DNA from: a virus
DNA length: 64,000 nucleotides
Direction: 5' to 3' (one strand)
Virus record (IMG/VR): IMGVR_UViG_3300045988_020586
Positions 1 through 64,000 of this stretch are shown here, in pieces. Made by a program: the position numbers and the translations under genes. Numbering within the stretch: position 1 is the first letter of the stretch; every line of letters begins with the position of its first letter. The notes below the pieces were generated by a model. That model saw only the letters and a program-made list of their open reading frames with translations. It searched no databases and had not been told where the DNA came from.

Positions 1-1492
1 CAATTTTTCTGTACCGGTATTACTACCTCCTATTTATAGTGCACGAATATTGGGAATTCAACCCATACATTTCATCTTGTCACCCACTTATAAACGTAAT
101 ATACATGTATAGAGACAGTATACACATATAATATACACAGTCGTTTTACAACATAGAATATAAGCTGCCCATCAATTTCCTGTATTGCTTCGAACCTTTG
201 TGTTTACATATACTGTTGCACAGTATACTTTAGCATGGTTGGCATATCGGTTGGCACTCGATTTCTTTACCTCAAGTCCTTACTTACAACGTAAGATACA
301 CTCTATAAAGGGACATCAATTTTTTGTTAAACATGTTACATTTTAAACTTTCTAGATTTTCATAGTCTATATCTTTTGCATACAACATACGCATATATAA
401 TATACCAGCTTACTACTCTGTAGAGACTATATAATATTGCATATCATAATACAAATAGACTATTGGTCTAAATTGTTTTGGATGAAAGTGGAGGTCAAAT
501 GATCCTGGCTGGATATATCTCGAATCAACTTTCTACCTATTTTGCTATTTCTTATTCTAGGATAGCTTTCCATCAATTTTCTTTGACTGTAACGGAGTCA
601 TCGATCATAGTCTCATGAACGATTTAATTTTCATGGAAATTGGCTGTAAGTTCGGATTGCCTAACATCCTAATTGCAACTGGAATAGATTTTCACCGCGA
701 TCTTCACCCGCGTACGATACTCCCGTAGAGCTTCGATTAAGGGACTGCCCAACCCTTGTGCTTGTTTTACTTTTATATACCGCATAAACAAGAAAAGCCT
801 GGCGGTCTACCATGAACTCAGACGTCTTACACCTCATCCCTGGCACCCCTTCAATGGAGTTGTGACGAATCGAACGTCAAGGACTATATGCCAACGTATT
901 CACCATACGTCCCGTGAGTATTATCCTCACGATATTGCGTCTTAGATAAATTTTTCGGCCTTTATACTAGCTTTGGACACTAGAAACACTACCTACGGCT
1001 TAATAATACTTCTATATTGTTTGGGATATCCTCGGTTCTTCCAGCACCATGCACCATACCATGTATGCAATTCTGTTCACCTACTGGGGACCAATATAGT
1101 TCATCTCGTGTAACGTTCGTGTATGCTTAGTATTATCACATACAATTCCGATACGGTTCATTATGCCCTTCTTGGGACTTATGCGTTTTTAGATTACACA
1201 GCCTCATCCAGCTTGTCTCCAGACGGTTCTCACAAGTCCAGCTGTGTAATCTATAGGAGTTGATACAACGCTACTCCTACCTATATCAAACCGTTTCAAT
1301 GTTTGATACATTTCATCCTACCTTTTGAGTGATCTCGCCCTGCAAGACAGGGTTAACATATTCTCGGATCCAGTTTAATTTGATTGAGTTTTTCTTCTAG
1401 CTCCTTCGCGGGGGGATGTTCCAGAATAGTACGTAGACTAATGGGATCTACTATATGTACTTACCTAATTATAGCACATAGGGTTCTTATGT
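1..1492. other. ORF-free, hairpin-dense non-coding tract (continues beyond window start)
   Basis: Only one weak 61-aa frame. All three stop codons are frequent in all six frames. Many perfect stems, e.g. GATTACACAGC 1192-1202 / GCTGTGTAATC 1241-1251, TAGGAGT 1254-1260 / ACTCCTA 1273-1279, TATCAAAC 1284-1291 / GTTTGATA 1301-1308. Confidence 0.6.
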
Positions 1493-1894
1493 TTACTTAT
1501 GTACATTAGAGGCGATTTGGATATAATCACGGAGCTCTCCCTTACGAATGGTAGAGTTGTGATTAGTGGAGTCGACCTTTTCTCCAGGTTCCATAATATA
1601 CAGAAGTGGTACATACGACGTATCTGTCTTCTTAATTATGGTGCGTTTAACAATTGCCTTTGCAGGCAACTGTTTATGATTACAAGGTACAGGCACTTTT
1701 ACCTTAACGGTATCATGCACTGTATCAGGATTAGCACGATTCATCTGACCAAACAAATGGTCCATTGGTTGCGATACAGTAGATGCTGCTACTGTTTGCA
1801 CTGTCGTCGGAAGGGGCACGTTCTTAAGATCTGCAATATTCATGCCGATCGCAAGAAATGCTGCACCTAGCAACGTTGTTACTAATTTTTTCAT
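1493..1894 (-). CDS. small exported or membrane-anchored protein (N-terminal signal peptide-like segment)
   Basis: 133-aa ORF with hydrophobic N-terminus MKKLVTTLLGAAFLAIG; TAA stop. Confidence 0.6.
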   Translation of the reverse strand: MKKLVTTLLGAAFLAIGMNIADLKNVPLPTTVQTVAASTVSQPMDHLFGQMNRANPDTVHDTVKVKVPVPCNHKQLPAKAIVKRTIIKKTDTSYVPLLYIMEPGEKVDSTNHNSTIRKGELRDYIQIASNVHK

Positions 1895-1995
1895 ACTTTG
1901 ATAGTTAAATTATTTGCGTTCACTTTGCCATTGGATATCAAAGGCTCTTCTAACGCGACCAACTAGTTGTGAACCAGCTTTCTTAATTGGCCGTA

Positions 1996-3507
1996 TTATT
2001 TTTTTACCTGAGCCTTAGCCTTACCCTTGGCTTCCTTCTTCTTGTTCTCTGCTGCCTTCTTATCAGCTGCTTCCTTAGCAGCCTTGGCAACAGCCTCTTC
2101 CTCGGCCTTGATCTCTTCGTCGGTCTTAAATGCCAAGTCGATAATATTCTCCTTAGCATAACCTACGAGCGGATCAGAAGGATTACGGAACAGATTAGAG
2201 ATGATACCTGCATACTGAGTAGCGTTATCCAGCATAGAATCAGACTTAACCTTAGCCATCATCTCTGGAACTACATCGCGATAGTATGCACGCTTAATAG
2301 AGATAACAGTCTTCTTAGCGAAGCTATTACCATCCAAGAAGTTCTTCTTCAGGTTCTCAACAAACTCACCTGGAGCTGCAATAACTGCTGCAGTAGCCTT
2401 ATCGGCAAATGCGATATTCTTGTTAGCTGTATCGATATGCGCCTGAACACGCTCCTTCTCAGGAAGCTTGTTCTCTTCCTCAATCATAATCTTGCCCTTA
2501 GAGCGAACCTCATCAGCACTGATAAGAACAAGACATCTTACAGCGTCTGCAATCTGATTATCGGTATACTTACATACACCGGTGTTCTTGTCTGTAGAAT
2601 GGTCAAGAAGCTCACAGAACGCAGATACAGGAGATCCTGACGTAGCGGTAACGTTGAAGAGGTGAGCGCCAATTCCATAAGTGAGAGTTCCGACACGACC
2701 CGTAAGGCTAACAACCTCACGAAACACGTCATGAAAATTCATGTTGTTGACACGCTCAAGATTACTCTTAGCAGAAGCAAGAGCCTTCTCAGCGTTTTCC
2801 TTGTACTTCTTGTCCTTGGTGTCCTTAAGTGTCTTCTCGGCGGACTCGATCGCACGCTTAGCTTCGATAGAGCGATATGCCTTATAGAAGTTCACGCACT
2901 GCATAATGCTGTCCATAAGCTTAGAATCACGATTCATAGCCAGGAAACCAGACAACGCCTCCTTAAGCTCTTCCTCATCCTTGATCTTTGTAGGATCAAA
3001 GACCTTACCTGCTGTTGCAGCACGAGCCTGTGCGTCTTTGTCAAGATTCTTTGCAGTCTCTTCTGAAACTTGTACAGCTGCACCTGTAACCTCAACTGCT
3101 TCAGCGTCTTCGGTCGAAGGCAAGAGCTTAGCCTCGTCAAAGTTTACACCAATCTCTTTAAGAGCTTCCTTAAGCTCTGGGAGCGCAGACTTGCGAATTA
3201 CTAACGCAAAGTCACTAGAACCATACTTAACCTCATTGCACATGCATACAGCAATGCCAAGAGCATTAATATGATTGATCTTGTCGATGGCTCCCTGCGG
3301 GATACCAGTATGCTCTGCAGCGTTCTCATCCAAGAAGAAACGATCATGAGCCATCTTCAACAAGTCTACCTGATGGTTACGGTCCATGCTTGACCCACCT
3401 GTTGTTGTGAGCATAGCTGCAGCCTCAACAGCTGCATTTACACCGTTATCACCATTGTTGTTATTCTGGGCAACCTTAACGTTACCCTTGTTCTTTTTAT
3501 TAGCCAT
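1996..3507 (-). CDS. 503-aa protein with Lys/Ala-rich basic C-terminal tail; function unknown, probably abundant
   Basis: Long intact ORF. Codon usage is visibly richer in G/C-ending codons than its neighbours and produces long antisense shadow ORFs. C-terminus KAEEEAVAKAAKEAADKKAAENKKKEAKGKAKAQVKK. Confidence 0.8.
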   Translation of the reverse strand: MANKKNKGNVKVAQNNNNGDNGVNAAVEAAAMLTTTGGSSMDRNHQVDLLKMAHDRFFLDENAAEHTGIPQGAIDKINHINALGIAVCMCNEVKYGSSDFALVIRKSALPELKEALKEIGVNFDEAKLLPSTEDAEAVEVTGAAVQVSEETAKNLDKDAQARAATAGKVFDPTKIKDEEELKEALSGFLAMNRDSKLMDSIMQCVNFYKAYRSIEAKRAIESAEKTLKDTKDKKYKENAEKALASAKSNLERVNNMNFHDVFREVVSLTGRVGTLTYGIGAHLFNVTATSGSPVSAFCELLDHSTDKNTGVCKYTDNQIADAVRCLVLISADEVRSKGKIMIEEENKLPEKERVQAHIDTANKNIAFADKATAAVIAAPGEFVENLKKNFLDGNSFAKKTVISIKRAYYRDVVPEMMAKVKSDSMLDNATQYAGIISNLFRNPSDPLVGYAKENIIDLAFKTDEEIKAEEEAVAKAAKEAADKKAAENKKKEAKGKAKAQVKK

Positions 3508-3550
3508 TTTGATAATGTTTTAAAAATGTTAAATACTAAAATTAATTAAT
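3508..3550 (-). promoter_or_regulatory. conserved start-proximal leader (minus strand ...AACATTTTTAAAACATTATCAAA-ATG)
   Basis: The plus-strand string CAT-TTTGATAAT abuts the start codon here and at 7699, 8994 and 12004. Confidence 0.4.
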
Positions 3551-3575
3551 AAAATCCTGGGCAACTAACTTAGAT

Positions 3576-3971
3576 TCAACTTGTGTCGAATATAAAGTTC
3601 GTTTTTAACCAATCTTGTGGAGGCTTAGTGAGCACTTTAATATGCCCATCTTCACTCAAGTTAAGCGCAGCGACAGTATCTGCTACAACTGTATCCTTAC
3701 CTGCTGGTTTTATCTCATTACATGTACCAGCGCCCTCTGAGGGTTCCAAAGCCTGAAGTGAGCACGTCGGTGCCAGCATGGGAGTTGTAGAAGATTTAAC
3801 TGTGCTGGCTTCACTTTTATGGTCAACAAAGGCACTGTTGACCATGCTCTTACCAGTAAAACCAAGCAAGAGACTCACAAGAATGATCCAGAACAACTTG
3901 TTACTCTTGTTGTATCTTGCGAAACCAAGAGCGATAAAGATTGAGAGAATCAATAATAAAAGTGAAGTCAT
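3576..3971 (-). CDS. membrane protein, candidate anti-sigma partner of the upstream ECF sigma factor
   Basis: 131-aa ORF with two N-terminal hydrophobic segments. It starts 4 nt after the sigma factor stop; TGA stop. Confidence 0.55.
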   Translation of the reverse strand: MTSLLLLILSIFIALGFARYNKSNKLFWIILVSLLLGFTGKSMVNSAFVDHKSEASTVKSSTTPMLAPTCSLQALEPSEGAGTCNEIKPAGKDTVVADTVAALNLSEDGHIKVLTKPPQDWLKTNFIFDTS

Positions 3972-3975
3972 TTTG

Positions 3976-4533
3976 TTAAACTTTTAAGTTATTTTTAATT
4001 TTCCTACGAGTGCGGCTTAATGCTGCTTTTATAGTGCCTGTAGGAGTTTTTAGCACTTTGCTAATTTCGTCAACTGATAGATCCTCTACGTAAAACAAAT
4101 TAAAAATCTTTTGTGTCTTTTTAGGGAGCTTTTCAAACTCCTTTAAAAGAAATTCGTGTTCAAGAAGATTGACAAGATCTTCTTCTTCCGAAGAACTAGT
4201 TAATTCTACGGGTAGTCGGCCCATATCTTCTCCTAATTCCATAGATTTCTCCTTTATCTTTCGTAAATAATCTATAGCCGTTCTATTAGCTATAATTCTC
4301 AGCCATCCGCCAAAAGACGAATAATCTGTGAATGTCGAGAGTTTCTGGTGAACCTTAAGAAATACAACATTTGTAAGATCTTTAGCTTCATCCATATCAT
4401 TCACGTAATGAAAGAGTACGTTGTCAACGAACTCCTTATAACGGTTAAACAATTTATTAAACGCAAGCTCATTTCCCTTCTGAGCTTCTTTTATGGTCTC
4501 AATCTCAGATTGAGTGATACGCTGATACTCCAT
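3976..4533 (-). CDS. ECF-type (sigma-70 family, group 4) RNA polymerase sigma factor
   Basis: 185 aa. Region-2-like FGGWLRIIANRTAIDYLRK and region-4 helix-turn-helix LSVDEISKVLKTPTGTIKAALSRTRRKI. Confidence 0.8.
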   Translation of the reverse strand: MEYQRITQSEIETIKEAQKGNELAFNKLFNRYKEFVDNVLFHYVNDMDEAKDLTNVVFLKVHQKLSTFTDYSSFGGWLRIIANRTAIDYLRKIKEKSMELGEDMGRLPVELTSSSEEEDLVNLLEHEFLLKEFEKLPKKTQKIFNLFYVEDLSVDEISKVLKTPTGTIKAALSRTRRKIKNNLKV

Positions 4534-4562
4534 ATTGTGGAGTAGGGGAGATCTCTCTCACC

Positions 4563-4979
4563 CTACCCCTGATAAAACGGAAGGTCATATACCATCTTTT
4601 GACGGTACAATGACCAAACGTTGTTGACGAAATTGTTGAAAAGAATCAATTTTAAATCCTTTCCGCCGGTCTTCATTTCTACTTTTTCAAGTAGTCCTGA
4701 ACCAATACGCATACGAGTTGTAAGTGTTTTGAACTTCATAGAATTGGTTAGGACTATTGTTTTCATAATCCAATCACCAACTCTACGCAAATGTTCATTA
4801 CAACAGTATTCGTATATACAATCTTCGTCTAGGCTATCTCCAGCACAGAATACGTGCGCTCCATCAGTGAAGCCCTTTTTAAGGCGATTGTGGAACCAGT
4901 TAATCACATCTTCTACGTTGTCACTTTCATAGCCTAACAGACTAGCTCTGTAAATTAGCATTTTAGGGAAATACTCCAT
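4563..4979 (-). CDS. hypothetical protein (terminates on TAG)
   Basis: 138-aa ORF. The stop codon is TAG (plus-strand CTA at 4563-4565). Read-through would run into the sigma gene start region. Confidence 0.6.
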   Translation of the reverse strand: MEYFPKMLIYRASLLGYESDNVEDVINWFHNRLKKGFTDGAHVFCAGDSLDEDCIYEYCCNEHLRRVGDWIMKTIVLTNSMKFKTLTTRMRIGSGLLEKVEMKTGGKDLKLILFNNFVNNVWSLYRQKMVYDLPFYQG

Positions 4980-4991
4980 TTTCTATTTTGT

Positions 4992-5513
4992 TTAATTAAA
5001 TGTTTTCTTAATAAACTTAGAAAAATCTTCAAGATATTCATCTAGAAATCCAGCTTTCTCTGACAAGAAATTATCAAATAGTGCCATATTACCGCATTTA
5101 CATGATATTTTGTAATAGTTATCTAGGAATTTATAGTTATTTTGAAACCATACAACCCAACTATTAACCCATATCCAAAATGCGTATTCTCCAGCATTGA
5201 AAGTCTTGTTAATACATTCTAAGTTTATAGAGTCTGCAAAATTAAAATTTTGAGACCCCTCGTGGATTCCAAGAGCTTTTCTTATTGACGCATTCTTTTC
5301 ATCTGTTCTAGGTCTCCCTTTTCCAGTGTTGTAGATTGCTATATTCTCTTGATATACACGGTCTATCCATCGCGTTTTAACGGCATACTTAATTCTTTCG
5401 TGTGGCTTCTTACCAATATTTGATAATCTACCAAACTCTGTACACCATTTAAACGCGAGGTCGACAACATAAGGACACCTGTCCTTTATCATCGCTTTGT
5501 ATCCCTTTGTCAT
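4992..5513 (-). CDS. hypothetical protein
   Basis: 173-aa intact ORF, TAA stop. Confidence 0.65.
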   Translation of the reverse strand: MTKGYKAMIKDRCPYVVDLAFKWCTEFGRLSNIGKKPHERIKYAVKTRWIDRVYQENIAIYNTGKGRPRTDEKNASIRKALGIHEGSQNFNFADSINLECINKTFNAGEYAFWIWVNSWVVWFQNNYKFLDNYYKISCKCGNMALFDNFLSEKAGFLDEYLEDFSKFIKKTFN

Positions 5514-5522
5514 AACTAATAG

Positions 5523-5581
5523 GAAGAAGCTGGGGAATCGAACCCCAGACCCAAACCAAAAGGCGACGGTACCAACTTCTT
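5523..5581 (-). other. tRNA-like minihelix (acceptor-like stem plus canonical T-arm, no D or anticodon arm)
   Basis: Minus strand AAGAAGT...TGGGG-TTCGATT-CCCCA-GCTTCTT-C. The 7-bp closing stem has one G-U pair, and 27 nt lie between the stem and the T-arm. Confidence 0.3.
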
Positions 5582-5609
5582 TCTTCTCTCCACTTAGGTA
5601 GGAAGCACC

Positions 5610-5642
5610 TAGACTAAACTTACGCTACGCAAGTATAGTCTA
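5610..5642 (-). terminator. long hairpin (15 bp, one mismatch), better paired on the minus-strand RNA
   Basis: TAGACTAAACTTACG-CTA-CGCAAGTATAGTCTA. The A-C mismatch on plus becomes G-U on minus. No U-run follows, so its function is uncertain. Confidence 0.35.
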
Positions 5643-5728
5643 CAATGTTATTTACATTGCCGTTTAATTTATAGTATAGTGCTTAATGTATTTATCTCCT
5701 CTGTCTGTCAAAACCAAACACGCCCGTG

Positions 5729-5751
5729 TAGGCAGTTTTACAACATGCCTA
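5729..5751. repeat. hairpin family C copy 1 (loop GTTTTACAACA)
   Basis: Stem TAGGCA/TGCCTA around loop 5735-5745. Confidence 0.5.
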
Positions 5752-5808
5752 GGTTGCCACGTTTTCGCGAACAAAAATGTGATCTGTCATACATAGACAC
5801 AAACAGAA

Positions 5809-5831
5809 TAGACAGTTTTACAACATGTCTG
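5809..5831. repeat. hairpin family C copy 2 (loop GTTTTACAACA)
   Basis: Stem TAGACA/TGTCTG around loop 5815-5825. It shows a compensatory G-C to A-T change relative to copy 1. Confidence 0.5.
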
Positions 5832-5859
5832 GGTTGTTGTTCAGATTGAACACTCTCTG

Positions 5860-6700
5860 CGGGAGGGTGTGGACGTGAGGGGAGTCGACAAAATCTTCAA
5901 GTTCATTGCAACTATTCCACTCTGCTCCACGTTATATTTATATGGAACAGATAAAGAAATATATGCAAAACAGAAAGTTAATAACTTTCGTTTGTGATTG
6001 TTGTGGAAAAGAAGCTCAAAAACCTCTTTCCGAATACAACAGAAACAAGAAACTTGGTAGGAAGAATTTTTGTAGTAGAAGTTGTGCAATTCGTTATGCT
6101 AATAAAAATAAATTACATACATTTACAGATAAATGTAGAGAACATCTTTTAAGTATTTGCAACAATCAAATAGACGAATATACCGATTTTAGATATATCC
6201 TTAGAAGTGTCTATAAAAGATTTAAAGAAGTAGATATAGATTTAGAGTATCTAAAACAACTTTGGGAGACACAAAAAGGAATTTGCCCTTATACTGGTAT
6301 AAAATTAAAGCTTCCAACATATAAAAGCCATAACTTCTATTTTGATTGTGCATCTTTAGACAGAATAGATTCTTCTAAAGGCTACGTTAAAGGAAATGTT
6401 CAATTCATATCATTACCTATAAATTATATGAAATCTACTAAATCAGATATTGAAATCAGACAATTTCTTAAACAAATTTCTTCTTACACTTCACATTTCT
6501 GCGAAGATGAGACTATCTCTTCACCTAAAGAGGTGTTGGGCGCTCGAGCTGGTAATTAAGAAGACTATACTTCTCCAGTAGTCGTTGCACTTTCTTGTGG
6601 TGTACCACAAGCTTAGCTCAGGGTTAGCATGAACAATACTAGCTTTGAGCTATTATTGTTTTTAGCCTTCCTTGAATTCACCCAATATGGGCTCGGTAAG
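5860..6700 (+). mobile_element. group I intron-like element carrying an HNH ORF; boundaries and host exons unresolved
   Basis: P7-like GAGACTA 6509-6515 and TAGTC 6579-6583, flanking hairpins CACCT-AAAG-AGGTG and AGAAG/CTTCT. P9-like CTTGTGG-TGTA-CCACAAG 6594-6611. Same layout as the two splicing-competent introns in this window. Confidence 0.35.
5942..6559 (+). CDS. HNH-family homing endonuclease
   Basis: Zn-ribbon-like CDCCGKE...CSRSC at the N-terminus. C-terminal ASLDRIDSSKGYVKGNVQFIS motif typical of phage HNH endonucleases. ATG at 5942 (the track ORF begins at 5906). No in-frame TAG. Confidence 0.75.
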   Translation: MEQIKKYMQNRKLITFVCDCCGKEAQKPLSEYNRNKKLGRKNFCSRSCAIRYANKNKLHTFTDKCREHLLSICNNQIDEYTDFRYILRSVYKRFKEVDIDLEYLKQLWETQKGICPYTGIKLKLPTYKSHNFYFDCASLDRIDSSKGYVKGNVQFISLPINYMKSTKSDIEIRQFLKQISSYTSHFCEDETISSPKEVLGARAGN

Positions 6701-6897
6701 AACCCCTGTCCAAACAGATTATTTCATACACACTGTACATTTGTTTTGTAAATGTCCTGATGATCAGTCAGAACATTTGATTTAAACCACTTTAGGTGCG
6801 TTCTAAGGCATTTTTGCGACACTTGTGGTTAATTACTCCACTCGGTGACATACTCTGCCTCAGAATGCATTAGAACATGGTTGAAAATATATAGGAA

Positions 6898-6925
6898 TCC
6901 TCATGATACGAAGATACTTAGAGGG
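6898..6925. repeat. hairpin family A copy 1 (loop core TGATACGAAGATACTT)
   Basis: Stem TCCTC/GAGGG (one G-U); 16-mer at 6904-6919. Confidence 0.55.
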
Positions 6926-7065
6926 CTATATTCAGCATTTTTGATACATTTTGCAGGGTTCGATTAACTTTCTCAGAGCAACCAAATCTCCCCGATACAA
7001 AGATACGCACAAAACATATTGTTTGATCTACTGTCCCAATTTATTGTGTGGGTTCACATCTCTTC

Positions 7066-7098
7066 TTCTCATCGTGATACGAAGATACTTGATGAGAA
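7066..7098. repeat. hairpin family A copy 2 (loop GTGATACGAAGATACTT)
   Basis: Perfect 8-bp stem TTCTCATC/GATGAGAA; 16-mer at 7075-7090. Confidence 0.65.
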
Positions 7099-7167
7099 TG
7101 TTAATTCATTCTGAGATTCCTTCACTGTCTCGTCCCTCGGGACCTCCTGTAGTACTTGAGAATCTGT

Positions 7168-7192
7168 GTACGTGATACGAAGATACTTGTAC
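7168..7192. repeat. hairpin family A copy 3 (loop GTGATACGAAGATACTT)
   Basis: 4-bp stem GTAC/GTAC; 16-mer at 7173-7188. Lies 12 nt beyond the 3' end of gene 7204-7698. Confidence 0.5.
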
Positions 7193-7203
7193 TAGAAGAA
7201 GAA

Positions 7204-7698
7204 TTAGAAGCGATCGAACTGATAGTTGGCATAATACCAGCTGTTTGGATACTTGTCGCGCAACTCACGGTCGTGCTTCTCGTACTCCTGGTTCAGTTCG
7301 GTCATCTGCTTACGCTGATCCTCATCGATCTTCTGAGACAGGTCACGGAACATATTTGGCGTGATCTTCTGGTCGTCAGGAACGACGGTACCATTCTCGT
7401 CCTTGCCCAGAAGACGGGCCAACAGCTCTGTACGCTTCTTCAGAATATCGAGGGTGATCTTTGCCTTCGCACGGTCCTTACGGACATTGAGAAGCTCCTT
7501 AATACGGAGATAGTCAGCACACTTAACGATCTCTTTGACCTGGGAGATCTTACGCTTCTCCTCATCCTGGCGGATCTCTTCTGCCGCCTTGTCTGCAATG
7601 TCGGTTACGAGGTTACCCTTAACCAACTTTTCAACAACGTTGTCTACTGACGCATTCTGCTGCTCTTTAGCAGCACCTTTTGTTTCTGCTTTTGCCAT
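7204..7698 (-). CDS. hypothetical charged coiled-coil-like protein, probably highly expressed
   Basis: 164-aa ORF. Codon bias is like 1996-3507, with an antisense shadow ORF at 7156-7650. Shares the conserved leader. Confidence 0.8.
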   Translation of the reverse strand: MAKAETKGAAKEQQNASVDNVVEKLVKGNLVTDIADKAAEEIRQDEEKRKISQVKEIVKCADYLRIKELLNVRKDRAKAKITLDILKKRTELLARLLGKDENGTVVPDDQKITPNMFRDLSQKIDEDQRKQMTELNQEYEKHDRELRDKYPNSWYYANYQFDRF

Positions 7699-7740
7699 TT
7701 TGATAATGATTTAAAATGTTTGTAAATAAAATTAATTAAC
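7699..7740 (-). promoter_or_regulatory. conserved start-proximal leader (TTTGATAAT family)
   Basis: Plus strand CAT-TTTGATAATGATTTAAAATGTTTGTAAATAAAATTAATTAA, closely similar to 3508-3550. Confidence 0.4.
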
Positions 7741-7965
7741 ACATGTTACTTCGCCCACACTCCATGATGGATTCTTAACCAATACTGCACCGTCGCTATT
7801 AACGGTGATATCACATGGAGCCTTGTGGGCGTAGTTAGCCAAATGAATGAGTGCGAATCTAGCTTTTTGAGCTTGACTCTCATCAGGGTATTTGGATTCG
7901 AATGCCAATGTCTTGACAATCTTACCCTTTACCTTCTTAGTCGTATACACTGGAATCTTCCACAT
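7732..7965 (-). CDS. hypothetical small protein
   Basis: 77-aa ORF, TAA stop. Confidence 0.55.
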   Translation of the reverse strand: MWKIPVYTTKKVKGKIVKTLAFESKYPDESQAQKARFALIHLANYAHKAPCDITVNSDGAVLVKNPSWSVGEVTCVN

Positions 7966-8079
7966 AATCGAGAGGATTTAATTTGTTCTGAAACTTGTCA
8001 CGCTTATAAGCTTTTGCTTTAGCTTCTGCATGACGTTGACGATACACTTTCTTTGTATTACGTTGTGTTCTACACATAG

Positions 8080-8499
8080 TTACATATTATCTTGAACCAT
8101 TTTGAATACACAAATAACATCGGTAGAAATACCATAAGAATCACGCATTCTCTTACTTACACCACAAGATATAATCTTGATAGCGCTTGTGAGAGACTCG
8201 TTGTTAGGCTCGTCATTTACAGCCTCGGACAATGCAAGCAACAACTTCATTTTTGAGTTGAAGAACTTGCCAAACTTCTCTTTTGCGTAGATGCACGCAG
8301 ACTCTGCGACAGACAATTCTGTAGCACTCTTGTTTTCTGCGTGGCGGATAACAATGGAACTGACTTCTCTTTCATCCATTGTAGATACATGCACATCCGT
8401 AACATCTGATTTAATAACCTTTAATTGTGAGGCTATCAACGCAACTTCAGATGGGCCCAAATCTGAACCTTTGTAAGAGATAACGATGTACTGCTTCAT
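8080..8499 (-). CDS. hypothetical protein
   Basis: 139-aa ORF, TAA stop. Confidence 0.65.
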   Translation of the reverse strand: MKQYIVISYKGSDLGPSEVALIASQLKVIKSDVTDVHVSTMDEREVSSIVIRHAENKSATELSVAESACIYAKEKFGKFFNSKMKLLLALSEAVNDEPNNESLTSAIKIISCGVSKRMRDSYGISTDVICVFKMVQDNM

Positions 8500-8501
8500 A
8501 G

Positions 8502-8993
8502 CTAATCCTCCTTTGGTATTATGTTAGTACTGGAGGACTGCACAATCTGCACATGCTTACCATCAATAATGGTATCAATTGTTTCCGTGTTAGGAATGTC
8601 TGGCGGAGTCAAGATATTGTATTGGTCTGATTTATCGGGCAAGTTCATATACACATGCTTGTTAACCTCGAACTCATGGGATATACTTCCCTTAGTTATT
8701 GGTTCCCCAGATTTCTCTAGGACCGATACAACGTCACGCATAACCTTTTCAGGTATGCTGAAGAATACAGAATCCTGATGTCTCCACTGACCTTCCGTCT
8801 TCTGATATGTCAATGCATCAGAATAGTCGGCGAATGTAGGATTGTCAATTTCCTGCATCATCTTTGATACCATGAGCGAATCATCGTGTCTGATTTCGCT
8901 CTTTGTCTGCTTCACATAGTCACATGATGACACTGCGAAAGCTACAATAAGCACGATTAAGCACATGCTAAGCTTTTCAAATAATCTCTTCAT
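8502..8993 (-). CDS. putative lipoprotein (terminates on TAG)
   Basis: 163 aa. Signal peptide with lipobox-like AVSSC. Stop is TAG (CTA at 8502-8504). Confidence 0.7.
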   Translation of the reverse strand: MKRLFEKLSMCLIVLIVAFAVSSCDYVKQTKSEIRHDDSLMVSKMMQEIDNPTFADYSDALTYQKTEGQWRHQDSVFFSIPEKVMRDVVSVLEKSGEPITKGSISHEFEVNKHVYMNLPDKSDQYNILTPPDIPNTETIDTIIDGKHVQIVQSSSTNIIPKED

Positions 8994-9035
8994 TTTGATA
9001 ATTTATTAGAGATTTAACAAATGTTAACTATCCGG
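8994..9035 (-). promoter_or_regulatory. conserved start-proximal leader (TTTGATAAT family)
   Basis: Plus strand CAT-TTTGATAATTTATTAGAGATTTAACAAATGTTAAC. Confidence 0.35.
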
Positions 9036-9064
9036 GTTTTAAAGATTCACGGAATCATCTATTG

Positions 9065-9137
9065 TGATACATATGGGACTCGAACCCATGACCCATAGAT
9101 TAAAAATCTATTGCTCTACCAACTGAGCTAATGTATC
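9065..9137 (-). tRNA. tRNA-Lys (anticodon UUU)
   Basis: Hand-folded cloverleaf: acceptor GATACAT/ATGTATC, D-arm GCTC-AGTTGGTA-GAGC, anticodon arm ATAGA-TTTTTAA-TCTAT, T-arm ATGGG-TTCGAGT-CCCAT. Confidence 0.85.
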
Positions 9138-9229
9138 AAAAGAAGGAATACACACATACACCTAGTATTCGTTTAAGTATGCCCTCCTACAGCGGTTACC
9201 AGGAACGCCGCACCACCTCTTCCTTCTTG

Positions 9230-9303
9230 TGGACCAGCTAGGGTTTGAACCTAGGACCTCCAGATTATGAGTCTGTTGCTCTAACCGACTGAGCTACAAG
9301 TCC
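9230..9303 (-). tRNA. tRNA with CAU anticodon (Met, or Ile2 if lysidine-modified)
   Basis: Acceptor GGACTTG/CTGGTCC (one mismatch, one G-U), D-arm GCTC-AGTCGGTTA-GAGC, anticodon loop CTCATAA, T-arm CTAGG-TTCAAAC-CCTAG. Confidence 0.8.
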
Positions 9304-9429
9304 AAATGGCAGTTTTTCGTCTTGTTTTTATCCCTTTCTTAGATACTGCCAAACTCTACCCAGGACGCTATAATGCGTGATTTTATGCAGACTTGAACTG
9401 CTATGTAGGCCTTTAACCTAATAAATCTC

Positions 9430-9450
9430 GGGGACAGTATAAACTGCCCC
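9430..9450 (-). terminator. hairpin downstream of gene 9463-9684
   Basis: GGGG(A)CAGT-ATAA-ACTGCCCC: 8 bp with one bulge. The U-run on the minus strand is weak. Confidence 0.35.
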
Positions 9451-9462
9451 CTTGAAATGCAA

Positions 9463-9684
9463 CTAAATATATTTTTCCTCCTCCTCTTCTATTATATCAT
9501 TCCACGTAAAGTAGAATAATAGAAGGCCAAAAATCAAAGCAACTACCAACCATATTATTATAAGACCAATAGCAAGTGTACTTATCTCTCGCACATTACC
9601 TAATGCCTTTATAAGGCTAAGTAGCGGATAAAATGAAGCTAACATAATCAATAAGCTTCCACCTAAATATATTAATCTACTCAT
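9463..9684 (-). CDS. small membrane protein (terminates on TAG)
   Basis: 73 aa with two hydrophobic segments. TAG stop (CTA 9463-9465). Read-through would continue more than 30 codons through the hairpin. Confidence 0.55.
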   Translation of the reverse strand: MSRLIYLGGSLLIMLASFYPLLSLIKALGNVREISTLAIGLIIIWLVVALIFGLLLFYFTWNDIIEEEEEKYI

Positions 9685-9949
9685 GATCTAGTAATTGTTG
9701 AGTTCTACTAAAATTGAAGTCGTGCACAAAATAACTCTCTAGACTATTGCTAAGATATTCTTTTGTAGACCCAACTTCATATTCACTTTGAGACAATATA
9801 CATACATCATCATTAAGGGCTTCATCAAACTCTAACAACGCGATATTATTATCTCTACATACTTTCTTGAGCTTTCTTACGTCGCTATGAAAACGACGCA
9901 ACTCAAGTTCAGATTCGGACATTTGTCCGTTCTTTCTACGTTTTGCCAT
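9677..9949 (-). CDS. hypothetical protein (terminates on TAG)
   Basis: 90-aa ORF; TAG stop (CTA 9677-9679). Confidence 0.6.
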   Translation of the reverse strand: MAKRRKNGQMSESELELRRFHSDVRKLKKVCRDNNIALLEFDEALNDDVCILSQSEYEVGSTKEYLSNSLESYFVHDFNFSRTQQLLDHE

Positions 9950-9951
9950 AA

Positions 9952-10146
9952 TTAAGGACTAATAAAAATTATTCCGTCTTCAATGCAAGATGGTGATTCT
10001 TTATTATCCAAATTCTTTGAGTCGTTTATTCTTGGACAAGAAAAAGGATTATTAAAGACACATCCATTGCAATTGTATTGACGTTTAGCCCTAACAATAA
10101 TGCCATTTATTTTGTAGATTCTGCCAGGACTAAGTTTTTTACTCAT
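9952..10146 (-). CDS. small Cys-rich protein
   Basis: 64 aa with CNGC...SCPR...SPSC. Confidence 0.5.
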   Translation of the reverse strand: MSKKLSPGRIYKINGIIVRAKRQYNCNGCVFNNPFSCPRINDSKNLDNKESPSCIEDGIIFISP

Positions 10147-10595
10147 AGTTCATCAATCAATTGTAGTTTATACATTGGCTTTTTGACTGGAACGATTTGA
10201 TAATCTTTAATAGTTTCGCCAACTTTTCGTAGTACTCTAGATACTTCTCCAAGATGAAATGTTCTATGTACAGTTTCTCCATTCTTAGCTAGAATAAAGC
10301 ATACAAATTTTGTAGGGTTTGCGTATAATTTATCATACACATAGGATACTTCGTGATAGAACGAACCAACTCCTTTCATAGCGTCAATTTTATTCATATC
10401 ACTTTCTCCAACCATAATTTTTGTAGTTTCTAGCTTTTCCAGACTGCTTGACTTATATATACAACATTTCCCAGTTGATACATCTCTAACAGCTGTGCAT
10501 TTACCACCAGCTCCAGTGATTACCACCATCAAACCACCTACCATTGTTCCACTTGGTAGAACTCGGCGAACTACATCATTCTTCTGAAATTTCAT
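10143..10595 (-). CDS. hypothetical protein
   Basis: 150-aa ORF; 4-nt overlaps with both neighbours suggest an operon. Confidence 0.65.
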   Translation of the reverse strand: MKFQKNDVVRRVLPSGTMVGGLMVVITGAGGKCTAVRDVSTGKCCIYKSSSLEKLETTKIMVGESDMNKIDAMKGVGSFYHEVSYVYDKLYANPTKFVCFILAKNGETVHRTFHLGEVSRVLRKVGETIKDYQIVPVKKPMYKLQLIDEL

Positions 10596-10972
10596 TTACG
10601 TACAAATTTAATTTTATAACGAACAATAGACGTAATTACGCCATTTCTCAATCTAATACCAAGTGTTGGCTCAATAGAGAATTGCTTGCACGTATTGATG
10701 TAATCAACAACACTCTTTGAGATTGGGATAATCTCTGAGAATCCTGCTGACTTATCAATGTATGCAGCCATATACTTAACGGTTTTGCCGTTAGAACTAG
10801 GTTGTTGTACTATTTGCTTAATACATTCAACCTTACAGATCATAGTATCAATCGCTGCTTTTTGCTGCGCGTGACACTTTGAGGTCAGGAGTAGTAATAA
10901 TATTATTACAACTACTGCTATCAGTGGGCCAGGATTGTTTTTGTCCGGCTTCTCGTATAATCTTACAGCCAT
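10592..10972 (-). CDS. hypothetical protein with N-terminal TM or signal segment
   Basis: 126 aa; LIAVVVIILLLLLTSKCHA. Confidence 0.6.
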   Translation of the reverse strand: MAVRLYEKPDKNNPGPLIAVVVIILLLLLTSKCHAQQKAAIDTMICKVECIKQIVQQPSSNGKTVKYMAAYIDKSAGFSEIIPISKSVVDYINTCKQFSIEPTLGIRLRNGVITSIVRYKIKFVRK

Positions 10973-10978
10973 TTTTTA

Positions 10979-11359
10979 TCATCCTTTAGTAATTTCACAA
11001 ATACATCCTACAGATTCAAGATCGGCCTTCATATTATGAATGTAAGATTCGTCGAAGGACTGAGATAACAACACTTCTTCGCTTTCAACAGACGCATCCA
11101 TAATAGCTTTTGCTTTTCCCAAAGAAATACTAAGCTGTGCTGATAACTCTCTTGCCGTACTCAATTTATTATCATTTTTTACTTTATTCAAGTATAAATA
11201 ATAAGTGGTTCGTACAGGCCCTTTGTTGACTTTCTCTTCCATCTCCATAGATGATACTAATGCTAACAACAAATTAACATTATGTCTCATCTCTTTTACA
11301 CCAGAGCATTCTGTCTGAATCTTGATCTTTCCATCGTTCTGGATAGTAACATTCAACAT
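10979..11359 (-). CDS. hypothetical protein; C-terminal half resembles the ribosomal bL12 (L7/L12) C-terminal domain
   Basis: 126 aa. LSISLGKAKAIMDASVESEEVLLSQSFDESYIHNMKADLESVGCICEI has the spacing of GLGLKEAKDLVE...EEAGAEVEV. By-eye similarity only. Confidence 0.6.
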   Translation of the reverse strand: MLNVTIQNDGKIKIQTECSGVKEMRHNVNLLLALVSSMEMEEKVNKGPVRTTYYLYLNKVKNDNKLSTARELSAQLSISLGKAKAIMDASVESEEVLLSQSFDESYIHNMKADLESVGCICEITKG

Positions 11360-11363
11360 AAGT

Positions 11364-11621
11364 TCAATGAATCGTTAAAAATTTAACACTTGTCTTGCCA
11401 GCTCCTGGAACATTTGCATGCTTGTTATTAATATAACTTCTCAAAGTGTTCTCAAGGGACTTAGCATTGACCTTACTTAACCCAGAAGAGAGGATCATTG
11501 TAGATCCTCCCTCTTTAGCAACTACCTTGTAGTTAAGATACTCAGCATCAGGTTTCCCTTTTGCTGACTGTGGCTTAACTGCTTGGTTATGCGTCTGCTT
11601 GTGTTTCTTCTGACTCATCAT
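11364..11621 (-). CDS. small basic protein
   Basis: 85-aa ORF; overlaps the upstream gene by 35 nt. Confidence 0.5.
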   Translation of the reverse strand: MMSQKKHKQTHNQAVKPQSAKGKPDAEYLNYKVVAKEGGSTMILSSGLSKVNAKSLENTLRSYINNKHANVPGAGKTSVKFLTIH

Positions 11622-12003
11622 CTACATGAATAAATGGTTTGCAATCCATTCCGATGTTCTTGATAGTCTCAGGCTCACTGAGCTTTTCTTCCGCAATGCT
11701 GCTGATAGCAGCGGCAATATGTACAAGATGGTTCAGATGAGTGATACCATTGAACTTTCCAGCTACTTCAACTGTCACATTAATACTCTGCTCCCCAGTC
11801 TCCTGGTTCTTCGTAACTCCAATCCCATTAAGAATTGGAACATACTTCTCGAACTTGGTCTCCACATAACTTGGAGAGTCAAGATCAACGTGGTTAGGAG
11901 ACAGTATACAAGACACTGTCACAATTGTTGTAGCACCATCAGCAAAAATAGCTGTTTCAAACTTTGGGTAATCATTATCCACCAACTTATTTAAAATGTT
12001 CAT
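11587..12003 (-). CDS. hypothetical protein
   Basis: 138-aa ORF preceded by the conserved leader. Confidence 0.7.
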   Translation of the reverse strand: MNILNKLVDNDYPKFETAIFADGATTIVTVSCILSPNHVDLDSPSYVETKFEKYVPILNGIGVTKNQETGEQSINVTVEVAGKFNGITHLNHLVHIAAAISSIAEEKLSEPETIKNIGMDCKPFIHVDDESEETQADA

Positions 12004-12040
12004 AATTTTGATAATTTAAACATTATTTACTTGTATAGGA
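12004..12040 (-). promoter_or_regulatory. conserved start-proximal leader (TTTGATAAT family)
   Basis: Plus strand CAT-AATTTTGATAATTTAAACATTATTTAC. Confidence 0.35.
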
Positions 12041-12130
12041 CTACTTCTCACCTATACTTGAGTTTTGTGTTCCATCTGTAATTCGGTTTCCCTTTGGAGG
12101 CTTTGGACTCCCTACGGCTACATTAAACAC

Positions 12131-12379
12131 TTAGGGTTGATGCAACTCAACCCTTATGTTTTTAATTAATCTAAAATAGCACCAATGTAAGTTATGAAGA
12201 CAATACTTACACCAGTCTTTTTGTTCATGAAAATTTAAATCGCACATGTAACAATCTGTAAAACTAGATTTATTTTTCACAATTCTAAATACATTCTTAC
12301 AAATTGTAATCAATTGCCCTGGTTTATAATTCTTATGAGTACCAGATGTCTTCTGTGTGGTCTTCTTTTTCAAATTCAT
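12131..12379 (-). CDS. small Cys/His-rich (zinc-ribbon-like) protein
   Basis: 82 aa; CKNV...CYMCDLNFHEQKDWCKYCLHNLHWC. Confidence 0.55.
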   Translation of the reverse strand: MNLKKKTTQKTSGTHKNYKPGQLITICKNVFRIVKNKSSFTDCYMCDLNFHEQKDWCKYCLHNLHWCYFRLIKNIRVELHQP

Positions 12380-12387
12380 TCATACAC

Positions 12388-12681
12388 TTACTTGTTAATT
12401 AAGTTGTCTACTTTGGATTTTGCTTCTAAGTAATCACTACCATAATCTGTTGCAAGATCTGTATCCATAAGATCAAGATTATGTGTTCCATTGAGAGAGT
12501 CAAGCAATGTTTCGACACATGTATAGTATCTTTCATATGCTTCTATCTTTTTCTCTGCTTTTTTGCCCTTACCTGTATGGTAATTTGACATAAAGCAGGC
12601 ACCCACAAAGCAGCCTAATACTGCTCCTACTAACAATAAATTCATGTTGTCCATAAAACGATGTACTTTATTCTTTTCCAT
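12388..12681 (-). CDS. small membrane protein
   Basis: 97 aa with TM segment LLLVGAVLGCFVGACF. Confidence 0.6.
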   Translation of the reverse strand: MEKNKVHRFMDNMNLLLVGAVLGCFVGACFMSNYHTGKGKKAEKKIEAYERYYTCVETLLDSLNGTHNLDLMDTDLATDYGSDYLEAKSKVDNLINK

Positions 12682-12713
12682 ATATATAATTATTGATTAA
12701 TATACATAATAAA

Positions 12714-12743
12714 AACGTGCCTATCTTCACAGACCAGCACGTT
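12714..12743. repeat. hairpin family B copy 1 (loop CTATCTTCACAGACCA)
   Basis: Perfect 7-bp stem AACGTGC/GCACGTT; invariant 16-nt loop 12721-12736. Lies 33 nt upstream of the start of gene 12388-12681. Confidence 0.7.
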
Positions 12744-12817
12744 GAGCATCGAAATAAAACCTACGTCACTTAGTAAAAGATGATGTAAGAAAATCGGTAT
12801 GGTAAAAAACAAATTGA

Positions 12818-12936
12818 AGTGGTTACTGGACTCGAACCGTCGCTATGTTGCGCTTTACTATAGCCAAGTACAATATCCATATAATGCATTTGTACATAGT
12901 ATACCCTCTTGCTTTAGCAAGTGTATAATAACCACT
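12818..12936 (-). ncRNA. 119-nt multi-stem element closed by an 8-bp helix, with a T-loop-like GGTTCGAGTCC
   Basis: Closing helix AGTGGTTA 12818-12825 / TAACCACT 12929-12936. Internal hairpins on the minus strand: TATAC..CTTGC-TAAA-GCAAG..GTATA, GTACAA..TTGTAC, GCTAT..ATAGC. Not a canonical tRNA. Confidence 0.3.
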
Positions 12937-13221
12937 ATCCGTCTCTCCAGATTGTCATAGAGACTGGGTCTACATTTGACAGATTGCACCTTTTGCAAAT
13001 AGGCTGTAGTTACCGTATCTCAGTTTTACACGTAAACCTATTGCCTATAGACGACTCACCCTCTGTGTTCTACAATCGACATCTTATAGCTTTGCAAGTA
13101 CCATAAGCACGTGTTGTAGTCATGGGCTTGGGACCATGAACGCCACATTACTGCCTACGATTTATCACGTTAGCGTAGGCGCTCCGTCATCCTAGTTTAT
13201 ATACCGCATGAGATAACGGTT

Positions 13222-13253
13222 TAATACAACTATCTTCACAGACCATTGTATTA
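13222..13253. repeat. hairpin family B copy 2 (loop CTATCTTCACAGACCA)
   Basis: Perfect 8-bp stem TAATACAA/TTGTATTA; loop 13230-13245. Confidence 0.7.
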
Positions 13254-13370
13254 TGAGGTCTATTCGCGCTTTGAGTAATGAATCAGACTACACCATGATG
13301 CAACATGTGTAGTTTCGTCTAGGTCTCATCAGTGATGATTTTAGACTCTCCCTAGCTGAGTTTAAATAAA

Positions 13371-13402
13371 ACATACCACTATCTTCACAGACCATGGTAT
13401 GT
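13371..13402. repeat. hairpin family B copy 3 (loop CTATCTTCACAGACCA)
   Basis: Perfect 8-bp stem ACATACCA/TGGTATGT; loop 13379-13394. Confidence 0.7.
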
Positions 13403-13552
13403 GCCAAACCTATTGTTGTTACACTTAACAACTACAACCTACATCCTAACTAAAAAACCTGACATTTATTTGATTATTATACGTCTTTATTTGTCTTTCC
13501 AAATGCCAACGCTTATTTATACTCTTGCGTATAGAGTTATGTTATTATACAT

Positions 13553-13741
13553 TTAATCAAAAATGTAATATACTAACACCTTGTTTGCAGCCTTTACATA
13601 CGAAATACAAGGTATATTCAATGATGAAGCAAACTTGTCTGCTAAATCATTGCCATCAAACATTATCTCGACACCAAATTCTGTTATTAAACAGTTTTGG
13701 ATATCTTTGTTTGCTGCTCCATTCTCAATTATTGCTTTCAT
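13553..13741 (-). CDS. hypothetical small protein
   Basis: 62-aa ORF, TAA stop. It overlaps equally long plus-strand frames, so support is weak. Confidence 0.4.
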   Translation of the reverse strand: MKAIIENGAANKDIQNCLITEFGVEIMFDGNDLADKFASSLNIPCISYVKAANKVLVYYIFD

Positions 13742-13903
13742 ATTGATTATGTTTTTATTACCGATTTAAAAGTGTTCGTCTGTTCCGAACTGCCAACACA
13801 AGTCTTGTCTTGTGATTAATTTACTTTCCAAGATGTCTGTTACTAATTTTTATGTGCTATATGTAACAATATATACACAAGTATTTTTGTAGAAAAACAC
13901 AAA

Positions 13904-13944
13904 ACTATTTATCTCATACTATTTGCTCGGTTATGATAAATAGT
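13904..13944. repeat. 10-bp inverted repeat
   Basis: ACTATTTATC 13904-13913 / GATAAATAGT 13935-13944. Confidence 0.5.
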
Positions 13945-13956
13945 TTACCGAACAAA

Positions 13957-14037
13957 GCTTCTATAATGATTACACAACTAATTTGTCCTTCGTAATAACT
14001 TGTATTACGAAATTAGTTTCCATGTTGTTATAGAAGC
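13957..14037. repeat. 81-nt imperfect palindrome (three nested 9-10 bp helices)
   Basis: GCTTCTATAA/TTATAGAAGC, AACTAATTT/AAATTAGTT, TTCGTAATA/TATTACGAA. Confidence 0.6.
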
Positions 14038-14163
14038 AATTAAGTTTACACATCTACGCAATGTGCATAAAAGCTATATATTAAAACAGCCTATTTGAGC
14101 TGTTACGTAGAATTTTTCTGAAAAAAGGGGTTTGGGAGATTGTTTTACCAATCCCCATCCCCA

Positions 14164-14682
14164 CTAGTCTTCGTCGTCTGTTGAGTAGTCGAAATTGTCG
14201 CTTATCATATCAGCCAGGCGGACTTTTAGTTTCTTTACTTCTGCTTGCTCATCATCAACATTGCCAAGGTAAGTATTGGCAAGGCTTGAGTAAGTGTGCT
14301 CCCCGTCAGTGATTGATTTTTCTTTTCCGTCAGTAAGTTCAGAAATTGTGTAATCAAACGTGCTAAAGCGCGCCTTTTTACCTACAAACTTTGCGGACAA
14401 TTCTTTTAACGCTTCATCCTGTGCCTTTTCTGTATGCTTATTACCTTCTAGCACTCTATCAAAATTAAGAATGCAAGAATAAGACTTTCCGACAACTGCG
14501 CCGGCATCAGCGAAAGCCGCCAAAGAAAGGAAATCTTTATCCTCCTTATTATCGGAAGAATTAGAAATTGCGTAAGTTACACGCAATGCTACTCTGAATG
14601 TTTCGTTATCCTCATTAAATGAGTATAACTTTTCATTGAGTGATACGCTGTTAATTACAGCGATTTCGTTAACTTTTTTCAT
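14164..14682 (-). CDS. hypothetical acidic-tailed protein (terminates on TAG)
   Basis: ATG at 14682 (MKKVNEIAV...) is preferred over the track start at 14805. C-terminus DNFDYSTDDED. TAG stop (CTA 14164-14166). Confidence 0.6.
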   Translation of the reverse strand: MKKVNEIAVINSVSLNEKLYSFNEDNETFRVALRVTYAISNSSDNKEDKDFLSLAAFADAGAVVGKSYSCILNFDRVLEGNKHTEKAQDEALKELSAKFVGKKARFSTFDYTISELTDGKEKSITDGEHTYSSLANTYLGNVDDEQAEVKKLKVRLADMISDNFDYSTDDED

Positions 14683-14840
14683 GTGCTTTGAGTTTTTAAT
14701 GTGAATAAATTGTGTTTTGTCTTGGGGGGATATCCCAATCCGAAAGTATATACCGGGGTGTGATTCATTGCTGTTTCTCGTCTTTACACATTTATCACAA
14801 TTCAAAAAAAATCAAAAAAATATTTTTCTTACGTCCAAAC

Positions 14841-14870
14841 AACAAAAAAGCCGAGGCGTAAACCCCGGCT
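14841..14870 (-). terminator. intrinsic terminator after gene 15043-15462
   Basis: Minus strand AGCCGGGGTTTACGCCTCGGCT followed by TTTTTTG. Confidence 0.6.
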
Positions 14871-15042
14871 AATTAGCTTTTGCATTTTACTTTATACGCA
14901 CATATATATACGTTTTAACTGCTCTAAATCCTTGAATATATCCAGATGTTCTGCTTCTTTAACTATCATGCCAACAAGGAAGAAATCAAATAATTTACAC
15001 AGATGTAGTGTATAATCGTGATAAATTACGCACGGAAGACGC

Positions 15043-15462
15043 TTATTTTGCTATGTTGAAATCTTCGTTGTTTTTAGAATCATCTTCTGCATAATCTTCG
15101 CATTCTACTTCTTTTACAAGTATTTGTCTACCTCCCTTATGGCCCCTAGGAACATATCCCGATCCAAGCTGATCATGTATAATCTCTGTTACAGTCTTCT
15201 GTTTCTTAGGCTTTAAAGTATTTTGCATAGTAGGCGTAGAGTCTATCTCGCCATTCTCTACTATAGATTCGTAATCGGTATATAAAGGAGAACTTACATC
15301 CTCAAACTTCTTAAAGAAATCCTTTACTTCGCGCATGTATTTGTGACCTTCTCTCTCATATAATACCGAATCTATCCATGCGCCATCAAAATCGTTTTTA
15401 AATTTTCCAATTCCAAGGTATTTGTAGTCTTTACCTTTATATCTGTATATATAATCTTCCAT
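15043..15462 (-). CDS. hypothetical protein, paralogous N-terminal domain with 15516-15791
   Basis: 139 aa. YRYKGKDYKYLGIGKF...WIDSVLYE aligns by eye with IYIGTGQFQ...LVDTILYKYRG of the neighbour. Reminiscent of DUF1653-type domains (from memory, unverified). Confidence 0.65.
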   Translation of the reverse strand: MEDYIYRYKGKDYKYLGIGKFKNDFDGAWIDSVLYEREGHKYMREVKDFFKKFEDVSSPLYTDYESIVENGEIDSTPTMQNTLKPKKQKTVTEIIHDQLGSGYVPRGHKGGRQILVKEVECEDYAEDDSKNNEDFNIAK

Positions 15463-15515
15463 TACCTTGTCTCCTTATTAGCAATTTTTAACCTATTTAT
15501 CTATCTCTAGAAATA

Positions 15516-15791
15516 CTATTCTGCATCTGCAGTATTATGTTCGGCTTTATCTGGCTCAATACCAGGAGTGCATCCAGTGCCAATAATGTCTCCGATTCTA
15601 TCAAGTGTAGTAGATCTATCTGGCTCTGCGAGTCTTATAAACTCAGATGCTTCCATCATTTTGTATACTCCACGGTATTTGTAGAGTATGGTATCTACCA
15701 ATTTTCCAGAAGCTAATTGAAATTGACCGGTGCCGATATATATTACTTTTACATCACTATTTCTATTTAATATAAATCTATCATTCTCCAT
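15516..15791 (-). CDS. hypothetical protein, paralogue of 15043-15462 (terminates on TAG)
   Basis: 91-aa ORF; TAG stop (CTA 15516-15518). Confidence 0.65.
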   Translation of the reverse strand: MENDRFILNRNSDVKVIYIGTGQFQLASGKLVDTILYKYRGVYKMMEASEFIRLAEPDRSTTLDRIGDIIGTGCTPGIEPDKAEHNTADAE

Positions 15792-15796
15792 ACACG

Positions 15797-16117
15797 TTAT
15801 TTCTTTAAATTAGCAATCTTTAATCTAATTGACAATAGCTTCTTATTAACATTCTTGTCGTTCTTGATCAATCTCTTTGCCACAGTTATGTATTTAATGA
15901 TCTTTACGACAGGGATTGCAAGTTTTATTCCAATAAGAGAAATAGCTGCCCATAAAGGTAGAATTGCAAAGCATACGTACAATAGTATCGCCCAAAATGC
16001 CAAGTTTAGCATACTTACTGTAACACTTTTAGCATTCATAGCCTTACATACATTATCAAATATCTCCTTTTCATCTGCGTTTAATTCGTTTCTAATCTCA
16101 TATATATCTACTAACAT
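15797..16117 (-). CDS. membrane protein
   Basis: 106 aa with two TM segments (AFWAILLYVCFAILPLWAAISLIGIKLAIPVV). Confidence 0.6.
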   Translation of the reverse strand: MLVDIYEIRNELNADEKEIFDNVCKAMNAKSVTVSMLNLAFWAILLYVCFAILPLWAAISLIGIKLAIPVVKIIKYITVAKRLIKNDKNVNKKLLSIRLKIANLKK

Positions 16118-16134
16118 ATTTTAATCTCCTATTT

Positions 16135-16398
16135 TTAAAATCTCCACCATCTAGTAGTCTCTTTCTTTAATTCATTGAGACACGTCTCATATTTGTCTTT
16201 CCAATAACTAGTGTGCTCTTCCTGGCGTGCCAACTGTCTCTGCAGCAGTGTTATCTGAGCATCTCTAGCTTCTAACGCACTCTCATTATCTATTGACTTA
16301 CTATTCTGTACAAGCTTTTCGTAATCTTTTCTATCTAGAATTACATAATCCCTAAGCTGTCTAATCAATTGAACTAAGTCTAATTCCTTCGTCTCCAT
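16135..16398 (-). CDS. hypothetical coiled-coil protein
   Basis: 87-aa ORF. Confidence 0.6.
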   Translation of the reverse strand: METKELDLVQLIRQLRDYVILDRKDYEKLVQNSKSIDNESALEARDAQITLLQRQLARQEEHTSYWKDKYETCLNELKKETTRWWRF

Positions 16399-16418
16399 AT
16401 ATAATATCCAATAACATT

Positions 16419-16649
16419 TTAGTTGTTTCGGGATAATCCGAGAACATCTTTATCATCTATTCTGCTATCCCCGAACACTTCTTTAAATTTGTAGAACTCT
16501 CCTTTTTCATCAAGCTGCAGCGCTAATTGTAATATCTGTCTCGTTGGTGCTGCTTCCTCTCCTAGATTTTCTAGTTCCTTCAGTAATGTCTGATACGCAT
16601 CCCTCTGTCCTGGATCCATCTTTTCCTGTCTCTTCATCTTCTGTGTCAT
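16419..16649 (-). CDS. hypothetical protein (overlaps upstream ORF by 140 nt)
   Basis: 76-aa ORF with a protein-like sequence (DAYQTLLKELENLGEEAAPTRQILQLALQL). Confidence 0.5.
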   Translation of the reverse strand: MTQKMKRQEKMDPGQRDAYQTLLKELENLGEEAAPTRQILQLALQLDEKGEFYKFKEVFGDSRIDDKDVLGLSRNN

Positions 16650-16848
16650 TTAAAGCGTTTGTACCCATTTTTACTTTCTTTTTGAAGTTGTCATATCTTT
16701 CAATAACTTCATCAGCTGCCACATCCTTATCCTTAGGATCGTTTGGGTTATATAATACTTCTACTGGCCCAAAGCTTTTTAATATCTCTAGAAGCTCTTT
16801 GAAGTCCTCTTCATCTGCTCCGTCATTAAGTACTTGCATTGTTTCCAT
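16510..16848 (-). CDS. hypothetical acidic protein; last ~45 codons overlap the next ORF and look out-of-frame
   Basis: 112-aa ORF. The N-terminal two thirds look protein-like; the tail GKDGSRTEGCVSDITEGTRKSRRGSSTNETD is low-complexity. Confidence 0.5.
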   Translation of the reverse strand: METMQVLNDGADEEDFKELLEILKSFGPVEVLYNPNDPKDKDVAADEVIERYDNFKKKVKMGTNALNDTEDEETGKDGSRTEGCVSDITEGTRKSRRGSSTNETDITISAAA

Positions 16849-16935
16849 CTTTTTGGATTATTTTGTCTGTATTCTTTTATAGCTTTCCCTATAAAGGTAC
16901 ACGCTTCGATAGGCGTGAGTACAATTGGTTTTGGG

Positions 16936-17223
16936 TTAAGCTGCGATCGTCTCATTTGCTTCGTTTAAAGCGTTTACAACTTCAGCTTTGGTAGTCTTTG
17001 TTTTAGACTGCTCAATAAGCTTTTGTACAAGTTCGTCCTTATGAGGATTACCTTTTTGTGCATACATGTGCATAAGGATTGCTGTAGCACTTGCAAACTC
17101 TCTAGAGTTTTTGTCAAGTGTGTCTATAAGTTCCTCAAGTTCTTCAATTGTATATTTTCCTGGCTTATGCAAGAACTTTCCATCTTTGTCGTACAGGTTA
17201 CTATTTTTGCTAATTTTTCCCAT
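16936..17223 (-). CDS. hypothetical protein
   Basis: 95-aa ORF, TAA stop. Confidence 0.65.
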   Translation of the reverse strand: MGKISKNSNLYDKDGKFLHKPGKYTIEELEELIDTLDKNSREFASATAILMHMYAQKGNPHKDELVQKLIEQSKTKTTKAEVVNALNEANETIAA

Positions 17224-17394
17224 TATTACTTACTCCTTTAAGTATTACCCAACCAGCTGTAACAGCTATTATTGGGATGATTAAAAATATAGTTATTATA
17301 TCAAATGGATTCATCATTGTCTGGTTCATAAAACCCTAATCTTCTTCCGTTTTTCTCGGCTCTTTCTATTATTTCCGCAGCTCTTAAAAAGTCT

Positions 17395-17850
17395 TTATCT
17401 TTTGCTATTTTGCTCAGCATGGGCTATGTATTTTGTGCACTCTTCCTCTATAATTTCACCATCGTCGTTACGTGTTAAATGTGTGTATTTCATCTTTGAT
17501 CTGTTGAATTTAAACGCTCTAAACGCCTTATCTCGCTCCTATTTGTCATCATATCTATGGATGTATTTCATCATTTGTGTAGCATTTACAGATCCTGCTA
17601 CCCCAAGATTACATAGGTTTTTAATAAAGCTCATAGCCCCGTCTTCTCCAAACTTATGCTTTAGCATACTATACTCTTTAAGGCTCTTCTAGAACCACTA
17701 ATTGTCTATATCGTATACTGGATCTTGCTCAACAATATATGCTATATTTATTGGCACACCGTGCACAAAGAAGTATTTGCACTACTATGTACAAGGTTTA
17801 TTTTGATATTGTAGAGATAAGAAGTCAGCGTAATATAGTACGGCGCTCAT
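17395..17850 (-). CDS. hypothetical 151-aa protein, readable only if TAG is a sense codon (5 in-frame TAG)
   Basis: ATG at 17850, TAA at 17395-17397, with no TAA or TGA in 151 codons of AT-rich sequence. Tandem TAG-TAG at 17782-17787. Sequence is protein-like (…FFVHGVPINIAYIVEQDPVYDIDN-Q-WF-Q-KSLKEYSMLKHKFGEDGAMSF…). Confidence 0.6.
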
Positions 17851-17861
17851 CTCAAACTAAT

Positions 17862-18257
17862 TCATACTTTACTTGCTGTTTTGTTTACACACTCTGTAAA
17901 GTATCCAATCAAGTATGCGAATACCTCGTTAGTATCTTCAGAGAGATTTATATGACACGATTCTAGTATATCTACAGCCGCATGAAATGACTCGTGAGCA
18001 AACGTGTTTACATCATTATAATCATTCCAGATCTTGTTTACTACTATGATTTCGCAATCTTCGTCCGTTGATTTATCATATGCTCCATTTACTGTATAAG
18101 CCGTATATTTAGAATATTCACCATCGCATATAGATGATTCATCTTGTCTAAATGCAAATCTTTTATCTATTACAGACTTATCTGGGTTAACTATAACGAA
18201 TAAACTAAACCCATATACTGTATTGTATTCGTCTATTATACACTTCTTTTTATCCAT
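17862..18257 (-). CDS. putative zinc metallopeptidase-like protein (HExxH)
   Basis: 131 aa with FAHESFHAAVDIL. First gene of the minus-strand module. Confidence 0.65.
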   Translation of the reverse strand: MDKKKCIIDEYNTVYGFSLFVIVNPDKSVIDKRFAFRQDESSICDGEYSKYTAYTVNGAYDKSTDEDCEIIVVNKIWNDYNDVNTFAHESFHAAVDILESCHINLSEDTNEVFAYLIGYFTECVNKTASKV

Positions 18258-18304
18258 ACTATTCTTATTAGTCTTACTATTATTGTTAAGCTTATATATA
18301 GCTC

Positions 18305-18358
18305 TACTATACTGTAATAGCTTATTATACTATATAGTCTTACTATACTGTAATAGCT
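18305..18358. repeat. two perfect 18-nt direct repeats TACTATACTGTAATAGCT in the divergent control region
   Basis: Copies at 18305-18322 and 18341-18358. The related CT(T)ACTAT occurs near 18273 and 18424. Confidence 0.7.
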
Positions 18359-18560
18359 GTACTACTAAAGTAGATCTCCTAAAGAGAATATATAAGAGAA
18401 AGGGTTCTTAGTCTGACTAACCCCTACTATCCCCCTAACGCAAAAAAGCTAAAAAAGTTGCATATTGAATAGAAAAGTGCAATTTATATAAAATTTTTAT
18501 GCAGTTTGCAACCATTCTTACAAAAGTTTACGTTATGACGGCGTAAAACAATTAAATTTA

Positions 18561-18986
18561 ATGGATATGACAAAGATTTTAAAGGTTATTAAGCCTTTCT
18601 TCGTAATGGAGGTTGGCGATACATTTGAGTACAACGACAAAACAAAGGAGTACAAGAGTGTATATAACGAAGAGCATAATAGTTCAAACGAAGAGAATTC
18701 TACAGTTGTTTCCTCATACAATTCAGTTTACACTATTTCTGAAGACTACGCAAAGATGCTGGTTGAAAACGGTTATCTTGAAGAGGTTATGCAAAACACA
18801 AACAATGACAAGCAGTTTGTTAACATATTTGATGAGATTGAACATTTGCTTATTCAGTATAATACTGATTTGAATATTCTCTTAAACTCTGATGACGATA
18901 CACCTCAGTGTTTGAAAGTCGAGAAAGAGACAGTTCTTCGCAATATGATCAAATTACTCAAACACCTTAAGTCGTTGAAAAAGTAA
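18561..18986 (+). CDS. hypothetical protein
   Basis: 141-aa intact ORF with no TAG. First gene of the plus-strand module. Confidence 0.7.
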   Translation: MDMTKILKVIKPFFVMEVGDTFEYNDKTKEYKSVYNEEHNSSNEENSTVVSSYNSVYTISEDYAKMLVENGYLEEVMQNTNNDKQFVNIFDEIEHLLIQYNTDLNILLNSDDDTPQCLKVEKETVLRNMIKLLKHLKSLKK

Positions 18987-18987
18987 T

Positions 18988-19419
18988 ATGGAAGAAGAGA
19001 AGATGATAGATCAGACTCAGCTGGCAGAGGACTTAAGCTCAAAGATAAAGTATGAGTTTAGACAGATGTTCTTGGTAAAGCCGCTTGAGCCTGTTAAAGT
19101 TAAAAAGAAGATCTCCGAACCTGTGGCTAAGGACACTAAGCCAAAGAAGGATAAGGATGGGATCGAAGCAGTTGATTACGATGATGTAAAGACAGAGATT
19201 AAGGAAGTTGATTCAGATTTCTCTAGAGCTGTTGTGCTTAAGTTGCCATATGAGTATACACACCCATACGACGATGAAAAGATTCAGCAGATGCCTATCA
19301 AGGTTGGTGATATTGTTATATACAGATCTGCTAGAGGAGCTATGTATTTCGACTTACTTAAAGATTCTCAACTTGTATCTCTTTACGATATTGTAGCAAC
19401 GGAGACAGTAGAGAAGTAA
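18988..19419 (+). CDS. hypothetical protein; C-terminal part faintly GroES/co-chaperonin-like
   Basis: 143 aa. IKVGDIVIYRSARGAMYFDLLKDSQLVSLYDIVA resembles the GroES C-terminal pattern (by eye only). Confidence 0.65.
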   Translation: MEEEKMIDQTQLAEDLSSKIKYEFRQMFLVKPLEPVKVKKKISEPVAKDTKPKKDKDGIEAVDYDDVKTEIKEVDSDFSRAVVLKLPYEYTHPYDDEKIQQMPIKVGDIVIYRSARGAMYFDLLKDSQLVSLYDIVATETVEK

Positions 19420-19649
19420 TGAATATAGATAAAGTTTGTAGATAGATCGGACGACAATTAAACGAAGATCCAGAACTAGTAAAGCAAATAGTAATGCATT
19501 AGTTCTAGTTTGTAGTTGATGTTATGAAAGATCCAGATGACACTAGAGATGTGTTAATAAACAAACTATTTAGATTCAAGCTTAAGAATAGATTTAAAGA
19601 TAATAAGAATAAACCATTAAGTCCATATGAAGAAGATAATAAACATTGA
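19419..19649 (+). CDS. small protein with 3 in-frame TAG
   Basis: TAATG overlap with the upstream gene. MNIDKVCR-Q-IGRQLNEDPELVKQIVMH-Q-F-Q-FVVDVMKDPDDTRDVLINKLFRFKLKNRF..., TGA stop at 19647-19649. In the standard code only a 41-aa C-terminal fragment is open. Confidence 0.5.
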
Positions 19650-20001
19650 TCGTAAGCCGATTATGGTTGACACAGAGACGGCTTTTGTAACATCGATAGA
19701 TAGATCTACAAGAGGAATTGATGATGTATACGTTATCCCAGAAGATGCTCATATCGAATGGAGATCAAGAATGTTCCCAGACAAAACAATTGAGGCGGAT
19801 GTAAAGAAAGATGATATTCTTGTCACATTCTACGATAAGGATCTCGGTACAGATTTTGTAATAATCAAGTCTGCTGATTGGTTAAACGCTCTTAATAATG
19901 CAGCAGATGCTGATCAGAAGAGAAAGGAAGAGTGGGCAGCTAAACAGAAAAGCTCAAATTCTGAAGCTCTTGATTGTGGAGATAATTGTAGACCATGTTA
20001 A
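19627..20001 (+). CDS. hypothetical protein
   Basis: 124-aa ORF, no TAG. Confidence 0.65.
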   Translation: MKKIINIDRKPIMVDTETAFVTSIDRSTRGIDDVYVIPEDAHIEWRSRMFPDKTIEADVKKDDILVTFYDKDLGTDFVIIKSADWLNALNNAADADQKRKEEWAAKQKSSNSEALDCGDNCRPC

Positions 20002-20011
20002 TATTTAAGTT

Positions 20012-20335
20012 ATGAAGAAAGTTGTTAAAAAGACAGTTAAGGTAGCAAAGCCAAAGTACACAATTTCTATGATTGATGCAGCTAATGTAAGTGATATTAC
20101 AGCATACTTTATTGGCCAGAAGATTTTAAATGGCATGAAGCTCACTGATTCAGATATCAGTACAATCGTATCAATTGTTACAGATATTGTACTTGAGGAT
20201 CTTATGCCAGAGGATTGTGCAGCAATTGTAAACGATAATGGCACATACAGAAAGTGTACTGCTATTAGAGTTGAGAACAAGGTTAAGAAGCCTTGGTACA
20301 AGCGAGTATGGAATTGGATTACTCGTACTAAGTAA
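20012..20335 (+). CDS. hypothetical protein
   Basis: 107-aa ORF, no TAG. Confidence 0.65.
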   Translation: MKKVVKKTVKVAKPKYTISMIDAANVSDITAYFIGQKILNGMKLTDSDISTIVSIVTDIVLEDLMPEDCAAIVNDNGTYRKCTAIRVENKVKKPWYKRVWNWITRTK

Positions 20336-20345
20336 TCACCTTTAG

Positions 20346-20419
20346 AGTCTATTAGTCAAACGGTAAAGACAGCCCGATATAAAGGGAATAGTTAGCAGGT
20401 TCGACTCCTGCATAGACTC
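20346..20419 (+). tRNA. tRNA-like gene with aberrant anticodon arm (isotype undetermined)
   Basis: Perfect acceptor AGTCTAT/ATAGACT (an extra G-C pair is possible at -1/73), D-arm GTC-AAACGGTAA-GAC, T-arm GCAGG-TTCGACT-CCTGC. The anticodon region GCCCGATATAAAGGGAA pairs only CCC/GGG, leaving an 8-nt loop. Confidence 0.5.
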
Positions 20420-20476
20420 CGACTTTTTGAATTCATTTGTTATCATATAAAAAGAATTTAAGATTTATTTGAAATA

Positions 20477-20795
20477 GATTACGCCCGATTTTGTAATCTC
20501 GACCAGTTTGCTGGAATTAGTCGTTAAATATAGTAAACCAGCCGGTATTGCACCAGATGCCGTTATTTGTCTGGCGAAGACAAAGACACGAAGGAGGTCC
20601 AGCTTATTGGTGAGGCTAAACCAATCCCTTCCTGGTAGGGGTTAGATACCATTTGAGTGGCATCCCTGTGTGTACACTATAAATAAAAGGCTTCCATTGT
20701 AAGCTGACACAGGGACCCAATACTGGTTCTGCGTAACTCCAGCTAAAGGTTACGTGCTTATATCGAATGGGGTGCAGGTGGCAATACCTCATTAG
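20477..20795 (+). ncRNA. ~320-nt GC-richer structured element between two tRNA genes (class unknown, strand assumed)
   Basis: No ORF. Helices GATTAC/GTAATC, CCAG-TTTG-CTGG, ATTGG/CCAAT, and long-range CCCTGTGT/ACACAGGG. Flanked by AT-rich direct repeats 20442-20460 and 20804-20821. Confidence 0.35.
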
Positions 20796-20885
20796 ATATT
20801 TTCATCATAAAAATGAATTTATTTTAATAGGTCGCATGAGTTTTGCGAAATAGTTTTGTGTGTTTCTATAAAAAATACACAATAT

Positions 20886-20956
20886 CGCGGGATGGTGAAA
20901 TGGTATCACGTGTGGCTCATAACCATAGATTGCTAGTTCGACTCTAGCTCCCGCAA
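20886..20956 (+). tRNA. tRNA-Met-like (anticodon CAU), C1-A72 mismatch
   Basis: Acceptor CGCGGGA/TCCCGCA with an unpaired first position as in bacterial initiator tRNA. Anticodon arm TGTGG-CTCATAA-CCATA (CAT at 20918-20920). T-arm GCTAG-TTCGACT-CTAGC. Confidence 0.8.
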
Positions 20957-21174
20957 CACTGAGCTTCGATTGTGTGGTGTTCTACATATTTGGCCACCAG
21001 GAGCGAAATTGATATCAGAAAAATATGTCGGCTACAATGGTTTAAAGTGTAGCAATGTAGTTTTAGGCAGATAAAAAGCTCGGTAGCCTAAGGTGAGCTT
21101 CTACAATATTGCCCATTCGCGTACCAGCTAGCGCACCGGGCTCTTTTGTCCAATGAATAATTGAATATATAATA

Positions 21175-22077
21175 ATGGAAAATAAAATATATAAACTCTC
21201 AGACGAACAGTTTGTTGAGTTACTCAAGAAAAGTTCAACAATATCTGAAGTGTTGTTTAAACTTGGTTATACAGTTAAAGGAAACTCTTGGGGATATTCC
21301 CAAGTAAAAAGAAGAATGGATGATCTGAATTTAGACTATTCTATATTCAAAGGCAAATCAGCTGTTATAAAAACAACCAAGTTAAACAATGTAAAGAAGG
21401 AAGATATACTAAAGAAAAATTGTAGGCATCAGCGTACAGTACTAAGGAGATACGTTATTAAAAATAATTTAATCCCATACAAATGCGCGATATGCGGATG
21501 CACCGAATGGCAAGGAAAAACATTAAGCTTGGAACTTGATCATATAAATGGTGTAAACAATGACAATAGATTAGAAAACCTTAGGTTTTTATGCCCTAAT
21601 TGTCATAGTCAAACTTCAACGTATGGAAGCAGAAATCAGCAACTTAATAGTTCTGAATATGATATCCCAGACGATTTAAGAAAGATGGTTGAAGAGAAGT
21701 ATGATGAAGTTAAAAGTGTTAAAAGAGTATCATCAATACTTGGAATACGAAGATGCGTTGTTACAAAAATAGTTAATGAATCAGGTCAAAAACATTCTAA
21801 TCAAAAGTATATAATAAGGTACGATAAAGATTGGAATGAGCTCGCAAGATACGGTTCTCTCGTAGAAGCTGCCAAAGCTTTAATAGAAGCTAATGAAGTT
21901 AAAACAAAGCGAGTAAAGACTTGTACTAGAACTATAATGTACAATAAAGATAATTTTTGGTTGAACAGTCATTGGAAAATATTGGATGGTAGCGGGATAA
22001 TAAATAATCCGCTATTAGAACCTTCTCTAATTGACTCGGAAGACACTGTTGACGAGGCGCAAGCGAAAGCAGCGTGA
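21175..22077 (+). CDS. HNH homing endonuclease with C-terminal NUMOD/IENR-like DNA-binding region
   Basis: 300 aa with LELDHINGVNNDNRLENLRFLCPNCH. No in-frame TAG. The 3' end overlaps a group I core. Confidence 0.85.
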   Translation: MENKIYKLSDEQFVELLKKSSTISEVLFKLGYTVKGNSWGYSQVKRRMDDLNLDYSIFKGKSAVIKTTKLNNVKKEDILKKNCRHQRTVLRRYVIKNNLIPYKCAICGCTEWQGKTLSLELDHINGVNNDNRLENLRFLCPNCHSQTSTYGSRNQQLNSSEYDIPDDLRKMVEEKYDEVKSVKRVSSILGIRRCVVTKIVNESGQKHSNQKYIIRYDKDWNELARYGSLVEAAKALIEANEVKTKRVKTCTRTIMYNKDNFWLNSHWKILDGSGIINNPLLEPSLIDSEDTVDEAQAKAA

Positions 22078-22190
22078 CAGACTAAACGAGAAGGCTGACC
22101 TTAGGGTTGGATGCAATAGTCGAGCTAATGAACCCCGGGGGAGTGGGGGCAGCACCTACATGGGCGACAATAATTAAACAATATTATAAA
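22017..22190 (+). mobile_element. group I intron catalytic-core-like segment (host exons not identified)
   Basis: P3 candidate CCTTCTC 22021-22027 / GAGAAGG 22088-22094. P7 candidate CAGACTA 22078-22084 and TAGTCG 22117-22122. P8-like CTGACC-TTAG-GGTTGG. The string CAGACTAAA...ATAGTCG resembles the canonical Tetrahymena core. Confidence 0.45.
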
Positions 22191-22194
22191 TACT

Positions 22195-22446
22195 ATGGAG
22201 TTAAAATTTAAGAGACTTGAGGACGAAGCGGTCCTCCCTATTCGTAGCACAGAAGGTGCTGCAGGAATTGATTTGACATGCATTAAGATTGATACAGCTC
22301 TTAATGAAGCAAATCAGCTAATGTTGGTTTACCATACAGGATTGGCAGTTGAGATTCCTGCCGGATATGTTGGTTTACTTATACCACGCTCTAGTATTTG
22401 GAAGAAATCATTATGGCTTACTGATAATGTTGGAGTGATTGACGCT
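22195..22446 (+). CDS. dut: dUTPase, exon 1
   Basis: Motif I AGIDL, motif II IPRSS, and the first half of motif III GVIDA. The standard-code ORF then runs into the intron and stops at 22467. Confidence 0.8.
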
Positions 22447-23375
22447 AGAATATTGATACGTTATTGAGTATCAATGCAACCAACTCTATTCGCATATCGT
22501 TATGATGATATAACTAAACACAAAATATCATGATAACAAAAATTTGCAAACAATGTGGTAAGGAATTTGATGTACCAGAATACAGAAAGGATGCTAAATA
22601 CTGCTGTGACGAATGTAAACACAAAGCACTGCATGGAGATTTAAATTGTGAGTGTGAGGTTTGTGGCAAGAAATTCCACTTAAAACCATACGCTCTTAAA
22701 AAGAGTAAACATCATACATGTAGCCGCGAGTGTTTAAACAAACTTAAAAGTACATTATATAAAGGTGAAGGAAATCATCAATATGGTCTAAAAGGCGATA
22801 AGAATTCATCTTTCAAAGGAAACGTAATCCTGCGTAAGAACAATGGACTAATCGAGAGAATGATCTACAATCCTAGACACCCATACGCTGATCGTAATGG
22901 TAGGATTAAGGAACACAGATTAATAGTTGAGCAGAATTACAAAATGTTTGACGATAAATACTTTGAAGTTATAAACGGAGAGCATTATTTAAAGAAGAAT
23001 GTAGATGTACATCACATTAACTTTAATCATAACGATAATAGAATAGAAAACCTAATTCCCTTGACTAGAGCGGAACATACAAAGCTTCATAACCAAAATG
23101 AAGTTATATACAGAAATGAGAAGGGAATGATAATTGGTGTCTTAAAACAGGGTGAATTGCTGGAAAAGCCTGAAGAGGTCAATCAGCAGCCAAGCTTGGG
23201 TAGTGATACCCTTGAAGGTTCAGAGACTAACAGCCGAGTCTTACGAGACAGTAATGCTGACACGAGTGCCCTGCCCGGAAACGGTGAAGATATAGTCCGA
23301 TCTACTGATAACAAAATAAACAGTAGAAATATAGAGATAAAGAGCTCTATAGATTAACAACTCCTAATTTTGTTG
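22447..23375 (+). mobile_element. group I intron in dUTPase gene (junctions +/- a few nt)
   Basis: Splits motif III GVIDA|DYRGEI. Exon 1 ends in T and the intron ends in G. Core strings CAGAGACTA 23221-23229 and GATATAGTCC 23289-23298; GNRA hairpin CCG-GAAA-CGG. Contains an HNH ORF. Confidence 0.7.
22530..23357 (+). CDS. intron-encoded HNH homing endonuclease
   Basis: 275 aa. Cys-rich N-terminus and VHHINFNHNDNRIENLIPLTRAEHTKLH. No in-frame TAG. Confidence 0.85.
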   Translation: MITKICKQCGKEFDVPEYRKDAKYCCDECKHKALHGDLNCECEVCGKKFHLKPYALKKSKHHTCSRECLNKLKSTLYKGEGNHQYGLKGDKNSSFKGNVILRKNNGLIERMIYNPRHPYADRNGRIKEHRLIVEQNYKMFDDKYFEVINGEHYLKKNVDVHHINFNHNDNRIENLIPLTRAEHTKLHNQNEVIYRNEKGMIIGVLKQGELLEKPEEVNQQPSLGSDTLEGSETNSRVLRDSNADTSALPGNGEDIVRSTDNKINSRNIEIKSSID

Positions 23376-23669
23376 GATTATAGAGGAGAGATTATAGCTA
23401 TAATGAAAGCCACAACAGATGTGGTTCCTGCTATTTATAAGCAGGGCGAGCGCTTCTGTCAGTTGGTCATAGTTCCGGTGCCAGAATACGAGGTTACAGA
23501 AGTGTCTGAGCTTTCTGATACAAAACGAGGCGAGAATGGCTTTGGTTCAACTGGTACCGATAATAAGGAAGTTAGCGCAGCTGCGGGAACTGAGGCACAG
23601 GCTAGCGAACAGCCACAGTCCGTACCAGAGCAAGCGGCGGCACAAGATGGTGCTGAGGTAGGTGAGTGA
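23376..23669 (+). CDS. dut: dUTPase, exon 2
   Basis: DYRGEI (motif III), GERFCQLV (motif IV), RGENGFGSTG (motif V), then an Ala/Gln/Glu-rich tail; TGA stop. Confidence 0.8.
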   Translation, partial: DYRGEIIAIMKATTDVVPAIYKQGERFCQLVIVPVPEYEVTEVSELSDTKRGENGFGSTGTDNKEVSAAAGTEAQASEQPQSVPEQAAAQDGAEVGE

Positions 23670-23755
23670 CAAGCTTGACGATCCTACATAAAGGGGATTA
23701 CCGAAAGGTAGTTCCCTTTTACTGTTTATATATAAACAATATAGTATTAAATAAT

Positions 23756-25192
23756 ATGAATTTTAAGAAACAACCATTAAAAGGTGTAGAGATACATGGC
23801 GCTCCACAAGTTGGTACGCGTACAGTAAATATCTTAATGGGCGAACACGCAAACGAATTTGTCCGTGGTGATATTATGGATGCTAATGCAGTATTGCAGG
23901 CATTTGATGAGCTTAAGGGTAATGTTGATACAGATCATGATACGCTTGAAGAGCTTGTTAATGAAATCCATAAAAATGCTAATAATATTAGCAATAATAG
24001 CACATAGATACAAAAAGTTGATGCCGCATCAAAGGCTAGAGACGAAAAAGAAGCAAAGGATAGAACCGATGCAGATAATGCTCTCGGGGTAAGAATTGAC
24101 GAAGAGGCAGCTGCTCGTAAGGCAGCAGACGCAGCAGAGTTATCTAGAGCAACACAGGAAGAGGCTAGACTTGATGCAGCAATTAAAGCTGAGGCTAATA
24201 CCAGAAAGCTTAACGATGATACTATTACAAGCGCATTAAATGCAGAGATTGCCCGTGCAAAGGCTGCTGAAAAAGATAATAGTAACTCAATTGCAGCAGA
24301 AGCTGCTACAAGAAAGTCAGAAGACGACGCTATTAAGAATCTTCTTCAGAATGAGGTAACTAGAGCTACTGCTGCAGAGACAACACTTCAGGGTAACATA
24401 GATAGAGAAGCTGAAGAAAGAAAGGCAAGCGATAACACTATTACAACTAATCTTAACAATGAAATAGCAAGAGCAAAAGCTGCCGAAAAAGACAACAAGG
24501 ATAGGATTGATGTACTTGATGGAGATTCTAACACAGAAGGATCTTATAGAAAAGCTATTAAAGATCTTATCAACGGCGCTCCAGAAGCATATGACACACT
24601 TAAAGAAATTGCTGACAAGCTTGCAGAAAATGATGATCTTCATCAGGCTATTGAAGAAGCTATTGCAACAAAAGCCTCTAAGGAAGAGCTTAAAGCAGAA
24701 TCAAATAGAGCAAAGGCTGCTGAAGCTGATAATGCCGCTGCAATAACAGCAGAGAAGAATAGAGCTACACAGGCAGAAAGTAATATTACTTCAAATCTCA
24801 ACAAAGAGATAGATAGAGCCAAGAAGGCAGAGTAGGCTAACACTACAGCTATTACAAGCGAGGTAACCAGAGCTACTGCTAAGGAGGCAGAGTTATCTAA
24901 TTCTATCGCTGCCGAAGCTAGTACTGCTAGAGCTGCTGAAAAGGCAAACACAGATAAGATTAATACAGAAATTCAGGATAGAAAGAACGCTGATACAATA
25001 CTTAATAACGCAATTAATAAAGAGGTAACAGATAGAACTACTGCAATCTCTAATGCTACAACAACTCTGAATAATAGTATTAATCAGGTTAGTACAAATC
25101 TTGCTAATCTTACAGCTACTGTAAACAACATTAGTGCATCAGTATCAAATATCACAGCAATTAGCACAGATTATATTAACGGTTTAAGCTAA
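23756..25192 (+). CDS. coiled-coil tail-fibre-like protein (2 in-frame TAG)
   Basis: Single frame from ATG 23756 to TAA 25190-25192, with TAG at 24005-24007 and 24833-24835. Recurrent N-x-E-I-x-R-A-K-A-A-E-K-D-N modules. Confidence 0.7.
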
Positions 25193-25198
25193 TAAGAT

Positions 25199-26470
25199 AT
25201 GAAAGAGAATATTGAAACAAAAGACGTACAGAGAACCGAGTATCTTGACAAGAATGGTCTTGATATGTTGTGGGCAAAGGTCAAGGAAAACACACATAAT
25301 CAGGTTGAAGTAGAAAGAAATAGAGCTGTAGCTAAAGAGAATAGTATAATTGATACAAAAGCTGATAAATCTGCACTTGATAATTACGTTCTTAGCACCG
25401 CTCTTGCAGAATATGCAAAGAAGACAGATATTCCAGAAGTCGACACTAGTGATTTTGTAAGCAAAACTACTACCGACGCACAAATCATTAATTCTTCCTT
25501 AGGTATCGTTGGTGGTGATAAATATATACAAATTGTCGAATCTATTGTAGATGAAGACCCTGTATTTGCGACTTTATCCCCTGCTCTGTTAGAATTCAAT
25601 GGTAGTGATAGATCTACTATAGAATTAAATGGTTACGATGTAGATTCTAATAAAAGAAGCAGGATTACAATAGACGCTTTTAACGAAAATCCGCAGATTT
25701 TGTTGAATAACACTTCAATTAGCGACACTACCTTTTAGAACTATCTAGAAATAACCAACAAAGGCATTTCTAGCCTTGATAATAACGCTAACCACGTTTA
25801 TGCTACAGATGGTTCTATAGCTGATTTGACACAATATGCTAAGAAGAGCGAGATTTCTGCAAGTGGCAATGTTGACGATGTACAAGTTAATGGCGTAAGT
25901 GTTGTAGAAAACAAGATAGCTAATATTAAACCTGCTACTAAAGAAAGTCTTGGAGTTGTAAAGGTTGGTGATGGTCTTAATGTTGCTGATGGTACTATAA
26001 GTGTTGATAGTACTGCTATAGGTGCTGGCAACTATATTCCTTATGCGAGATATGAAAGCGGCGAGTATATTATGCTTAACAATATTTGTGTAGAAGGCGC
26101 CAGAACTAAATCACTTATAGGTGGTAACGGTTTGTCTGTGTTTAAAATTGCAAATAATGGTATACATTCCAATATATAGTGTGCTGAAATAGAATTGCAA
26201 AGTGATAAAAATCGAGTACGTATTAACGACGACGGTATTGATATATGGAAACTTGATGTTCATGCTGAGTTAGGCATTTCTGATCATCTGCTTGGTTTAA
26301 GCAATAGAGGCATAACATTACATGGTGGTGACAATAATCATGTATTAACTTCTAACGCTTCTACTATAGATATAACTCAATATGTATTGAAGTCAGTATA
26401 CGATGAAAAGATTGCAGCACTTGAAGCACGTATTGCAGCACTTGAAGCTAAGCATACAGAAACTGCTTAA
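25199..26470 (+). CDS. tail-fibre-like protein (2 in-frame TAG)
   Basis: Track ORFs 25199-25738, 25826-26179 and 26195-26470 share one frame and are separated only by TAG. C-terminal IAALEARIAALEAK. Confidence 0.7.
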
Positions 26471-26483
26471 TGAAATAAAAAAT

Positions 26484-26507
26484 AACGTTAAGAAAGATTT
26501 TAACGTT
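26484..26507 (+). terminator. hairpin after the tail-fibre gene
   Basis: AACGTTAA-GAAAGATT-TTAACGTT. Confidence 0.4.
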
Positions 26508-26510
26508 TAA

Positions 26511-26556
26511 GCTAGGTCTTAATGAAAGCATGACGGGGTTCGCTGCCCCGCCTAGC
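26511..26556 (+). other. tRNA-like minihelix (closing stem plus T-arm-like hairpin)
   Basis: GCTAGG...CGGGG-TTCGCTG-CCCCG-CCTAGC. Confidence 0.3.
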
Positions 26557-26722
26557 ACAACAGATTCTACCACGACTCCTTCCAAATGCGTACCAGGGTA
26601 GGACTTTTATTACTCCTAGGTGGAATATACTAGGACACGCGTAGCAATACGCTTATATTTAACGGGACTAGGATTAATCCAGTCCTAGTTCCATATTGTT
26701 TTACTTTTAAAACTTAAAGACT

Positions 26723-27535
26723 ATGGATACAATCGAGAAAGTTTATTGTACAGGACACGACAATAACGACGCTTTAGTAGCCGCTTTGGCTTCTAAGAAT
26801 AACTGTGATCCAATGGCTATGGCAGCCATGATGAATCAGAATGATTATATGAATAACCCATTTGCTTACCTTATCTGGATGATCTTCGCTATGCGTATGT
26901 GGAACAACCAGGATGGTGGTAACCAGGGAAATGCAATTCAGAGTCAGCTCGACGCAATGCGCTCACAGATCGCTGACAATCAGAATAGTTCATTGGTAAT
27001 GGATGCCATAAGAGGCAATAGTAATGCAATTACTCAGTTAGCCTCTAATCTGAATTGTGATTTCAACGCATTGAATAACGCTATTTGCTGCGTTAAGTCA
27101 GGAATTCAGGAAGTAGCAGGTAATGTAAACTTCTCTGCAGAACGCGTTATTAACGCTATTAATCTCGGAGACGCTAATATTACATCTGCATTGCAGAACT
27201 GCTGCTGCCAGACGCAATAGAACATTATCAAGATGGGCTACGAGAATCAACTTGGGCAGAAGGACATCGTTAACCAGATGCAGACAGGTTTCAGCTACAC
27301 AAACGCAGGTTTGGAAAGAGCTGCAAGTAACCTTGGTTTCCAGATGAGTTAGATGGCTTGCGATCTTAAGACGAACGCAAATGCTAATACTCAGAGAATT
27401 GTAGATGTATTGAATAATCATTGGCAGTCAGATTTGCAGTAGAGATACAATGACGCACGCCTTGAATTATCACAGTAGAAACAGAATGCTACTCTTATAG
27501 CAGCACTCAAGACTACTCCAACAGCTGCAGCTTAA
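26723..27535 (+). CDS. Asn/Gln-rich hypothetical virion or late protein (4 in-frame TAG)
   Basis: Track ORF 26723-27220 continues in the same frame through TAGs to TAA 27533-27535. Confidence 0.65.
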
Positions 27536-27559
27536 TTAAGTTTTAAATTATGTGTAAGT

Positions 27560-27577
27560 GCTCCTTCGGGAGCCTTT
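27560..27577 (+). terminator. UUCG-tetraloop hairpin followed by CTTTG
   Basis: GCTCC-TTCG-GGAGC. Confidence 0.4.
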
Positions 27578-27598
27578 GCATGTTAAATATGACATAAT

Positions 27599-28102
27599 AT
27601 GGCATTTAAAGACGTAAAACAAAATTATTCAATCTACATATTGAATAAACAGGATATATCTATTACCGACGGTAAGGTTATATCAGTTGGTTTTCCGCAT
27701 ATGGATTTAAACAATAAGCCAACTATTGGTTAGTCATAGATGGTTATAGATGTAACTATAGAATCTAATGACAAAACCGCAACATATACAATTCCTGAAA
27801 ATCTTTCTGTTACATATGCTGGAGATATTGTGCTCTCTACAGATAAGCAAGGTCTTATAGCAGAAGTTGAATCTATGAAGAATACTGCTGAAAAGATTCT
27901 CGAGTCTGTTCCAAAATAGAAAGAGGTTGTTGAAAAAGCAACAACCCTTCTATCTGATCTTAATCCAATATATAAGGAAAAGAAAGAGACTGAGTAGAGA
28001 TTTGCTAAGATAGAGGAAACTATTAACAGAATGGAATCAACTGTAACTAACTTTATTAATTCGTTTCACAATGGACAAGGTAATAGTAATACGGCACAGT
28101 GA
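27599..28102 (+). CDS. hypothetical late protein (4 in-frame TAG)
   Basis: ATG 27599, one frame to TGA 28100-28102. Confidence 0.6.
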
Positions 28103-28556
28103 TGAAGAATTGCCAAATACAAAGTATACTGCTAATGTGAAAAAGAACGAAGATGGCAGCTATACAGCTAGCTTAGATATTTAGAAGTAGAGCGATTATA
28201 AAGACTATGTGAATAAGAATGGATTACATTTTACAAAGTCATTACAAGAATACGCTAGCAAACAGATGGTTAATTCAAATGGATTAGAACATACATGGAC
28301 TCCAGAATAGGTTCAAAATGTATGCAATGTTCTCAATCTAAAGATACCAAGCACATCAACAATATATGATGTTACATATACAGCAAACATGGCTTATGCT
28401 GATTTCTATCCAGAGTTGCTTACTGAGCACGAGTGTGTTAAGTATGCAATGGCAGTTGCAAACGACGAAGATGGATACGAAGGAATATAGTTTTGTAGAT
28501 GGATTGCTGATGTAATAGCAAAGAAAGAAAATATAGATTGGGAGAAATTTAAGTAA
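28071..28556 (+). CDS. hypothetical late protein (4 in-frame TAG)
   Basis: ATG 28071 to TAA 28554-28556. Protein-like sequence (…NMAYADFYPELLTEHECVKYAMAVANDEDGYEG…). Confidence 0.6.
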
Positions 28557-28634
28557 TCTTTAACTGTGGCGTTTTAGACGTAGTCTTCAATGACACCACA
28601 GTACTATAATTAATAATAATTTAAACGAATTAAC

Positions 28635-31415
28635 ATGACTGAATTACTATCATAGAATGATTAGGTTATCGAGAAGAAACCAAATCCAATCGAAGAACTT
28701 AATACAACGATGGCTTAGTATTATTCTGTATTACACTCGAAGATTTATAGTCACGAGAGCAATAATGATATACACGTAACTTCAGATGATAAAAAGATCT
28801 GGAACAATAAAGCCAATTAGTCTGATTTAGAATCTGTTAAAGAATATGCTGATAGTTTAAAGTAGTCTTTAGATAAAGTTAAGCCAGATATAATTAAGGA
28901 AGTCGAGACTATGATAGATAATAGTAAAGACATTAATTTATCTGACTATGCCACAAAGGTTTATGTAGATGCCAAGATTGCAGCACTTAATATAAGTGAT
29001 GACATTGCTACAAAAACATGGGTGTCAAATAACTTTGTAAACTCTACAAATTATCAAAGATTTGACTCTACAAAGTATTATACAAAAGATGAAATTGATA
29101 ATAAAATTGCAGGAGCAAATGTAGATAACTATCAGATAACAGAGTTTAGTTTGGCTAATGATTATCTTAACCTTACATAGAATAATGGTATATCTACACA
29201 GGTAAAACTTTCTGATGTATCTGGCGGAGCAATAACCAGCGATAATTTGGATAGAAAGCTATAGGACTATTTAAAGATATCTGCTATAGGAAATATTACA
29301 TTTACTAGAGGCGGAAGAATAGTTAAAACATGGAATCCTGCTGCAGAAAATGCTACAGTAGAGCTTTCTGGAGGAAGCGGAGCAGATTCTTAGAGTGGTG
29401 GATATTATAAGCCGTACTTTAAGAATTATCCATCAGATGATAGCCTGCCTACATCACAATTACCAATAGTTGGATAGGATCCTACAAATGCAGGATGGAG
29501 CTCTGTTAATGTAAATCCTGAACAAGGATATTTTACTTGGGAGATATGGGTATACATTAAAACTGGTGGTGGCTTTGGTGATATCATAGGTCCAGTTTGT
29601 ATTTCTGGAAAAGATGGAGATAACGGCTCAGATGTTACTGGAAAAGAATATATATATCAGTTAAATAATAATCAGCCTACAAAACCAACAACAAAACCAG
29701 CATGGGGTGATGTTCCGGCTGGATGGACAGATAATCCTACAGGTATAGATTCTACTCATCGTACAGAATGGATGATGTATAGAACATAGGATTCCAATGG
29801 AGTTATAAGTAATTGGCTCCCAGCTAAGGGCCCTGTGATTTGGGCGCATTGGGGTAAAGATGGAACAGATGGCGATGGTGTACAATATATATTCTGTGCA
29901 TTAAAACCTGGTGAAACCACATCTGTATTTACAGGTGTAAACGATCCTGCATCGTGGACAAACGATTCAGGTTTTCAGAATGGAAAAGCTGGAGAATACA
30001 TTAAACCAGGATCTAGATGGACAGATAACCCAATAGATATTAAAACAGCAATTGGTTACGGTTAGGGATCAAGTTAGTATGTAAGTATAAGAAGATATAG
30101 AGGGTCTACAGGAAGCGCTGAAGATAGCGATGGAAGATGGGAAGCTTATAGCGAGCCTAGCTTGTGGACATACATGGCAAAGGATGGAGAAAGTTCATCC
30201 CAGACATTAAAGGGATCTCCTTTAAGAAATAGAGGTGTATGGCAGGCTGGCGTACAATATTTTGATGGTACAACCTAGTCTGATGGAGGTCTATTTTACT
30301 AGGACTTTGTATCATATACTCATTCTGTAGTAGCTGATGGAACATCTAAGAATGTTACAGATTTCTACGTTTGTAAAAGACAATGTGCAAGCATCGTTCC
30401 TACAAATACTGATTATTGGGACAAGCTTAGTGATATGGGCCCAATATACACCGACGTCCTTGTAGCTATGAAGGCATACATAAAAGAGCTTACAGCAGAA
30501 GAGGTTATAATCACAGATAACGAGAATATTGTAGCTGGTATGACTTCTGGTAATTCTGATAAAGTTTCATCTCAAGGAAATGTGAGAATATGGGCCGGCA
30601 CAAATGATAAGAATGCTAGTAATATAGCAGAAGCTCCATTTACTGTTACAGATAAAGGTGTGTTAACCTGTAGAGGAAACGATGGAAACATCGTATTAAA
30701 AGATGGCACAATTTATTTCATAGTCGGCGGAGTAGAATATAAGTTGGGCATAACGCATGGTAAGCCGGATTGGATTAATAGCGCCGGAGCTGACTCAGTT
30801 GAACAATGGCATACTAAAATTGAAACAGAGCACAACGTTTCATTTAGCGCTATTGATTCTTTTAGTATCAAAGATAACATTTATTATACAAATGGTACGA
30901 TGTCAGATATGGTAAATGGTACATATTATAAACGCGCATTAAAAATGACATGTTTGTATAATATTAGTGAGGGTATTGTATTTACATTTAAAGATACATT
31001 CGGAATAGATATATATACTAAAGCAATATTTTCGAATGGTATTAAAACAGTAGAAGGCGTAGTTGCTATCAGTGGATATTCTACTACAATATCTATACCT
31101 ACTTAGGATATTCCTGGAAAAATAAATATAGATACAACTAGCAAATAGTGGTGTTCTATAGAGAAAGAAAACAAAGATATTTTGCCAAGTATGTATTATA
31201 CAAAGGACACTCCTGTAGGTAAATTACACGAAGCTAGTTATCGTTCAGTTGATGATAGAAATATTACATATGGAAGTGGTACAGAAGATGGTATATATGT
31301 AATAAAGCCAGCGTCAAAAGAAACTGTAAGCACAGATAGAAAAATATCAATATTTGTCGACGAGTCTTCTGAGTAGAATGTATTTAGACCAACAGTAACA
31401 ACAGTATCATTATAA
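28635..31415 (+). CDS. large tail-fibre or receptor-binding-like protein, 926 aa (many in-frame TAG)
   Basis: Track ORFs 28911-29180, 29835-30065, 30435-31106 and 31182-31376 all lie in one frame, linked only by TAG. TAA at 31413-31415. Confidence 0.7.
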
Positions 31416-31924
31416 TGTTTGACATAGTACAGAATAAGATATAGTTAAGTACAGAAGATCTAGCTATACCACCATTTAAAGACTTCTATAATAATGCAAA
31501 AGATAAGCAAGACGCATTAAAGAAGATTGAATTCATAGTGTGGAGATACAAATGGAATAGTCCATATGAGGCTTATCCAGAGAAAGAACGCACATGGAGA
31601 GTAGCTAAAGATGTACTTAATGATGAGAATTACAAACCTGATGACGTTGTAAAAGAATTAGCAAAAAGGTTCCAGGAGTTCCAAGAGACTCCTGCTACCC
31701 GTCTGCTTAAATCTTCTAAGAGCGCAGCAGAGGGCATTATGAACACGATGGATAGCTATGCTGAAGAAGAACTTGATATAGATACAGCTAAGAAGCTTTC
31801 TGCCATATTGAAAGATGTTAGTGGTATTATCAAGTCGTTAGACATGGCTACGAAGTAGGCAAAAGCAGAACAAGCAGAAACCGGTAGAGTCAAGGGTGGT
31901 GGCGTTATTGGTATGTACGAATAA
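31415..31924 (+). CDS. hypothetical protein immediately upstream of terL (small-terminase position)
   Basis: TAATG overlap start; contains track ORF 31538-31858; 2 in-frame TAG; TAA 31922-31924. Function is guessed from position only. Confidence 0.6.
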
Positions 31925-31926
31925 TT

Positions 31927-33990
31927 ATGATAGACTTTAATTAGAAGCTCCATAATACTGATAAGTTCAGATAGGCAGCTATTTTTTTTGAAAAGCATGG
32001 GTGCTACACTTTAGCTCCAAGAGGTACTACTGATTATAAGAAATATTGGGACCAGGAAACAGAAAGGTGCCTAAATGGTTATACGGCTCCAGATGGAGAA
32101 GGTATAACAGGTTATAACTATTTTTATCTGAATTATAGTCCTATCTTTAAGCTTGTAGAAACAGAGTACACTGACAGAAACGGAGATATAAGAAAAAGAA
32201 GAGAGCGTGTGCTTTAGTTCCCTAGTTTTTGGGATTACGATTATTATTATTTTTGTGCTATAGAAGAAGCCGAGCAACAAGGCAAACATATGGCTGTTCT
32301 AAAATCAAGACAAAGAGGATACAGTTTCAAAGGAGCTTCTATGCTCGTAAGAAACTATATGCTTATTCCTGGATCAAAGAACTTTGCTGTAGCTTCGGAG
32401 TAGAAGTTTCTTGTAGGAGATGGATTGCTTACAAAAGCTTGGTAGATAATGGACTTCCTTGACAAACATACAGAATGGGCGAAACAAAGACTTGTATCAA
32501 CTCGTATGGAAAGAGTTTCTGGTTATAAAGTTACAGATGAATTTGGAAAACAAACTGAACAGGGATACCTTTCTAGTATAGTTGGAATAACACTTAAGAA
32601 CGACCCTGAACGTATCCGTGGTACTCGTGGTAAACTTGTACTATGGGAGGAGGGAGGTAAGTTTCCGGACCTTCTTGATGCATGGCGTATTGAATAGCCT
32701 TCTGTAGAAACTGATGATGGTGTAGCATTTGGATTGATGATAGCGTTTGGAACTGGAGGTACGATAGGTGCAAGTTTCGAAGGACTAAAAGAATTATTTT
32801 ATAAGCCTAATGCTAATAATGTACTAGCATTCCCTAACATATGGGATGATGGTAGAGAGAATACAGAATGCGGATTCTTTGTTCCAGCTTATTCAAATCT
32901 AGAATCATTTGATGATGACGGAAATCAAAGGTTCATGGACAAAGATGGTAATAGCCTAAAAGAGTTAGCTATACAAAATTTAATAGACCAAAGAAACAAA
33001 ATAAAAGACGGTGGTGCTAGCTAGCAATCTATAGACCGTTTTATATCAGAACGTCCTATGAAGCCAGCAGAAGCAGTATTGGAGCTTGGTAAGAACATAT
33101 TCCCTAGAAAACTATTAATGGACTAGTTGACCAGAATAAGGACAAACAAGAAGCTTCAAAGTATGAAGCATATAGTTGATCTAGAATGGGATGGAAATGG
33201 TCAAGTAAAGGCTACAGAAAAGCCTAGTGGGGATATAACTAACTACCCTCTTAAGAAAGGCGACAAACCTCATGGATCCGTAGTTATATGGGAGTACCCA
33301 GTAAAGGATCCTCCGCTTGGATTATATATAGGAGGATGTGATCCATACGACCACGATGACAGCTTTACAAACTCTCTTGGTTCTACATTTATATTTAAGC
33401 GTGTAAGAGCTGGAGAAGCTTGGACCGATGTAATAGTAGCAGAGTATTCTGGAAGACCAGATACGGCAGAAGAATACTACGAGAATGTACGTAAACTACT
33501 TACGTTTTATAATGCTAGATTATTGTTTGAGAATGAAAGAAAAGGAATCTACCCTTACTTTACGAATAAACACTGCGATTACCTCTTGGCTGATTAGCCA
33601 GATAAAATCATATCTGAAGTCTTCAAAGACAGTAAAGTACAAAGAAGAAAAGGATGCCACATGACCAAATAGATTAGGGCATATGGCGAAGGATTAATAT
33701 TAGAGTGGCTATTAGACGAGTTTGAAGAAGGCCACCCTAATGTAGAAAGAGTATACAGCGAACCTCTAATAGAAGAGCTTATAGAGAACGATGGTGTACG
33801 AAATGTAGACCGTGTGATAGCTTTGTGTATGGTAATGATATACAGAGAGGAGCTCTATTAGGTAAAGGTGTCGTCTGCAAAAGAACAAAACAAATAGGTT
33901 GAACTCTTCGAGATGCCGTTATTTAGCAAACAATGGTTTGAAGAAGATAGCAGCACAAGTGAAGACGGTATGCCGATATTCACATTTTAA
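31927..33990 (+). CDS. terL: terminase large subunit
   Basis: One frame across track ORFs 32449-32697, 32734-33024 and 33127-33597, linked by TAG. Typical TerL-like ATPase and nuclease-region sequence (…LKSRQRGYSFKGAS…, …GGCDPYDHDD…, …YNARLLFENERKG…). Sits directly before the portal gene. Confidence 0.85.
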
Positions 33991-33993
33991 TAC

Positions 33994-36900
33994 ATGGAAG
34001 ATAACTTATACAATTCAGCTTTCCCCAGACAAAAGCTCCCTCTTTCAAAGAAAGGAAAGAAGTGGCAGGAGGATTGCGTTAACTATATTATAGGTGAAGG
34101 TAACGTAACATCTGGAGGAAATAGTACATCATATTACGGAGAGCTGTAGACCTATTATAACTTATATAACAGCATCTTCGACGAGAAGGATTTTAAATCA
34201 ATTACAAACCCATTCAAGGTCGAGGATGGTTTTCCTGCTACTCCTCATGACTTTAATATTATAAGACCTAAAGTAGACTTACTTATAGGCGAGGAGACAA
34301 AAAGACCTCTTAACTTCAGAGTTATCAGAACTTCATAGGAGGCCACATCAGAAATGCAGGAGAAAGAGAAGTAGATGATACTACAATATATAGAAGCAGC
34401 TATCACAGCTAGAATGAGCCCGGAAGAAGCTCAGTAGTTCCAGGAGCAGCTATAGTTTGGAGAGGTTATGCCGCCAGAATAGATAGCTAAGTATATGGAT
34501 AAGGACTACAAAGATATTGTAGAGAATACTGCATATCATTCACTTACCTATCTGAGAGAAAAGCTTGATCTTGACAATGAGTTTATCAAAGGCTGGAAAG
34601 ATGGATTGATCTCAGGTAGAGAAATTTATTACGTTGGTGTGCTTAATGCAGAGCCATATGCCGAAAGAGTTAATCCTATATGTTTCTCTTACGACAAGAG
34701 TCCAGACCTTGAGTTTATTGAGGATGGTTCATGGTGCTGTAGAAAGATGCGTATGCCTATAACTGAAGTATACGACAGATATTACGATAAGCTTGAAGAG
34801 AAAGATCTTGATAAGCTTGAAGAAATGATTGGTTCTACTCCTGGTAGAAACCTTGGAGACAGAAGCCCTGTTGATATGGGTATACAGTTACGTATATACG
34901 ACAACCCAATATTCGAAGGATCCGGCAAATCACTTGTAAACGTATGGCATTGCTGTTGGAAATCTTTCAAAAAGATATTCTACGTAACTACTACAGATGA
35001 AGCAGGATAGCCTTAGATTAACATAGTTGATGAAACATATCAGCCTGTTGGTAATGAGGTTAGCGTAGAACCAGATTGGATTATAGAAGTATGGGAGGGA
35101 TATAGAGCTGGTAGCGACTTATACTTTGGTATATAGCCTATTGAATACCAGCATGTAAGTATTGATAATCCTAATAGTCAGAAGCTTCCTTATTGTGGAG
35201 CTATTTATAGCAATACAAATAGTAAGCCTAGATCATTGGTTAGCATTCTTAAGCCATTACAGTATATGTATATTGTACTGTGGTACAGACTTGAGTTAGC
35301 TATTGCTAGAGATAAAGGTAAGGTTGTTAATATGGATATTACATAGATTCCTAAGTCTATGAATATTAGCCCAGCTAAATGGATGCATTACTTATCTAGT
35401 GTCGGTGTTAACTTTATTAATCCATACGAAGAAGGCTGGTGTTTCGATCCAGAAACGCTTGTGGCTACACCTAGTGGTAATACTAAGATGAATGATATTA
35501 GATTAGGATAGTTTGTATATACTCCTGGTCACCATCTAGCTTAGGTTACAAATCTTTTCCATGGAGAAGATGAGATGTACAACATAATACCATCTATAGG
35601 GTCTAATGTTTAGAAAGTTACAGCTAATCACTTGGTTAGGTATAGATATAGAATAAACGGACATTCCGATTCTGAAGTAAGAGTAGATAAAGCTAAAGAT
35701 CTTATGCTTAAATTTAAGCAAAATAAGTATTACGCACAGAGATGTTTCCTTGAGAGAGAAGATAATTTCTTTGATCCTAAGGAACCTAGTAAATTTGGTG
35801 GAAGAGATATGTATTTGCTTGGGCTTTGGCTTGGAGGTGGTACAAAGAATACTCCTGAATTTGAATCTATGGATCCTGAAATAATACAGTATCTTGAGGA
35901 TTATGCTTGTACGCACGGATTAAGATGTTCTTATAGACATAAGAATGGTAGCAGATCAATGACAATTAGACTTAGCTCTGTTAACAACAAAAAGAAAGGA
36001 TAGGCTTTCTTGAATCCATTTATAGAAGATCTTAGATATTTCGGCGTATACGATAACAAAGAAGTAAGCGGTTTGCATATAGATAATATTGATGACGCTT
36101 TAAACTTCTTAGCGGGATTAATAGATACTGATGGAAGCGTATTTAAAGGAAACGGAAATCATAAAGGGTATGTAGAATTTACACAATGTGAATCACATAA
36201 AGATATATTTGATTTATTCGTTGACTTGGCGAGAAAATTAGGATATAGAGTATCTGTAAAGAGAAAAGAATCAGTTGTTAAGAAGATATACAAAAATAAG
36301 ACTATAACTATTTATGAACCTTTCTATAAAGCTAGAATATTTGATGGGAACTATGATATACCTACAAAGATAGAAAGAAAGAAATTTCATTTTACATAGG
36401 GTAGAGTATATAATAAGAACTATTCACATTTCAAGATAGAATACGCTGGCAGAGGTGAATATTACGGATTTGCTATTGATGATCCAAAGCATGAATTCTT
36501 ACTCTCTGATATGACAATAGTTCATAACTGTATCCCAGGAAGAGAAGGTGGTAAGCCTGCGCAGTTTAATCAGATAACGGCATTGGATCTTACAATGTCT
36601 AATGTCATAGCTGAATATATCCAGCTTATGGACAAGATAGAATAGCTTGCTGGAACTATCTCTGGTATTACAGCACAACGCGAAGGAGCTGTAAGCTCAT
36701 CAGAAATGGTAGGTAACGTAGAGAGATCTGTAGTACAGAGCTCGCATATTACTGAGCCGTTGTTCTGGGTTCATAACCAGTGTAAGCGAAGAGTGCTTAA
36801 TATGCTTCTCAATACAGCTAAAGGTGCTTGGGAAGAGACCGGTAAGCAGAAGCTTCAATATATCTTTGATAATGGAGAAAGAGCGTTCTTGGATATTACT

Positions 36901-37554
36901 CCTAAGTTCTACTACGAGGATATGGATGTATTCGTAAGTGATACATCTAAAGACCTTGAGAATATACAGAAACTTCAGCAGCTTATACAGCCAGCTATGC
37001 AGAATGGCGCAAGCTTACTTGAAGCAGCAGAGGTTCTTACAAACGACAACTTCAATATCATTAAGCAGAAGCTTAAGGATATGTAGACTAGACAGTAGCA
37101 GATGTAGCAACAGCAGCAGGAGGCAGAAGCTCAGCAGCAACAGCAGTTACAGCAGATGCAGAACGAAGCTAAACAGCAGGAGCTTATGTTGCAGGAAGCT
37201 CAGATGGATCTTCAGAGATACCAGATTGACCAAGATAATCAGACTAAGATAGCTGTAGCACAGATTAACGCTTATCGTGGAACAGAGGAATTAGATCAGG
37301 ATCAAAACGGAATCCCAGACCCAATCGAAATCGGAAAGCAAGCTATTGAGCAGCAGAAGATTAATCAGGAGGCTTACAACAAGCGTTACGAAGCAAAACA
37401 GAAGCGCGAGATAGAAGACTAGAAGATTTAGCTTGAGAAGGATAAGATGAAGCATGAGACAGAGCTATAGAAGGCAAAGGACGATGCTGCTTACGAACGC
37501 GAGAAACTTAAGGCAAAGACAGCTATCAAAAATAGGGTTCCGGGAGAGAAGTAA
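33994..37554 (+). CDS. portal protein (extein) interrupted by an in-frame intein
   Basis: One frame across track ORFs 34495-35010, 35632-36003, 36010-36399, 36706-37086 and the 37156-37422 region. Located after terL. Poly-Gln/coiled C-terminus. TAA at 37552-37554. Confidence 0.8.
35440..36528 (+). mobile_element. intein with LAGLIDADG homing-endonuclease domain inside the portal protein
   Basis: Starts with Cys (W|CFDPETLVATPSG), block B TANH, LAGLIDADG motifs LLGLWLGGGT and FLAGLIDTDGSV, and ends ...TIVHN|C. 363 codons in frame, including in-frame TAGs. Confidence 0.8.
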
Positions 37555-37556
37555 TC

Positions 37557-38579
37557 ATGAAGTTCGACAACAAGACATTTCAATAGAAGTATGAAGCGTG
37601 GAAGAATGGCGCTGATTACTGGAAGGACATTAGAGGAATCAACTTTGGTGGAGACACCCAGGCTGAGGAACCTAGTCCAGAAGAGCAGTAGTAGCTTGAT
37701 TAGAGTGTATAGTCTATACTTAATGCTTACAATGAAGGTAAAGATGTTAATATAGCTGAAGATATTATTAAGCCATTACCTTTTGATACCCCATTAAATG
37801 AAGAGCATCCAATACTGCATAAATATAAAGGAGGCAAGAATGATTCTATTAATACTTTTGTTCACCGAATGGGCCCTCTTGTAGGACAATAGTTAAATAG
37901 ATACGGTTATGGTGATACTGCATTTTACAATGTAATGCGTTAGCTTGCATACGAATCAAATTACGGTAGATCAAGAGTTGCTAGACAACAGCATAATTAT
38001 GGCGGAGTAGGATGGAATGGCAAGACTTATACAACATATAAGAGTGATGCAGATTTTGTTAAGGACTATGTAAGGCTTATGCACACTAGGTACGGAGCAG
38101 CACTTAGAGCCAAATCTACACAGGATTATGCAAGAGCGCTTAAACAGAAGGGATATTATACAGATTCTCTCGAGAATTATTCTAGAAACCTTAGGAGTAT
38201 GGATAGCTTAGTAAAGGCGGCCCACTATCACAGGAATGCACATAAAGACGCTTACAACTATAATGTTAAGTTTGATGATCTTGTGTAGGATTATGAAGAT
38301 GCAAAGAATGCTAGCCCTATAATTATTAATTCTCCTTCTACGAAACAGCCTAAAACTATTAGAACTGATGTTCCAACAACGTTGATTGGTCCTACTTAGG
38401 AAGAGATTAAAGCTTAGCAATAGCGCGATCTTGATCTGTATAAACAATAGATGTATAATAATATAACTTAGCCTTCACTTCCGAACATACTTAATCTACT
38501 TCCTTAGAATAACTTTGGTAAAGATTCTTATGGCTAGAAGTTCTGGTGGAGAAAAGGCAACAATCTTAAACTGATGTAA
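37557..38579 (+). CDS. protein with glucosaminidase/FlgJ-like peptidoglycan hydrolase domain
   Basis: …LAYESNYGRSRVARQQHNYGGVGWNGKTYTTYKSDADFVKDYVRLM…YYTDSLENY… resembles the mannosyl-glycoprotein endo-beta-N-acetylglucosaminidase family (by eye). Many in-frame TAG; TAA 38577-38579. Confidence 0.65.
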
Positions 38580-38581
38580 TT

Positions 38582-38761
38582 ATGACACAGATGGAAAGTC
38601 CTAAGCGAAAGATGTAGAAGAAGAACGACTATCAGCGTCATAAGCTCTTTCGTAAGATTAAACGTAGAAGAAAAGTATAGGCTGAAGCAGAGTAGTAGGT
38701 AGCTATGAAGCAGCTTAGAAAGAAATTAAGGAAACCATAGAGAGGAGGTGCTTATGCCTAA
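38582..38761 (+). CDS. small highly basic protein (59 aa, 6 in-frame TAG)
   Basis: ATG 38582 to TAA 38759-38761. Short and low complexity, so support is weak. Confidence 0.35.
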
Positions 38762-40250
38762 GCGTTTAAATAAGCCTGTACTTGTTAGAACAAGAGATGA
38801 GAATGGTAATTATGTTACTTTAAATATGACTACTGGTTCTCGCAAAATAAATTAGTAGACAAAACAATCTACCAGTATAAATAAGCCTAGACGCAAACAA
38901 AATGTAAAGCGAACTTTAAAGCAAGGAGAACAAATATTTACAGATTGGAGGACAGGAAAGAAAACTGTATTTACTCCTAGGAGAGCTGAAGTCAAAAGTG
39001 ATAATCGTAGTGAATATCAAAAGCAAGAAGATTAGAAGACTGCTGATATTTTGCATTAGAAATATTCTCAACAAAAAACAACTAAAGAGGGATTAAAAAA
39101 CCTTGAAGCTATTGGTAAAGTAATTAGCCCTTCTACATATTTTGGACCATTGGCAAACAAATTTGTCGCTTCGGTTTAGGGTGATAAGCAAGATCATAGA
39201 TCTATTGGCGAGTAGATTTTGTCTGGAGAAGGAACTGGTGATACTGCTGGTAATTTGTTGCTAGATTTTGCTAGTCCATATGTATTCTCAAAATTACCAA
39301 ATGCTACTAAATAGTTATATAAAGCCGCTAGATATGCTAACAATAAAGTTTTAGATAATCTTGGTTCTGCAGCTATATATGCGAATGGATTAGGATTTGA
39401 TGGAACTGTTGGTAAATCATTCTTTAGAGATCCAAACAAAGCTTATAGAATTACAGAGTTTCCGGAAGTTGAAGGTATACGTGAAGCCGGTAAAAATGTA
39501 ACAACAATAGATGCAAGACCAGGTATTGACAGAGCCAATGATTGGAGATTGGCCGCATTTGATAATTATGCATATTCTAAAGATGGTAGTTGGTATAAAC
39601 TCCCATAGAGTGTTAGTTCGTATGAAGAAGAAAACCCTTTTATGTTTACTGATATTGTAGGAGATGACATAATGTCTAAACGAATGGGGATTAAAACTGG
39701 ATCTGCTCATGGTAATAGAACATAGGCGTCTCTTGGTAAGATATGGAATGGCAGCACATCAACTTCGGATGGATTATTTCCTGGTGGCATATTAGAAATA
39801 CAGGGAGGCAACAAAGTCTCATATGGTGTTGGTAATAATAGAAAATTTTTTAAATTATCTGATTGGGAAGATGTTCCAATAGGGAACAGAGTTGGGTACA
39901 AAACGGGCGAAATGCCACTAGATAATCTTACTTGGTATTAGAGACTACCTAATGGTAGGTACACTATGGGCGAACCTGTTCTTCCAAATAAAACAATAAA
40001 ATATACGACTAATCTTTCTCCAGGATATGACAATAAAATGTTTTGGGTAACAGATCATTATAATTACAATTCTGGTAAAGATATTCATATAAAGAAATCT
40101 AAACGTGGAACATTTACCAAAGCAGCTAAATAGCATGGCATGAGCGTACAAGGTTTTGCTAATAAGGTTTTAAGGAATCCAAGTAATTATAGTGCAGCTA
40201 TGAGAAAGAAAGCCAACTTTGCGCGCAATGCATCAAAGTGGAATAAATAA
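38754..40250 (+). CDS. hypothetical virion protein, 498 aa (many in-frame TAG)
   Basis: Single frame ATG 38754 to TAA 40248-40250 with no TAA or TGA inside. Confidence 0.65.
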
Positions 40251-40256
40251 TAACAT

Positions 40257-40279
40257 TACACGGGTTCGAATCCCGTGTA
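40257..40279 (+). terminator. T-arm-mimicking hairpin (TACACGGG-TTCGAAT-CCCGTGTA)
   Basis: 8-bp stem with a canonical T-loop heptamer, 7 nt after the stop codon. No other tRNA arms are present. Confidence 0.4.
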
Positions 40280-40322
40280 GCGTACAACAATTAAAAATAT
40301 TAACTTAGTTATAATTTAAATT

Positions 40323-41519
40323 ATGGCAAGAAAGAAGAAAAATCCATTAGGTGATTTTGAAGACGCTTTGAGCTCTCTCGGGTTCGGTGGCCAGGAAGGT
40401 GGCGATAGCGTTACAGACATCGATAACCAGGATGTGGCTAATCAGGTGTTAGACGACCCTAATGATGATGTTGAAAATTTAGACAATCCAGATGACGATA
40501 AGTCTTCTGAGGATAATAAAGATAATAAGAATGTAACTGGCGATCCTAATGCTCATGATGACGAGACACAGATCCCAGATAATATTTTAAATAATAATAC
40601 GTCCGACACAACTATAGTTGACAACGAATAGGATAATGACAATGATGATAATGATCAGTAGACTGACACTGATGTCGTAGATCCTGGAGAGGCAGAACAG
40701 ATTGGTGCCTTCTTTGACGCATTCGCCGAAGCTAATGGTTGGAGTGTTGATGAAGACGAGAAACCTAAGACAATTGAGGGTATCGTAGAATACATCAAAG
40801 ATGTCGTAGATGAGAATTCAACCCCACAGTACGCCGATGATCGTATTGCTAAACTTGATCAGTACGTAAAGAATGGTGGTAGATTTGAAGACTTCTATCA
40901 GACACAACAGAAATCTATGTCTTATGATAGTATAGATTTGGAGGACGAATCTAATCAGAAAGCAGCTGTTCGTGAGTTCTATAGATTACAAGGAATGAAC
41001 GACGAACAGATTAGTCGCAAGATTGAGCGCTATGAAGATGCTGATATGCTGGAAGACGAAGCAGCTGATGCTGTTAATTATCTTAAGGCGTACGAGCAGC
41101 AACAGCAAGAATATATGGCTCAGCAATAGGAAGCTCAAAGACAAAAACAGGAGCAGCAAGCTGCATAGTTCATGAATGATCTTACATCTAGTATTAATGG
41201 TCTTACTAATATTAGAGGTATTAATATCCCAAAGGAGGATAGAAAAGCGTTGTTCGATTATATTACGAGAACTGATGCAGATGGCTTAACAGAGTATCAG
41301 AAGGCTTTTAACGATAACCTTGTTAACAATTTGATAGAATCAGCCTACTTCACAATGAAGGGTGATGCTCTACTGGGCGAAGCACAGCGCAATGGTCAGA
41401 CATCTGCTGCGAGTAAACTTAGACAAATGCTCAAACATCAAACAAAAAATCATACATCATACAATGTTGGGCATGAAAAACAACCTCAGGCATGGGATAT
41501 CGCGTCAAAATACCTATGA
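40323..41519 (+). CDS. acidic scaffold-like protein upstream of the capsid gene
   Basis: Track ORFs 40323-40631, 40917-41129 and 41172-41519 share one frame linked by TAG. Asp/Asn/Gln-rich; TGA stop. Function is guessed from position and composition. Confidence 0.6.
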
Positions 41520-41537
41520 TGAGACAATTAACATATT

Positions 41538-41921
41538 ATGAATAATTCAAGTTCTTTATTAAATAATCTTCAGCTCTACCGTGGTAAGCGTTTTGCTGAC
41601 TTGGTAGACGAAAACATGATTGCTAATGCAATGCTTACAAAGCCTCATGAAGTAGCAGGCTTGTTGTCATTGGTTTTTGGTACAAAGGATGATGGTATTT
41701 CAACTACCATCGACTTGTTAACTGGTGGTCTTGGTTCAACCATGACTATCGAAAACAGAGAGTATGAGTGGTCTGTAATGATTGATGCTGACCACGCTGT
41801 TAATATCCGCTATGCTAAGTGGAATGGCAAGGAGATCACTCCTAAGTCAATTACAGACGGTTTGACCCCAGGTATTAATAATACTCCTATTTATCTTGGT
41901 CTTGAGGAGAAATGGTTCGGT
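41538..41921 (+). CDS. major capsid protein, exon 1
   Basis: 128 codons ending …LGLEEKWFG. The track ORF continues only 6 codons into the intron. Confidence 0.75.
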
Positions 41922-42802
41922 GGGTTCTATAGCGCATAACCTGTGCCGCCTTTTATAGTAATATAAATTGAAAAATCCAGAGAATTGCTGGAAACTCCTA
42001 AAGAATTTTATACCCTAGAGTTATAAATAAAATTATAGATATATGAATAATATAAAAAATGGACAATCAGCAGCCGAGCAAGGCTACTAGATGAAAGACA
42101 TACCGGGATGGGAAGGTCTTTACGCATGTACAACACATGGTGATATTTGGTCATATAGAAGTGATAAGTTTTTATCGCCAAGTAAAAATAAAAGAGGTTA
42201 TCTACACGTTACTTTTACAAAAGATGGCAAAAGATACGATTATAGAGTCAATAGACTTGTAGCTATGACATTTCTAGATAACCCAAACAATTTGCCACAA
42301 GTAAACCATATAGATGGAAACAAATTGAATAATTATCTATCTAATCTAGAATGGTGCACACCAGAATATAATATACAACACGGAAAGGAACACGGATTGT
42401 TTAAAGGACATTGCTTTAATCCTCCAATACATACAAAAGATGGTCCACAAGTTGCATATGTATTTACTAATGTTTATAATGGGGCGCAGTTCACCATATA
42501 TGGTTTTAAAGCTTTGAGGAAGCAATTTAGAATAAGTGGTTATACTTATGGGTTGATTCAAAAACATGCGAACACAGGAGACTATATTAAAGCTGGATTG
42601 CTTAAAGGTCTTCGTGTTGACAAAGTAGACTTGAAGGTTCATCGACTAACCGCTAACCACGGTGTAGGGTCAAGTGACCCGAAGTACTGGAAACCCTTTC
42701 TTTAGGGTTGTGATATAGTCAATTCTTCATCGAAAGATGAAGCTGCTAGCGAGAATGCCATAGCTAGCGATTCGGAATTAACGACTCCGAGTGAATAAAA
42801 AG
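41922..42802 (+). mobile_element. group I intron in the major capsid protein gene (junctions +/- ~15 nt)
   Basis: Frame shifts from 0 to 2 across it. Exon 1 ends in T and the intron ends in G. Core strings CGACTAA 42643-42649 and GATATAGTC 42712-42720; GNRA hairpin CTTCATC-GAAA-GATGAAG 42725-42742. Contains an HNH ORF. Confidence 0.7.
42091..42705 (+). CDS. intron-encoded HNH/NUMOD4-type homing endonuclease
   Basis: 204 aa. IPGWEGLYACTTHGDIWS (NUMOD4-like) and VNHIDGNKLNNYLSNLEWCTPEYN (HNH_3-like). The stop codon is TAG. Confidence 0.85.
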   Translation: MKDIPGWEGLYACTTHGDIWSYRSDKFLSPSKNKRGYLHVTFTKDGKRYDYRVNRLVAMTFLDNPNNLPQVNHIDGNKLNNYLSNLEWCTPEYNIQHGKEHGLFKGHCFNPPIHTKDGPQVAYVFTNVYNGAQFTIYGFKALRKQFRISGYTYGLIQKHANTGDYIKAGLLKGLRVDKVDLKVHRLTANHGVGSSDPKYWKPFL

Positions 42803-43951
42803 CCAGGCGCTATTTTGGCATTTGACAACGTAAACTTCCAGGTACGTGTAAACGGTACTCCATATCAGGATGGTAGCACATGGGTATATGAGTGCTACGT
42901 AGCAGAAGGCTTCCAGGGTTCTTATATTCCTTGTGAGTATTTGCTCCCAGGTCGTCAGGTAGATCGTATCGGTTCTGCATACGAGGAGTACAGTGATGAG
43001 GCAGATATCATCAACTATCAGACTCCATTTAAGATGCGTAATAGCTTGATGACTATGCGTCTTACTTACGATATCACCGGTGATGCTTACTCTACAGTAT
43101 TGGCTATCGCTTTGACTGATCCTGAGACAGGCAAGAAGTCTTATTTGTGGTCTGACTATCAGTATTGGAAGGCTCTTCGTGAGTGGAAGAAGAGAGAGGA
43201 GAAGCAGTTGCTGTTCGCTCACTCTAACCGTAATGCAGATGGTACTTATAATCTGAAGGGTACTAATGGTCGTTTCGTTCCAATCTCTGCAGGTTTGTTC
43301 GAGCAGATTGCTCCAGCTAACGTACGTTACTATACAAAGCTGACTACAGAGTTGTTTGAGGATTACCTGTTCGACCTCTGCTATAATATCATCGGTACTA
43401 ACGAGCGTAAGTTTGTTGCCTTGACTGGTGAGATGGGTATCCGTGAGTTCGACCGTATCTTGAAGGAGAAGGCAGCTAGCTTCAATATGATTGACACACA
43501 CTTCATTACAGGTTCTGGTCAGGATCTGAAGTTGGGTGGTCAGTTCACAACTTACACTATGACTAATGGTATTGAGTTGACAGTTAAGCGTTGCGCTATG
43601 TTTGATAACATGGAGATGTTCCGTCAGCTTCACCCATTGACAGGTAAGCCATTGATGTCTTACACATTCTTGTTCGTTGATCTTGGTCGTCGTGATGGTC
43701 AGGCTAACATCGTTAAGGTATGTCGTAAGGGTCGTGAGTTCGTACAGTGGTGTACTGGTGGTTCTGTATTGCCAAATGGTTATGCAAACAACATCAATAC
43801 TATGCGTTCTAACAGCCGTGATGGTTACCAGGTACACTTCCTTGGTGAAGAGGGTATCATGTTGAGAAACCCATTGTCATGTGGTATCTTGTACTGTGAT
43901 GCTGAAGACCAGGAGTCTATTGCAGTTGAGAATAGAGCAGCAGAGCTCTAA
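42803..43951 (+). CDS. major capsid protein, exon 2
   Basis: 382 codons with no in-frame TAG. Strong codon bias gives a 357-aa antisense shadow ORF. Position after the scaffold-like gene. Sequence resembles crAss-like MCPs from memory. Confidence 0.75.
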   Translation, partial: PGAILAFDNVNFQVRVNGTPYQDGSTWVYECYVAEGFQGSYIPCEYLLPGRQVDRIGSAYEEYSDEADIINYQTPFKMRNSLMTMRLTYDITGDAYSTVLAIALTDPETGKKSYLWSDYQYWKALREWKKREEKQLLFAHSNRNADGTYNLKGTNGRFVPISAGLFEQIAPANVRYYTKLTTELFEDYLFDLCYNIIGTNERKFVALTGEMGIREFDRILKEKAASFNMIDTHFITGSGQDLKLGGQFTTYTMTNGIELTVKRCAMFDNMEMFRQLHPLTGKPLMSYTFLFVDLGRRDGQANIVKVCRKGREFVQWCTGGSVLPNGYANNINTMRSNSRDGYQVHFLGEEGIMLRNPLSCGILYCDAEDQESIAVENRAAEL

Positions 43952-43978
43952 TTAATTAAATAATATACAATGTTCAAC

Positions 43979-43998
43979 CCCACCCAAAATCGGGTGGG
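43979..43998 (+). terminator. hairpin after the capsid gene
   Basis: CCCACCC-AAAATC-GGGTGGG. Confidence 0.4.
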
Positions 43999-44030
43999 AG
44001 CTTGGCATTGCAACAACTAATTGAAAAATT

Positions 44031-44783
44031 ATGGTAGTTGAATTAAAGATCAGAAAGAAAAATCCCTGGGCTGGATTGTTAAAGTACAAACATTGTTTTG
44101 ATTATATTGCACCTTACTTTACCAGATCTGGGTCGATATACACAGGTTTAACACCTGAGGACGAAAAGAAATTTGAAAAGGAGCTTGGCTATCCAGAAGG
44201 CCATCTCGCTAAGAATTCACCATTCTGGAATACATTCTGTGTTAAGGTTGGCTCTAAGAGCACAATTCTCGACGATTCGTTCCCACGATAGGCTATGATT
44301 ATTAAGTTCCTTGAGGGACATAAGAGAGTAGCTACATCGCTTGATAAGCTTAATGCTGGTAAGGATTATCTGCTTATTAATAGGCAGGCTGAAGCTATTG
44401 AGAAGAATAAGATTAATAAGCTTCGTAGAGACGCTATTATTGCCTTTGGCAAGCTTTCTCTTGAAGAGATGCGTAAGTGTCTCAGACTGTTCGGTGTTAG
44501 CGCTGATACAATGTCTAATGAGCTTGTAGAGTCTACATTGTTCTCATTGGTTGACAAGTAGCCATAGAACTTCTTTACTAAGTGGGTTAATAACAAGACA
44601 AAGGAAACAGAGTTCTTGATCGAGAGTGCTATTGCCAAGGGTATTATCCGCAAGGATAGAACACAGTACTATTATGGTTCTGAGATGCTTGCAGACTCAT
44701 TGTAGGATTGTATTGCATACTTGGACGCAAAGAAGAATCAAGACTTAAAGATCTCGATCATTAATCAGGTTGAGAATAAATAA
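44031..44783 (+). CDS. hypothetical capsid-module protein (4 in-frame TAG)
   Basis: Track ORFs 44031-44291 and 44295-44561 share a frame; TAA 44781-44783. Confidence 0.65.
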
Positions 44784-44797
44784 TAAACTAACGACGT

Positions 44798-45514
44798 ATG
44801 ACGCACAGTGATATTTATATTAAGTTTATGATTGAATATGACAAGGCAAATATAACTTCGTCATATCCGTCGCTAACTGAATATGAAATTGCAACAATAT
44901 TAGATAAAGCGTACTTAGCTTTAATAGCTCAAAAATTAACAGGGAACAATCCAAGAAGATCTGCTTTTGAATCTGATGTTAAAGCAATTGAAGATTTAAG
45001 ACCGCTAATAAAACAAGCTTCATTACATGGAGAACATAGCAATATTGTTACAAATGAATACATTTATTCATTAAATATACAAGACTATCTATATTACATT
45101 TCTAGCACAATATCATTAAATGCTAATAATAGTTCTATAGATAATCAGAAGCATATAATTCAGTCTATTAGTCTTATCTCTCATGAAAATGCAAATAAAT
45201 TTAAGTCCACATCAACAAATTTACCTTGGGTTAAGAACCCAGTATGTTACATAGATAATAAGCGTATACATGTTTTAATTGATCCGTATGACGTTAAAAA
45301 CAACAGCGGTGATATGGTGTTAGATGTAACATATATAAAGACTCCTAACAAGTTTGTAAAAGGCACAAGTTTAGTTGATTTTGGAGATACAGAATTAGAG
45401 ATAAATGATGCTATGGCTGAAGAGCTTGTTAATTTAGCAATTATAATGTCTACTGAGATTGTAGAATCCAGTAGATTATCTACTAAAGTAAATACTAGAC
45501 CACTAGAATCATGA
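44798..45514 (+). CDS. hypothetical capsid-module protein
   Basis: 238-aa intact ORF, no TAG. Confidence 0.75.
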   Translation: MTHSDIYIKFMIEYDKANITSSYPSLTEYEIATILDKAYLALIAQKLTGNNPRRSAFESDVKAIEDLRPLIKQASLHGEHSNIVTNEYIYSLNIQDYLYYISSTISLNANNSSIDNQKHIIQSISLISHENANKFKSTSTNLPWVKNPVCYIDNKRIHVLIDPYDVKNNSGDMVLDVTYIKTPNKFVKGTSLVDFGDTELEINDAMAEELVNLAIIMSTEIVESSRLSTKVNTRPLES

Positions 45515-46269
45515 CGCAAGAACAAACTAGAAAGCTTGGTATTGAGTTTGAAAGAAGGATAACAGAAATGTATCCACAGTTCGCAATAGAAGATAAACTT
45601 GATACCGATACAATATATTCTTTTTTAAGTGAATATCAATCCTAGTATGTAAAGACTTTATATGTAGCCGAAGGTTAGACACAAAGTGGTACTAGGCAAG
45701 ATAATAAAATTCACGACATATTGTCTAATCTTATTAGACATGAAGATATCAAACCTTCAAATGAAGTAGATAACTGCTAGTTAGAGTTTGACTTACCTGC
45801 AGACTATTCTATGTATATTACTTCATATAGTGTCGTAGATAGAACTTATAAAAGTAACAAAACCTTAGACACGCCTGTGTATCTTGATAATGTAAACGTT
45901 AAGCAAGATTTGGCTGTTAGGTTTTTAGATGTAGCCTATAACTAGAAAGGGGTTCTGTAGAAACCATTGGTAGTATTAGATCAGAATAATCAAAATACCA
46001 CAATCAGACTTATACATGATACTTATACGCATATATCTAGTATAAATCTTACATACTATTGTTACCCATACGCATTCAATGTGATGAAGTTTAATGATTA
46101 GGATAAATCAACTGGAGCTGTACATAGTTATTGTGAATTACCTTATAGCTGCTTTGAAGACATAGTTTCAGGAGCTGTAGATATGTATATAACTTAGTAT
46201 AAATTCAGATTATAGCTTGGAGGTAAACAGCAATAGTAGAAACCACAACAAGAATAGGAGGATAAGTAA
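45511..46269 (+). CDS. hypothetical capsid-module protein (many in-frame TAG)
   Basis: ATGA overlap start; single frame to TAA 46267-46269. Confidence 0.65.
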
Positions 46270-46964
46270 TGAGATATATAGATATATTAGTAAGCCTCGA
46301 AAGAGAAATTAATAAGTTTGACGACCCAGTACAGAAGCCTTCTACAGACGAATCATTATTCTGGCTTAATCAGGCTGTAGCCAAGTTTGTTAAAACTAGG
46401 TTTAATGGAGATATCGTTCACGGTACGTCATACGAACAGAATGAGAAGCGTAGAAACGATTTAATTAAGCTGTATCAAACAATTGTCTATCAAAGTGACA
46501 ATATGTAGGTAGACGAATCAGAACCGTCTTATACTTCATACTATGCGCAATATCCTAATGATTTTATGTTCGCTCTTAACGAAGATGTTGTTATATCTGA
46601 TTTGCAAAACCACAATAAGATTAACACTTGTATGTTTGAGTGTACTTAGGATAGTTTTATGTATAGAGTCAATAATAGTTTAACCGACTTCCATTATAGA
46701 TACCACAGAGCTAGACCATTAAGAGTTCGTGTTAATGATGGATGTAAACTATTAACTGACAAATAGTACAAAATATATAAATATTCTTTAGGTTATTTGC
46801 GCAAGCCTAAAGAGATAACCCTCGAAAAACCATATGATGAGTACAATGATTTCGAGGATATTATAATGCCTGAGATAATTAAAATAGCAGCACAAATGTA
46901 TCTTGAAAACAAGAAGGACGAAAGATACCGCACTATTACTCAGGAAGTTAGTACTCAAGAATAA
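46269..46964 (+). CDS. hypothetical capsid-module protein (3 in-frame TAG)
   Basis: TAATG overlap start; track ORF 46269-46508 extended in frame to TAA 46962-46964. Confidence 0.65.
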
Positions 46965-47036
46965 TTTTAACGCGGAAAGCCCAGCTGGTTAGGTCCAGTG
47001 TAACTAATTAGGGTGAGTAGAAAAAATTAATATATT

Positions 47037-48161
47037 ATGATTACATATGTAAATACCGTATTGGTATCAAATAAGGGTGGTGATACACTCGCTACAAAGG
47101 AAGAGCTTGCAGGCAAGCAGAAGAAGGGTGATCTTAAAGAGTTGGTTGGTAAGTTCGTATTTATGAATTGCGACGCAGCTGCTCAGGATGGCTCAAATAT
47201 CGAGGATATTTATGCAGTTGATGAGAACTGCGATAGATTTAAGATTGGTGTTGTAACTAGTGATAGTTTCCAGAAGGCTGACAAGATGGGTAATGTAACA
47301 TACATCCCTGTTGTTAAGTGGTCTAATATCATCAATGCAGCAGACATTAAGTCTATTACAAAGCTCGATTATAAGGAGGATACAGAGGATACAATTTCAA
47401 TTGATTTCTCTACAATTCCTGCAGAGACTTTGGATATTCTTTCAGCAGGTGGTTGTCCTGTAGTACTTCGCCTTACTTTCAAGGATATGCCTATGCGTTA
47501 TCGTAAGTGGACTGAGTCTTATAGCTATGTAACAATGCCTGGCGATGGTATTCAGAATATTATGCAGGGCCTTGTTAAGGATATCGTACGTGCTTCTAAG
47601 CGTCAGCGTGTATACGCAAAGATTGATGGCACTAAGCTCGTGCTTGAGGCAATGAAGTATGACGATGATGAGCAGGCTGTAACAGAGAACGTTTATGCAA
47701 AGGTTCGCTTTGATGCAAATGCTTATTGGATGAATCCACAGGCTCCAGGTTGGGCGGCTAATAACAAGTATGACCTTGGTGTTAAGTTTGTTAAGAAGGA
47801 GGGTGTAACTTACCCTGCATCTGCAAAGCTTGTACGTGATCGCGAGCGTTCAGCATTTGACTATCAGGGTGTACTCCATCGTAGCTGCTGGTATGACCCA
47901 CAGCCTAATATGGTTACAAATATTGATAACCATTACGGTGGTATTACTATCGAGTTCGAGAACCAGTATCGTACAGCTGACGATCTCTGGCGTAGAACAA
48001 AGCAGACAGTAGAAATCTATGCTTCTAACAATGGTACCGAGATTGGTGCTGCAGAGATCGGTGATGGTCTCTTGGCTAAGTTTGGCAAGATGGTTGCTAC
48101 TCGTCAGAACATCGCTAACCCAGTTAGCAATTCAACTGCGTACGACGGTACAAAGTATTAA
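47037..48161 (+). CDS. abundant virion structural protein (possibly auxiliary capsid or decoration protein)
   Basis: 374-aa intact ORF with no TAG. MCP-like codon bias, followed by a strong terminator. The specific role is a guess. Confidence 0.8.
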   Translation: MITYVNTVLVSNKGGDTLATKEELAGKQKKGDLKELVGKFVFMNCDAAAQDGSNIEDIYAVDENCDRFKIGVVTSDSFQKADKMGNVTYIPVVKWSNIINAADIKSITKLDYKEDTEDTISIDFSTIPAETLDILSAGGCPVVLRLTFKDMPMRYRKWTESYSYVTMPGDGIQNIMQGLVKDIVRASKRQRVYAKIDGTKLVLEAMKYDDDEQAVTENVYAKVRFDANAYWMNPQAPGWAANNKYDLGVKFVKKEGVTYPASAKLVRDRERSAFDYQGVLHRSCWYDPQPNMVTNIDNHYGGITIEFENQYRTADDLWRRTKQTVEIYASNNGTEIGAAEIGDGLLAKFGKMVATRQNIANPVSNSTAYDGTKY

Positions 48162-48168
48162 TTTAAAT

Positions 48169-48203
48169 ACCGGGGTGGGGTTCTTACCCTATCTCGGTTT
48201 TTT
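48169..48203 (+). terminator. intrinsic terminator
   Basis: 12-bp stem with G-U pairs (ACCGGGGTGGGG/CCCTATCTCGGT) followed by TTTTTTG. Confidence 0.6.
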
Positions 48204-48223
48204 GTTTTTAAACATATTATAAT

Positions 48224-49576
48224 ATGCAAAAGATTAGAATTGGAAACGATATTAGATTAAATCTAACTCTTCGTGGTCCTAGAACATACGATTAGGCTAG
48301 TATTAAGAAATTAGCTTGTTATTTAATAAATACATCTGTAGCAGACTTTTATACTGGTGAGACATGTTGCAATGACCCACATATGTATGGCCATCCTTGC
48401 TTTAATAGATGCGGTTGCCATTCATATCATGTAGAGCCACGTTGCTGCAGACCATATCATCACGACTGTAGATTAAGTGGTAGAGGATGCAATCCTTGCG
48501 CAGGAGCTTCTTGTATTCCACCTGCATATTGCAAGCCGTTTGATAGAGTACTTGCTGGCTATGATGATAAGTTCTGCTATACAGCATATTCTAAGGTTCT
48601 TCCTAAGGCTAACAGTATTCAGTGCTATTTCCCTGCTAAGGATCAGCTTTTCTGCGGAGTATATAAACTTGTAGTTGTAGCAGAGATGTATGAACCAGGT
48701 TGGGGTAAGACCGACCTTCATACATACACAATGGATTACGGTGAAGTACTTATGCTTGTAAATGACAATACTGGAGCAAGTGGCGACATTACTCTTGATG
48801 TAGATAAGGACGATATTCTTAATAAGAATATTATTGATATAAGAGTAAAGACTCACGACTTGTATTTGTATGGTGGTAATCAGATTAGACTTGGTGAACA
48901 GGATAAGAAAGACCATTATTATATCATAGAGGTAGAGCTTGAAAATGGTTCTGTACTTGAATATACTCCTGGCAATTGGCCTTACGAGAAGCTTCAGTTT
49001 GTTGCTACAAAGTCTAGTGTTATATCAATCGAGGAAGAGACTGGTATAATTAGAGCTATTAATCAGGAGAATACAAACAGTACTTACGTAACTGTAAAAG
49101 CTAAGAACAACGATATTACAACCGGATTTAATGTAACTGTAGTTGGTGGTGATTACGATTATATTGGTTATCTCCCAGTTAGACCATTTGCTGCTAATGT
49201 TGAAGATGATACAGAAGTAGGATTTAATAGAACTGATCAGTCGTACGAAGACAGTAGCCAGGAGTATTATACAGCTACAGGTGTAGAAGCTGTTAATACA
49301 GACGATCTTAAGAGAGTTGATGATCTTACAAAGCCTGTACAGGTAGAGAATACAAGAGATGGACAGTATCTTTGGATTGTTACACGTAGACCTATTGCTT
49401 ATGCTGCAAACATCACAGATAATGGTACAACGGATCTTAACTCAGCTATATATGTACCTCTCACAAAGTATCAGTAGAAATTGAACGATAGCAAGTATTA
49501 TTATTGCTGTCCTAACCCAATGAGCGCTAATACTAAGTCTGGTGGAGATATTTTCTATATTAAACTTGAAGCTTAA
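48224..49576 (+). CDS. Cys-rich structural protein with Ig-like (BIG2-type) domain
   Basis: ATG 48224; track ORF 48383-49477 in the same frame; 2 in-frame TAG. N-terminal CCNDPHMYGHPCFNRCGCHSYHVEPRCCRPYHHDC… and VISIEEETGIIRAINQENTNSTYVTVKAKNNDITTGFNVTVV. Confidence 0.7.
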
Positions 49577-49581
49577 TAACT

Positions 49582-50613
49582 ATGGAAGCAAAGAAAGAAG
49601 ATATTAAAATATATGGTAAGCTTGTAAATGTTACCACAGAGAATGTTGTTGCAGATGCTGAGCAAATCTGGGACTCTTATTACAAAAAGAACCAGACAGC
49701 TGTAAACAGATCTATGCGTGATGACTTTACAAAGTTTGCTAAGAATCCTACATTTGAATCTGCCGTATTTACAGGAGACTCTACATTCCAGGGCAATATG
49801 GCTGTAGAGAAATCTCTTTCTGTAAAAGGCTCTTCAAAATTCTAGGATTAGGCTACATTTAACAGTACTATTAGAGCTCATGGAACTCCTAATGGATTGG
49901 TTGTAGACCATAAGATTATTACAAACGATATTGAGGTTATGGGTACATTCTAGGCACTTAATATTGACACAAATAACCTTGTAGTTCATAATTTGTTAAA
50001 GGTAGAGAATGGTGGCTCATTTAGAGTTGATGGAGATACTATCCTTAATAATCTTTCGGTTAGTGGTACTCTTGATGTTCCTAATGCTACTACAGCTAAA
50101 TACGGAAGCGTTAGACTTGCTACATCACCATCAGGTTAGGCTAGTACAGATGTCCTTACAGTTGGCCTTGTAAAGAATATGTTACAGTATGTTCTCCCTG
50201 CCTCATCTGAGAACAATATACTTATCTACAGTAATGGCAAGTGGGTTACATCTGCTATTGACTAGGTTATTAATAGCAATGCAACTATTAATGAGCATAT
50301 TAAAAGTATTACTAAGAATACATCTTATACAAAGAATGAGGTATATACCAAGGGAGATGTATATAACAAATCTGAAGTAGACAATAAGATTTCTAGCAAT
50401 ATGAATACAGTATATACTAAACAAGAGGTATATACAAAGAGCTAGACGTATAGCAAGGCAGAAGTAACATAGCTGTTGCAGGATCTTAAAGAGTCAATTC
50501 TTAGAGAATACAAGAACAGCTGTTTATGGGAGACTAGCGGAACTGAATTTATTGTTCCTAAAGATAATAAGAAGATCAAGGTTAACGCAGCTTATAAAAA
50601 TGCAACATCTTAA
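49582..50613 (+). CDS. tail-fibre-like protein (many in-frame TAG)
   Basis: Track ORF 49582-49845 extended in frame to TAA 50611-50613. Repeats YTKxEVY. Confidence 0.65.
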
Positions 50614-50627
50614 TAGAGGAGGTATTT

Positions 50628-52187
50628 ATGGAAGAATCAAGTTATAAACATAATTATGAATACCTCTCTATTGAAGAGGCTAAGGCAATTGTAAACGGAA
50701 CATTTGTACAAGGAACTACAAATATTGGAGGCGAGCTTGCTACTAAGGCTGATATTGACAAATTGCTTACAGCTGCTGATAAAAAGTTAACCTCTATTGT
50801 TCCTTCTACTGAGGTAAGTAATGAGTTTGTGTGTTTCTTTGAATGCGTTGATAATAGAGTAGACCCAACTGGTGTTCATGTTACAAATGTTATTATACAG
50901 GTTGGTCAGAACCAGAAAATACAATACGAATTAACTCCATCTAATGCTACTGTAGATACATGTACATATGAAGTAACAAGTGGATCAGAATACGTTCATA
51001 TAGCAGATGGTGTAGTTTACGCCGATGCTATTGGAGAAGCTACATGCAAGATAACTATAAATGGAAATATTGTTGCTACATTTGTAGTTACTGTTACAAA
51101 TAATCAGACTGTAAGGTTTGTTGGAAATATATATTTATTAACAAACAAATGGCAATTTGATGCGAAGATTCTTTTTTATCATAAAGACTATTTGTATCAA
51201 TTATCAGACGATCTATAGGATAATGATTATATGATTCATCCAACTTGTTATGTAAAAGGATTGCCTGCGTCAATTTGGACTGGAGTTCCTAGAACCATGC
51301 TTATAGATTTGCAAGAAATTAAAAATGTGTATCAAAAAATTAAAGATGAACCATCTTTAATTAGGGGTAAAACTGTAGAATAGGCCTGTGAGATAAATGG
51401 TGGACATTATGTAAAGATAGAGTTTGTTTGTTGGAATAATAATAACGGAGTAGAATACCCGTTTGTAGTTGATAATTTTGATATAGAGTCTTACTCTTTT
51501 GAGAAATATTCAAATTCTTCTATTGTTGCTACAGATAGACTAAATAGACGATTAACATTGGTTAATTGTAAACAGATGAGTGAAAAAGTTAGTTTTTCTG
51601 CTGGTACTATTTATGGAAAATTTGAAGAATACAGTAATGAATTTGACGGAGAGCGCTATAGTTATACAGATGATAAAAAATAGGATTTGCTTATAACAGA
51701 TTCTGCTACTTGTATTGGATATATACTTGTAGATCTTGATGCAGAAAATCAAAGTATATATACATTAGTCAAAAATAATGGATCATATATTAGAAAAGGA
51801 TACCCTTTGTATGGAAATACTATAAAAGAACCAAATATAAGTATAACTACAAATAGTGTGGACTCAACTGGTGATACTGTAAAAATAAATGCAACTATAA
51901 ATAGTGTTAATGGAAAAACGGACATTACTAGCATTAGAGGTGGAATATATGCGTTGTGTGTTAAAGACGGGAAAACTAATGGAAAGAGATTATTTGGATA
52001 TGATGACAACGGAGCGTACTGTTGGTTTAATCAGATAGATACCTTACCTTATACTACGTAGATAAATATACCTAAAGAAGATTATAAAAAAATACAATTA
52101 AAGGCAATGTATTATGACACATCTGAAGAAAAGCCTGTAAGATATGCAAGCAAGGATACCCCTTTAATTGACGAAATTACATTATAA
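50628..52187 (+). CDS. structural protein with Ig-like domain (4 in-frame TAG)
   Basis: Track ORFs 50628-51218 and 51687-52061 share a frame; TAA 52185-52187. Confidence 0.65.
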
Positions 52188-52432
52188 TGGAAGTACTTAG
52201 TAAAACTGGACTAGATACGCTCTGGTCTAAAATAAAGGCTAAATTTGCTCTGATATCTGATCTCAATGCCTTATCAACAAGAGTTTCAACATTAGAGGCA
52301 TCATTAAGATCTCTAACTACAACCGTCAATAATCTTCCAACAGCAGTAACTAACGACTAGAAATATCTTCGTAAGGATAGAAATGATTCTACAAGTTACA
52401 CCATAACAGCAAAAGGTGTTTATAAAGCTTAA
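52187..52432 (+). CDS. small coiled-coil protein (1 in-frame TAG)
   Basis: 82 codons, TAATG overlap start. Confidence 0.5.
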
Positions 52433-52437
52433 TTACT

Positions 52438-52863
52438 ATGAAGTTAACATTAAAGAGAATGGCTTTAAAACCAACATATACAATTGGTAAGCTATACATA
52501 GACGATAATTATTTCTGTGACACATTGGAGGATACCGTAAGAGATCTTAATAAAGACGGTAAGTTTGATAACGGAGAGAAAAAGATTAAAGGTAAAACTG
52601 CTATTCCGTACGGTACGTACGAGATTAAGTGGACGTATTCACCTAGGTTCAAGAAATATACACCACAACTTATGAATGTTCCTTCGTTTGAAGGTATCCG
52701 TATACACGCAGGAAATACTAATGCATCAACATCAGGGTGCTTACTGCTTGGTGAGAATAAAAAGGTTGGAATGGTCCTTAACTCAAAAGCTACCATAGCG
52801 AAGTTTTGTCCAATTATAAAGGACGCTTGCGCCAAAGGAAAGGTAACAATTGAGATTAAATGA
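52438..52863 (+). CDS. putative cell-wall-acting or lysis protein (DUF5675-like, from memory)
   Basis: 141-aa intact ORF. …GTYEIKWTYSPRFKKYTPQLMNVPSFEGIRIHAGNTNASTSGCLLLG…. Followed by holin-like and spanin-like ORFs. Confidence 0.7.
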   Translation: MKLTLKRMALKPTYTIGKLYIDDNYFCDTLEDTVRDLNKDGKFDNGEKKIKGKTAIPYGTYEIKWTYSPRFKKYTPQLMNVPSFEGIRIHAGNTNASTSGCLLLGENKKVGMVLNSKATIAKFCPIIKDACAKGKVTIEIK

Positions 52864-53150
52864 GCAAGATAACAGGAACGTGGCGTGAGAAAATTTAGTA
52901 CACAACCGCATGTCTCGCGTTTTTAAGCGGTCAAGCTCTAACTTGGATATAGTATTTACAATATGGTGAAATCTCCACAGGAGTACTAGGGTTTGTAGCC
53001 CAAACATTAGTTTATTCTGCTAGTATCTATGGAGTATCTATTTATATACAGGGCAAGTTTGGAGAAATGAGAACATATTTAAAAGAATATTTAACAAACA
53101 ATGAAGCAGCTAATTCAAACAATAAAGAAGAACTACAAGCTGCTGCTTAA
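52860..53150 (+). CDS. holin-like small membrane protein (2 in-frame TAG)
   Basis: ATGA overlap start; 96 aa with two hydrophobic segments. Confidence 0.45.
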
Positions 53151-53751
53151 CGCTGTTTTAGGGCTTCTAACGGCCTTTTGCTTAGCATCTGGTATATTCT
53201 ACCACAACAAAGCTAATAGGCTCTCAGAGGAGCTTAAAATGGCTAATAACAACATCGAAGCCTATTAGGATGCCTTATATGGTGCCTAGTAGGCTTCTGG
53301 TGTTTTAAGACTAGATGTAAAAAAGTTGTCAGAATATAATGATAAACTTGTATAGTAGATAGACTCTATTAGAAAGATACAGAAGGTCAAAAAGAACGAA
53401 ATACAGGTAGCAGCAACTCAAAAGTAGATATTAAACGTTAATAAAAGTAAGGGGGTAGGGGGTGATATTATAGCAATTATTAAATACTCTACTTATAAAG
53501 ATAGTTTATAGTATAACCCTTTAACTAAAGTATACTATACAATCGGTAAAGATAGTGTTAATATTAAGCTTGATGTATAGAATACGTAGTACCTCTACGT
53601 CTATAAACATAGAGAATATAAGAATAAGAAGAACTTCTTTAAGAGACTTATAACATTCGATTGGAAGAAGAAGGATGTATACAAATATAAGATACACAAT
53701 ACAAATGATTTACTTAAAGAAGATAGTATTAAAATAATAGAAGCAATATGA
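53101..53751 (+). CDS. N-terminally anchored coiled-coil protein (spanin-like position; many in-frame TAG)
   Basis: MKQLIQTIKKNYKLLLNAVLGLLTAFCLASGIFY then coiled coil; TGA 53749-53751. Confidence 0.45.
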
Positions 53752-54434
53752 ATTACTTTTCACTTAGAACATTAATAGATGATATTCTCCTTATTGTCCG
53801 CAATAACAATATAAGTGAAAGTGAGGATCTTTCAAGGGATTAGGTAGCGTCTTGGATAATACAATATAAGACTTATTTACAAAAGAAGAAAGAGGAGCAA
53901 GATAAAGAAAACGACGAAAGTGAACCAGATGATTCATTATAGTCAACTGTTGGTCCGATTGAACTTATTGTAGATAAAACAGAAAAGAACGTAGATTGTG
54001 AAGATTGCTGCTGTGATACTATTAAGCGTACAAAAGATAAAATATACACAGTAAACAAAAGTGCTGATGATATAGTTAGTGTATGTGATAAGAATGGTTG
54101 TGTTATACAATATATGCATAAGCTTAGAAAGCATTATCATAACTTTAGAAGATACACTTACGCAGAGCCTGTATGCTGGTTTGATGATGGATATATTTAC
54201 GTAGAAGGGGATGTTGATTCAATAAACTCTGTATACATTACAGGATATATAGATGAATCTAAAACCGCTGATACCGAAGATGATATAACAATACCAGGCT
54301 GGATGATCCCTGACATAAAGAAAGCTATACTTACAAATGAGCTTGCATTTATGATTAAGAGACCTAGTGATGATAGTAACAATTCAACATTAGCTAGTGT
54401 AAAACCAAATGGTCCTCAAGATAAGGAAGAATAA
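53748..54434 (+). CDS. hypothetical head-tail joining region protein (2 in-frame TAG)
   Basis: ATGA overlap start; track ORF 54114-54434 in the same frame. Confidence 0.65.
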
Positions 54435-54876
54435 AAAGAGTTATACGATCTTAGACATATATAGAGCGTATAATAAAATCAATGAGAACGTCCCATATTT
54501 GCGATATAAGCGCATATTGGACGAGTTTAATAAAGTTGTAAAGGATGAGATTTTAGAGCGCTCACAGCTATTTAAAATGCCATATGGACTAGGTAGTATA
54601 TGTATAGTAAAATACAAACCAAAGTCATATACACCAAAGTCGTTATCTGTAGATTATAAAACATCTAAAGAAGAAGGTAAGAAGATATATCACCTAAACG
54701 AGCATTCTAATGGATACAAATACAGATTATACTGGACAAAGATACCTAGAACATTTCCAAAAAGATATATGTATCAGATACAGTTTGTAAGAGATAATAA
54801 AAGGCATCTAGCACAACTTATATTCAATAAACAAGATTATATAAACATAAATGATATTCAAGTATACAAAATGTGA
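54409..54876 (+). CDS. IHF/HU-like DNA-binding protein of the crAss capsid block (tentative)
   Basis: 155-aa intact ORF with no TAG. FKMPYGLGSICIVKYKPKS resembles the beta-arm region of IHF-like proteins. Position just before the large tail genes. Confidence 0.6.
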   Translation: MVLKIRKNKKSYTILDIYRAYNKINENVPYLRYKRILDEFNKVVKDEILERSQLFKMPYGLGSICIVKYKPKSYTPKSLSVDYKTSKEEGKKIYHLNEHSNGYKYRLYWTKIPRTFPKRYMYQIQFVRDNKRHLAQLIFNKQDYININDIQVYKM

Positions 54877-55714
54877 ATCTGTTATAGCCAAAATAATGGC
54901 TGATGCAGACATGTCTGAAAAGAATATTCGGGTCACAGATATACGTGAATGGATATTCGAAGCTGTTGAAAAAATAGGTGCACCAGTATAGTATGTATAG
55001 AAGGAATCTGGAGATGATTGCGTTCCTATATTTGAGATACATGAGAACCAAATATCTATACCAGATGATCTAGAATCTCTTACGTCTGTAGCGTATTCTG
55101 TAGACGGTACAAATTGGATGTAGGCAAGGAAGGATGAAAGTTCATTTAAACTGAAAGCAAACGCTCATAAGAATCCTAGTTATACTCCACAATAGCCACC
55201 TAGATAGCCTTTAATAACACATAGATCTTAGCTGTTAGGTATTAATGGTTCAACAGCTGTATTAAACGTATTAAACAACAAAAATGTTAACGAGCCAACA
55301 TACTGGATTAAACCTGGTTGGATAGTATTTAACAAAGATAAGGGATTTGTAAAGCTTTCGTACAAAGCAATTGCTACTGATGAAAGAGGTTATCCTCTTA
55401 TCCCAGATTTAGCTTCATATCAAGAAGCTATATATTGGTACGTAATGATGAAGCTTAACTTTCCTAAGTTCTTAAAAGGTTAGCTTGGAGGTAAAGTAAG
55501 ATTTAACTAGAATACTTATTTTTACATGCAATAGCAGTGGAACTTTTATAGAAACCAAGCATATGCAGAAGCTATGATGCCTAATGAAAGTGAAATGTCT
55601 TCAATAAAGAACGAGTGGACAAAACTTATTCCAGACTGGGATTCTGATGACACGCTGTTTAATAACGTCGGAAAGAGATAGTTAAACTTTAATGATTACT
55701 ACTATGGCTACTGA
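54851..55714 (+). CDS. tail-associated protein (many in-frame TAG)
   Basis: Single frame ATG 54851 to TGA 55712-55714. An alternative start is the internal in-frame ATG beginning MADADMSEK. Confidence 0.6.
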
Positions 55715-58700
55715 TAATAATACATTCGTAAATAGCTTTGTAACAGGAATAGATAGTGATAGCTCTTTAGATAGAGTAAAAAATACCAGTTACTTAGAGG
55801 CTAAGAATATTAGGGTGCTATCATTCGATTCTACAAACCAACACGGATCCATTAAACCTATAAATGGAATAAAGCAGGTTGGATCAATAATTGACGAAAA
55901 GGTAGAAAGAATATTAGCTACAGGAGCAGTACGAGATAGAGGCGTAATTATATACATATCAGAGAAAAGAAATAAGCCAGAGTTCTGTATATCCTGCTTT
56001 GATAATAAAATTGGTCAAGATAGTGATACTGACAGCTCTGTAAAAGAAATATAGAATATATCTAATATATTTAGATCAGAACTTATAGATTGGCCTACAG
56101 ATAGATCAAAGTGGCCTAAGAATGTATCAATTACATTCAAATATGAAGGCGATGATAATATTAAATTATATGTTGCTACAGGATTCAATCCTATAATGGT
56201 TTTTAATATAGCGAAATTATACAGCTATAATAATACATCATTCAACACAGTATAGTCTTACCCAAAGATTATATTTCAGAAACCTAAGTTTGTTAAATAT
56301 GTAGATGGAACACTTAAGACATCTTACGTAAGCTACTCGTACTAGATATACAGCAATCACGGAGTATCTACAGATATATCTCCAGCTTGTTAGTCTATAC
56401 CTGTTATTAATGTACCATCAGATAGAACAGACGTATTAGGAATAAAGACTGATTAGTTTGATAAGAAAACTAACTGCGGTGTTTAGATTTTAATTAAACC
56501 AGAGACAGATTATTCTTTTCTTAACAGAATAAAGATATATAGAATCTCAGTATAGATTAATGGTTAGTTGCCAACAATTGAAGTTATATATGACTCTGCG
56601 TACGAACCAAACAGAAATGGAGATTTCTTTGTAAATGATACAGGCCAACAGGCTTTGGACACCATAACAATAGAAGAATACAACAGTATGTCTGGTGTAC
56701 ACATTATTCCAAAGGTTATAGAAAGCAAGGATAATATATTGTTTGCTGCAAACATATAGGAAAGATCAACTTTCATTGATACAGACCTGTTTAAAAAATG
56801 GGACGCTAGATCGTTTAGAGCAAATGGACAAGGATAGATAGTTCTGTAGAATACATCCGGAGATCAAAAGGTAACATATAAATGGTCTGAGCTTAACGAA
56901 TTGTCTATAAGTAACGGGTATATTGAAAGAGACTCTTATAATCCATATAATGATATAAATAAGCAATACTATCTTAGTGACTCGTACTGTATATATGACA
57001 AAGATAATTTCTATGGAGGAACTGGAGTAAACGTTTCCTGGAGATTTACAGTTACGTATATTCCTATTGATACTTGTAGTACTACTGGATCAAAGGAGAT
57101 TGGAACGATGTGGAACGTTCTCAAGGTTAAGAACACACAGGACAGGCCAACTCTTTATTTTGTTAACAAGAACGGCCTTTAGAAAGCCGACATTGAGATA
57201 TCTACAGAAGAGGGTAGAATTAATAACTCATGGGTAACAAAGTCTCTTAAACGAAACGAATTGTATAGATATGGTATTATACTATACGACTCTACAGGAA
57301 GCCCTAGCCCTGTAAAATGGATAGCAGATATTCGTACACCAAATTTATATGATAAGTATTTCAATACTTTCATATCGCATTATAACAATATGTACGATCT
57401 AGCATCAATTCCTCTTGGTGTAGCATTCAATGTTAAAAACTTACCAGAAGGATGTACTGGATATGAAATCGTAAGATGTTAGAGAAGAGAGTAGGATATA
57501 GCCTCAATAGCATAGGGTGTTATTAGTAAGCCAATAGTTGGATATAGCACACCTGAATGCCATAGACCAGATAGAACTACATACTTCCCTACAGGATTAC
57601 TTACAACCGCAATGGTGGCCCAAGGATCAGTATTTAAGTATTTTACAGAGAACTACAATCCTGCTAACGATGGTAAAGTAGATGCGATACAAGCCGCTGG
57701 TAGAGTATGCGCATCAAATTTTGGTAATACATAGATATTCTAGTTTGTATCAGCAGAAACTACTTATTAGCCAGAATCTATAAAAGTGCTTACAAATAAC
57801 AAAGATTTCAAGTTAGAGCCACTTAGGTATATTTTTGGTCAAAGCGGAAAGTTCTAGAAAGAGAAGCATATTGGAAATAAATATTTCATGAGCCCCGGTA
57901 TTTCAAATACTAACATATATACAAAACCAGATTAGACTAATGATGGTAAATCCTACGAATGGAAGTACTATACAAATAAGAGCGGTGGTGGATATACTGA
58001 TTATCAATACAAGTCTTCTCCGTATATTCTCAAGATGCTTACAGCGCATTTGAAAACTATGTACTATAAAGCTGATGTATCAGATAAAATGTGGACATGT
58101 TTGAGTCCTGGTAAGATAGGTGAGAATATTAAGTATTCTGGATCTGATATGAACAAAATAGATGATAAGGTTTTTGCTTATATAAAACTGTATGAACAGG
58201 GATGTTCATTAAGAACAAGGGTATGCGGAATAACTGATCATTTTATTGATTATGGTCCAAGCTCTATGGATGAGCATATTGATAACAATACAAAACTTGC
58301 CGATATCGATGACATATAGATAGCTTCTGAGTTAAAATGGAATGAAGTAATTAAAAGAACATTCCTGGAAAAAGGCTCAAATTCAGATGTTAAAGAGAAT
58401 GGTAAATGGTGGCCAACAATAGAATACAACAACCACATAGATTCTGTAGGTAAATACTAGTTCTGTAATACTGTATTTTATGGATGTGATGGAGCTGTTA
58501 TAGATAGAGGAGGAATTGAAGGAGATGACAACACAACAATTGCGCACGATATGGTAGATGGCGCAGATTAGGGTGATGTTATAGGAGATGATAATCCTGG
58601 ATATATCCTAAGATTCCCATTTAGTACCGGAGGTAGATGCGCTTTGTTATCAATGAAAAACGATTGCGCAAATATGTTGTTCAATAGTATTATTGGAGCA

Positions 58701-60350
58701 TAGTCTTATTATAAAAACGTTGATAATAATCTATAGGAATTCAATTCTTTTTCTAGCTACTACAGGGTCAACATTAATAGTATTCCAGGAACTGTGTTGT
58801 GTAATATAAGAAAAACAGTAACTCCATATGACGGATGTACAGAAAAGTCAATAACTGCTAGCACATATAGATCTGATGGCTAGTTCTTTACAAAAGCAAA
58901 TGAGTGGAACGCTGTATTCGATGGGGATACTTACATATCTGTACTTGATTACACATCAATGCATAAAGCTACTTGCAACTTCTTGAAAGGAAAGGATGAT
59001 AGGGCTAGTAGAGATTATAGTGATTATAGATCACCTTCAATGATGCTTGGATATGCTATACCGGTAGAATCTAATATAAATTGTAGATTTGCATATGGTT
59101 ACGAATTCTCAAAGAACTCTACAAATGAAGGTGCATCTATGATTTAGATTGAGCCTGCTAATGTAAACAATATGTATACTCAAACTGAGCCAGAATACCT
59201 GTTTAACACAACATATGCTGCAGAAAATAACAGTAGAATTCATGCTGCTTTTGATACTACGAATATAGAAGACTTCAATAAGAATGTTGATTATATGTGT
59301 AGATATTCTATGCTAAAAGAAAACAATGAGCACATTGATAGTTGGACTAAGTTCTAGAGCTCAAATTACCTTGACGTAGATAGTAAGTATGGCAAAATAA
59401 CAGGTTTGAGAACATATAAGCAATGGCTTGTATTCTGGCAGTAGATGGCTACAGGTTTGTTATCTGTTAATGAAAGAGCTATAACTGATAGCATAAATGG
59501 TACATAGTTAATACTTGGTACTGGTGGAGTACTTAGCAGATACGACTACCTTGATCAAACAGCAGGTATGCATAATGATGAGCTATGTGACACTTAGTCT
59601 AGCTCTACACTATATTGGTTTGATCATCATAACTAGGAGATTAGATCATTTGATGGATAGGGCGTATATCCTTTAAGTAAGGGGTCACAAGCTTAGAATA
59701 TATTATACAAGTATTAGGACAAAGATTCTGATCCGACATTGTTCTTCGATAATAGAAACAACGAGGTTATATGTAAGGTAATTGGAGAAGATTCATTTGT
59801 GTATAATGAGGCCGCAAAAGCATTCCCTTCAATTTATACAATACCGTTTGATGGAGCTATATAGTTTAGTAATAAAACTCTGTTAGTTAAGAATATAAAC
59901 GGAGATATAAAAATTGCATAGTGGGATGCAGACAATAAGTATACAACATCTTGGGAAGAAAAGATATTACCAACATATATTAAGTATGTTGTTAATAGCA
60001 TTCCTACAGCAACTAAAGTGTTTGATAACCAAGAAATAATTACACCTCAAGACGAATTCTAGTATATTGATATATAGGGCGATAAAAAAGATAGAGATTC
60101 TTATTTTGGATTATCTAAAGAGTATAAATGGTCTACTGATTCTGGAATGAAATCAGAAGATGATCTGCATGGAAAGATAACTATAAGAGAGCATAATTAC
60201 AGGTATGCTATTCCTAGAGATAATAGAGCTAATGCATACGGCTCAAGAATGAGGGGTAAATATCTTGTATGCGAAATGTAGGATAATAAACCTAATACAA
60301 ACGTTGCTATATAGTATATACTAACTAAATTTAGAGCATCATGGATTTAA
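55692..60350 (+). CDS. very large tail protein, 1552 aa (muzzle or tail-stabilisation-like position)
   Basis: Track ORFs 55692-56054, 56568-56759, 56901-57182, 57261-57482, 58035-58319, 58959-59147 and 59172-59357 all share one frame linked only by TAG. TAA 60348-60350. Confidence 0.75.
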
Positions 60351-61222
60351 GATAGAGAAAAAGAATAAATAATATTCCTAAGTTTAATTCAGGTACTGGC
60401 TCATTATCTGATTCAATAAATGGAATTGGCGGAGATATAACTGGTCTTAATTAGTATAAGACAAATATAACTTCGATTCCAACATAGTCTGATATAAACA
60501 ATATGAGAGGCCCTGGAAAGATAACTATGGGTTTAGGATCTAATTCAAAGCCTACTGCTGGATAGGTTATAGGTCAAGTAGGGAATGCAATAGGCGGAGC
60601 ATTTGACTAGAGCTCTAAATTTACTAATGGTGCATCGAAATCTCTTGGGTAGTTTGGAGATCTTGCTTCAAAAATACCTGGGCCATATGGATAGGCTATA
60701 GGAGGAGTATTCAAGCTTGCTTCAAATTACTCTGGAATGGCGAACTATAGTCACGGCAGTTCCGAGATGATGAACTAGGCAGGAACCACTGAAAGTTCGG
60801 TAAATGGGATAGGATATACAAGATAGAATGTAACAGACACAAAAGCTGCTTATAACGATGTATCTAAGACAGGTTTGAATAACACAGTATCAAGTACTGC
60901 TACAGGAGCTACAACAGGTGCTGCCATAGGCTCAATTATTCCTGGCTTAGGAACAGTTGCCGGAGGAATAATTGGAGGTATTATAGGCGGAATAGGAAGC
61001 TTGTTTGGAGCCAGAAGAGCTAGAAGAAGATAGAATAGAATTGGAAAGAACGCCATAATACAGACAGATGTTATAAATTCTGCTAATATGGCTTCAGCTG
61101 ACACTGTTGGATTAGAAAATAATTATTACGCAAATAATTACAACACAACTGGTGGAGTTCTGTATGCTAATAGGGGAAAGGATTTAAAATTAAGAAAACG
61201 AATTAATAGAGCTAAGGTATGA
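60341..61222 (+). CDS. Gly-rich virion protein with glycine-zipper segment (many in-frame TAG)
   Basis: ATG 60341 overlapping the previous stop. …GSIIPGLGTVAGGIIGGIIGGIGSLFGARRARRR…; TGA 61220-61222. Confidence 0.6.
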
Positions 61223-62814
61223 TAAAATAGAAAGTATGGACTCCTAATGGTTATTAGGTTGGTCCAACTAACAGTATGGTAGGTAAAGGTGAGTCTATTA
61301 TAGACTACACTAATGGTACCGGTACACTTGTAACTAAGGGAAAGGTTGGTGTAGATAATCAGCCTAGCTCTGTTAGACAAGACGATAGAAACGTAATAGC
61401 TGGAAACGATATAGACTGGACTAACGGTATGAAGTTCTCGCAATAGATAGCGCCACTTACAGCTAGATTACAAATGTATAACGATATTGAAAAGAAGGCA
61501 AATAAAAAGCCAAGCATGAGCTCGTTGTCAAAGTAGACAATGCAGCTTCAAAGTGCCCAATTAGAGCGCGCTAAAGCCCCTATTTTATAGGCTATGAAGA
61601 ATATTACAGATAGGTAGGAGAAATAGCATTAGATCGAAGATTATGCAGCTTAGTTTAAAGCTAATTGTGGTAAAGATAGATTCGCTAATGGTAAGAATAT
61701 GTGGGAAGGAGTAAAAGACTCTTTTAACAACTGGATTAAATCCGGAAAAGGAAAAGTATCTAATGCTGTACTTGATACAGGATATATGATTCCAGCTGTT
61801 CTTGAAAAGCAGATGCTTAATCATTGGATGAAAGAAAATCCATTAATGCCAAATATTTATGCTGCAAATAGATATAGTTAGTCTGCATTACAAACACTTA
61901 ATAGATTAAGAGTTAATCCTTACAATCAGTTGTAGAGTCTTAATCAAAACGACAGAGCAGCATACTACAGAATGCAGTAGGATGGTGGATATACTGGAGG
62001 ATAGAGATAGGCTGGTAGAGTAGCTCTCGCTTTAGGTAATGCTAGAAATGTAGCCGACGTTCTTAATAATGCTGATTTACAAAATAATAAGTATAGATAG
62101 GATTGGGCTACTGCAGCGTTGACTGAAGGTAATCAAGATGCTGCTAGAAGACAGGCTGCCAACCAGTACGCATGGGAAGCTTATAATAGAGCACATGGCG
62201 CTAAGACTAAAGGAATTGAAACACACTTATCAAATCTCGGTCTTATTGGTCAGAAATGGTTAGCTCAGCGCATTAAGAATAAGCAATATGGAGATGTGCT
62301 TGATATGTATCAACAAGATCTCGATAATAAAAAGGATGCATTAAAAGCAATATATGGTATAGGTGCAGATGGTACAAAAAGTGCAGTAGCAAGCGGATCT
62401 GTAAATAATAATACTACAACTGGAACTACAGGTGGCAATCTTAATATACTTAATCAATATTATCGTAACGCACCATTAGGGGATGTATTTTCGTTATAGA
62501 ATCCATACAGAATTCCATAGACTGATATCTCTATGCAAAGAATACCTAAGGGAAAATATTGGATGACACCAGATCAGATGCCATTAAAGAGGTATAATTC
62601 TGATTAGGTAAGGCAAGCTATATCTAAGGCGCAAAACACTAGATAGTGGGCCTAGAATGTACTTAATCAGAATGAGATAAACATGGGAACTATAGGAGAC
62701 GGTAATATATACAGAGATGCTAGTATTCATTTTATTGAGCCAAATAATTATACTTGGTAGTTACAAAATAAGTATCCGCTTGCTAAGGTAACATATATAC
62801 CAAGAATTGGATAA
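61219..62814 (+). CDS. hypothetical virion protein, 531 aa (many in-frame TAG)
   Basis: ATGA overlap start; track ORFs 61699-61881 and 62119-62499 in the same frame; TAA 62812-62814. Confidence 0.6.
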
Positions 62815-62832
62815 TCATATAAATAATAACAG

Positions 62833-64000
62833 ATGATAGGAATGTATGACGAACCAGTAGCGGTACCTATAATCGACTTACTGGATAGCAGCATGATGTC
62901 ATAGTACATTAGTGCTGCGAGGGAACAATATAACTAGGCTGTACAGGACCAAAAAGAGTTTGCTAAGGAATTTGGTGAACTCTATGGTCCTAACGCTAAC
63001 ATTAACAAGCAATTCTACGATGATACTAGAGGGGCTGTAAATAAGGGCCTTGATTATCTGTATTAGAATGGCATAGATCCTCTTAGATCTGCAGAAGGTA
63101 GAGCGTATATAGCTAAGATTATCAGAGAGAGACCATATGCTGAAATAGCTAATCTTAAAGCTTAGAATGAGTCTATGAAGACTTATTAGAAGTATAGAGC
63201 AGAAGCTATGCGTAACGGTACATATGATCCAGACTTTGAGAAGTTTGTATTAGGCGGTAAGACATTGGAGTCTTGGGATCCTTCAACAGATGGTATGTGG
63301 ACAAGAGAAGCGCCTTCTAAATATTCTAGCCTTAAGGATTGGACAAGCAATTTGTTTGACAATATGTAGCTTGAGTACGATGATGAAGCAACTAAGAAAG
63401 CTGGGGGAATGTATCAAGTCTATTCAAAATCTCCAAAGAAGATGTAGCAGATTCTTGATGCGAACATAAAAGATATGGCAAAATCTGATTTAGGAAGATA
63501 TTATCTTGATATGTATGGAGGTGATATAGATGCACTTAAGGCCGATATCATTAATCGTAATAGAGAGTATACGCAGATTGATAGACGACCAGATCAAGTT
63601 TAGATACATCTTAATGATCAGATATTCTAGGCTGCAGAAGCTGCTAAACAGAGAGCATTCCAGCATAGAGAAAACGAGCTTAATAGAAAGAATTAGCGTG
63701 ATATTGCTGCAGCTAAAAGTGCTGATGGCTCTGGTGCAAATGGACAACAATCTCCATTATAGTGGTCTACTAGATCTGAAAGAACATCATAGAGATAGAA
63801 GGATAATCAAGTAATGACAAACTTATTTGATACAATGCAGAGAGTATCTAAATATTGGAAAGATCGAGCTAATAATACAAAGCTTTCTGCTGCATAGAGA
63901 AAATAGGGAAGAGATCATGCTGCATGGTGGAATAATGCCATTAAGTAGGCTGAAGTTAATCCTAATTCTCTTATGAAGAATGGTCTTGTACAGATTGATG
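62833..64000 (+). CDS. hypothetical virion protein, 3'-truncated by window end (many in-frame TAG)
   Basis: ATG 62833; frame stays open apart from TAG to position 64000. Confidence 0.6.

What the first reader, a model, noticed from the sequence alone, without database searches (positions are those of the whole stretch)
17395..17850. A TAG-rich gene embedded in the otherwise standard-code minus-strand module, next to the divergent control region
Seen: from ATG 17850 to TAA 17395-17397 there are 151 codons without TAA or TGA but with 5 TAGs, including a tandem TAG-TAG at codons 22-23 (17782-17787). In the standard code the product would be 21 aa, and the ORF track shows only an antisense artefact here (17402-17692). 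Its neighbours on the same strand use TAG as a stop or lack it. Inference: this gene is translatable only after the code switch, even though its transcription orientation is that of the early module. It could be a product deliberately delayed, such as a late regulator or an anti-host or lysis-timing factor. The small gene 19419-19649 (3 TAGs) is a similar outlier among TAG-free neighbours at the start of the plus-strand module.
Basis: partly seen in the sequence, partly recalled or inferred. Interest (0 to 1): 0.65.

Follow-up and report, generated by a model that had tools for sequence, protein, structure and literature searches.

The report
Amber-gated gene in crAss-like phage
A real, conserved 156-residue gene of a gut crAss-like phage carries six in-frame TAG "stop" codons that are read as glutamine, so it can be made only once the phage has changed the cell's reading of TAG, although it sits behind a TAG-free protease-like gene in the otherwise standard-code half of the genome; this is a tidy new example of a known trick.

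Summary
The ORF is a real gene, but it starts 15 nt further upstream: 17865 to 17395, minus strand, 156 codons, six TAGs. The window is a Suoliviridae (Burzaovirus-like) crAss-like phage that reads TAG as glutamine. RefSeq relatives already annotate the gene as a hypothetical protein.

- **Selection:** dN/dS is 0.04-0.15 and substitutions show third-position periodicity.
- **TAG is sense:** TAG swaps with CAA/CAG between relatives.
- **Family-wide trait:** all 82 loci and all 19 lineages keep at least one in-frame TAG, at differing positions. Flanking conserved genes are almost always TAG-free.
- **Preference:** the gene's TAG share of Gln codons exceeds that of nearby late ORFs in 15 of 18 lineages.
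- **Neighbours:** in 70 of 82 loci it follows a TAG-free zincin-like gene (invariant HExxH...E) at 0-9 nt, overlapping it (ATGA) in most loci, this window included.
- **Fold:** the confident model matches nothing solved. A sub-threshold Panacea (antitoxin) resemblance is only a lead.

Best reading: translation of this cistron is gated by the amber-to-Gln switch. This is the known recoding-as-timer principle applied inside an early-type operon. Timing and function are untested. No CUA suppressor tRNA lies in the window.

The parts
17395..17865 (-). Target gene: 156 codons plus TAA. In-frame TAG (read as Gln) at codons 3 (17859-17857), 27-28 (17787-17782), 56 (17700-17698), 59 (17691-17689) and 109 (17541-17539).
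   Evidence: The homologue is annotated in cr124_1 (YP_010113117.1) and cr7_1.
17862..18257 (-). Upstream cistron: a 131-aa TAG-free zincin-like protein (HESFH at residues 88-92, Glu111). Its TGA stop overlaps the target's ATG (ATGA).
   Evidence: invariant H88, E89, H92, E111; AF2 pLDDT 91.7, beta-sheet plus two helices; weak hits to DUF5700, M78, SprT-like; directly upstream of the target in 70 of 82 loci.
18258..18560 (.). Divergent intergenic region, 28% GC. It is almost invariant among relatives and contains the palindrome TTAGTC-N-GACTAA (18408-18420) and TAGTA-type repeats.
17301..17420 (-). Conserved 39-aa TAG-free small ORF in another frame. It starts inside the 3' end of the target. 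Conserved motif: L.KD..YL+A.E.I.RA.KN...NG.Y.
   Evidence: found in most lineages; called as a 29-aa gene in L085.
17198..17314 (-). Possible 34-aa hydrophobic micro-ORF (MNPFDIITIFLIIPIIAVTAGWVILKG...). It ends at TAG 17212-17210, or four codons later at TAA if TAG is read through.
   Evidence: Conserved in the Burzaovirus-like clade only.
19419..19649 (+).
   Evidence: TAG is present in 50 of 75 homologous loci.
20886..20957 (+). tRNA-Met (CAU), in the slot where relatives encode the amber suppressor tRNA (CUA).

Best explanation
17865..17395 (minus strand) is a real protein-coding gene of a TAG-to-Gln recoded Suoliviridae crAss-like phage. It is the second cistron of a conserved cassette that opens the leftward, mostly TAG-free gene array beside the divergent control region.

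The first cistron is a small HExxH...E zincin-like protein. It has no TAG and can be translated by the unmodified host machinery. The second cistron shares that transcript in all likelihood, because the two overlap at ATGA. Under the standard code it stops at codon 3. If ribosomes restart at Met6 they stop again at the tandem TAGs at codons 27-28. Full-length protein therefore needs six successive amber read-throughs, so its yield rises steeply with suppression efficiency. It appears only once TAG is efficiently decoded as Gln, later than its co-transcribed neighbours.

Comparative data indicate that this dependence is retained by selection rather than merely tolerated.

What the protein does is an inference held with low confidence (about 0.2). 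It may bind and neutralise or redirect the co-encoded early zincin, in the manner of a toxin-first, antitoxin-second pair.

Shown: the gene is real, TAG is a sense codon, TAG presence is family-wide, and the cassette has this anatomy.
Inferred: co-transcription, the delay, and the partner role.
For: Phage identity and recoding:
- The region is about 82% identical in nucleotides to cr124_1 and cr7_1 (Burzaovirus, Suoliviridae).
- Late plus-strand ORFs need TAG read-through.

The gene is real:
- 121 homologues were found, and 80 viral loci.
- dN/dS is 0.04-0.15 with third-position periodicity.
- The AF2 model is confident, pLDDT 91.5.

TAG encodes Gln:
- TAG and CAA swap between the window and its relatives.
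- TAG occurs in more than 30 alignment columns, many of which carry CAA/CAG in other sequences and the rest other variable residues.

The TAG trait is specific to this gene:
- At least one in-frame TAG in 82 of 82 loci and 19 of 19 lineages.
- Homology-mapped control genes are TAG-free: DUF7399 in 75 of 76 loci, the GroES-like gene in 72 of 76, the 107-aa gene in 42 of 43. The zincin is TAG-free in all but one locus where it was found.
- In the window, 6 of 11 Gln codons are TAG, against 7 of 97 in the rest of the module (p = 3e-4).
- The excess is in-frame only.

TAG is preferred beyond late-gene usage:
- The target's TAG share exceeds that of nearby late ORFs in 15 lineages and is lower in 3 (sign test p = 0.004; Fisher combined p = 4e-4).
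- The probability that every lineage keeps at least one TAG under late-like usage is 1.5e-4, treating lineages as independent.

Cassette anatomy:
- The zincin lies 0-9 nt upstream in 70 of 82 loci.
- Its H, E, H and E residues are invariant.

Partner idea:
- 13 of 34 family members give collinear sub-threshold hits to SocA_Panacea.
- Panacea toxin-antitoxin pairs are 78% toxin-first (PMC10440598).

Principle from the literature:
- Recoding has been proposed as a timer for late and lysis genes (Borges et al. preprint; Yutin et al. 2021, PMC7886860).
- Peptides from the sample fraction expected to hold early-infection phage proteins showed no recoded positions (PMC9523058).
Against: - There are no expression data for any Suoliviridae phage. 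The 'early' status of the module and co-transcription with the zincin are both inferred.
- The window holds no CUA suppressor tRNA. A preprint on a comparable 101-kb amber-recoded phage, with a matching set of tRNA species, found none in the whole genome. How and when TAG is decoded in this lineage is therefore unknown.
- In the window alone, the TAG share is not significantly above the late-gene pool (p = 0.2).
- The lineage tests assume independence, and they use only the late ORFs that lie within 10 kb.
- The zincin is displaced or absent in at least 4 lineages that still keep TAG in the target.
- In a distant standard-code relative the two genes are 5 kb apart, on opposite strands. This weakens the obligate-pair model.
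- The Panacea link is below Pfam's threshold. A profile search of 1.84 billion proteins returned only 87 proteins, none checked as a recognisable PanA; the 8 distant full-length ones scanned gave at most sub-threshold Panacea hits.
Confidence: 0.55

Rival explanations
1. Passive tolerance. The protein is needed only late. Nothing selects against in-frame TAG, so TAGs drift in as synonymous Gln codons. The gating is a by-product, not a device.
For: - The window's TAG share (55%) does not differ significantly from the late-gene pool of 38%.
- Eight of 19 lineages carry only one TAG.
- TAG positions turn over freely.
Against: - The target's TAG share is higher than that of nearby late ORFs in 15 of 18 lineages.
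- No locus among 82 has lost every TAG, although the per-lineage expectation of zero TAGs is mostly 10-86% under late-like usage.
- TAG at codon 3 is kept in 29 of 30 sequences of the Burzaovirus clade.
Confidence: 0.25
2. Dose control rather than timing. Partial read-through keeps the protein at a very low level throughout infection, relative to the upstream zincin. This sets a stoichiometry, not a delay.
For: - Six serial TAGs multiply read-through losses (sequence).
- The ATGA overlap would otherwise tend to give comparable translation of the two cistrons (inference).
Against: Lineages with a single TAG would achieve only mild attenuation, yet they still keep that TAG. Nothing here shows leaky suppression early in infection.
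Confidence: 0.1
3. Cis-acting polarity gate. Premature termination in the TAG-rich ORF uncouples translation from transcription. That lowers expression of the downstream genes until suppression begins. The peptide itself would matter less.
For: The ORF lies second in a long same-strand array, and further small ORFs overlap it or follow it closely.
Against: - The protein sequence is strongly conserved (dN/dS 0.04-0.15; 14 invariant residues; a confident fold).
- The downstream genes are TAG-free, which is pointless if they were silenced together with the target.
Confidence: 0.05
4. Not a gene: either a chance ORF or pseudogene, or the antisense ORF 17402-17692 is the real gene.
For: Chance ORFs of this length under TAA/TGA-only stops are expected about 2.75 times per 64 kb.
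Against: - The frame is conserved in 82 loci down to about 42% identity.
- Substitutions show codon periodicity and dN/dS is low.
- The AF2 model built from the family alignment reaches pLDDT 91.5.
Confidence: 0.01

Closest known systems
Stop-codon recoding as a translational timer in code-15 crAss-like phages (Ivanova 2014; Yutin 2021, PMC7886860; Borges et al., bioRxiv 10.1101/2021.08.26.457843; Peters 2022, PMC9523058)
   Same: - In-frame TAG is read as Gln.
- The replication/early block is TAG-free and the late block TAG-rich.
- In relatives the suppressor tRNA sits at the boundary between the modules.
- Genes that prefer TAG are proposed to be held back until the code switch.
   Different: - This gated gene is not structural or lytic and does not lie in the late block. 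It is the second cistron of an operon-like pair in the TAG-free array.
- The window's lineage shows no CUA tRNA.
- Borges et al. list a fourth TAG-preferring crAss family 'of unknown function'. I could not tell whether it is this family.
Recoded homing-endonuclease gene inside an early gene of Agate phages (Borges et al.)
   Same: A gene rich in recoded stops is embedded in an otherwise standard-code early region, and is argued to be kept silent until late.
   Different: That case is a selfish intron ORF using TGA as Trp. This one is a conserved core gene of the family using TAG as Gln.
RefSeq hypothetical proteins YP_010113117.1 (cr124_1) and YP_010112737.1 (cr7_1)
   Same: Orthologues at 85-86% amino-acid identity. 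They have the same length, the same position behind the zincin gene, and 6 TAGs.
   Different: They carry no functional annotation, and the records do not remark on the TAG anomaly.
PanA/Panacea (DUF4065, PF13274) antitoxins of PanAT modules (PMC8832971, PMC10440598)
   Same: - A small soluble protein encoded directly after a putative effector, with overlapping cistrons.
- The N-terminal ~70 residues align collinearly with positions 3-73 of the Panacea profile in 13 of 34 members.
- Toxin-first order is typical of PanAT pairs.
   Different: - Scores are 13-18.6 bits against a gathering score of 25.7.
- No Panacea-containing protein was identified among the 87 profile-search hits.
- No toxicity or neutralisation data exist.
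- The pairing is not obligatory.
Minimal zincins: ImmA/IrrE (M78), SprT-like, DUF5700, minigluzincins (comparison for the upstream gene)
   Same: HExxH plus a Glu 19 residues downstream. The predicted fold is a beta-sheet followed by an active-site helix and a second helix carrying the Glu.
   Different: - All Pfam hits are below threshold.
- There is no significant PDB fold match.
- There is no HTH partner as in ImmA/ImmR.

Membership tests
Code-15 (TAG to Gln) recoded phage gene | In-frame TAG falls at positions where orthologues carry CAA/CAG, and the frame is under purifying selection. | tested here: met
Code-15 (TAG to Gln) recoded phage gene | The genome's conserved late genes are intact only when TAG is read through. 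| tested here: met
   Annotated relatives.
Code-15 (TAG to Gln) recoded phage gene | The phage encodes a suppressor tRNA with a CUA anticodon. | tested here: not met
   None is found in the 64-kb window by ARAGORN or Rfam. Relatives carry one about 3 kb away. The rest of the genome was not available. A similar phage is reported to have none.
TAG-preferring ('preferentially recoded') gene families, in the sense of Borges et al. | TAG is used for Gln more often than in the genome's other recoded genes. | tested here: inconclusive
   In the window the share is 55% against 38%, p = 0.2. Across lineages it is higher in 15 and lower in 3, combined p = 4e-4, but the lineages are not independent.
Panacea / PanA antitoxin (PF13274) | A match to the Pfam model at or above the gathering score. 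| tested here: not met
   The window protein gives no hit. Relatives score 13-18.6 bits against 25.7.
Panacea / PanA antitoxin (PF13274) | A conserved two-gene module with an adjacent putative toxin. | tested here: inconclusive
   The zincin is adjacent in 70 of 82 loci and overlaps in most. It is separated or absent in at least 4 lineages and in L087.
Panacea / PanA antitoxin (PF13274) | The partner is toxic and is neutralised by the antitoxin. | not testable with these tools
   Needs expression assays.
Zincin / gluzincin metallopeptidase (upstream gene) | An HExxH motif plus a downstream Glu as third ligand, conserved across the family. | tested here: met
   H88, E89, H92 and E111 are invariant in 43 sequences.
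Zincin / gluzincin metallopeptidase (upstream gene) | A significant sequence or fold match to a curated peptidase family. | tested here: not met
   Pfam hits have E values of 0.004 or weaker and fall below the cut-offs. The best Foldseek PDB match has E = 0.9.

The most novel reading that the evidence does not exclude
The cassette is a 'code-gated' effector-neutraliser pair. An early zincin acts on a host or phage target as soon as the operon is transcribed. Its Panacea-like partner sits on the same mRNA but is unreadable until amber codons become glutamine. When it appears, it switches the zincin off or retargets it. The genetic-code switch would then serve as an intra-operon timer, in effect a toxin-antitoxin-like module whose antitoxin is controlled by codon reassignment.
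Probability: 0.15. Interest if true: 0.8.

Novelty: new member of a known kind. Interest (0 to 1): 0.45.

Why it matters
Stop-codon recoding in gut phages is thought to act as a clock for late and lysis genes, but direct tests are scarce. This family offers a compact test case.

- Two overlapping cistrons, probably on one transcript, differ only in their need for amber decoding.
- The TAG requirement is kept in every lineage examined.

Reporter fusions, or TAG-to-CAA swaps, in this pair would show whether recoding really sets timing. They could also reveal what an early zincin does in the most abundant group of human gut viruses.

The case also shows that 'standard-code' blocks of recoded phages can hide genes that code-11 gene callers fragment. 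Many database entries for this family are 30-120-aa pieces.

Tried and rejected
- **Family scans of the target:** Pfam, PHROGs, NCBIfam and PADLOC gave nothing at threshold.
- **PDB sequence-profile search:** only chance hits, E >= 0.2.
- **Foldseek, target model:** no match against PDB or BFVD. The single E = 0.003 hit is a 32-residue fragment at 81% identity to the query, probably of the same family.
- **Foldseek, zincin model:** nothing significant against PDB.
- **Profile search of 1.84 billion representatives:** 87 proteins, many of them short fragments, and no established link to Panacea.
- **Promoter and terminator scan around the gene:** no excess over shuffled sequence.
- **Rfam, gene and control region (E-value threshold):** nothing.
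- **Rfam, after the tRNA:** nothing beyond the tRNA itself.
- **DNA-level TAG enrichment as an explanation:** rejected, because out-of-frame TAG density equals that of the neighbours.
- **Antisense ORF 17402-17692 as the real gene:** rejected, given the periodicity and conservation of the minus-strand frame.
- **Early anti-defence role for a Panacea-like protein:** considered unlikely, because TAG gating would delay it.
- **Identity of Borges et al.'s fourth 'unknown function' TAG-preferring family:** could not be determined from the preprint text. The published version was not found in the library.
I used the 89%-identical P0002 as the lead sequence instead.

Full report
**Observation.** It has 151 sense positions, no TAA or TGA, five TAGs including the tandem pair at 17787-17782, and a TAA stop at 17397-17395. 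Under the standard code the only ORF listed there is the antisense 17402..17692. Length alone does not prove a gene. First-order Markov simulations of the window give about 2.75 ORFs of at least 150 codons free of TAA/TGA per 64 kb. The case therefore rests on comparison with other genomes.

**Which genome this is.** The region 15-21 kb is about 82% identical in nucleotides to the crAss-like phages cr124_1 and cr7_1 (Crassvirales; Suoliviridae; Oafivirinae; Burzaovirus). Reading through TAG nearly doubles the long-ORF content of the window. The plus-strand ORFs from about 23.7 kb onward carry up to 41 in-frame TAGs each. This is the known TAG-to-Gln recoding of many Beta, Delta and Zeta crAss-like phages, which is mostly confined to late genes (PMC7886860; Borges et al. 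preprint).

**The gene is real and already annotated in relatives.**
- cr124_1 and cr7_1 carry a 471-nt CDS at the same place (YP_010113117.1, YP_010112737.1). It starts at an ATG that overlaps the TGA of the upstream gene.
- In the window that start is ATG 17865.
- The gene is therefore 156 codons with six TAGs, at codons 3, 27, 28, 56, 59 and 109.
- A protein search found 121 homologues, down to about 42% identity. A scan of viral contigs gave 80 loci.
- Pairwise dN/dS is 0.04-0.15. Differences concentrate at third codon positions, for example 12/5/45.

**TAG is a sense codon here.** Between the window and cr124_1/cr7_1, TAG and CAA exchange at three codons, and TAG exchanges with GAA at a fourth. 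Across 77 unique sequences TAG occurs in more than 30 alignment columns. At many of these, other sequences carry CAA or CAG; the rest are variable positions with other residues.

**How unusual the TAG load is.**
- Window: the target has 6 TAG, 5 CAA and 0 CAG (55% TAG; 3.85 TAG per 100 codons).
- Window: the remaining minus-strand genes pool to 7 TAG among 97 Gln codons (7%; Fisher p = 3e-4).
- Window: the late genes pool to 38%.
- Out-of-frame TAG density in the target equals that of its neighbours. The difference is therefore specifically the absence of in-frame TAG avoidance.
- In the annotated cr124_1 genome, 34 of the 43 genes in this strand block have no TAG, eight have 1-2, and this gene has six.
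- Family-wide, all 82 loci and all 19 lineages (clusters at 80% identity) keep at least one in-frame TAG, at positions that differ between lineages.
- Conserved flanking genes, mapped by homology, are almost always TAG-free. The counts are DUF7399 75 of 76, GroES-like 72 of 76, the 107-aa gene 42 of 43, and the upstream zincin in all but one locus where it was found.
- The target's TAG share exceeds that of the late ORFs available in the same locus in 15 lineages and is lower in 3 (sign test p = 0.004; Fisher combined p = 4e-4).
- Under late-like usage, the chance that every lineage keeps at least one TAG is 1.5e-4.

Those last tests treat lineages as independent and use only late ORFs within 10 kb. 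They are indicative, not conclusive. They nevertheless favour selection for TAG over simple tolerance.

**Anatomy of the neighbourhood.**
- *Upstream gene, 17862-18257 (131 aa, TAG-free).* H88, E89, H92 and E111 are invariant in 43 diverse homologues. This is the HExxH plus Glu signature of gluzincins. A confident model (pLDDT 91.7) shows a beta-sheet followed by two long helices that carry these residues. Pfam gives only sub-threshold hits to zincin families: DUF5700, M78/ImmA-IrrE, SprT-like. Foldseek against the PDB gives nothing significant.
- *Linkage.* The zincin gene ends 0-9 nt before the target, with the ATGA overlap in most loci, in 70 of 82 loci. In about ten loci it is displaced or not found.
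- *Downstream small ORFs.* A conserved 39-aa ORF in another frame (17420-17301) starts inside the target's 3' end and recurs in most lineages. A short hydrophobic ORF follows in the Burzaovirus-like clade.
- *Control region.* The 303-nt divergent intergenic region (18258-18560, 28% GC) is almost invariant among relatives whose coding sequences differ by 10-20%.

**What the protein is.**
- The AF2 model from the family alignment is confident (pLDDT 91.5, alpha/beta). It has no significant match in the PDB or BFVD.
- No Pfam, PHROG, NCBIfam or PADLOC family reaches threshold.
- Thirteen of 34 family members, and some more distant relatives, give collinear but sub-threshold matches to SocA_Panacea. 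Residues about 8-74 align to profile positions 3-73, at 13-18.6 bits against a cut-off of 25.7.
- A profile search of 1.84 billion representative proteins found only 87 relatives. Many are 30-120-aa fragments, as expected where contigs were called with the standard code. None was identified as a Panacea-containing protein.
- In phage GenBank records, the family occurs in eight uncultured crAss-like or related genomes. The two whose taxonomy I retrieved are Suoliviridae, and all eight annotate it as 'hypothetical protein'.
- In a distant relative that uses TAG as a stop (L087), the homologue has no TAG and lies on the DUF7399 strand. A zincin homologue sits 5 kb away. The protein's function therefore predates recoding, and its pairing with the zincin is frequent but not obligatory.

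**The code-switch machinery.** In cr124_1, cr7_1 and many other relatives, a tRNA with anticodon CUA lies about 3 kb away. It sits at the end of the TAG-free rightward small-gene module, just before the first TAG-bearing genes. In the window and its closest relatives that slot holds only tRNA-Met(CAU). No CUA tRNA is found anywhere in the 64 kb. A 2026 preprint on a 101-kb amber-recoded Crassvirales phage of Segatella copri reports the tRNA species seen in the window (two Met, one Lys) plus one Ile, and no suppressor. How TAG is decoded in this lineage therefore remains open.

**Most likely mechanism.**
- The zincin and the target are probably co-transcribed from the conserved divergent region. 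This is inferred from the overlap.
- Host ribosomes can make the zincin at once.
- On the target they stop at codon 3. If they restart at Met6, they stop again at the tandem TAGs. Full-length product needs six read-throughs.
- Synthesis is therefore conditional on efficient amber decoding and depends on it steeply. This is the recoding-as-timer idea of Borges et al., applied to one cistron inside a TAG-free operon.

I rate the core claims at about 0.55. These are that the gene is real, that TAG encodes Gln, and that the gating is retained by selection. The role of the product is an inference at about 0.2. It may bind, inhibit or retarget the early zincin. This rests on the toxin-first bicistron layout typical of Panacea modules (PMC10440598) and on the weak Panacea signal.

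Rivals:
- passive tolerance in a late-acting gene (0.25);
- dose control (0.1);
- a cis polarity gate (0.05);
- not a gene (0.01).

**Comparison with what is known, and novelty.** The principle is established in the literature. An analogous recoded ORF inside an early gene has been described (the Agate intron endonuclease). This gene is already a RefSeq CDS.

Apparently new are three points:
- the family-wide, seemingly selected retention of TAG in this particular gene;
- its coupling to a TAG-free zincin;
- its position as the second gene beside the control region.

Borges et al. mention a fourth TAG-preferring crAss family of unknown function. I could not establish whether it is this family. 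I therefore classify the finding as a new member of a known kind, of moderate interest.

The gene 19419-19649 is a conserved 76-aa gene with three TAGs. Its TAGs are present in 50 of 75 loci, so the trait is weaker than for the target.

**Limits.**
- No transcript or protein data were available.
- About 38 kb of the genome lies outside the window.
- Neighbour gene sets in the loci came from my own ORF tiling, which can only inflate neighbour TAG counts.
- The statistical tests ignore shared ancestry.

Noticed in passing
window 16298-16510 (-): A second TAG-rich small ORF: 70 codons with 5 TAGs, ending ...TEQ(TAG)-TAA. It is conserved in the Burzaovirus-like clade, with in-frame insertions of 1-21 codons. 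It overlaps the TAG-free ORF 16419-16649 in another frame.
   Followed up: partly
window 17301-17420 (-); also L085:10485-10574 and most lineage representatives: A conserved 29-42-aa ORF in a different frame that starts inside the 3' end of the target. It reads MLSKIAKDKDFLRAAEIIERAEKNGRRLGFYEPDNDESI in the window, and the motif RA.KN...NG.Y recurs across lineages. One database protein (P0001) fuses it to the target through a 1-nt difference.
   Followed up: partly
window 17198-17314 (-): A 34-aa hydrophobic micro-ORF, a possible membrane peptide. Its first stop is TAG, followed by CAA AAA TAG TAA, so its end barely changes between the two codes.
   Followed up: no
window 20886-21020 (+); L001:7431-7502; loci: The tRNA slot after the rightward small-gene module holds a CUA suppressor in many relatives, but only tRNA-Met(CAU) here. 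About 60 nt directly 3' of the tRNA (CTGAGCTTCGAT.GTGTGGTGTTCTACATATTTGGCCACCAGGAGCGAAATTGATATCAG) are conserved in L004, L005 and, partly, L022. Theta (minimal HDV-like) ribozymes are reported next to phage tRNA-Met and tRNA-Sup (bioRxiv 10.1101/2023.06.13.544163), but Rfam gave no hit here.
   Followed up: partly
L004:7106-7178, L010:7167-7241, L013:6836-6908, L022:7061-7134, L068:6569-6641: ARAGORN reports tRNA-like genes with anticodon loops that are not 7 nt long (2- or 4-base 'anticodons') beside the tRNA-Met/Sup slot in several relatives.
   Followed up: no
window 22195-23669 (+), 21175-22077 (+): The dUTPase gene appears to be split (22195-22467 and 23403-23669) by a group I intron (Rfam hit 23077-23318). 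The intron carries a 275-aa HNH-type ORF (22530-23357). A further 300-aa HNH-like ORF lies just upstream. Both endonuclease ORFs are TAG-free.
   Followed up: no
window 13281-13362 (-), 6489-6781 (-): A RAGATH-1 hammerhead ribozyme (71.9 bits) and a second group I intron (81 bits) lie in the minus-strand module.
   Followed up: no
window 18258-18560: The divergent intergenic region is nearly invariant among relatives whose genes differ by 10-20%. It contains the palindrome TTAGTCTGACTAA (18408-18420), a G-rich block and repeated TATAGTA/TAGTAG motifs. It may be a promoter or operator, an origin, or a structured leader.
   Followed up: partly
window 15462-15791 (-): This gene has three TAGs, all within its last 18 codons. 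The standard code would give a 91-aa product and read-through a 109-aa one. The cr124_1 orthologue is 109 aa with no TAG.
   Followed up: partly
window 43034-43951, 47037-48161 (+); cr124_1 63149-64684, 67776-68906: Some long late ORFs, including the major head protein in cr124_1, contain no TAG and no CAA. They encode Gln only as CAG, unlike their TAG-rich neighbours.
   Followed up: no
L063:9600-10001: One relative has TAG in place of the catalytic Glu codon of the zincin (HqAMH instead of HEAMH). This could be a sequencing error, an inactive allele, or a gated or altered active site.
   Followed up: no
L087 (ENA ERZ4240422 NODE_3988): A distant relative uses TAG as a true stop in three neighbouring genes. 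It encodes a TAG-free homologue of the target at the head of the DUF7399 module. Its zincin homologue has Lys in place of the third-ligand Glu.
   Followed up: partly

Follow-up and report, generated by a model that had tools for sequence, protein, structure and literature searches.

A probable PI-SceI-type intein, its homing endonuclease probably disabled, in the TAG-recoded portal gene of a Burzaovirus-like crAss phage

The combination of an intein with TAG recoding in one late gene is already published for the large terminase subunit (TerL) of crAss-like phages, in which TAG-containing inteins were described for the Delta group (Suoliviridae) (Yutin et al. 2021, PMC7886860, Fig. 7b). Where its text and that of a 2023 review are searchable, inteins are mentioned for TerL only, and not for the portal protein. 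Inteins in portal proteins have been described from actinobacteriophages (Kelley et al. 2016, PMC5050341; 2025 survey, bioRxiv 10.1101/2025.01.02.630785). PI-SceI, the intein of Saccharomyces cerevisiae VMA1 (PDB entry IDs, 1VDE, 1DFA, and 1LWS), resides in a V-ATPase and contains an endonuclease in which D218 binds metal and is critical for activity (PMC1508164). Here we describe an insertion in the portal gene of a crAss-like phage, found in a 64-kb stretch of viral DNA (hereafter, the window), which is very likely a canonical PI-SceI-type intein of class 1, and for which we infer splicing, homing, and the loss of endonuclease function from the sequence.

The portal protein precursor gene of the window (33994–37554, plus strand) consists of 1186 codons and a terminal TAA when TAG is read as Gln. 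With TAG as a sense codon, the frame around position 35440 is open over 1187 codons (33991–37554) before being closed by TAA, and all of the 22 in-frame stops of the gene are TAG. The extein sequence without the insert (823 residues) matches the PHROG 6547 portal family in a single stretch (residues 6–800; E-value, 4e-161), well outside what chance would give and in agreement with the earlier claim that the portal reads coherently on both sides of the insert, and matches the PhicrAss001 portal gp20 (PDB entry ID, 7QOG) with an E-value of 3e-82. The host gene is the portal gene of a Burzaovirus-like crAss phage (Suoliviridae). The N-extein (33994–35439, plus strand; 482 residues) ends in ...VNFINPYEEGW and aligns without gaps with the portals of cr7_1 and cr124_1, and the C-extein (36529–37554, plus strand; 341 residues and the stop codon) starts with CIPGREGGKPAQFNQ... 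The TerL gene of the window (31927–33990, 687 codons) is equal in length to the intein-free TerL gene of cr124_1. Under the standard code, annotation pipelines break the portal gene into fragments; one such fragment had been given the label 'replicative DNA helicase'.

The position of the insert is defined by empty alleles. The Burzaovirus portals of cr7_1 and cr124_1 (823 residues, 96% identical) are ungapped over the junction and have exactly 363 codons fewer, confirming the insertion as precise. Their junction reads EEGW^NIPGREGG (^, insertion point), with Asn at the position of Cys+1 in the window; the Cys at +1 is not native to the portal. In cr7_1, the empty site is ...CCATACGAAGAAGGTTGG^AATATCCCAGGAAGAGAGGG, also given as AACTTTATTAACCCATACGAAGAAGGTTGG^AATATCCCAGGAAGAGAGGGCGG, and the predicted junction peptide of the spliced portal is NPYEEGWCIPGR. 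The site is located in a highly conserved portal motif, NPYEEGW^(N/D)IPGREGGKP. Among the 80 nearest portals, two carry the intein and about 73 are empty, precisely without the segment, which argues against an integral domain of the portal protein. According to the alignment with gp20 and the residue ranges of PMC10172136, the site (T495/I496 in gp20) precedes the inner stem helix and would be situated between the two stem helices, in the segment that makes up the clip region. The tunnel loop was also considered as the insertion site and rejected, being located about 55–70 residues downstream in the gp20 alignment, with the tunnel-loop residue ranges taken from the same paper (PMC10172136).

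The intein (35440–36528, plus strand) is composed of 363 codons from Cys1 to His362-Asn363, and comprises a Hint splicing domain and an embedded double-motif LAGLIDADG endonuclease. The TANH block, the two LAGLIDADG-type motifs, and the terminal MTIVHN followed by Cys, from which the preliminary description had proposed an intein, were all found at their positions, on the plus strand in each case. Briefly, the block A nucleophile Cys1 (TGT, 35440–35442) is invariant in the portal-intein homologues and is aligned with Cys1 of PI-SceI. Block B is T61-A-N-H64 (TxxH, 35620–35631), with its Thr present in five of six portal inteins and His64 invariant in the family alignment. Motif 1, LLGLWLGGGT (residues 126–135, 35815–35844), has Gly at codon 133 (GGT, 35836–35838), and motif 2, FLAGLIDTDGSV (residues 223–234, 36106–36141), retains Asp231, corresponding to Asp326 of PI-SceI. 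Block G with the first extein residue (36523–36531) is composed of His362-Asn363 and Cys+1 (TGT, 36529–36531), the +1 codon being AAT (Asn) in the empty alleles. The C-terminus of the intein, ...EYYGFAIDDPKHEFLLSDMTIVH362-N363 followed by C+1 (CIPGREGG), is aligned with the end of PI-SceI, ...DYYGITL..HQFLLANQVVVHN^C, and C1, H64, H362, and N363 are invariant in the six portal inteins.

Database comparisons support the assignment as a LAGLIDADG intein with the Cys1/His-Asn/Cys+1 architecture through Pfam matches and homology to PI-SceI. On the insert alone, Hom_end (PF05204; 41.5 bits; cut-off, 21.1; E-value, 1.6e-10) and LAGLIDADG_3 (PF14528; 29.1 bits; cut-off, 22.5; E-value, 1.2e-6) were matched. 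As for the Hint models, which had also been expected to match, the single sequence scored 30.4 bits with Hom_end_hint, below the cut-off of 32.1, and only weakly with Hint_2; the Hint assignment is therefore based on profile comparison and the catalytic blocks. The single intein sequence matches the PI-SceI/VMA1 intein with an E-value of ~1e-16, and the family profile does so with an E-value of 3.5e-32 over both Hint halves (PI-SceI residues 1–67 and 160–454); the profile also matches the N-terminal half of Prp8 inteins. No match to the insert was found in NCBIfam, and PHROGs gave only weak matches to a terminase family, which evidently includes inteins. A regular-expression scan of the window found no second LAGLIDADG element.

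The insert is written in the same TAG-sense code as its host gene, as had been proposed. Five TAGs are located inside the intein (35509, 35542, 35611, 36001, and 36397). At the eight sites where the extein has TAG and cr7_1 or cr124_1 differs, the codon is CAG/CAA in six and GAG/GAA in two; in the intein, TAG is replaced by CAG/CAA in relatives at six of eight polymorphic sites. All late genes contain TAGs throughout, and the early minus-strand genes are essentially TAG-free. The contrast drawn earlier with the HNH endonucleases of the window also holds, since the three open reading frames (21175–22077, 22530–23357, and 42091–42705) are real and contain no TAG. In most of the other recoded carriers, the raw counts are 0–2 TAGs per intein versus 8–16 per extein, an apparent depletion that arises because the Gln content of the inteins is lower. 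TAG per Gln codon is not below that of the host gene (12.5% versus 14.5%; p = 0.76), and we rejected the idea that the inteins are TAG-depleted as recent arrivals from standard-code phages. A suppressor tRNA with a CTA anticodon was not found in the 64-kb window, about 40% of the genome being outside it, and a permissive ARAGORN search for a suppressor tRNA that is hidden or contains an intron yielded noise only. An exact-pattern scan with the suppressor arm of cr7_1 did not match the intein-bearing contigs and is uninformative here. Both cr7_1 and cr124_1 encode a tRNA(CTA) beside dUTPase; the syntenic slot in the window contains a tRNA(CAT) and an HNH gene instead of the suppressor tRNA.

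The distribution of the element points to mobility. Related Crassvirales inteins recur at three adjacent sites within one 15-residue portal motif and cluster by site; outside portals, the window intein is nearest to inteins hosted by terminases. The window intein is 99.5% identical (5/1089 mismatches) to that of the IMG/VR contig 3300045988_013227 (L008), whereas the C-exteins are only 91.2% identical (90/1026 mismatches; Fisher p = 3e-23), and the identity breaks 18 nt past the intein, which argues for recent homing. The near-identical tract (35212–36545, plus strand; five mismatches), on either side of which the portal sequence is much more diverged, is a probable homing or co-conversion tract. 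In a comparison with L004, the nearest sequenced donor-like allele, the extein flanks of the window followed the haplotype of the empty Burzaovirus alleles as far as the junction, and a long tract co-converted from a donor resembling L004 was not found in the window extein. The sporadic presence of an element that is more alike than its flanks is the signature of homing of the family, and not necessarily of the mutated copy in the window.

Both LAGLIDADG-type motifs are present as had been described, with the reservation that, in this genome alone, motif 1 is without the catalytic Asp. Residue 133, aligned with Asp218 of PI-SceI, is Gly in the window and Asp (GAT/GAC) in all of more than 30 relatives, including the L008 copy; the change is a single base (GAT to GGT, position 35837). 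Asp231 and Lys207, corresponding to D326 and K301 of PI-SceI, are intact. A metal-binding acidic residue is retained in only one of the two LAGLIDADG helices, that of motif 2. Two other private non-synonymous differences, K18N and S292Y, are found in the 1089 nt, bringing those private to the window lineage to three, against at most one synonymous change, a hint of relaxed constraint. Because the metal-binding Asp of motif 1 is absent, the window endonuclease is presumed to be disabled. Some LAGLIDADG enzymes with one dead site keep nicking activity, and the window enzyme is probably disabled, or a nickase at best. By descent the sequence is a LAGLIDADG member, with one active site probably catalytically defective.

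Based on these features, we propose the following life of the element. The portal would be made late as a 1186-residue precursor, with TAG translated as Gln, including the five TAGs in the intein. Cys1 would then undergo an N–S acyl shift followed by acyl transfer to Cys+1, and cyclisation of Asn363 and an S–N shift would release the intein and leave an 823-residue portal with Cys where the intein-free relatives have Asn. The family would be mobile, now or very recently, through homing driven by the endonuclease between gut crAss-like phages in co-infection, with the window copy possibly persisting only because splicing has been kept. A more far-reaching idea, which we put forward tentatively and consider rather unlikely, is that the code gates the life cycle of the intein family as a one-way valve that, in gut Crassvirales, partitions the gene flow of inteins. 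The homing endonuclease would then be made only late, once TAG means Gln, and TAG-bearing copies would be limited to recoded phages because the portal of a standard-code relative would be truncated; the three adjacent sites would represent repeated re-invasions of a structurally critical spot, and the window copy would have just entered the decay phase of the homing cycle.

Other explanations are less probable. The intein might be fully active, splicing and making double-strand breaks with Gly133 tolerated, and be now invading empty Burzaovirus portals. Asp231 and Lys207 are intact, the element was transferred very recently as judged from the comparison with L008, and its rarity among the nearest relatives fits an element that is still spreading. 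Metal binding would have to be taken over by, for example, a neighbouring acidic residue or water, and we regard this, like the full activity that it would explain, as improbable; Asp occupies position 133 in every one of the more than 30 homologues, even the 99.5%-identical one, the equivalent residue of PI-SceI is described as critical, and the private changes in the window intein are three non-synonymous against at most one synonymous. Slightly less probable again is that Gly133 stems from an error in assembly or sequencing, or from a minority variant, the true population having Asp and an intact endonuclease and all else being unchanged. A single base (GGT for GAT) in a sequence that is presumably from a metagenome assembly separates this codon from the 99.5%-identical copy, but K18N and S292Y within the same 1089 nt suggest a real divergence of the lineage, and the surrounding sequence has no sign of low quality. 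That the segment is no intein at all, being instead a portal domain, integral or accessory, or a retained dead insertion, or that the TAGs are true stops in a portal pseudogene, is highly improbable: Pfam Hint models remain under their curated cut-offs with the single sequence and the window has yielded no suppressor tRNA, but about 73 of the 80 nearest portals precisely lack the segment, the four splicing blocks are intact and conserved, the family profile spans both Hint halves of PI-SceI, the TAGs occur in all late genes and are aligned with Gln codons, and a dodecameric portal would be unlikely to tolerate an unspliced 42-kDa insert in its clip region.

A canonical intein with a probably disabled endonuclease thus remains the preferred reading. 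It would be a clean natural case in which a mobile parasite at the protein level has come to full equilibrium with a reassigned stop codon, with population evidence of recent homing in abundant human-gut phages and one copy caught just after a catalytic residue was lost. As a hot spot with three insertion sites, a short motif of the portal stands out as functionally critical. In practical terms, the portal is a standard marker of Crassvirales phylogeny, and alignments and gene calls can be distorted where inteins at the three sites go unrecognised; intein-bearing portals are labelled simply 'portal protein' in curated records.

Compared with known systems, the window intein shares with PI-SceI the residues Cys1, block B His, His-Asn, and Cys+1, as well as an embedded double-motif endonuclease with the same motif sequences (LLGLWxGDG/FLAGLIDxDG). 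The two are about 25–30% identical, and PI-SceI is longer (454 versus 363 residues), the window intein having no counterpart of PI-SceI residues ~68–159, an insertion that contributes to DNA recognition. They also differ in their hosts, a V-ATPase and a phage portal in which TAG is Gln, and in the residue at the position of Asp218, which is Gly in the window copy. The actinophage portal inteins, likened here by their features, similarly have LAGLIDADG endonucleases and occur sporadically in several independent groups or insertion sites, but they belong to an unrelated portal family, to phages of unrelated hosts (Actinobacteria as opposed to presumably Bacteroidota), and to the standard code. 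A homologous intein is that in the portal of cr118_1 (NC_055872, Besingivirus coli; Suoliviridae), whose record carries the annotation 'portal protein' only, with the intein unlabelled. It is of the same length class with the same blocks (36% identity), and is inserted in the same conserved portal motif; however, its +1 residue is Ser and its site (GREGGK^C...HN^S) is 9 residues downstream, it falls in a different clade of the neighbour-joining tree, nearer the TerL inteins, and its portal has no TAG codons and therefore uses the standard code. The TerL inteins of Yutin et al. (PMC7886860), like that of the window, reside in a late packaging gene with multiple in-frame TAGs in both extein and intein, and differ in having TerL instead of the portal as the host. 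Altogether, the window intein is a further example of a known phenomenon, and leaves the understanding of inteins and recoding unchanged in principle.

With TAG read as sense, the portal gene lies in a frame of 1187 open codons (33991-37554, plus strand), with its ATG at 33994 and a closing TAA. TAG accounts for each of the 22 internal stops, five of which are inside the insert. Translation of 35200-36800 and 35440-36528 places the insert of 363 codons directly after ...VNFINPYEEGW; it begins with Cys (CFDPETLVATPSG...), contains TANH (residues 61-64), LLGLWLGGGT (residues 126-135), and FLAGLIDTDGSV (residues 223-234), and ends with ...MTIVHN, followed by CIPGREGGKPAQFNQ. The architecture claimed in the preliminary description (Cys1, TANH, two LAGLIDADG motifs, His-Asn, and Cys+1) is therefore present in full in the window translation, confirming the observation and supporting its interpretation as an intein.

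The spliced extein (823 residues; 33994-35439 joined to 36529-37554) matches the PHROG 6547 phage portal family over residues 6-800 in one unbroken alignment (E 4e-161), and the solved PhicrAss001 portal gp20 (PDB 7QOG) with E 3e-82. The insert alone exceeds the curated Pfam cut-offs for Hom_end (41.5 bits) and LAGLIDADG_3 (29.1 bits), with Hom_end_hint (30.4 bits; cut-off, 32.1) and Hint_2 falling slightly under theirs. Among solved structures, the insert matches the yeast VMA1 intein PI-SceI (E ~1e-16), and a profile built from six portal inteins aligns with it at E 3.5e-32 in two stretches (1-67 on 1-67, and 85-365 on 160-454), indicating that the portal-intein family is PI-SceI-like in both Hint halves and the endonuclease core; PI-SceI residues ~68-159 have no counterpart. 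The proposed Pfam check for Hint and LAGLIDADG domains thus yielded Hom_end and LAGLIDADG_3, with the Hint homology coming from the PI-SceI match. The same profile also matches Prp8 inteins in the N-terminal half. Across the family alignment, C1, H64, H362, and N363 do not vary.

A megablast search with the gene against phage records retrieved cr7_1 and cr124_1 (Burzaovirus, Suoliviridae, Crassvirales; from human faeces); the matches, ~92% identical at the nucleotide level, fall into two pieces that together span 68% of the query. Their annotated portals, each of 823 residues, lack the segment, which is therefore no integral portal domain, and align with the spliced window extein at 96% amino-acid identity with zero gaps, showing that the insertion is precise. 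At the junction, both read ...NPYEEGW directly followed by NIPGREGG...; at +1 the empty alleles encode Asn (AAT) and the window encodes Cys (TGT), which indicates that the splicing nucleophile arrived together with the intein. The mature portal should bear an Asn-to-Cys substitution at this position.

In the alignment to PhicrAss001 gp20, the insertion site lies between Thr495 and Ile496. The inner stem helix of gp20 comprises residues 519-541 and the tunnel loops residues 550-563 (PMC10172136), which would put the insertion ~23 residues ahead of the inner stem helix, in the stretch that separates the two stem helices. Canonical portals have their clip at this point, and the site is tentatively placed there from sequence rather than coordinates. 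In PhicrAss001, the tail barrel is contacted by the clip (PMC10172136). The clip of other tailed phages also contacts the terminase in packaging, a role applied here by analogy. With 42 kDa inserted into the clip of all twelve subunits, the portal should be unable to assemble, and splicing is therefore presumably obligatory.

With TAG as sense, the minus-strand block of the window (1-18 kb) is essentially TAG-free, and the plus-strand late block from ~23.7 kb contains up to 41 in-frame TAGs per gene. Extein TAGs are mostly common to cr7_1 and cr124_1; the relatives differ at eight sites, six with CAG/CAA and two with GAG/GAA. Among eight close copies of the intein, TAG exchanges with CAG/CAA at six of the eight polymorphic positions; TAG and Gln codons are therefore turning over in situ within the intein. 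In eleven other recoded lineages, TAG per Gln codon is similar in the intein (12.5%) and host gene (14.5%; p 0.76), while in the window's own clade it is higher in the intein (5/9) than in the host gene (17/73); homologous portal inteins of standard-code relatives such as cr118_1 have zero TAG. The intein has thus adjusted fully to the late code, which is what its translation within the host protein would predict. The recoding ascribed to the intein is borne out by these TAGs, and so is the contrast with the HNH genes, as all three HNH ORFs (21175-22077, 22530-23357, and 42091-42705) are TAG-free; in the last, a TAG directly precedes the ATG and the stop codon is TAG. In one copy (IMGVR_UViG_3300045988_082615), intein codon 193 is TAG, where the seven others encode Pro (CCG/CCA); it is the only TAG of the set not matching a Gln or Lys codon.

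Searching 5.8 billion proteins yielded nothing but fragments, in keeping with gene calls that take TAG for a stop. Among them, a piece of a portal intein (P0001; JGI contig Ga0453052_0355628, 6001-6915 in locus coordinates) carries the source name 'replicative DNA helicase', an annotation error caused by recoding and the intein, the fragment itself stemming from standard-code gene calling. With the genes rebuilt under TAG as sense, the intein was found at exactly the window's site in four metagenomic contigs, each ~100 kb long or less. In IMG/VR, a profile-guided scan gave 471 related stretches, the top matches including copies at 98, 95, 94, 94, and 87% identity. By their junctions, the inteins fall into three insertion sites inside a single 15-residue portal motif: site a (NPYE–intein–(C/S/T)GW(N/D)IPGREGG), three residues upstream of the window's site; site b (NPYEEGW–intein–(C/S)IPGREGG), that of the window; and site c (IPGREGGK–intein–S(A/S)xFNQ), nine residues downstream. 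At every one of them, the native residue is replaced by the +1 nucleophile. Homologous inteins at sites a and c are found in cr118_1 (NC_055872; 3001-4062 in locus coordinates) and in further loci (L016-L024). The RefSeq genome cr118_1 represents site c, its intein-bearing CDS of 1195 residues being annotated merely 'portal protein'. In a neighbour-joining tree without bootstrap, the inteins cluster by site, with a and b as sisters and c closer to terminase-hosted inteins; recoded and standard-code hosts are represented within each site clade. Among the 80 IMG/VR portals nearest the window, two carry the intein, both among the contigs found earlier, and ~73 are intact empty alleles with Asn or Asp at +1. 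Over 64 distinct empty alleles, the insertion point falls within the 30-nt bin that shows the highest conservation in the 600 nt around it; the contrast to neighbouring bins is modest.

Comparison with an IMG/VR contig carrying the same intein (L008; 3300045988_013227) points to recent mobility. The inteins differ at 5 of 1089 nt (99.5% identity), whereas the N- and C-exteins are 97.4% and 91.2% identical, respectively (Fisher p 3e-23, intein vs C-extein). The near-identical tract (35212-36545) spans 228 nt upstream, the entire intein, and only 17 nt downstream, past which mismatches return at 6-8 per 100 nt; other carrier pairs show a like pattern (flanks, 83-89%; intein, ~92%). Since synonymous sites in the flanks have diverged, the likeness of the inteins reflects recently shared ancestry and not selection. 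Homing with short co-conversion tracts leaves such a pattern, as does an equivalent recombination event.

The endonuclease of the window copy is altered at a catalytic position. In more than 30 related sequences, including L008, LAGLIDADG motif 1 reads G(L/V)W(L/I)GDG, except in a small terminase-hosted group with GNG; the window has GLWLGGG, with GGT at codon 133 in place of GAT/GAC. Counted through the profile alignment, position 133 corresponds to PI-SceI Asp218, and the retained Asp231 and Lys207 to Asp326 and Lys301. Asp218 and Asp326 are active-site metal ligands of PI-SceI, described as critical for endonuclease activity (PMC1508164). The further private non-synonymous changes of the window lineage are K18N and S292Y, with at most one synonymous change; the splicing residues are unaltered. 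The window endonuclease was probably disabled very recently, or cut down to single-strand nicking. An assembly error at the base behind Gly133 is quite improbable.

The dUTPase gene (22167-23728) is seemingly split, its halves matching cr7_1 dUTPase at 22167-22443 and 23376-23728; the ~0.9 kb insertion holds the HNH_3 ORF at 22530-23357 and an Rfam group I intron match (23077-23318, 65 bits). The major capsid protein gene (41538-43951) is interrupted and consists of exon 1 (41538-41939; Crass_capsid profile positions 2-120) and a 3' part in a frame open from 42782 (positions 121-495), separated by ~0.86 kb that encodes a NUMOD4 and HNH_3 endonuclease (42091-42705) and gave no Rfam intron match at the gathering threshold. 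TAG is absent from both capsid ORFs (41538-41939 and 43034-43951), although they lie in the TAG-rich late block. The early region contains, on the minus strand, a second group I intron (6489-6781; RF00028, 81 bits) and a RAGATH-1 hammerhead ribozyme (13281-13362; RF03152, 71.9 bits). Directly upstream of dUTPase, cr7_1 and cr124_1 share an identical tRNA whose anticodon is CTA (amber suppressor, annotated tRNA-Gln). The syntenic gap of the window (20761-22167) contains a tRNA(CAT) with a C1-A72 mismatch (20886-20957) and the HNH ORF at 21175-22077, and no CTA-anticodon tRNA was found anywhere within the 64 kb, despite the TAG-rich late genes.

The TerL gene of the window (31927-33990, 687 codons) has the intein-free length. 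The TerL CDS is 2535 nt in cr7_1 and 2064 nt in cr124_1, with an unannotated gap of ~830 nt ahead of the cr7_1 portal gene (within 1-3000 in locus coordinates), and an intein-bearing relative with a donor-like allele (L004) has an ORF matching LAGLIDADG_3 in its TerL region upstream of the portal (1822-2592). These features suggest TerL inteins in the relatives, as reported for the family: Delta-group (now Suoliviridae) crAss-like phages are stated typically to have a TerL intein (Yutin et al. 2021, PMC7886860), and the corresponding statement in a 2023 Crassvirales review concerns TerL only. In the literature text, we found no description of a portal intein in Crassvirales. Mycobacteriophages and other actinophages are documented to carry portal inteins, which fall into several polyphyletic groups (Kelley et al. 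2016, PMC5050341; bioRxiv 10.1101/2025.01.02.630785). Elements of this type, the way they work, and their occurrence alongside TAG recoding in Suoliviridae crAss-like phages are already established, and a specialist would not be surprised by a portal intein here. New are the portal as host gene, the hot spot with its three sites, the footprint of homing, and the recent mutation of a catalytic residue. The case is of value for annotation and phylogenetics of Crassvirales, and as a tidy natural illustration of how the homing cycle runs when the code is reassigned.

Follow-up and report, generated by a model that had tools for sequence, protein, structure and literature searches.

A probable mobile group I intron with an HNH endonuclease reading frame within the gene for the major capsid protein in a Burzaovirus-like crAss phage

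Why does the capsid reading frame of this phage end early, and why does it resume in a different frame almost 900 nt downstream? The window analyzed here is the whole 64,000-nt stretch of IMG/VR record IMGVR_UViG_3300045988_020586, which derives from a Burzaovirus-like crAss phage (Suoliviridae, "Delta" group). The open reading frame at 41538-41939 runs to ...EKWFG, continues with GFYSA and then meets a TAA stop, and capsid sequence reading from 42803 lies in another frame, the insert of 881 nt being of length 3n+2. A sequence-only reading of this locus had proposed that the gene is split by a NUMOD4/HNH-encoding group I intron, and this is supported by the scores of homologues, by covariation and by Pfam domains. 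From this evidence 41922-42802 is very probably a mobile group I intron within the major capsid protein (MCP) gene. The principal features are as follows.

41538..41921, plus strand, MCP exon 1, 128 codons ending in ...EKWFG, matching positions 2-120 of the Crass_capsid profile
41922..42802, plus strand, predicted group I intron, 881 nt, IA-like, defined by the exact insert, partial RF00028 matches, homologues and covariation
41937..41939, plus strand, TAA closing the exon 1 frame, 5 codons inside the intron and within the P1 loop
42091..42705, plus strand, putative homing-endonuclease ORF, 204 aa, NUMOD4 plus HNH, matching PHROG 59 at 1.3e-44
42803..43951, plus strand, MCP exon 2, 382 codons and a stop, opening with PGAILAFD, matching Crass_capsid positions 121-495

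The matches of the two exons to the Crass_capsid profile (PF23898) were exactly contiguous. When the exons were joined, the predicted 510-aa protein gave a single match to positions 2-495/496 of the profile (696.9 bits, E = 1.5e-209), and comparison with the MCP of phage cr124_1 showed three residue differences and one additional C-terminal alanine. These matches support a sequence-based identification of the interrupted gene as a crAss-type MCP gene, and they bear out the earlier observation that the capsid frame breaks off after ...EKWFG and is taken up again in another frame.

The MCP genes of cr124_1 and cr7_1, two phages 96% identical to the window, are uninterrupted and collinear with exon 1 up to exactly 41921. 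Alignment to them loses identity at 41922 and regains it at 42803 with zero sliding ambiguity, which places the 881-nt insert at exactly 41922-42802, with U41921 (the -1 U) as the final base of exon 1, G42802 as the last base of the intron and C42803 opening exon 2. The intronless cr124_1 sequence at the insertion site is GAAGAGAAGTGGTTTGGTCCAGGTGCAATTCTTGCA, and removal of the insert restores an intact MCP gene collinear with both intronless alleles. The predicted spliced junction is GAGGAGAAATGGTTCGGT joined to CCAGGCGCTATTTTGGCA, read as ...GGU/CCA..., with ...EEKWFGPGAILAF... as the junction-spanning peptide. The junction T41921/G42802 favored in the sequence-only reading was therefore correct. 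Two other in-frame junctions that it had left standing, with exon 2 starting at 42794 or exon 1 ending at 41930, are now excluded, since approximately 65 uninterrupted homologues have no extra codons here (gap = 0).

The insert has the complete architecture of a group I ribozyme, P1 through P10 including P7.1/P7.2 and P9.1/P9.2, and none of its 17 helices is disrupted in the window copy. The structural elements are listed below.

41918..41948, plus strand, P1, exon CGGU (41918-41921) with internal guide GCCG (41945-41948)
41930..41935, plus strand, 5' partner UAGCGC of P10, pairing with exon 2 GCGCUA (42807-42812)
41952..41967, plus strand, P2 hairpin UUUAUA-GUAA-UAUAAA with a GNRA-type loop, 5 of 6 pairs with compensatory changes
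41976..41980, plus strand, P3 5' strand UCCAG, partner CUGGA at 42687-42691, across the ORF
41986..42072, plus strand, P4, P5, P5a and P5b, from a partial RF00028 match at 41986-42117, helices and covariation
42073..42638, plus strand, P6 and P6a, with the endonuclease ORF in the P6a loop
42644..42720, plus strand, 3' half of the catalytic core, from an RF00028 match at 42497-42742 (E = 2.8e-5) and covariation
42725..42792, plus strand, P9, P9.1 and P9.2, with 1, 3 and 5 compensatory pairs, respectively

P1 is short, with four canonical pairs plus an extension, and its loop contains this GGUU/AACC extension as well as the P10 partner. The U41921.G41945 wobble at the splice site is invariant in 11 of 11 sequences, while the C41918-G41948 pair is replaced by U-A in homologues L010 and L020, a synonymous exon change compensated in the guide. 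A P1 register drawn by eye, GGUGG/CCGCC, was dropped in favor of CGGU/GCCG, which is conserved and covarying. P10 was found independently by RNAalifold, with compensatory changes in 2 of its 6 pairs and 96.8% of cells paired. Three of the five P3 pairs show compensatory changes, and in L009, a same-site homologue lacking the ORF, this helix is CUCUG/CAGAG. P4 is formed by 41986-91/42067-72, P5 by 41996-98/42061-63, P5a by 42004-10/42028-34 and P5b by 42040-44/42050-54; P6 consists of GCC (42073-75) and GGU (42636-38), and P6a of CAAG (42079-82) and CUUG (42630-33), the latter helix being closed by a 6-nt loop in L009. In the 3' half of the core, P7 pairs GACUA (42644-48) with UAGUC (42716-20), J8/7 is GUGAUA, and P7.1 (42649-63) and P7.2 (42667-80), each with one compensatory pair and 100% paired, are followed by P3' (42687-91) and P8 (42692-42709). 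P9 (42725-42) carries a GAAA loop, with P9.1 at 42745-68 and P9.2 at 42770-92. The group I core strings, GAAA-capped hairpin and P9-like hairpins noticed by eye all fall on these elements (P7, J8/7, P9, P9.1, P9.2), CGACTAA at 42643-42649 containing the 5' strand of P7 and GATATAGTC at 42712-42720 covering J8/7 and the 3' strand of P7. The U/omega-G rule also holds, with the U at -1 conserved among homologues and the omega-G, G42802, conserved in all of them. Two extra hairpins between the 5' strand of P7 and P3', P7.1 and P7.2, make the predicted ribozyme IA-like.

Covariation was evaluated in an alignment of 11 same-site homologues, which are related and in several cases near-identical. RNAalifold recovered P2 through P9.2 and P10 unaided, and P1 and P7 were then added. 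With this set of helices 99.6% of cells were paired and compensatory changes were present at 35 of 89 pairs, a count reached in 0 of 500 shuffles; slid controls gave at most 4 pairs. Among the core helices, P3 (long-range, across the ORF), P5, P6a, P7.1, P7.2 and P8 covaried, as did the exon-intron pairings P1 and P10. P4, P6 and P7 are invariant in this sample and covariation is therefore uninformative for them. Since a single-sequence minimum free energy fold of the ORF-deleted intron (a modest gain over shuffles, z = -2.46) did not reproduce the long-range helices, including P3/P7, we relied on the comparative evidence.

The search with Rfam group I models suggested at the outset had a divided outcome. 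At the RF00028 gathering score of 50 bits, a whole-window scan gave no match at the intron locus, and a local scan of the window with this model gave two partial matches of 29.2 bits (E = 2.8e-5) and 17.1 bits. Same-site homologues scored above the threshold over the full model, L009 with 74.9 bits and L010, which has a natural 476-nt deletion in the ORF, with 59.6 bits in ORF-deleted form. As ORF-deleted constructs (ribozyme plus 12 nt of exon per side), L010 and the window are 95.5% identical. The window copy falls below the threshold because an ORF of ~530 nt in L6a splits the model. We also scanned viral contigs with the 14-mer GAGAATTGCTGGAA from J3/4-P4; most of the matches listed had no relation to this intron, some being other group I introns, and they did not serve the same-site alignment.

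The 204-aa ORF within the insert, recognized previously as HNH/NUMOD4, matches I-HmuI (PDB 1U3E) with E = 2.5e-15, the alignment being ungapped between ORF residues 2-103 and I-HmuI residues 4-105. Both of its domains exceed their Pfam cut-offs, NUMOD4 (PF07463) with 29.8 bits against 23.4 and HNH_3 (PF13392) with 27.1 against 24.8. H73 and N94 of the ORF align to H75 and N96 of I-HmuI, which we take to be the catalytic His and Asn of the beta-beta-alpha-metal motif. Together these matches support the assignment of the predicted product as an I-HmuI-like NUMOD4/HNH homing endonuclease. A longer ORF starting at ATG 42045 and reading through the TAG at 42088-42090 was rejected, there being no suppressor tRNA among the three tRNAs of the window. 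The last ~25 codons of the ORF (from ~42630) span P6a', P6', P7, P7.1, P7.2 and P3' and extend into P8, where the TAG stop falls.

Among the best 80 relatives, a list biased toward uninterrupted genes, ~65 genes are uninterrupted at this site and ~15 contigs carry the intron, in full, ORF-remnant and ORF-less forms. Presence or absence of the intron is polymorphic among alleles that are >92% identical. Decayed ORFs occur in L010, with its internal deletion, and in L006 and L011, in which ATA replaces the ATG start, while L013, L016 and L017, which are independent ~100-kb viral contigs from other samples, have ORF-deleted ribozyme cores 99.2-99.5% identical to that of the window. To compare flanks of intron-plus and intronless Burzaovirus alleles we used the 1020 nt of exon shared by them, since a second insertion in L013, L016 and L010 confounds a wider comparison. 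Five sites in the 1020 nt separate the two sets of alleles, and four of the five are exon 2 substitutions at +6, +9, +13 and +15, all synonymous; this concentration within +-16 nt of the junction has a binomial P between about 2e-5 and 7e-3. For +6 and +9, selection to keep P10 paired is a possible alternative to co-conversion. Taken together, the polymorphism, the decayed-ORF allele and the intron-linked flank substitutions indicate, at the level of sequence comparison, that this element is probably mobilized by homing.

Other insertions were seen in relatives. In L210 and L211, otherwise near-identical phages, a further intron lies only 5 nt upstream; it is mosaic, encodes a divergent HNH and has a retargeted guide, GCCAC, that pairs with GUGGU. 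L016 and L210 carry other ORF-bearing MCP insertions, the second insertion being at the equivalent of window position ~43440, and an Rfam gathering scan of L016 and L210 gave no matches. The window also has a group I intron within the permuted tmRNA gene of the phage, with 6702/5888 on the minus strand as its predicted splice junction.

The following scheme would account for expression and spread of the element, with the catalytic steps taken from established group I chemistry; splicing, endonuclease activity and the endonuclease target are all inferred. The pre-mRNA would fold into the ribozyme, and P1 would form between the guide GCCG at 41945-48 and the CGGU that ends exon 1, with the U41921.G41945 wobble lying at the splice site. 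P7 would bind an exogenous guanosine that attacks 3' of U41921, P10 (41930-35/42807-12) would align the 3' exon, and omega-G42802 would be the leaving nucleotide in exon ligation, yielding ...GGU/CCA... and the 510-aa capsid protein. It is a sound inference that virion production would depend on this splicing. The presumed substrate of the I-HmuI-type endonuclease encoded in the P6a loop is the intronless capsid allele of a co-infecting relative, in which it would introduce a nick or a break; repair would then copy the intron and a short stretch of flanking exon into that allele.

It is tempting to go further and regard the intron as both weapon and timer in the competition of co-infecting Burzaovirus strains, a proposal that we put forward as speculative and on balance unlikely. 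As a weapon, the intron would use its HNH enzyme to cleave capsid genes in rivals that are intronless or carry a different intron and would drag flanking markers along, a form of marker exclusion like the "beyond homing" of SPO1/SP82; the further, mosaic intron 5 nt upstream in L210/L211, with its divergent HNH, lends this support. As a timer, translation of the endonuclease and splicing of the capsid mRNA would be mutually exclusive because the ORF reads through P6'-P8, and if this is true the intron would be a built-in switch for late capsid production.

A quite improbable alternative is that the group I intron is not autonomous in vivo and depends either on a protein partner, be it a chaperone from host or phage or the intron-encoded endonuclease in a maturase role, or on ribosome traffic, in the form of translation of exon 1 to the TAA at 41937 or of silence of the HNH ORF, which reads through P6'-P8. 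Translation and folding must compete, since the 3' end of the ORF overlaps the catalytic core by its last ~25 codons; the stop of the exon 1 frame lies in the P1 loop only 6 nt ahead of the guide, and P1 is short. There is precedent in T4, whose td and nrdB introns show documented coupling of translation and splicing, and a second role as maturase exists among intron endonucleases. However, no sequence feature of the intron demands a cofactor, and the endonuclease cannot be an obligatory maturase, given that ORF-less homologues such as L009 persist at this site.

That the capsid is truly split, with 41538-41939 and 42791-43951 made as two polypeptides that assemble unspliced and the insert being a selfish endonuclease cassette, is very hard to sustain. 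The second polypeptide would start at GTG 42791 (MNKK-PGAIL...), and most homologues do have an in-frame GTG or ATG followed by AATAAAAAG ahead of exon 2; moreover, RefSeq lists two 'major head protein' CDS and an HNH CDS at the homologous locus of cr131_1. The break nevertheless falls inside a contiguous Pfam domain, between profile positions 120 and 121, and the suggestion of two separate genes fails in the face of close relatives, 96% identical, that carry one uninterrupted gene. The conserved (A/G)TGAATAAAAAG, which ends in the omega-G, is also present in the ORF-less L009, and conservation of a complete covarying ribozyme, including the P1 and P10 exon pairings, would be pointless without splicing.

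We give as little credence to the idea of a relic intron, decaying and no longer able to splice, in a genome that is itself a non-viable or defective variant or else an assembly chimera. The sub-threshold Rfam score of the window copy and the ORF decay in related alleles (the L010 deletion, the ATA start of L006/L011) might suggest it, but the score is accounted for by the ORF in L6a, as the 59.6 bits of the natural deletion indicate; all helices are intact, the endonuclease ORF runs its full length and retains both catalytic residues, His and Asn, and nearly identical cores recur in the independent contigs L013, L016 and L017. An intein or translational bypass is ruled out by the 3n+2 length, the stops in the exon frame and the ribozyme structure.

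A group I intron remains the preferred reading, and it calls for annotation of one joined CDS (41538..41921, 42803..43951) together with an intron feature and a gene for the homing endonuclease. To the reported intron load of the Suoliviridae it contributes a well-resolved case, with an exact junction and a full secondary-structure map, and the stages of a homing cycle are represented among its relatives as full, ORF-decayed, ORF-less and empty sites, with a short co-conversion/P10 tract. It also implies that capsid production includes an RNA-splicing step in a phage lineage that ranks among the most abundant of the human gut. The intron in the MCP gene is real, as was proposed, but its importance had been overrated: Yutin et al. 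2021 (Nat Commun, PMC7886860) had described group I introns interrupting MCP genes in Delta-group crAss phages, a result restated by a review of 2023 (PMC10136315), and the finding, though correct, is therefore known. Mechanism and occurrence in this gene and family being published, no new question is opened.

The introns of Yutin et al. share the phage family, host gene and element type with the present one and were detected through their intron-associated endonuclease domain. In its passages on these introns that paper gives their presence and endonuclease domains, and ribozyme structure, exact junctions, ORF-less forms and flank co-conversion were not found in those passages. Phage cr131_1 (NC_055902) has a homologous intron with HNH at the identical codon, and its RefSeq record shows two MCP CDS without an intron feature. 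The I-HmuI/I-HmuII introns of Bacillus phages SPO1 and SP82 are likewise phage group I introns in an essential gene that encode an HNH enzyme with an N-terminal NUMOD4-type DNA-binding sheet; those introns lie in the DNA polymerase gene rather than a capsid gene, the host phylum also differs, and residues 104-204, which make up the C-terminal half of the ORF product, have no detectable similarity to I-HmuI. The T4 td intron belongs to subgroup IA2 and has the I-TevI (GIY-YIG) ORF looped out of P6a. In general architecture the present intron resembles td: the core is of IA type, P7.1/P7.2 separate P7 from P3', there are additional P9 hairpins, the P6a loop houses an endonuclease ORF, and the frame of the upstream exon meets a stop soon after the 5' splice site. 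It differs from td in encoding an HNH instead of a GIY-YIG enzyme and in the 3' end of the ORF, which continues through the core to P8.

The major capsid protein (MCP) gene lies in two pieces around an endonuclease ORF:

41538-41939, plus strand: ORF of 133 aa, MCP 5' part, matching positions 2-120 of the Pfam Crass_capsid profile (PF23898)
42091-42705, plus strand: endonuclease ORF of 204 aa, matching Pfam NUMOD4 and HNH_3, both above cut-offs
42791-43951, plus strand: ORF of 386 aa, MCP 3' part, matching Crass_capsid (PF23898) positions 121-495
41922-42802, plus strand: insert of 881 nt in the MCP gene, delimited against intronless cr124_1 and cr7_1

The Crass_capsid pieces of the first and third ORFs abut exactly (profile 120/121), and the PHROGs assignments at the locus, major head protein and HNH endonuclease, agree with Pfam. 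Capsid halves on either side of a NUMOD4/HNH ORF identify the window as a crAss-like phage with an interrupted MCP gene. A megablast search of phage records matched cr124_1 and cr7_1 (Suoliviridae, Oafivirinae, Burzaovirus) at 96% identity, the matches forming two blocks that together cover 65% of the window query, and both have a single uninterrupted MCP gene of 511 codons. Compared with them base by base, the window is collinear to 41921 and again from 42803, with a sliding ambiguity of 0 bases on both sides, which fixes the junction 41921 / 42802 proposed by the sequence-only reading. Alignment with uninterrupted homologues, which that reading had suggested as a check, gave one gene in cr124_1, cr7_1 and about 65 further homologues from viral contigs (among the best 80 relatives listed); since none of the latter has extra codons at the junction, its two alternatives (exon 2 from 42794, exon 1 to 41930) are excluded. 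The insert length is 3n+2, so the reading frame changes between exons; once joined, these encode a 510-aa protein with three residue differences from the cr124_1 MCP, without the C-terminal alanine of the latter, and with one full-length Crass_capsid match (2-495/496, 696.9 bits).

In the suggested search with the Rfam group I intron model, RF00028, the whole-window scan found matches elsewhere in the window and none at the MCP insert; a local Rfam scan gave two partial matches there, both below the gathering score and separated by the endonuclease ORF:

41986-42117, plus strand: partial RF00028 match, P4-P6, 17.1 bits
42497-42742, plus strand: partial RF00028 match, P6'-P9, 29.2 bits, E = 2.8e-5

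Scanning viral contigs with a 16-mer of the core turned up homologous introns in the identical MCP codon at 13 loci. At this site, contig locus L009 has an ORF-less intron of 342 nt with P6a closed by a 6-nt loop, and locus L010 one of 405 nt with an internal ORF deletion of 476 nt; RF00028 matches them end to end with 74.9 and 59.6 bits, the gathering score being 50 bits. ORF-deleted constructs of L010 and the window (ribozyme with 12 exon nucleotides at either end) are 95.5% identical. The Pfam halves, the exact insert relative to cr124_1 and cr7_1, and the RF00028 matches of same-site homologues thus uphold the claim of an MCP gene interrupted by a group I intron with an HNH ORF; judged by sequence, the insert 41922-42802 is such an intron. 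With P7.1/P7.2 hairpins between P7 and P3' and extra P9.1/P9.2 hairpins, it resembles phage IA-type introns, and by these hairpins has the look of that type.

The alignment comprised 11 introns with the ORF deleted and 12 nt of exon kept at each end; they are related to one another, several of them almost identical. RNAalifold recovered P2, P3, P4, P5, P5a, P5b, P6, P6a, P7.1, P7.2, P8, P9, P9.1 and P9.2 unaided, together with the pairing of the P1 loop with exon 2 that forms P10. P1 and the P7 pseudoknot were added and one spurious hairpin was taken out, giving a final model of 89 pairs that is 99.6% paired across the 11 introns. Two-sided changes occur in 35 of the 89 pairs, a number equalled by 0 of 500 shuffles; when the 3' partners were slid by 1-3 columns as a control, 31-38% remained paired and at most four pairs had two-sided changes. 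P3, which reaches across the ORF, pairs UCCAG with CUGGA in the window, and CUCUG with CAGAG in L009. In P1, exon CGGU pairs with guide GCCG in the window, and UGGU with GCCA in L010 and a further contig locus, L020, so that the intron guide compensates for a synonymous change in the exon; in P10, exon wobble positions covary with the P1 loop. P4, P6 and P7 are uninformative on covariation because they are invariant. Single-sequence folding of the ORF-deleted RNA gave only a modest gain in stability over shuffles (z = -2.46) and missed the long-range helices.

From its start in the P6a loop, the 204-aa ORF runs to a TAG stop in P8, its last ~25 codons passing through P6a', P6', P7, P7.1, P7.2 and P3'. 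Its alignment with residues 4-105 of I-HmuI (PDB 1U3E; E = 2.5e-15), a homing endonuclease of HNH type from the SPO1 DNA-polymerase intron, is ungapped and places H73 and N94 opposite H75 and N96, the catalytic His and Asn. For the C-terminal half, no relative was detected among solved structures. Upstream and in frame, an ATG at 42045 is divided from the ATG at 42091 solely by a TAG (42088-42090); no suppressor tRNA for TAG was found in the window. The RefSeq HNH CDS of the homologous intron in the relative cr131_1 (NC_055902; locus L002, 1990-2742) has in-frame TAG codons and extends beyond the stop position of the window ORF, consistent with TAG recoding or an over-extended annotation in that genome.

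We infer that the MCP intron would be spliced and that its HNH endonuclease would be active. Splicing could possibly depend either on the translation state of the transcript or on a protein helper, as the endonuclease ORF overlaps the ribozyme core and the exon-1 frame ends at a TAA (41937-41939) within the P1 loop. That ORF-less copies occur at this site speaks against a maturase being obligatory. The intact helices and endonuclease ORF, and near-identical copies on independent ~100-kb contigs, contradict the reading as a dead relic. A capsid truly split into two polypeptides is contradicted by a split point inside a contiguous domain, by single genes in phages at 96% identity and by conserved ribozyme-exon pairings.

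Evidence that the intron is mobile comes from an allele survey that took in Burzaovirus-like alleles, >92% identical in exons, and more distant relatives. Among the former, 17 analysed alleles have empty sites, the window and contig loci L013, L016 and L017 have full introns, and L010 has the ORF-deleted form; the latter include the ORF-less L009 and two loci, L006 and L011, whose ORF start is changed from ATG to ATA. Just five sites in 1020 shared exon positions distinguish alleles with the intron from those without it; four lie at exon 2 +6, +9, +13 and +15, all synonymous. Of the 33-61 differences that set the window apart from each intronless allele, 6-8 are found within +-16 nt (32 nt) of the junction, an enrichment (binomial P ~2e-5 to 7e-3) that is absent from comparisons with other intron-plus alleles. 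Sites +6 and +9 lie inside P10 and improve its pairing; +13 and +15 do neither. The pattern would fit a short co-conversion tract, P10 selection, endonuclease-site immunity, or any mix of these.

Near-identical Burzaovirus MCP genes at L210 (about 1636-2505) and L211 (IMG/VR contigs 3300045988_066459 and 3300013947_000026) hold a different group I intron (870 nt), inserted 5 nt upstream of the position used in the window (TGGT/TCGG versus TGGTTCGGT/CC), with a guide GCCAC that pairs with GUGGU and a divergent HNH ORF. By eye, P4-P6 is near-identical to that of the window, and P1-P3, P7-P9 and the ORF are different, which suggests mosaic introns that may compete for adjacent MCP sites. L016 (2111-3088), L010 (4504-5481) and L013 (from 8285), which share the window's MCP intron, have a second insertion of ~978 nt farther down the MCP gene, at the window equivalent of ~43440 (43438/43445); it is absent from the window and gave no Rfam match at gathering threshold.

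Besides the MCP locus, the window has two group I introns above Rfam threshold, and a ribozyme match:

22195-23669, plus strand: split dUTPase gene, exon pieces matching Pfam dUTPase 2-71 and 71-129
23077-23318, plus strand: group I intron match in the dUTPase gene, Rfam, 65.2 bits
22530-23357, plus strand: HNH_3 ORF in the dUTPase intron, between the exon pieces
6489-6781, minus strand: group I intron match in the tmRNA gene, Rfam, 81 bits
6701..5889, minus strand: tmRNA insert of 813 nt, absent from the cr124_1 gene
about 6772-6702 and 5888-5530, minus strand: tmRNA exons flanking the insert
13281-13362, minus strand: RAGATH-1 hammerhead ribozyme match, 71.9 bits (gathering score 56.3)

In cr124_1 both the dUTPase gene and the tmRNA gene (357 nt) are uninterrupted. 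A free-standing HNH ORF (21175-22077) lies directly upstream of the split dUTPase gene, and only short ORFs surround the RAGATH-1 match. The tmRNA gene is phage-encoded and circularly permuted, and the insert sits in its T-loop (GGGGU/UCGACUCCCC). ARAGORN called no tmRNA in the unspliced window sequence; deleting 6701..5889 in silico restored a permuted tmRNA with the tag GNVNNIVDYTCVA*. The insert's only long ORF (5906-6559, 217 aa, opposite strand) has zinc-finger and HNH-like motifs and no Pfam match. Upstream of the tmRNA gene (6900-7200, minus strand) are three copies and a degenerate fourth of the motif AAGTATCTTCGTATCA(C/T)G, possibly a promoter or regulatory repeat. Bacterial tmRNA genes are known to have group I introns in the T-loop. 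The 2025 tmRNA database treats 'intron' and 'permuted' genes as two distinct forms (PMC11915505), so that the two features together in one phage tmRNA may be a new combination.

Yutin et al. 2021 (PMC7886860) reported group I introns in MCP genes of Delta-group crAss-like phages, and a 2023 review (PMC10136315) repeats this for Suoliviridae; in RefSeq, the cr131_1 intron at the identical codon is annotated as two MCP CDS and an HNH CDS. The MCP intron is therefore a correct finding, of a kind that was already known from this host gene and this phage family; the present analysis adds the exact junction, a structure map and snapshots of the homing cycle.
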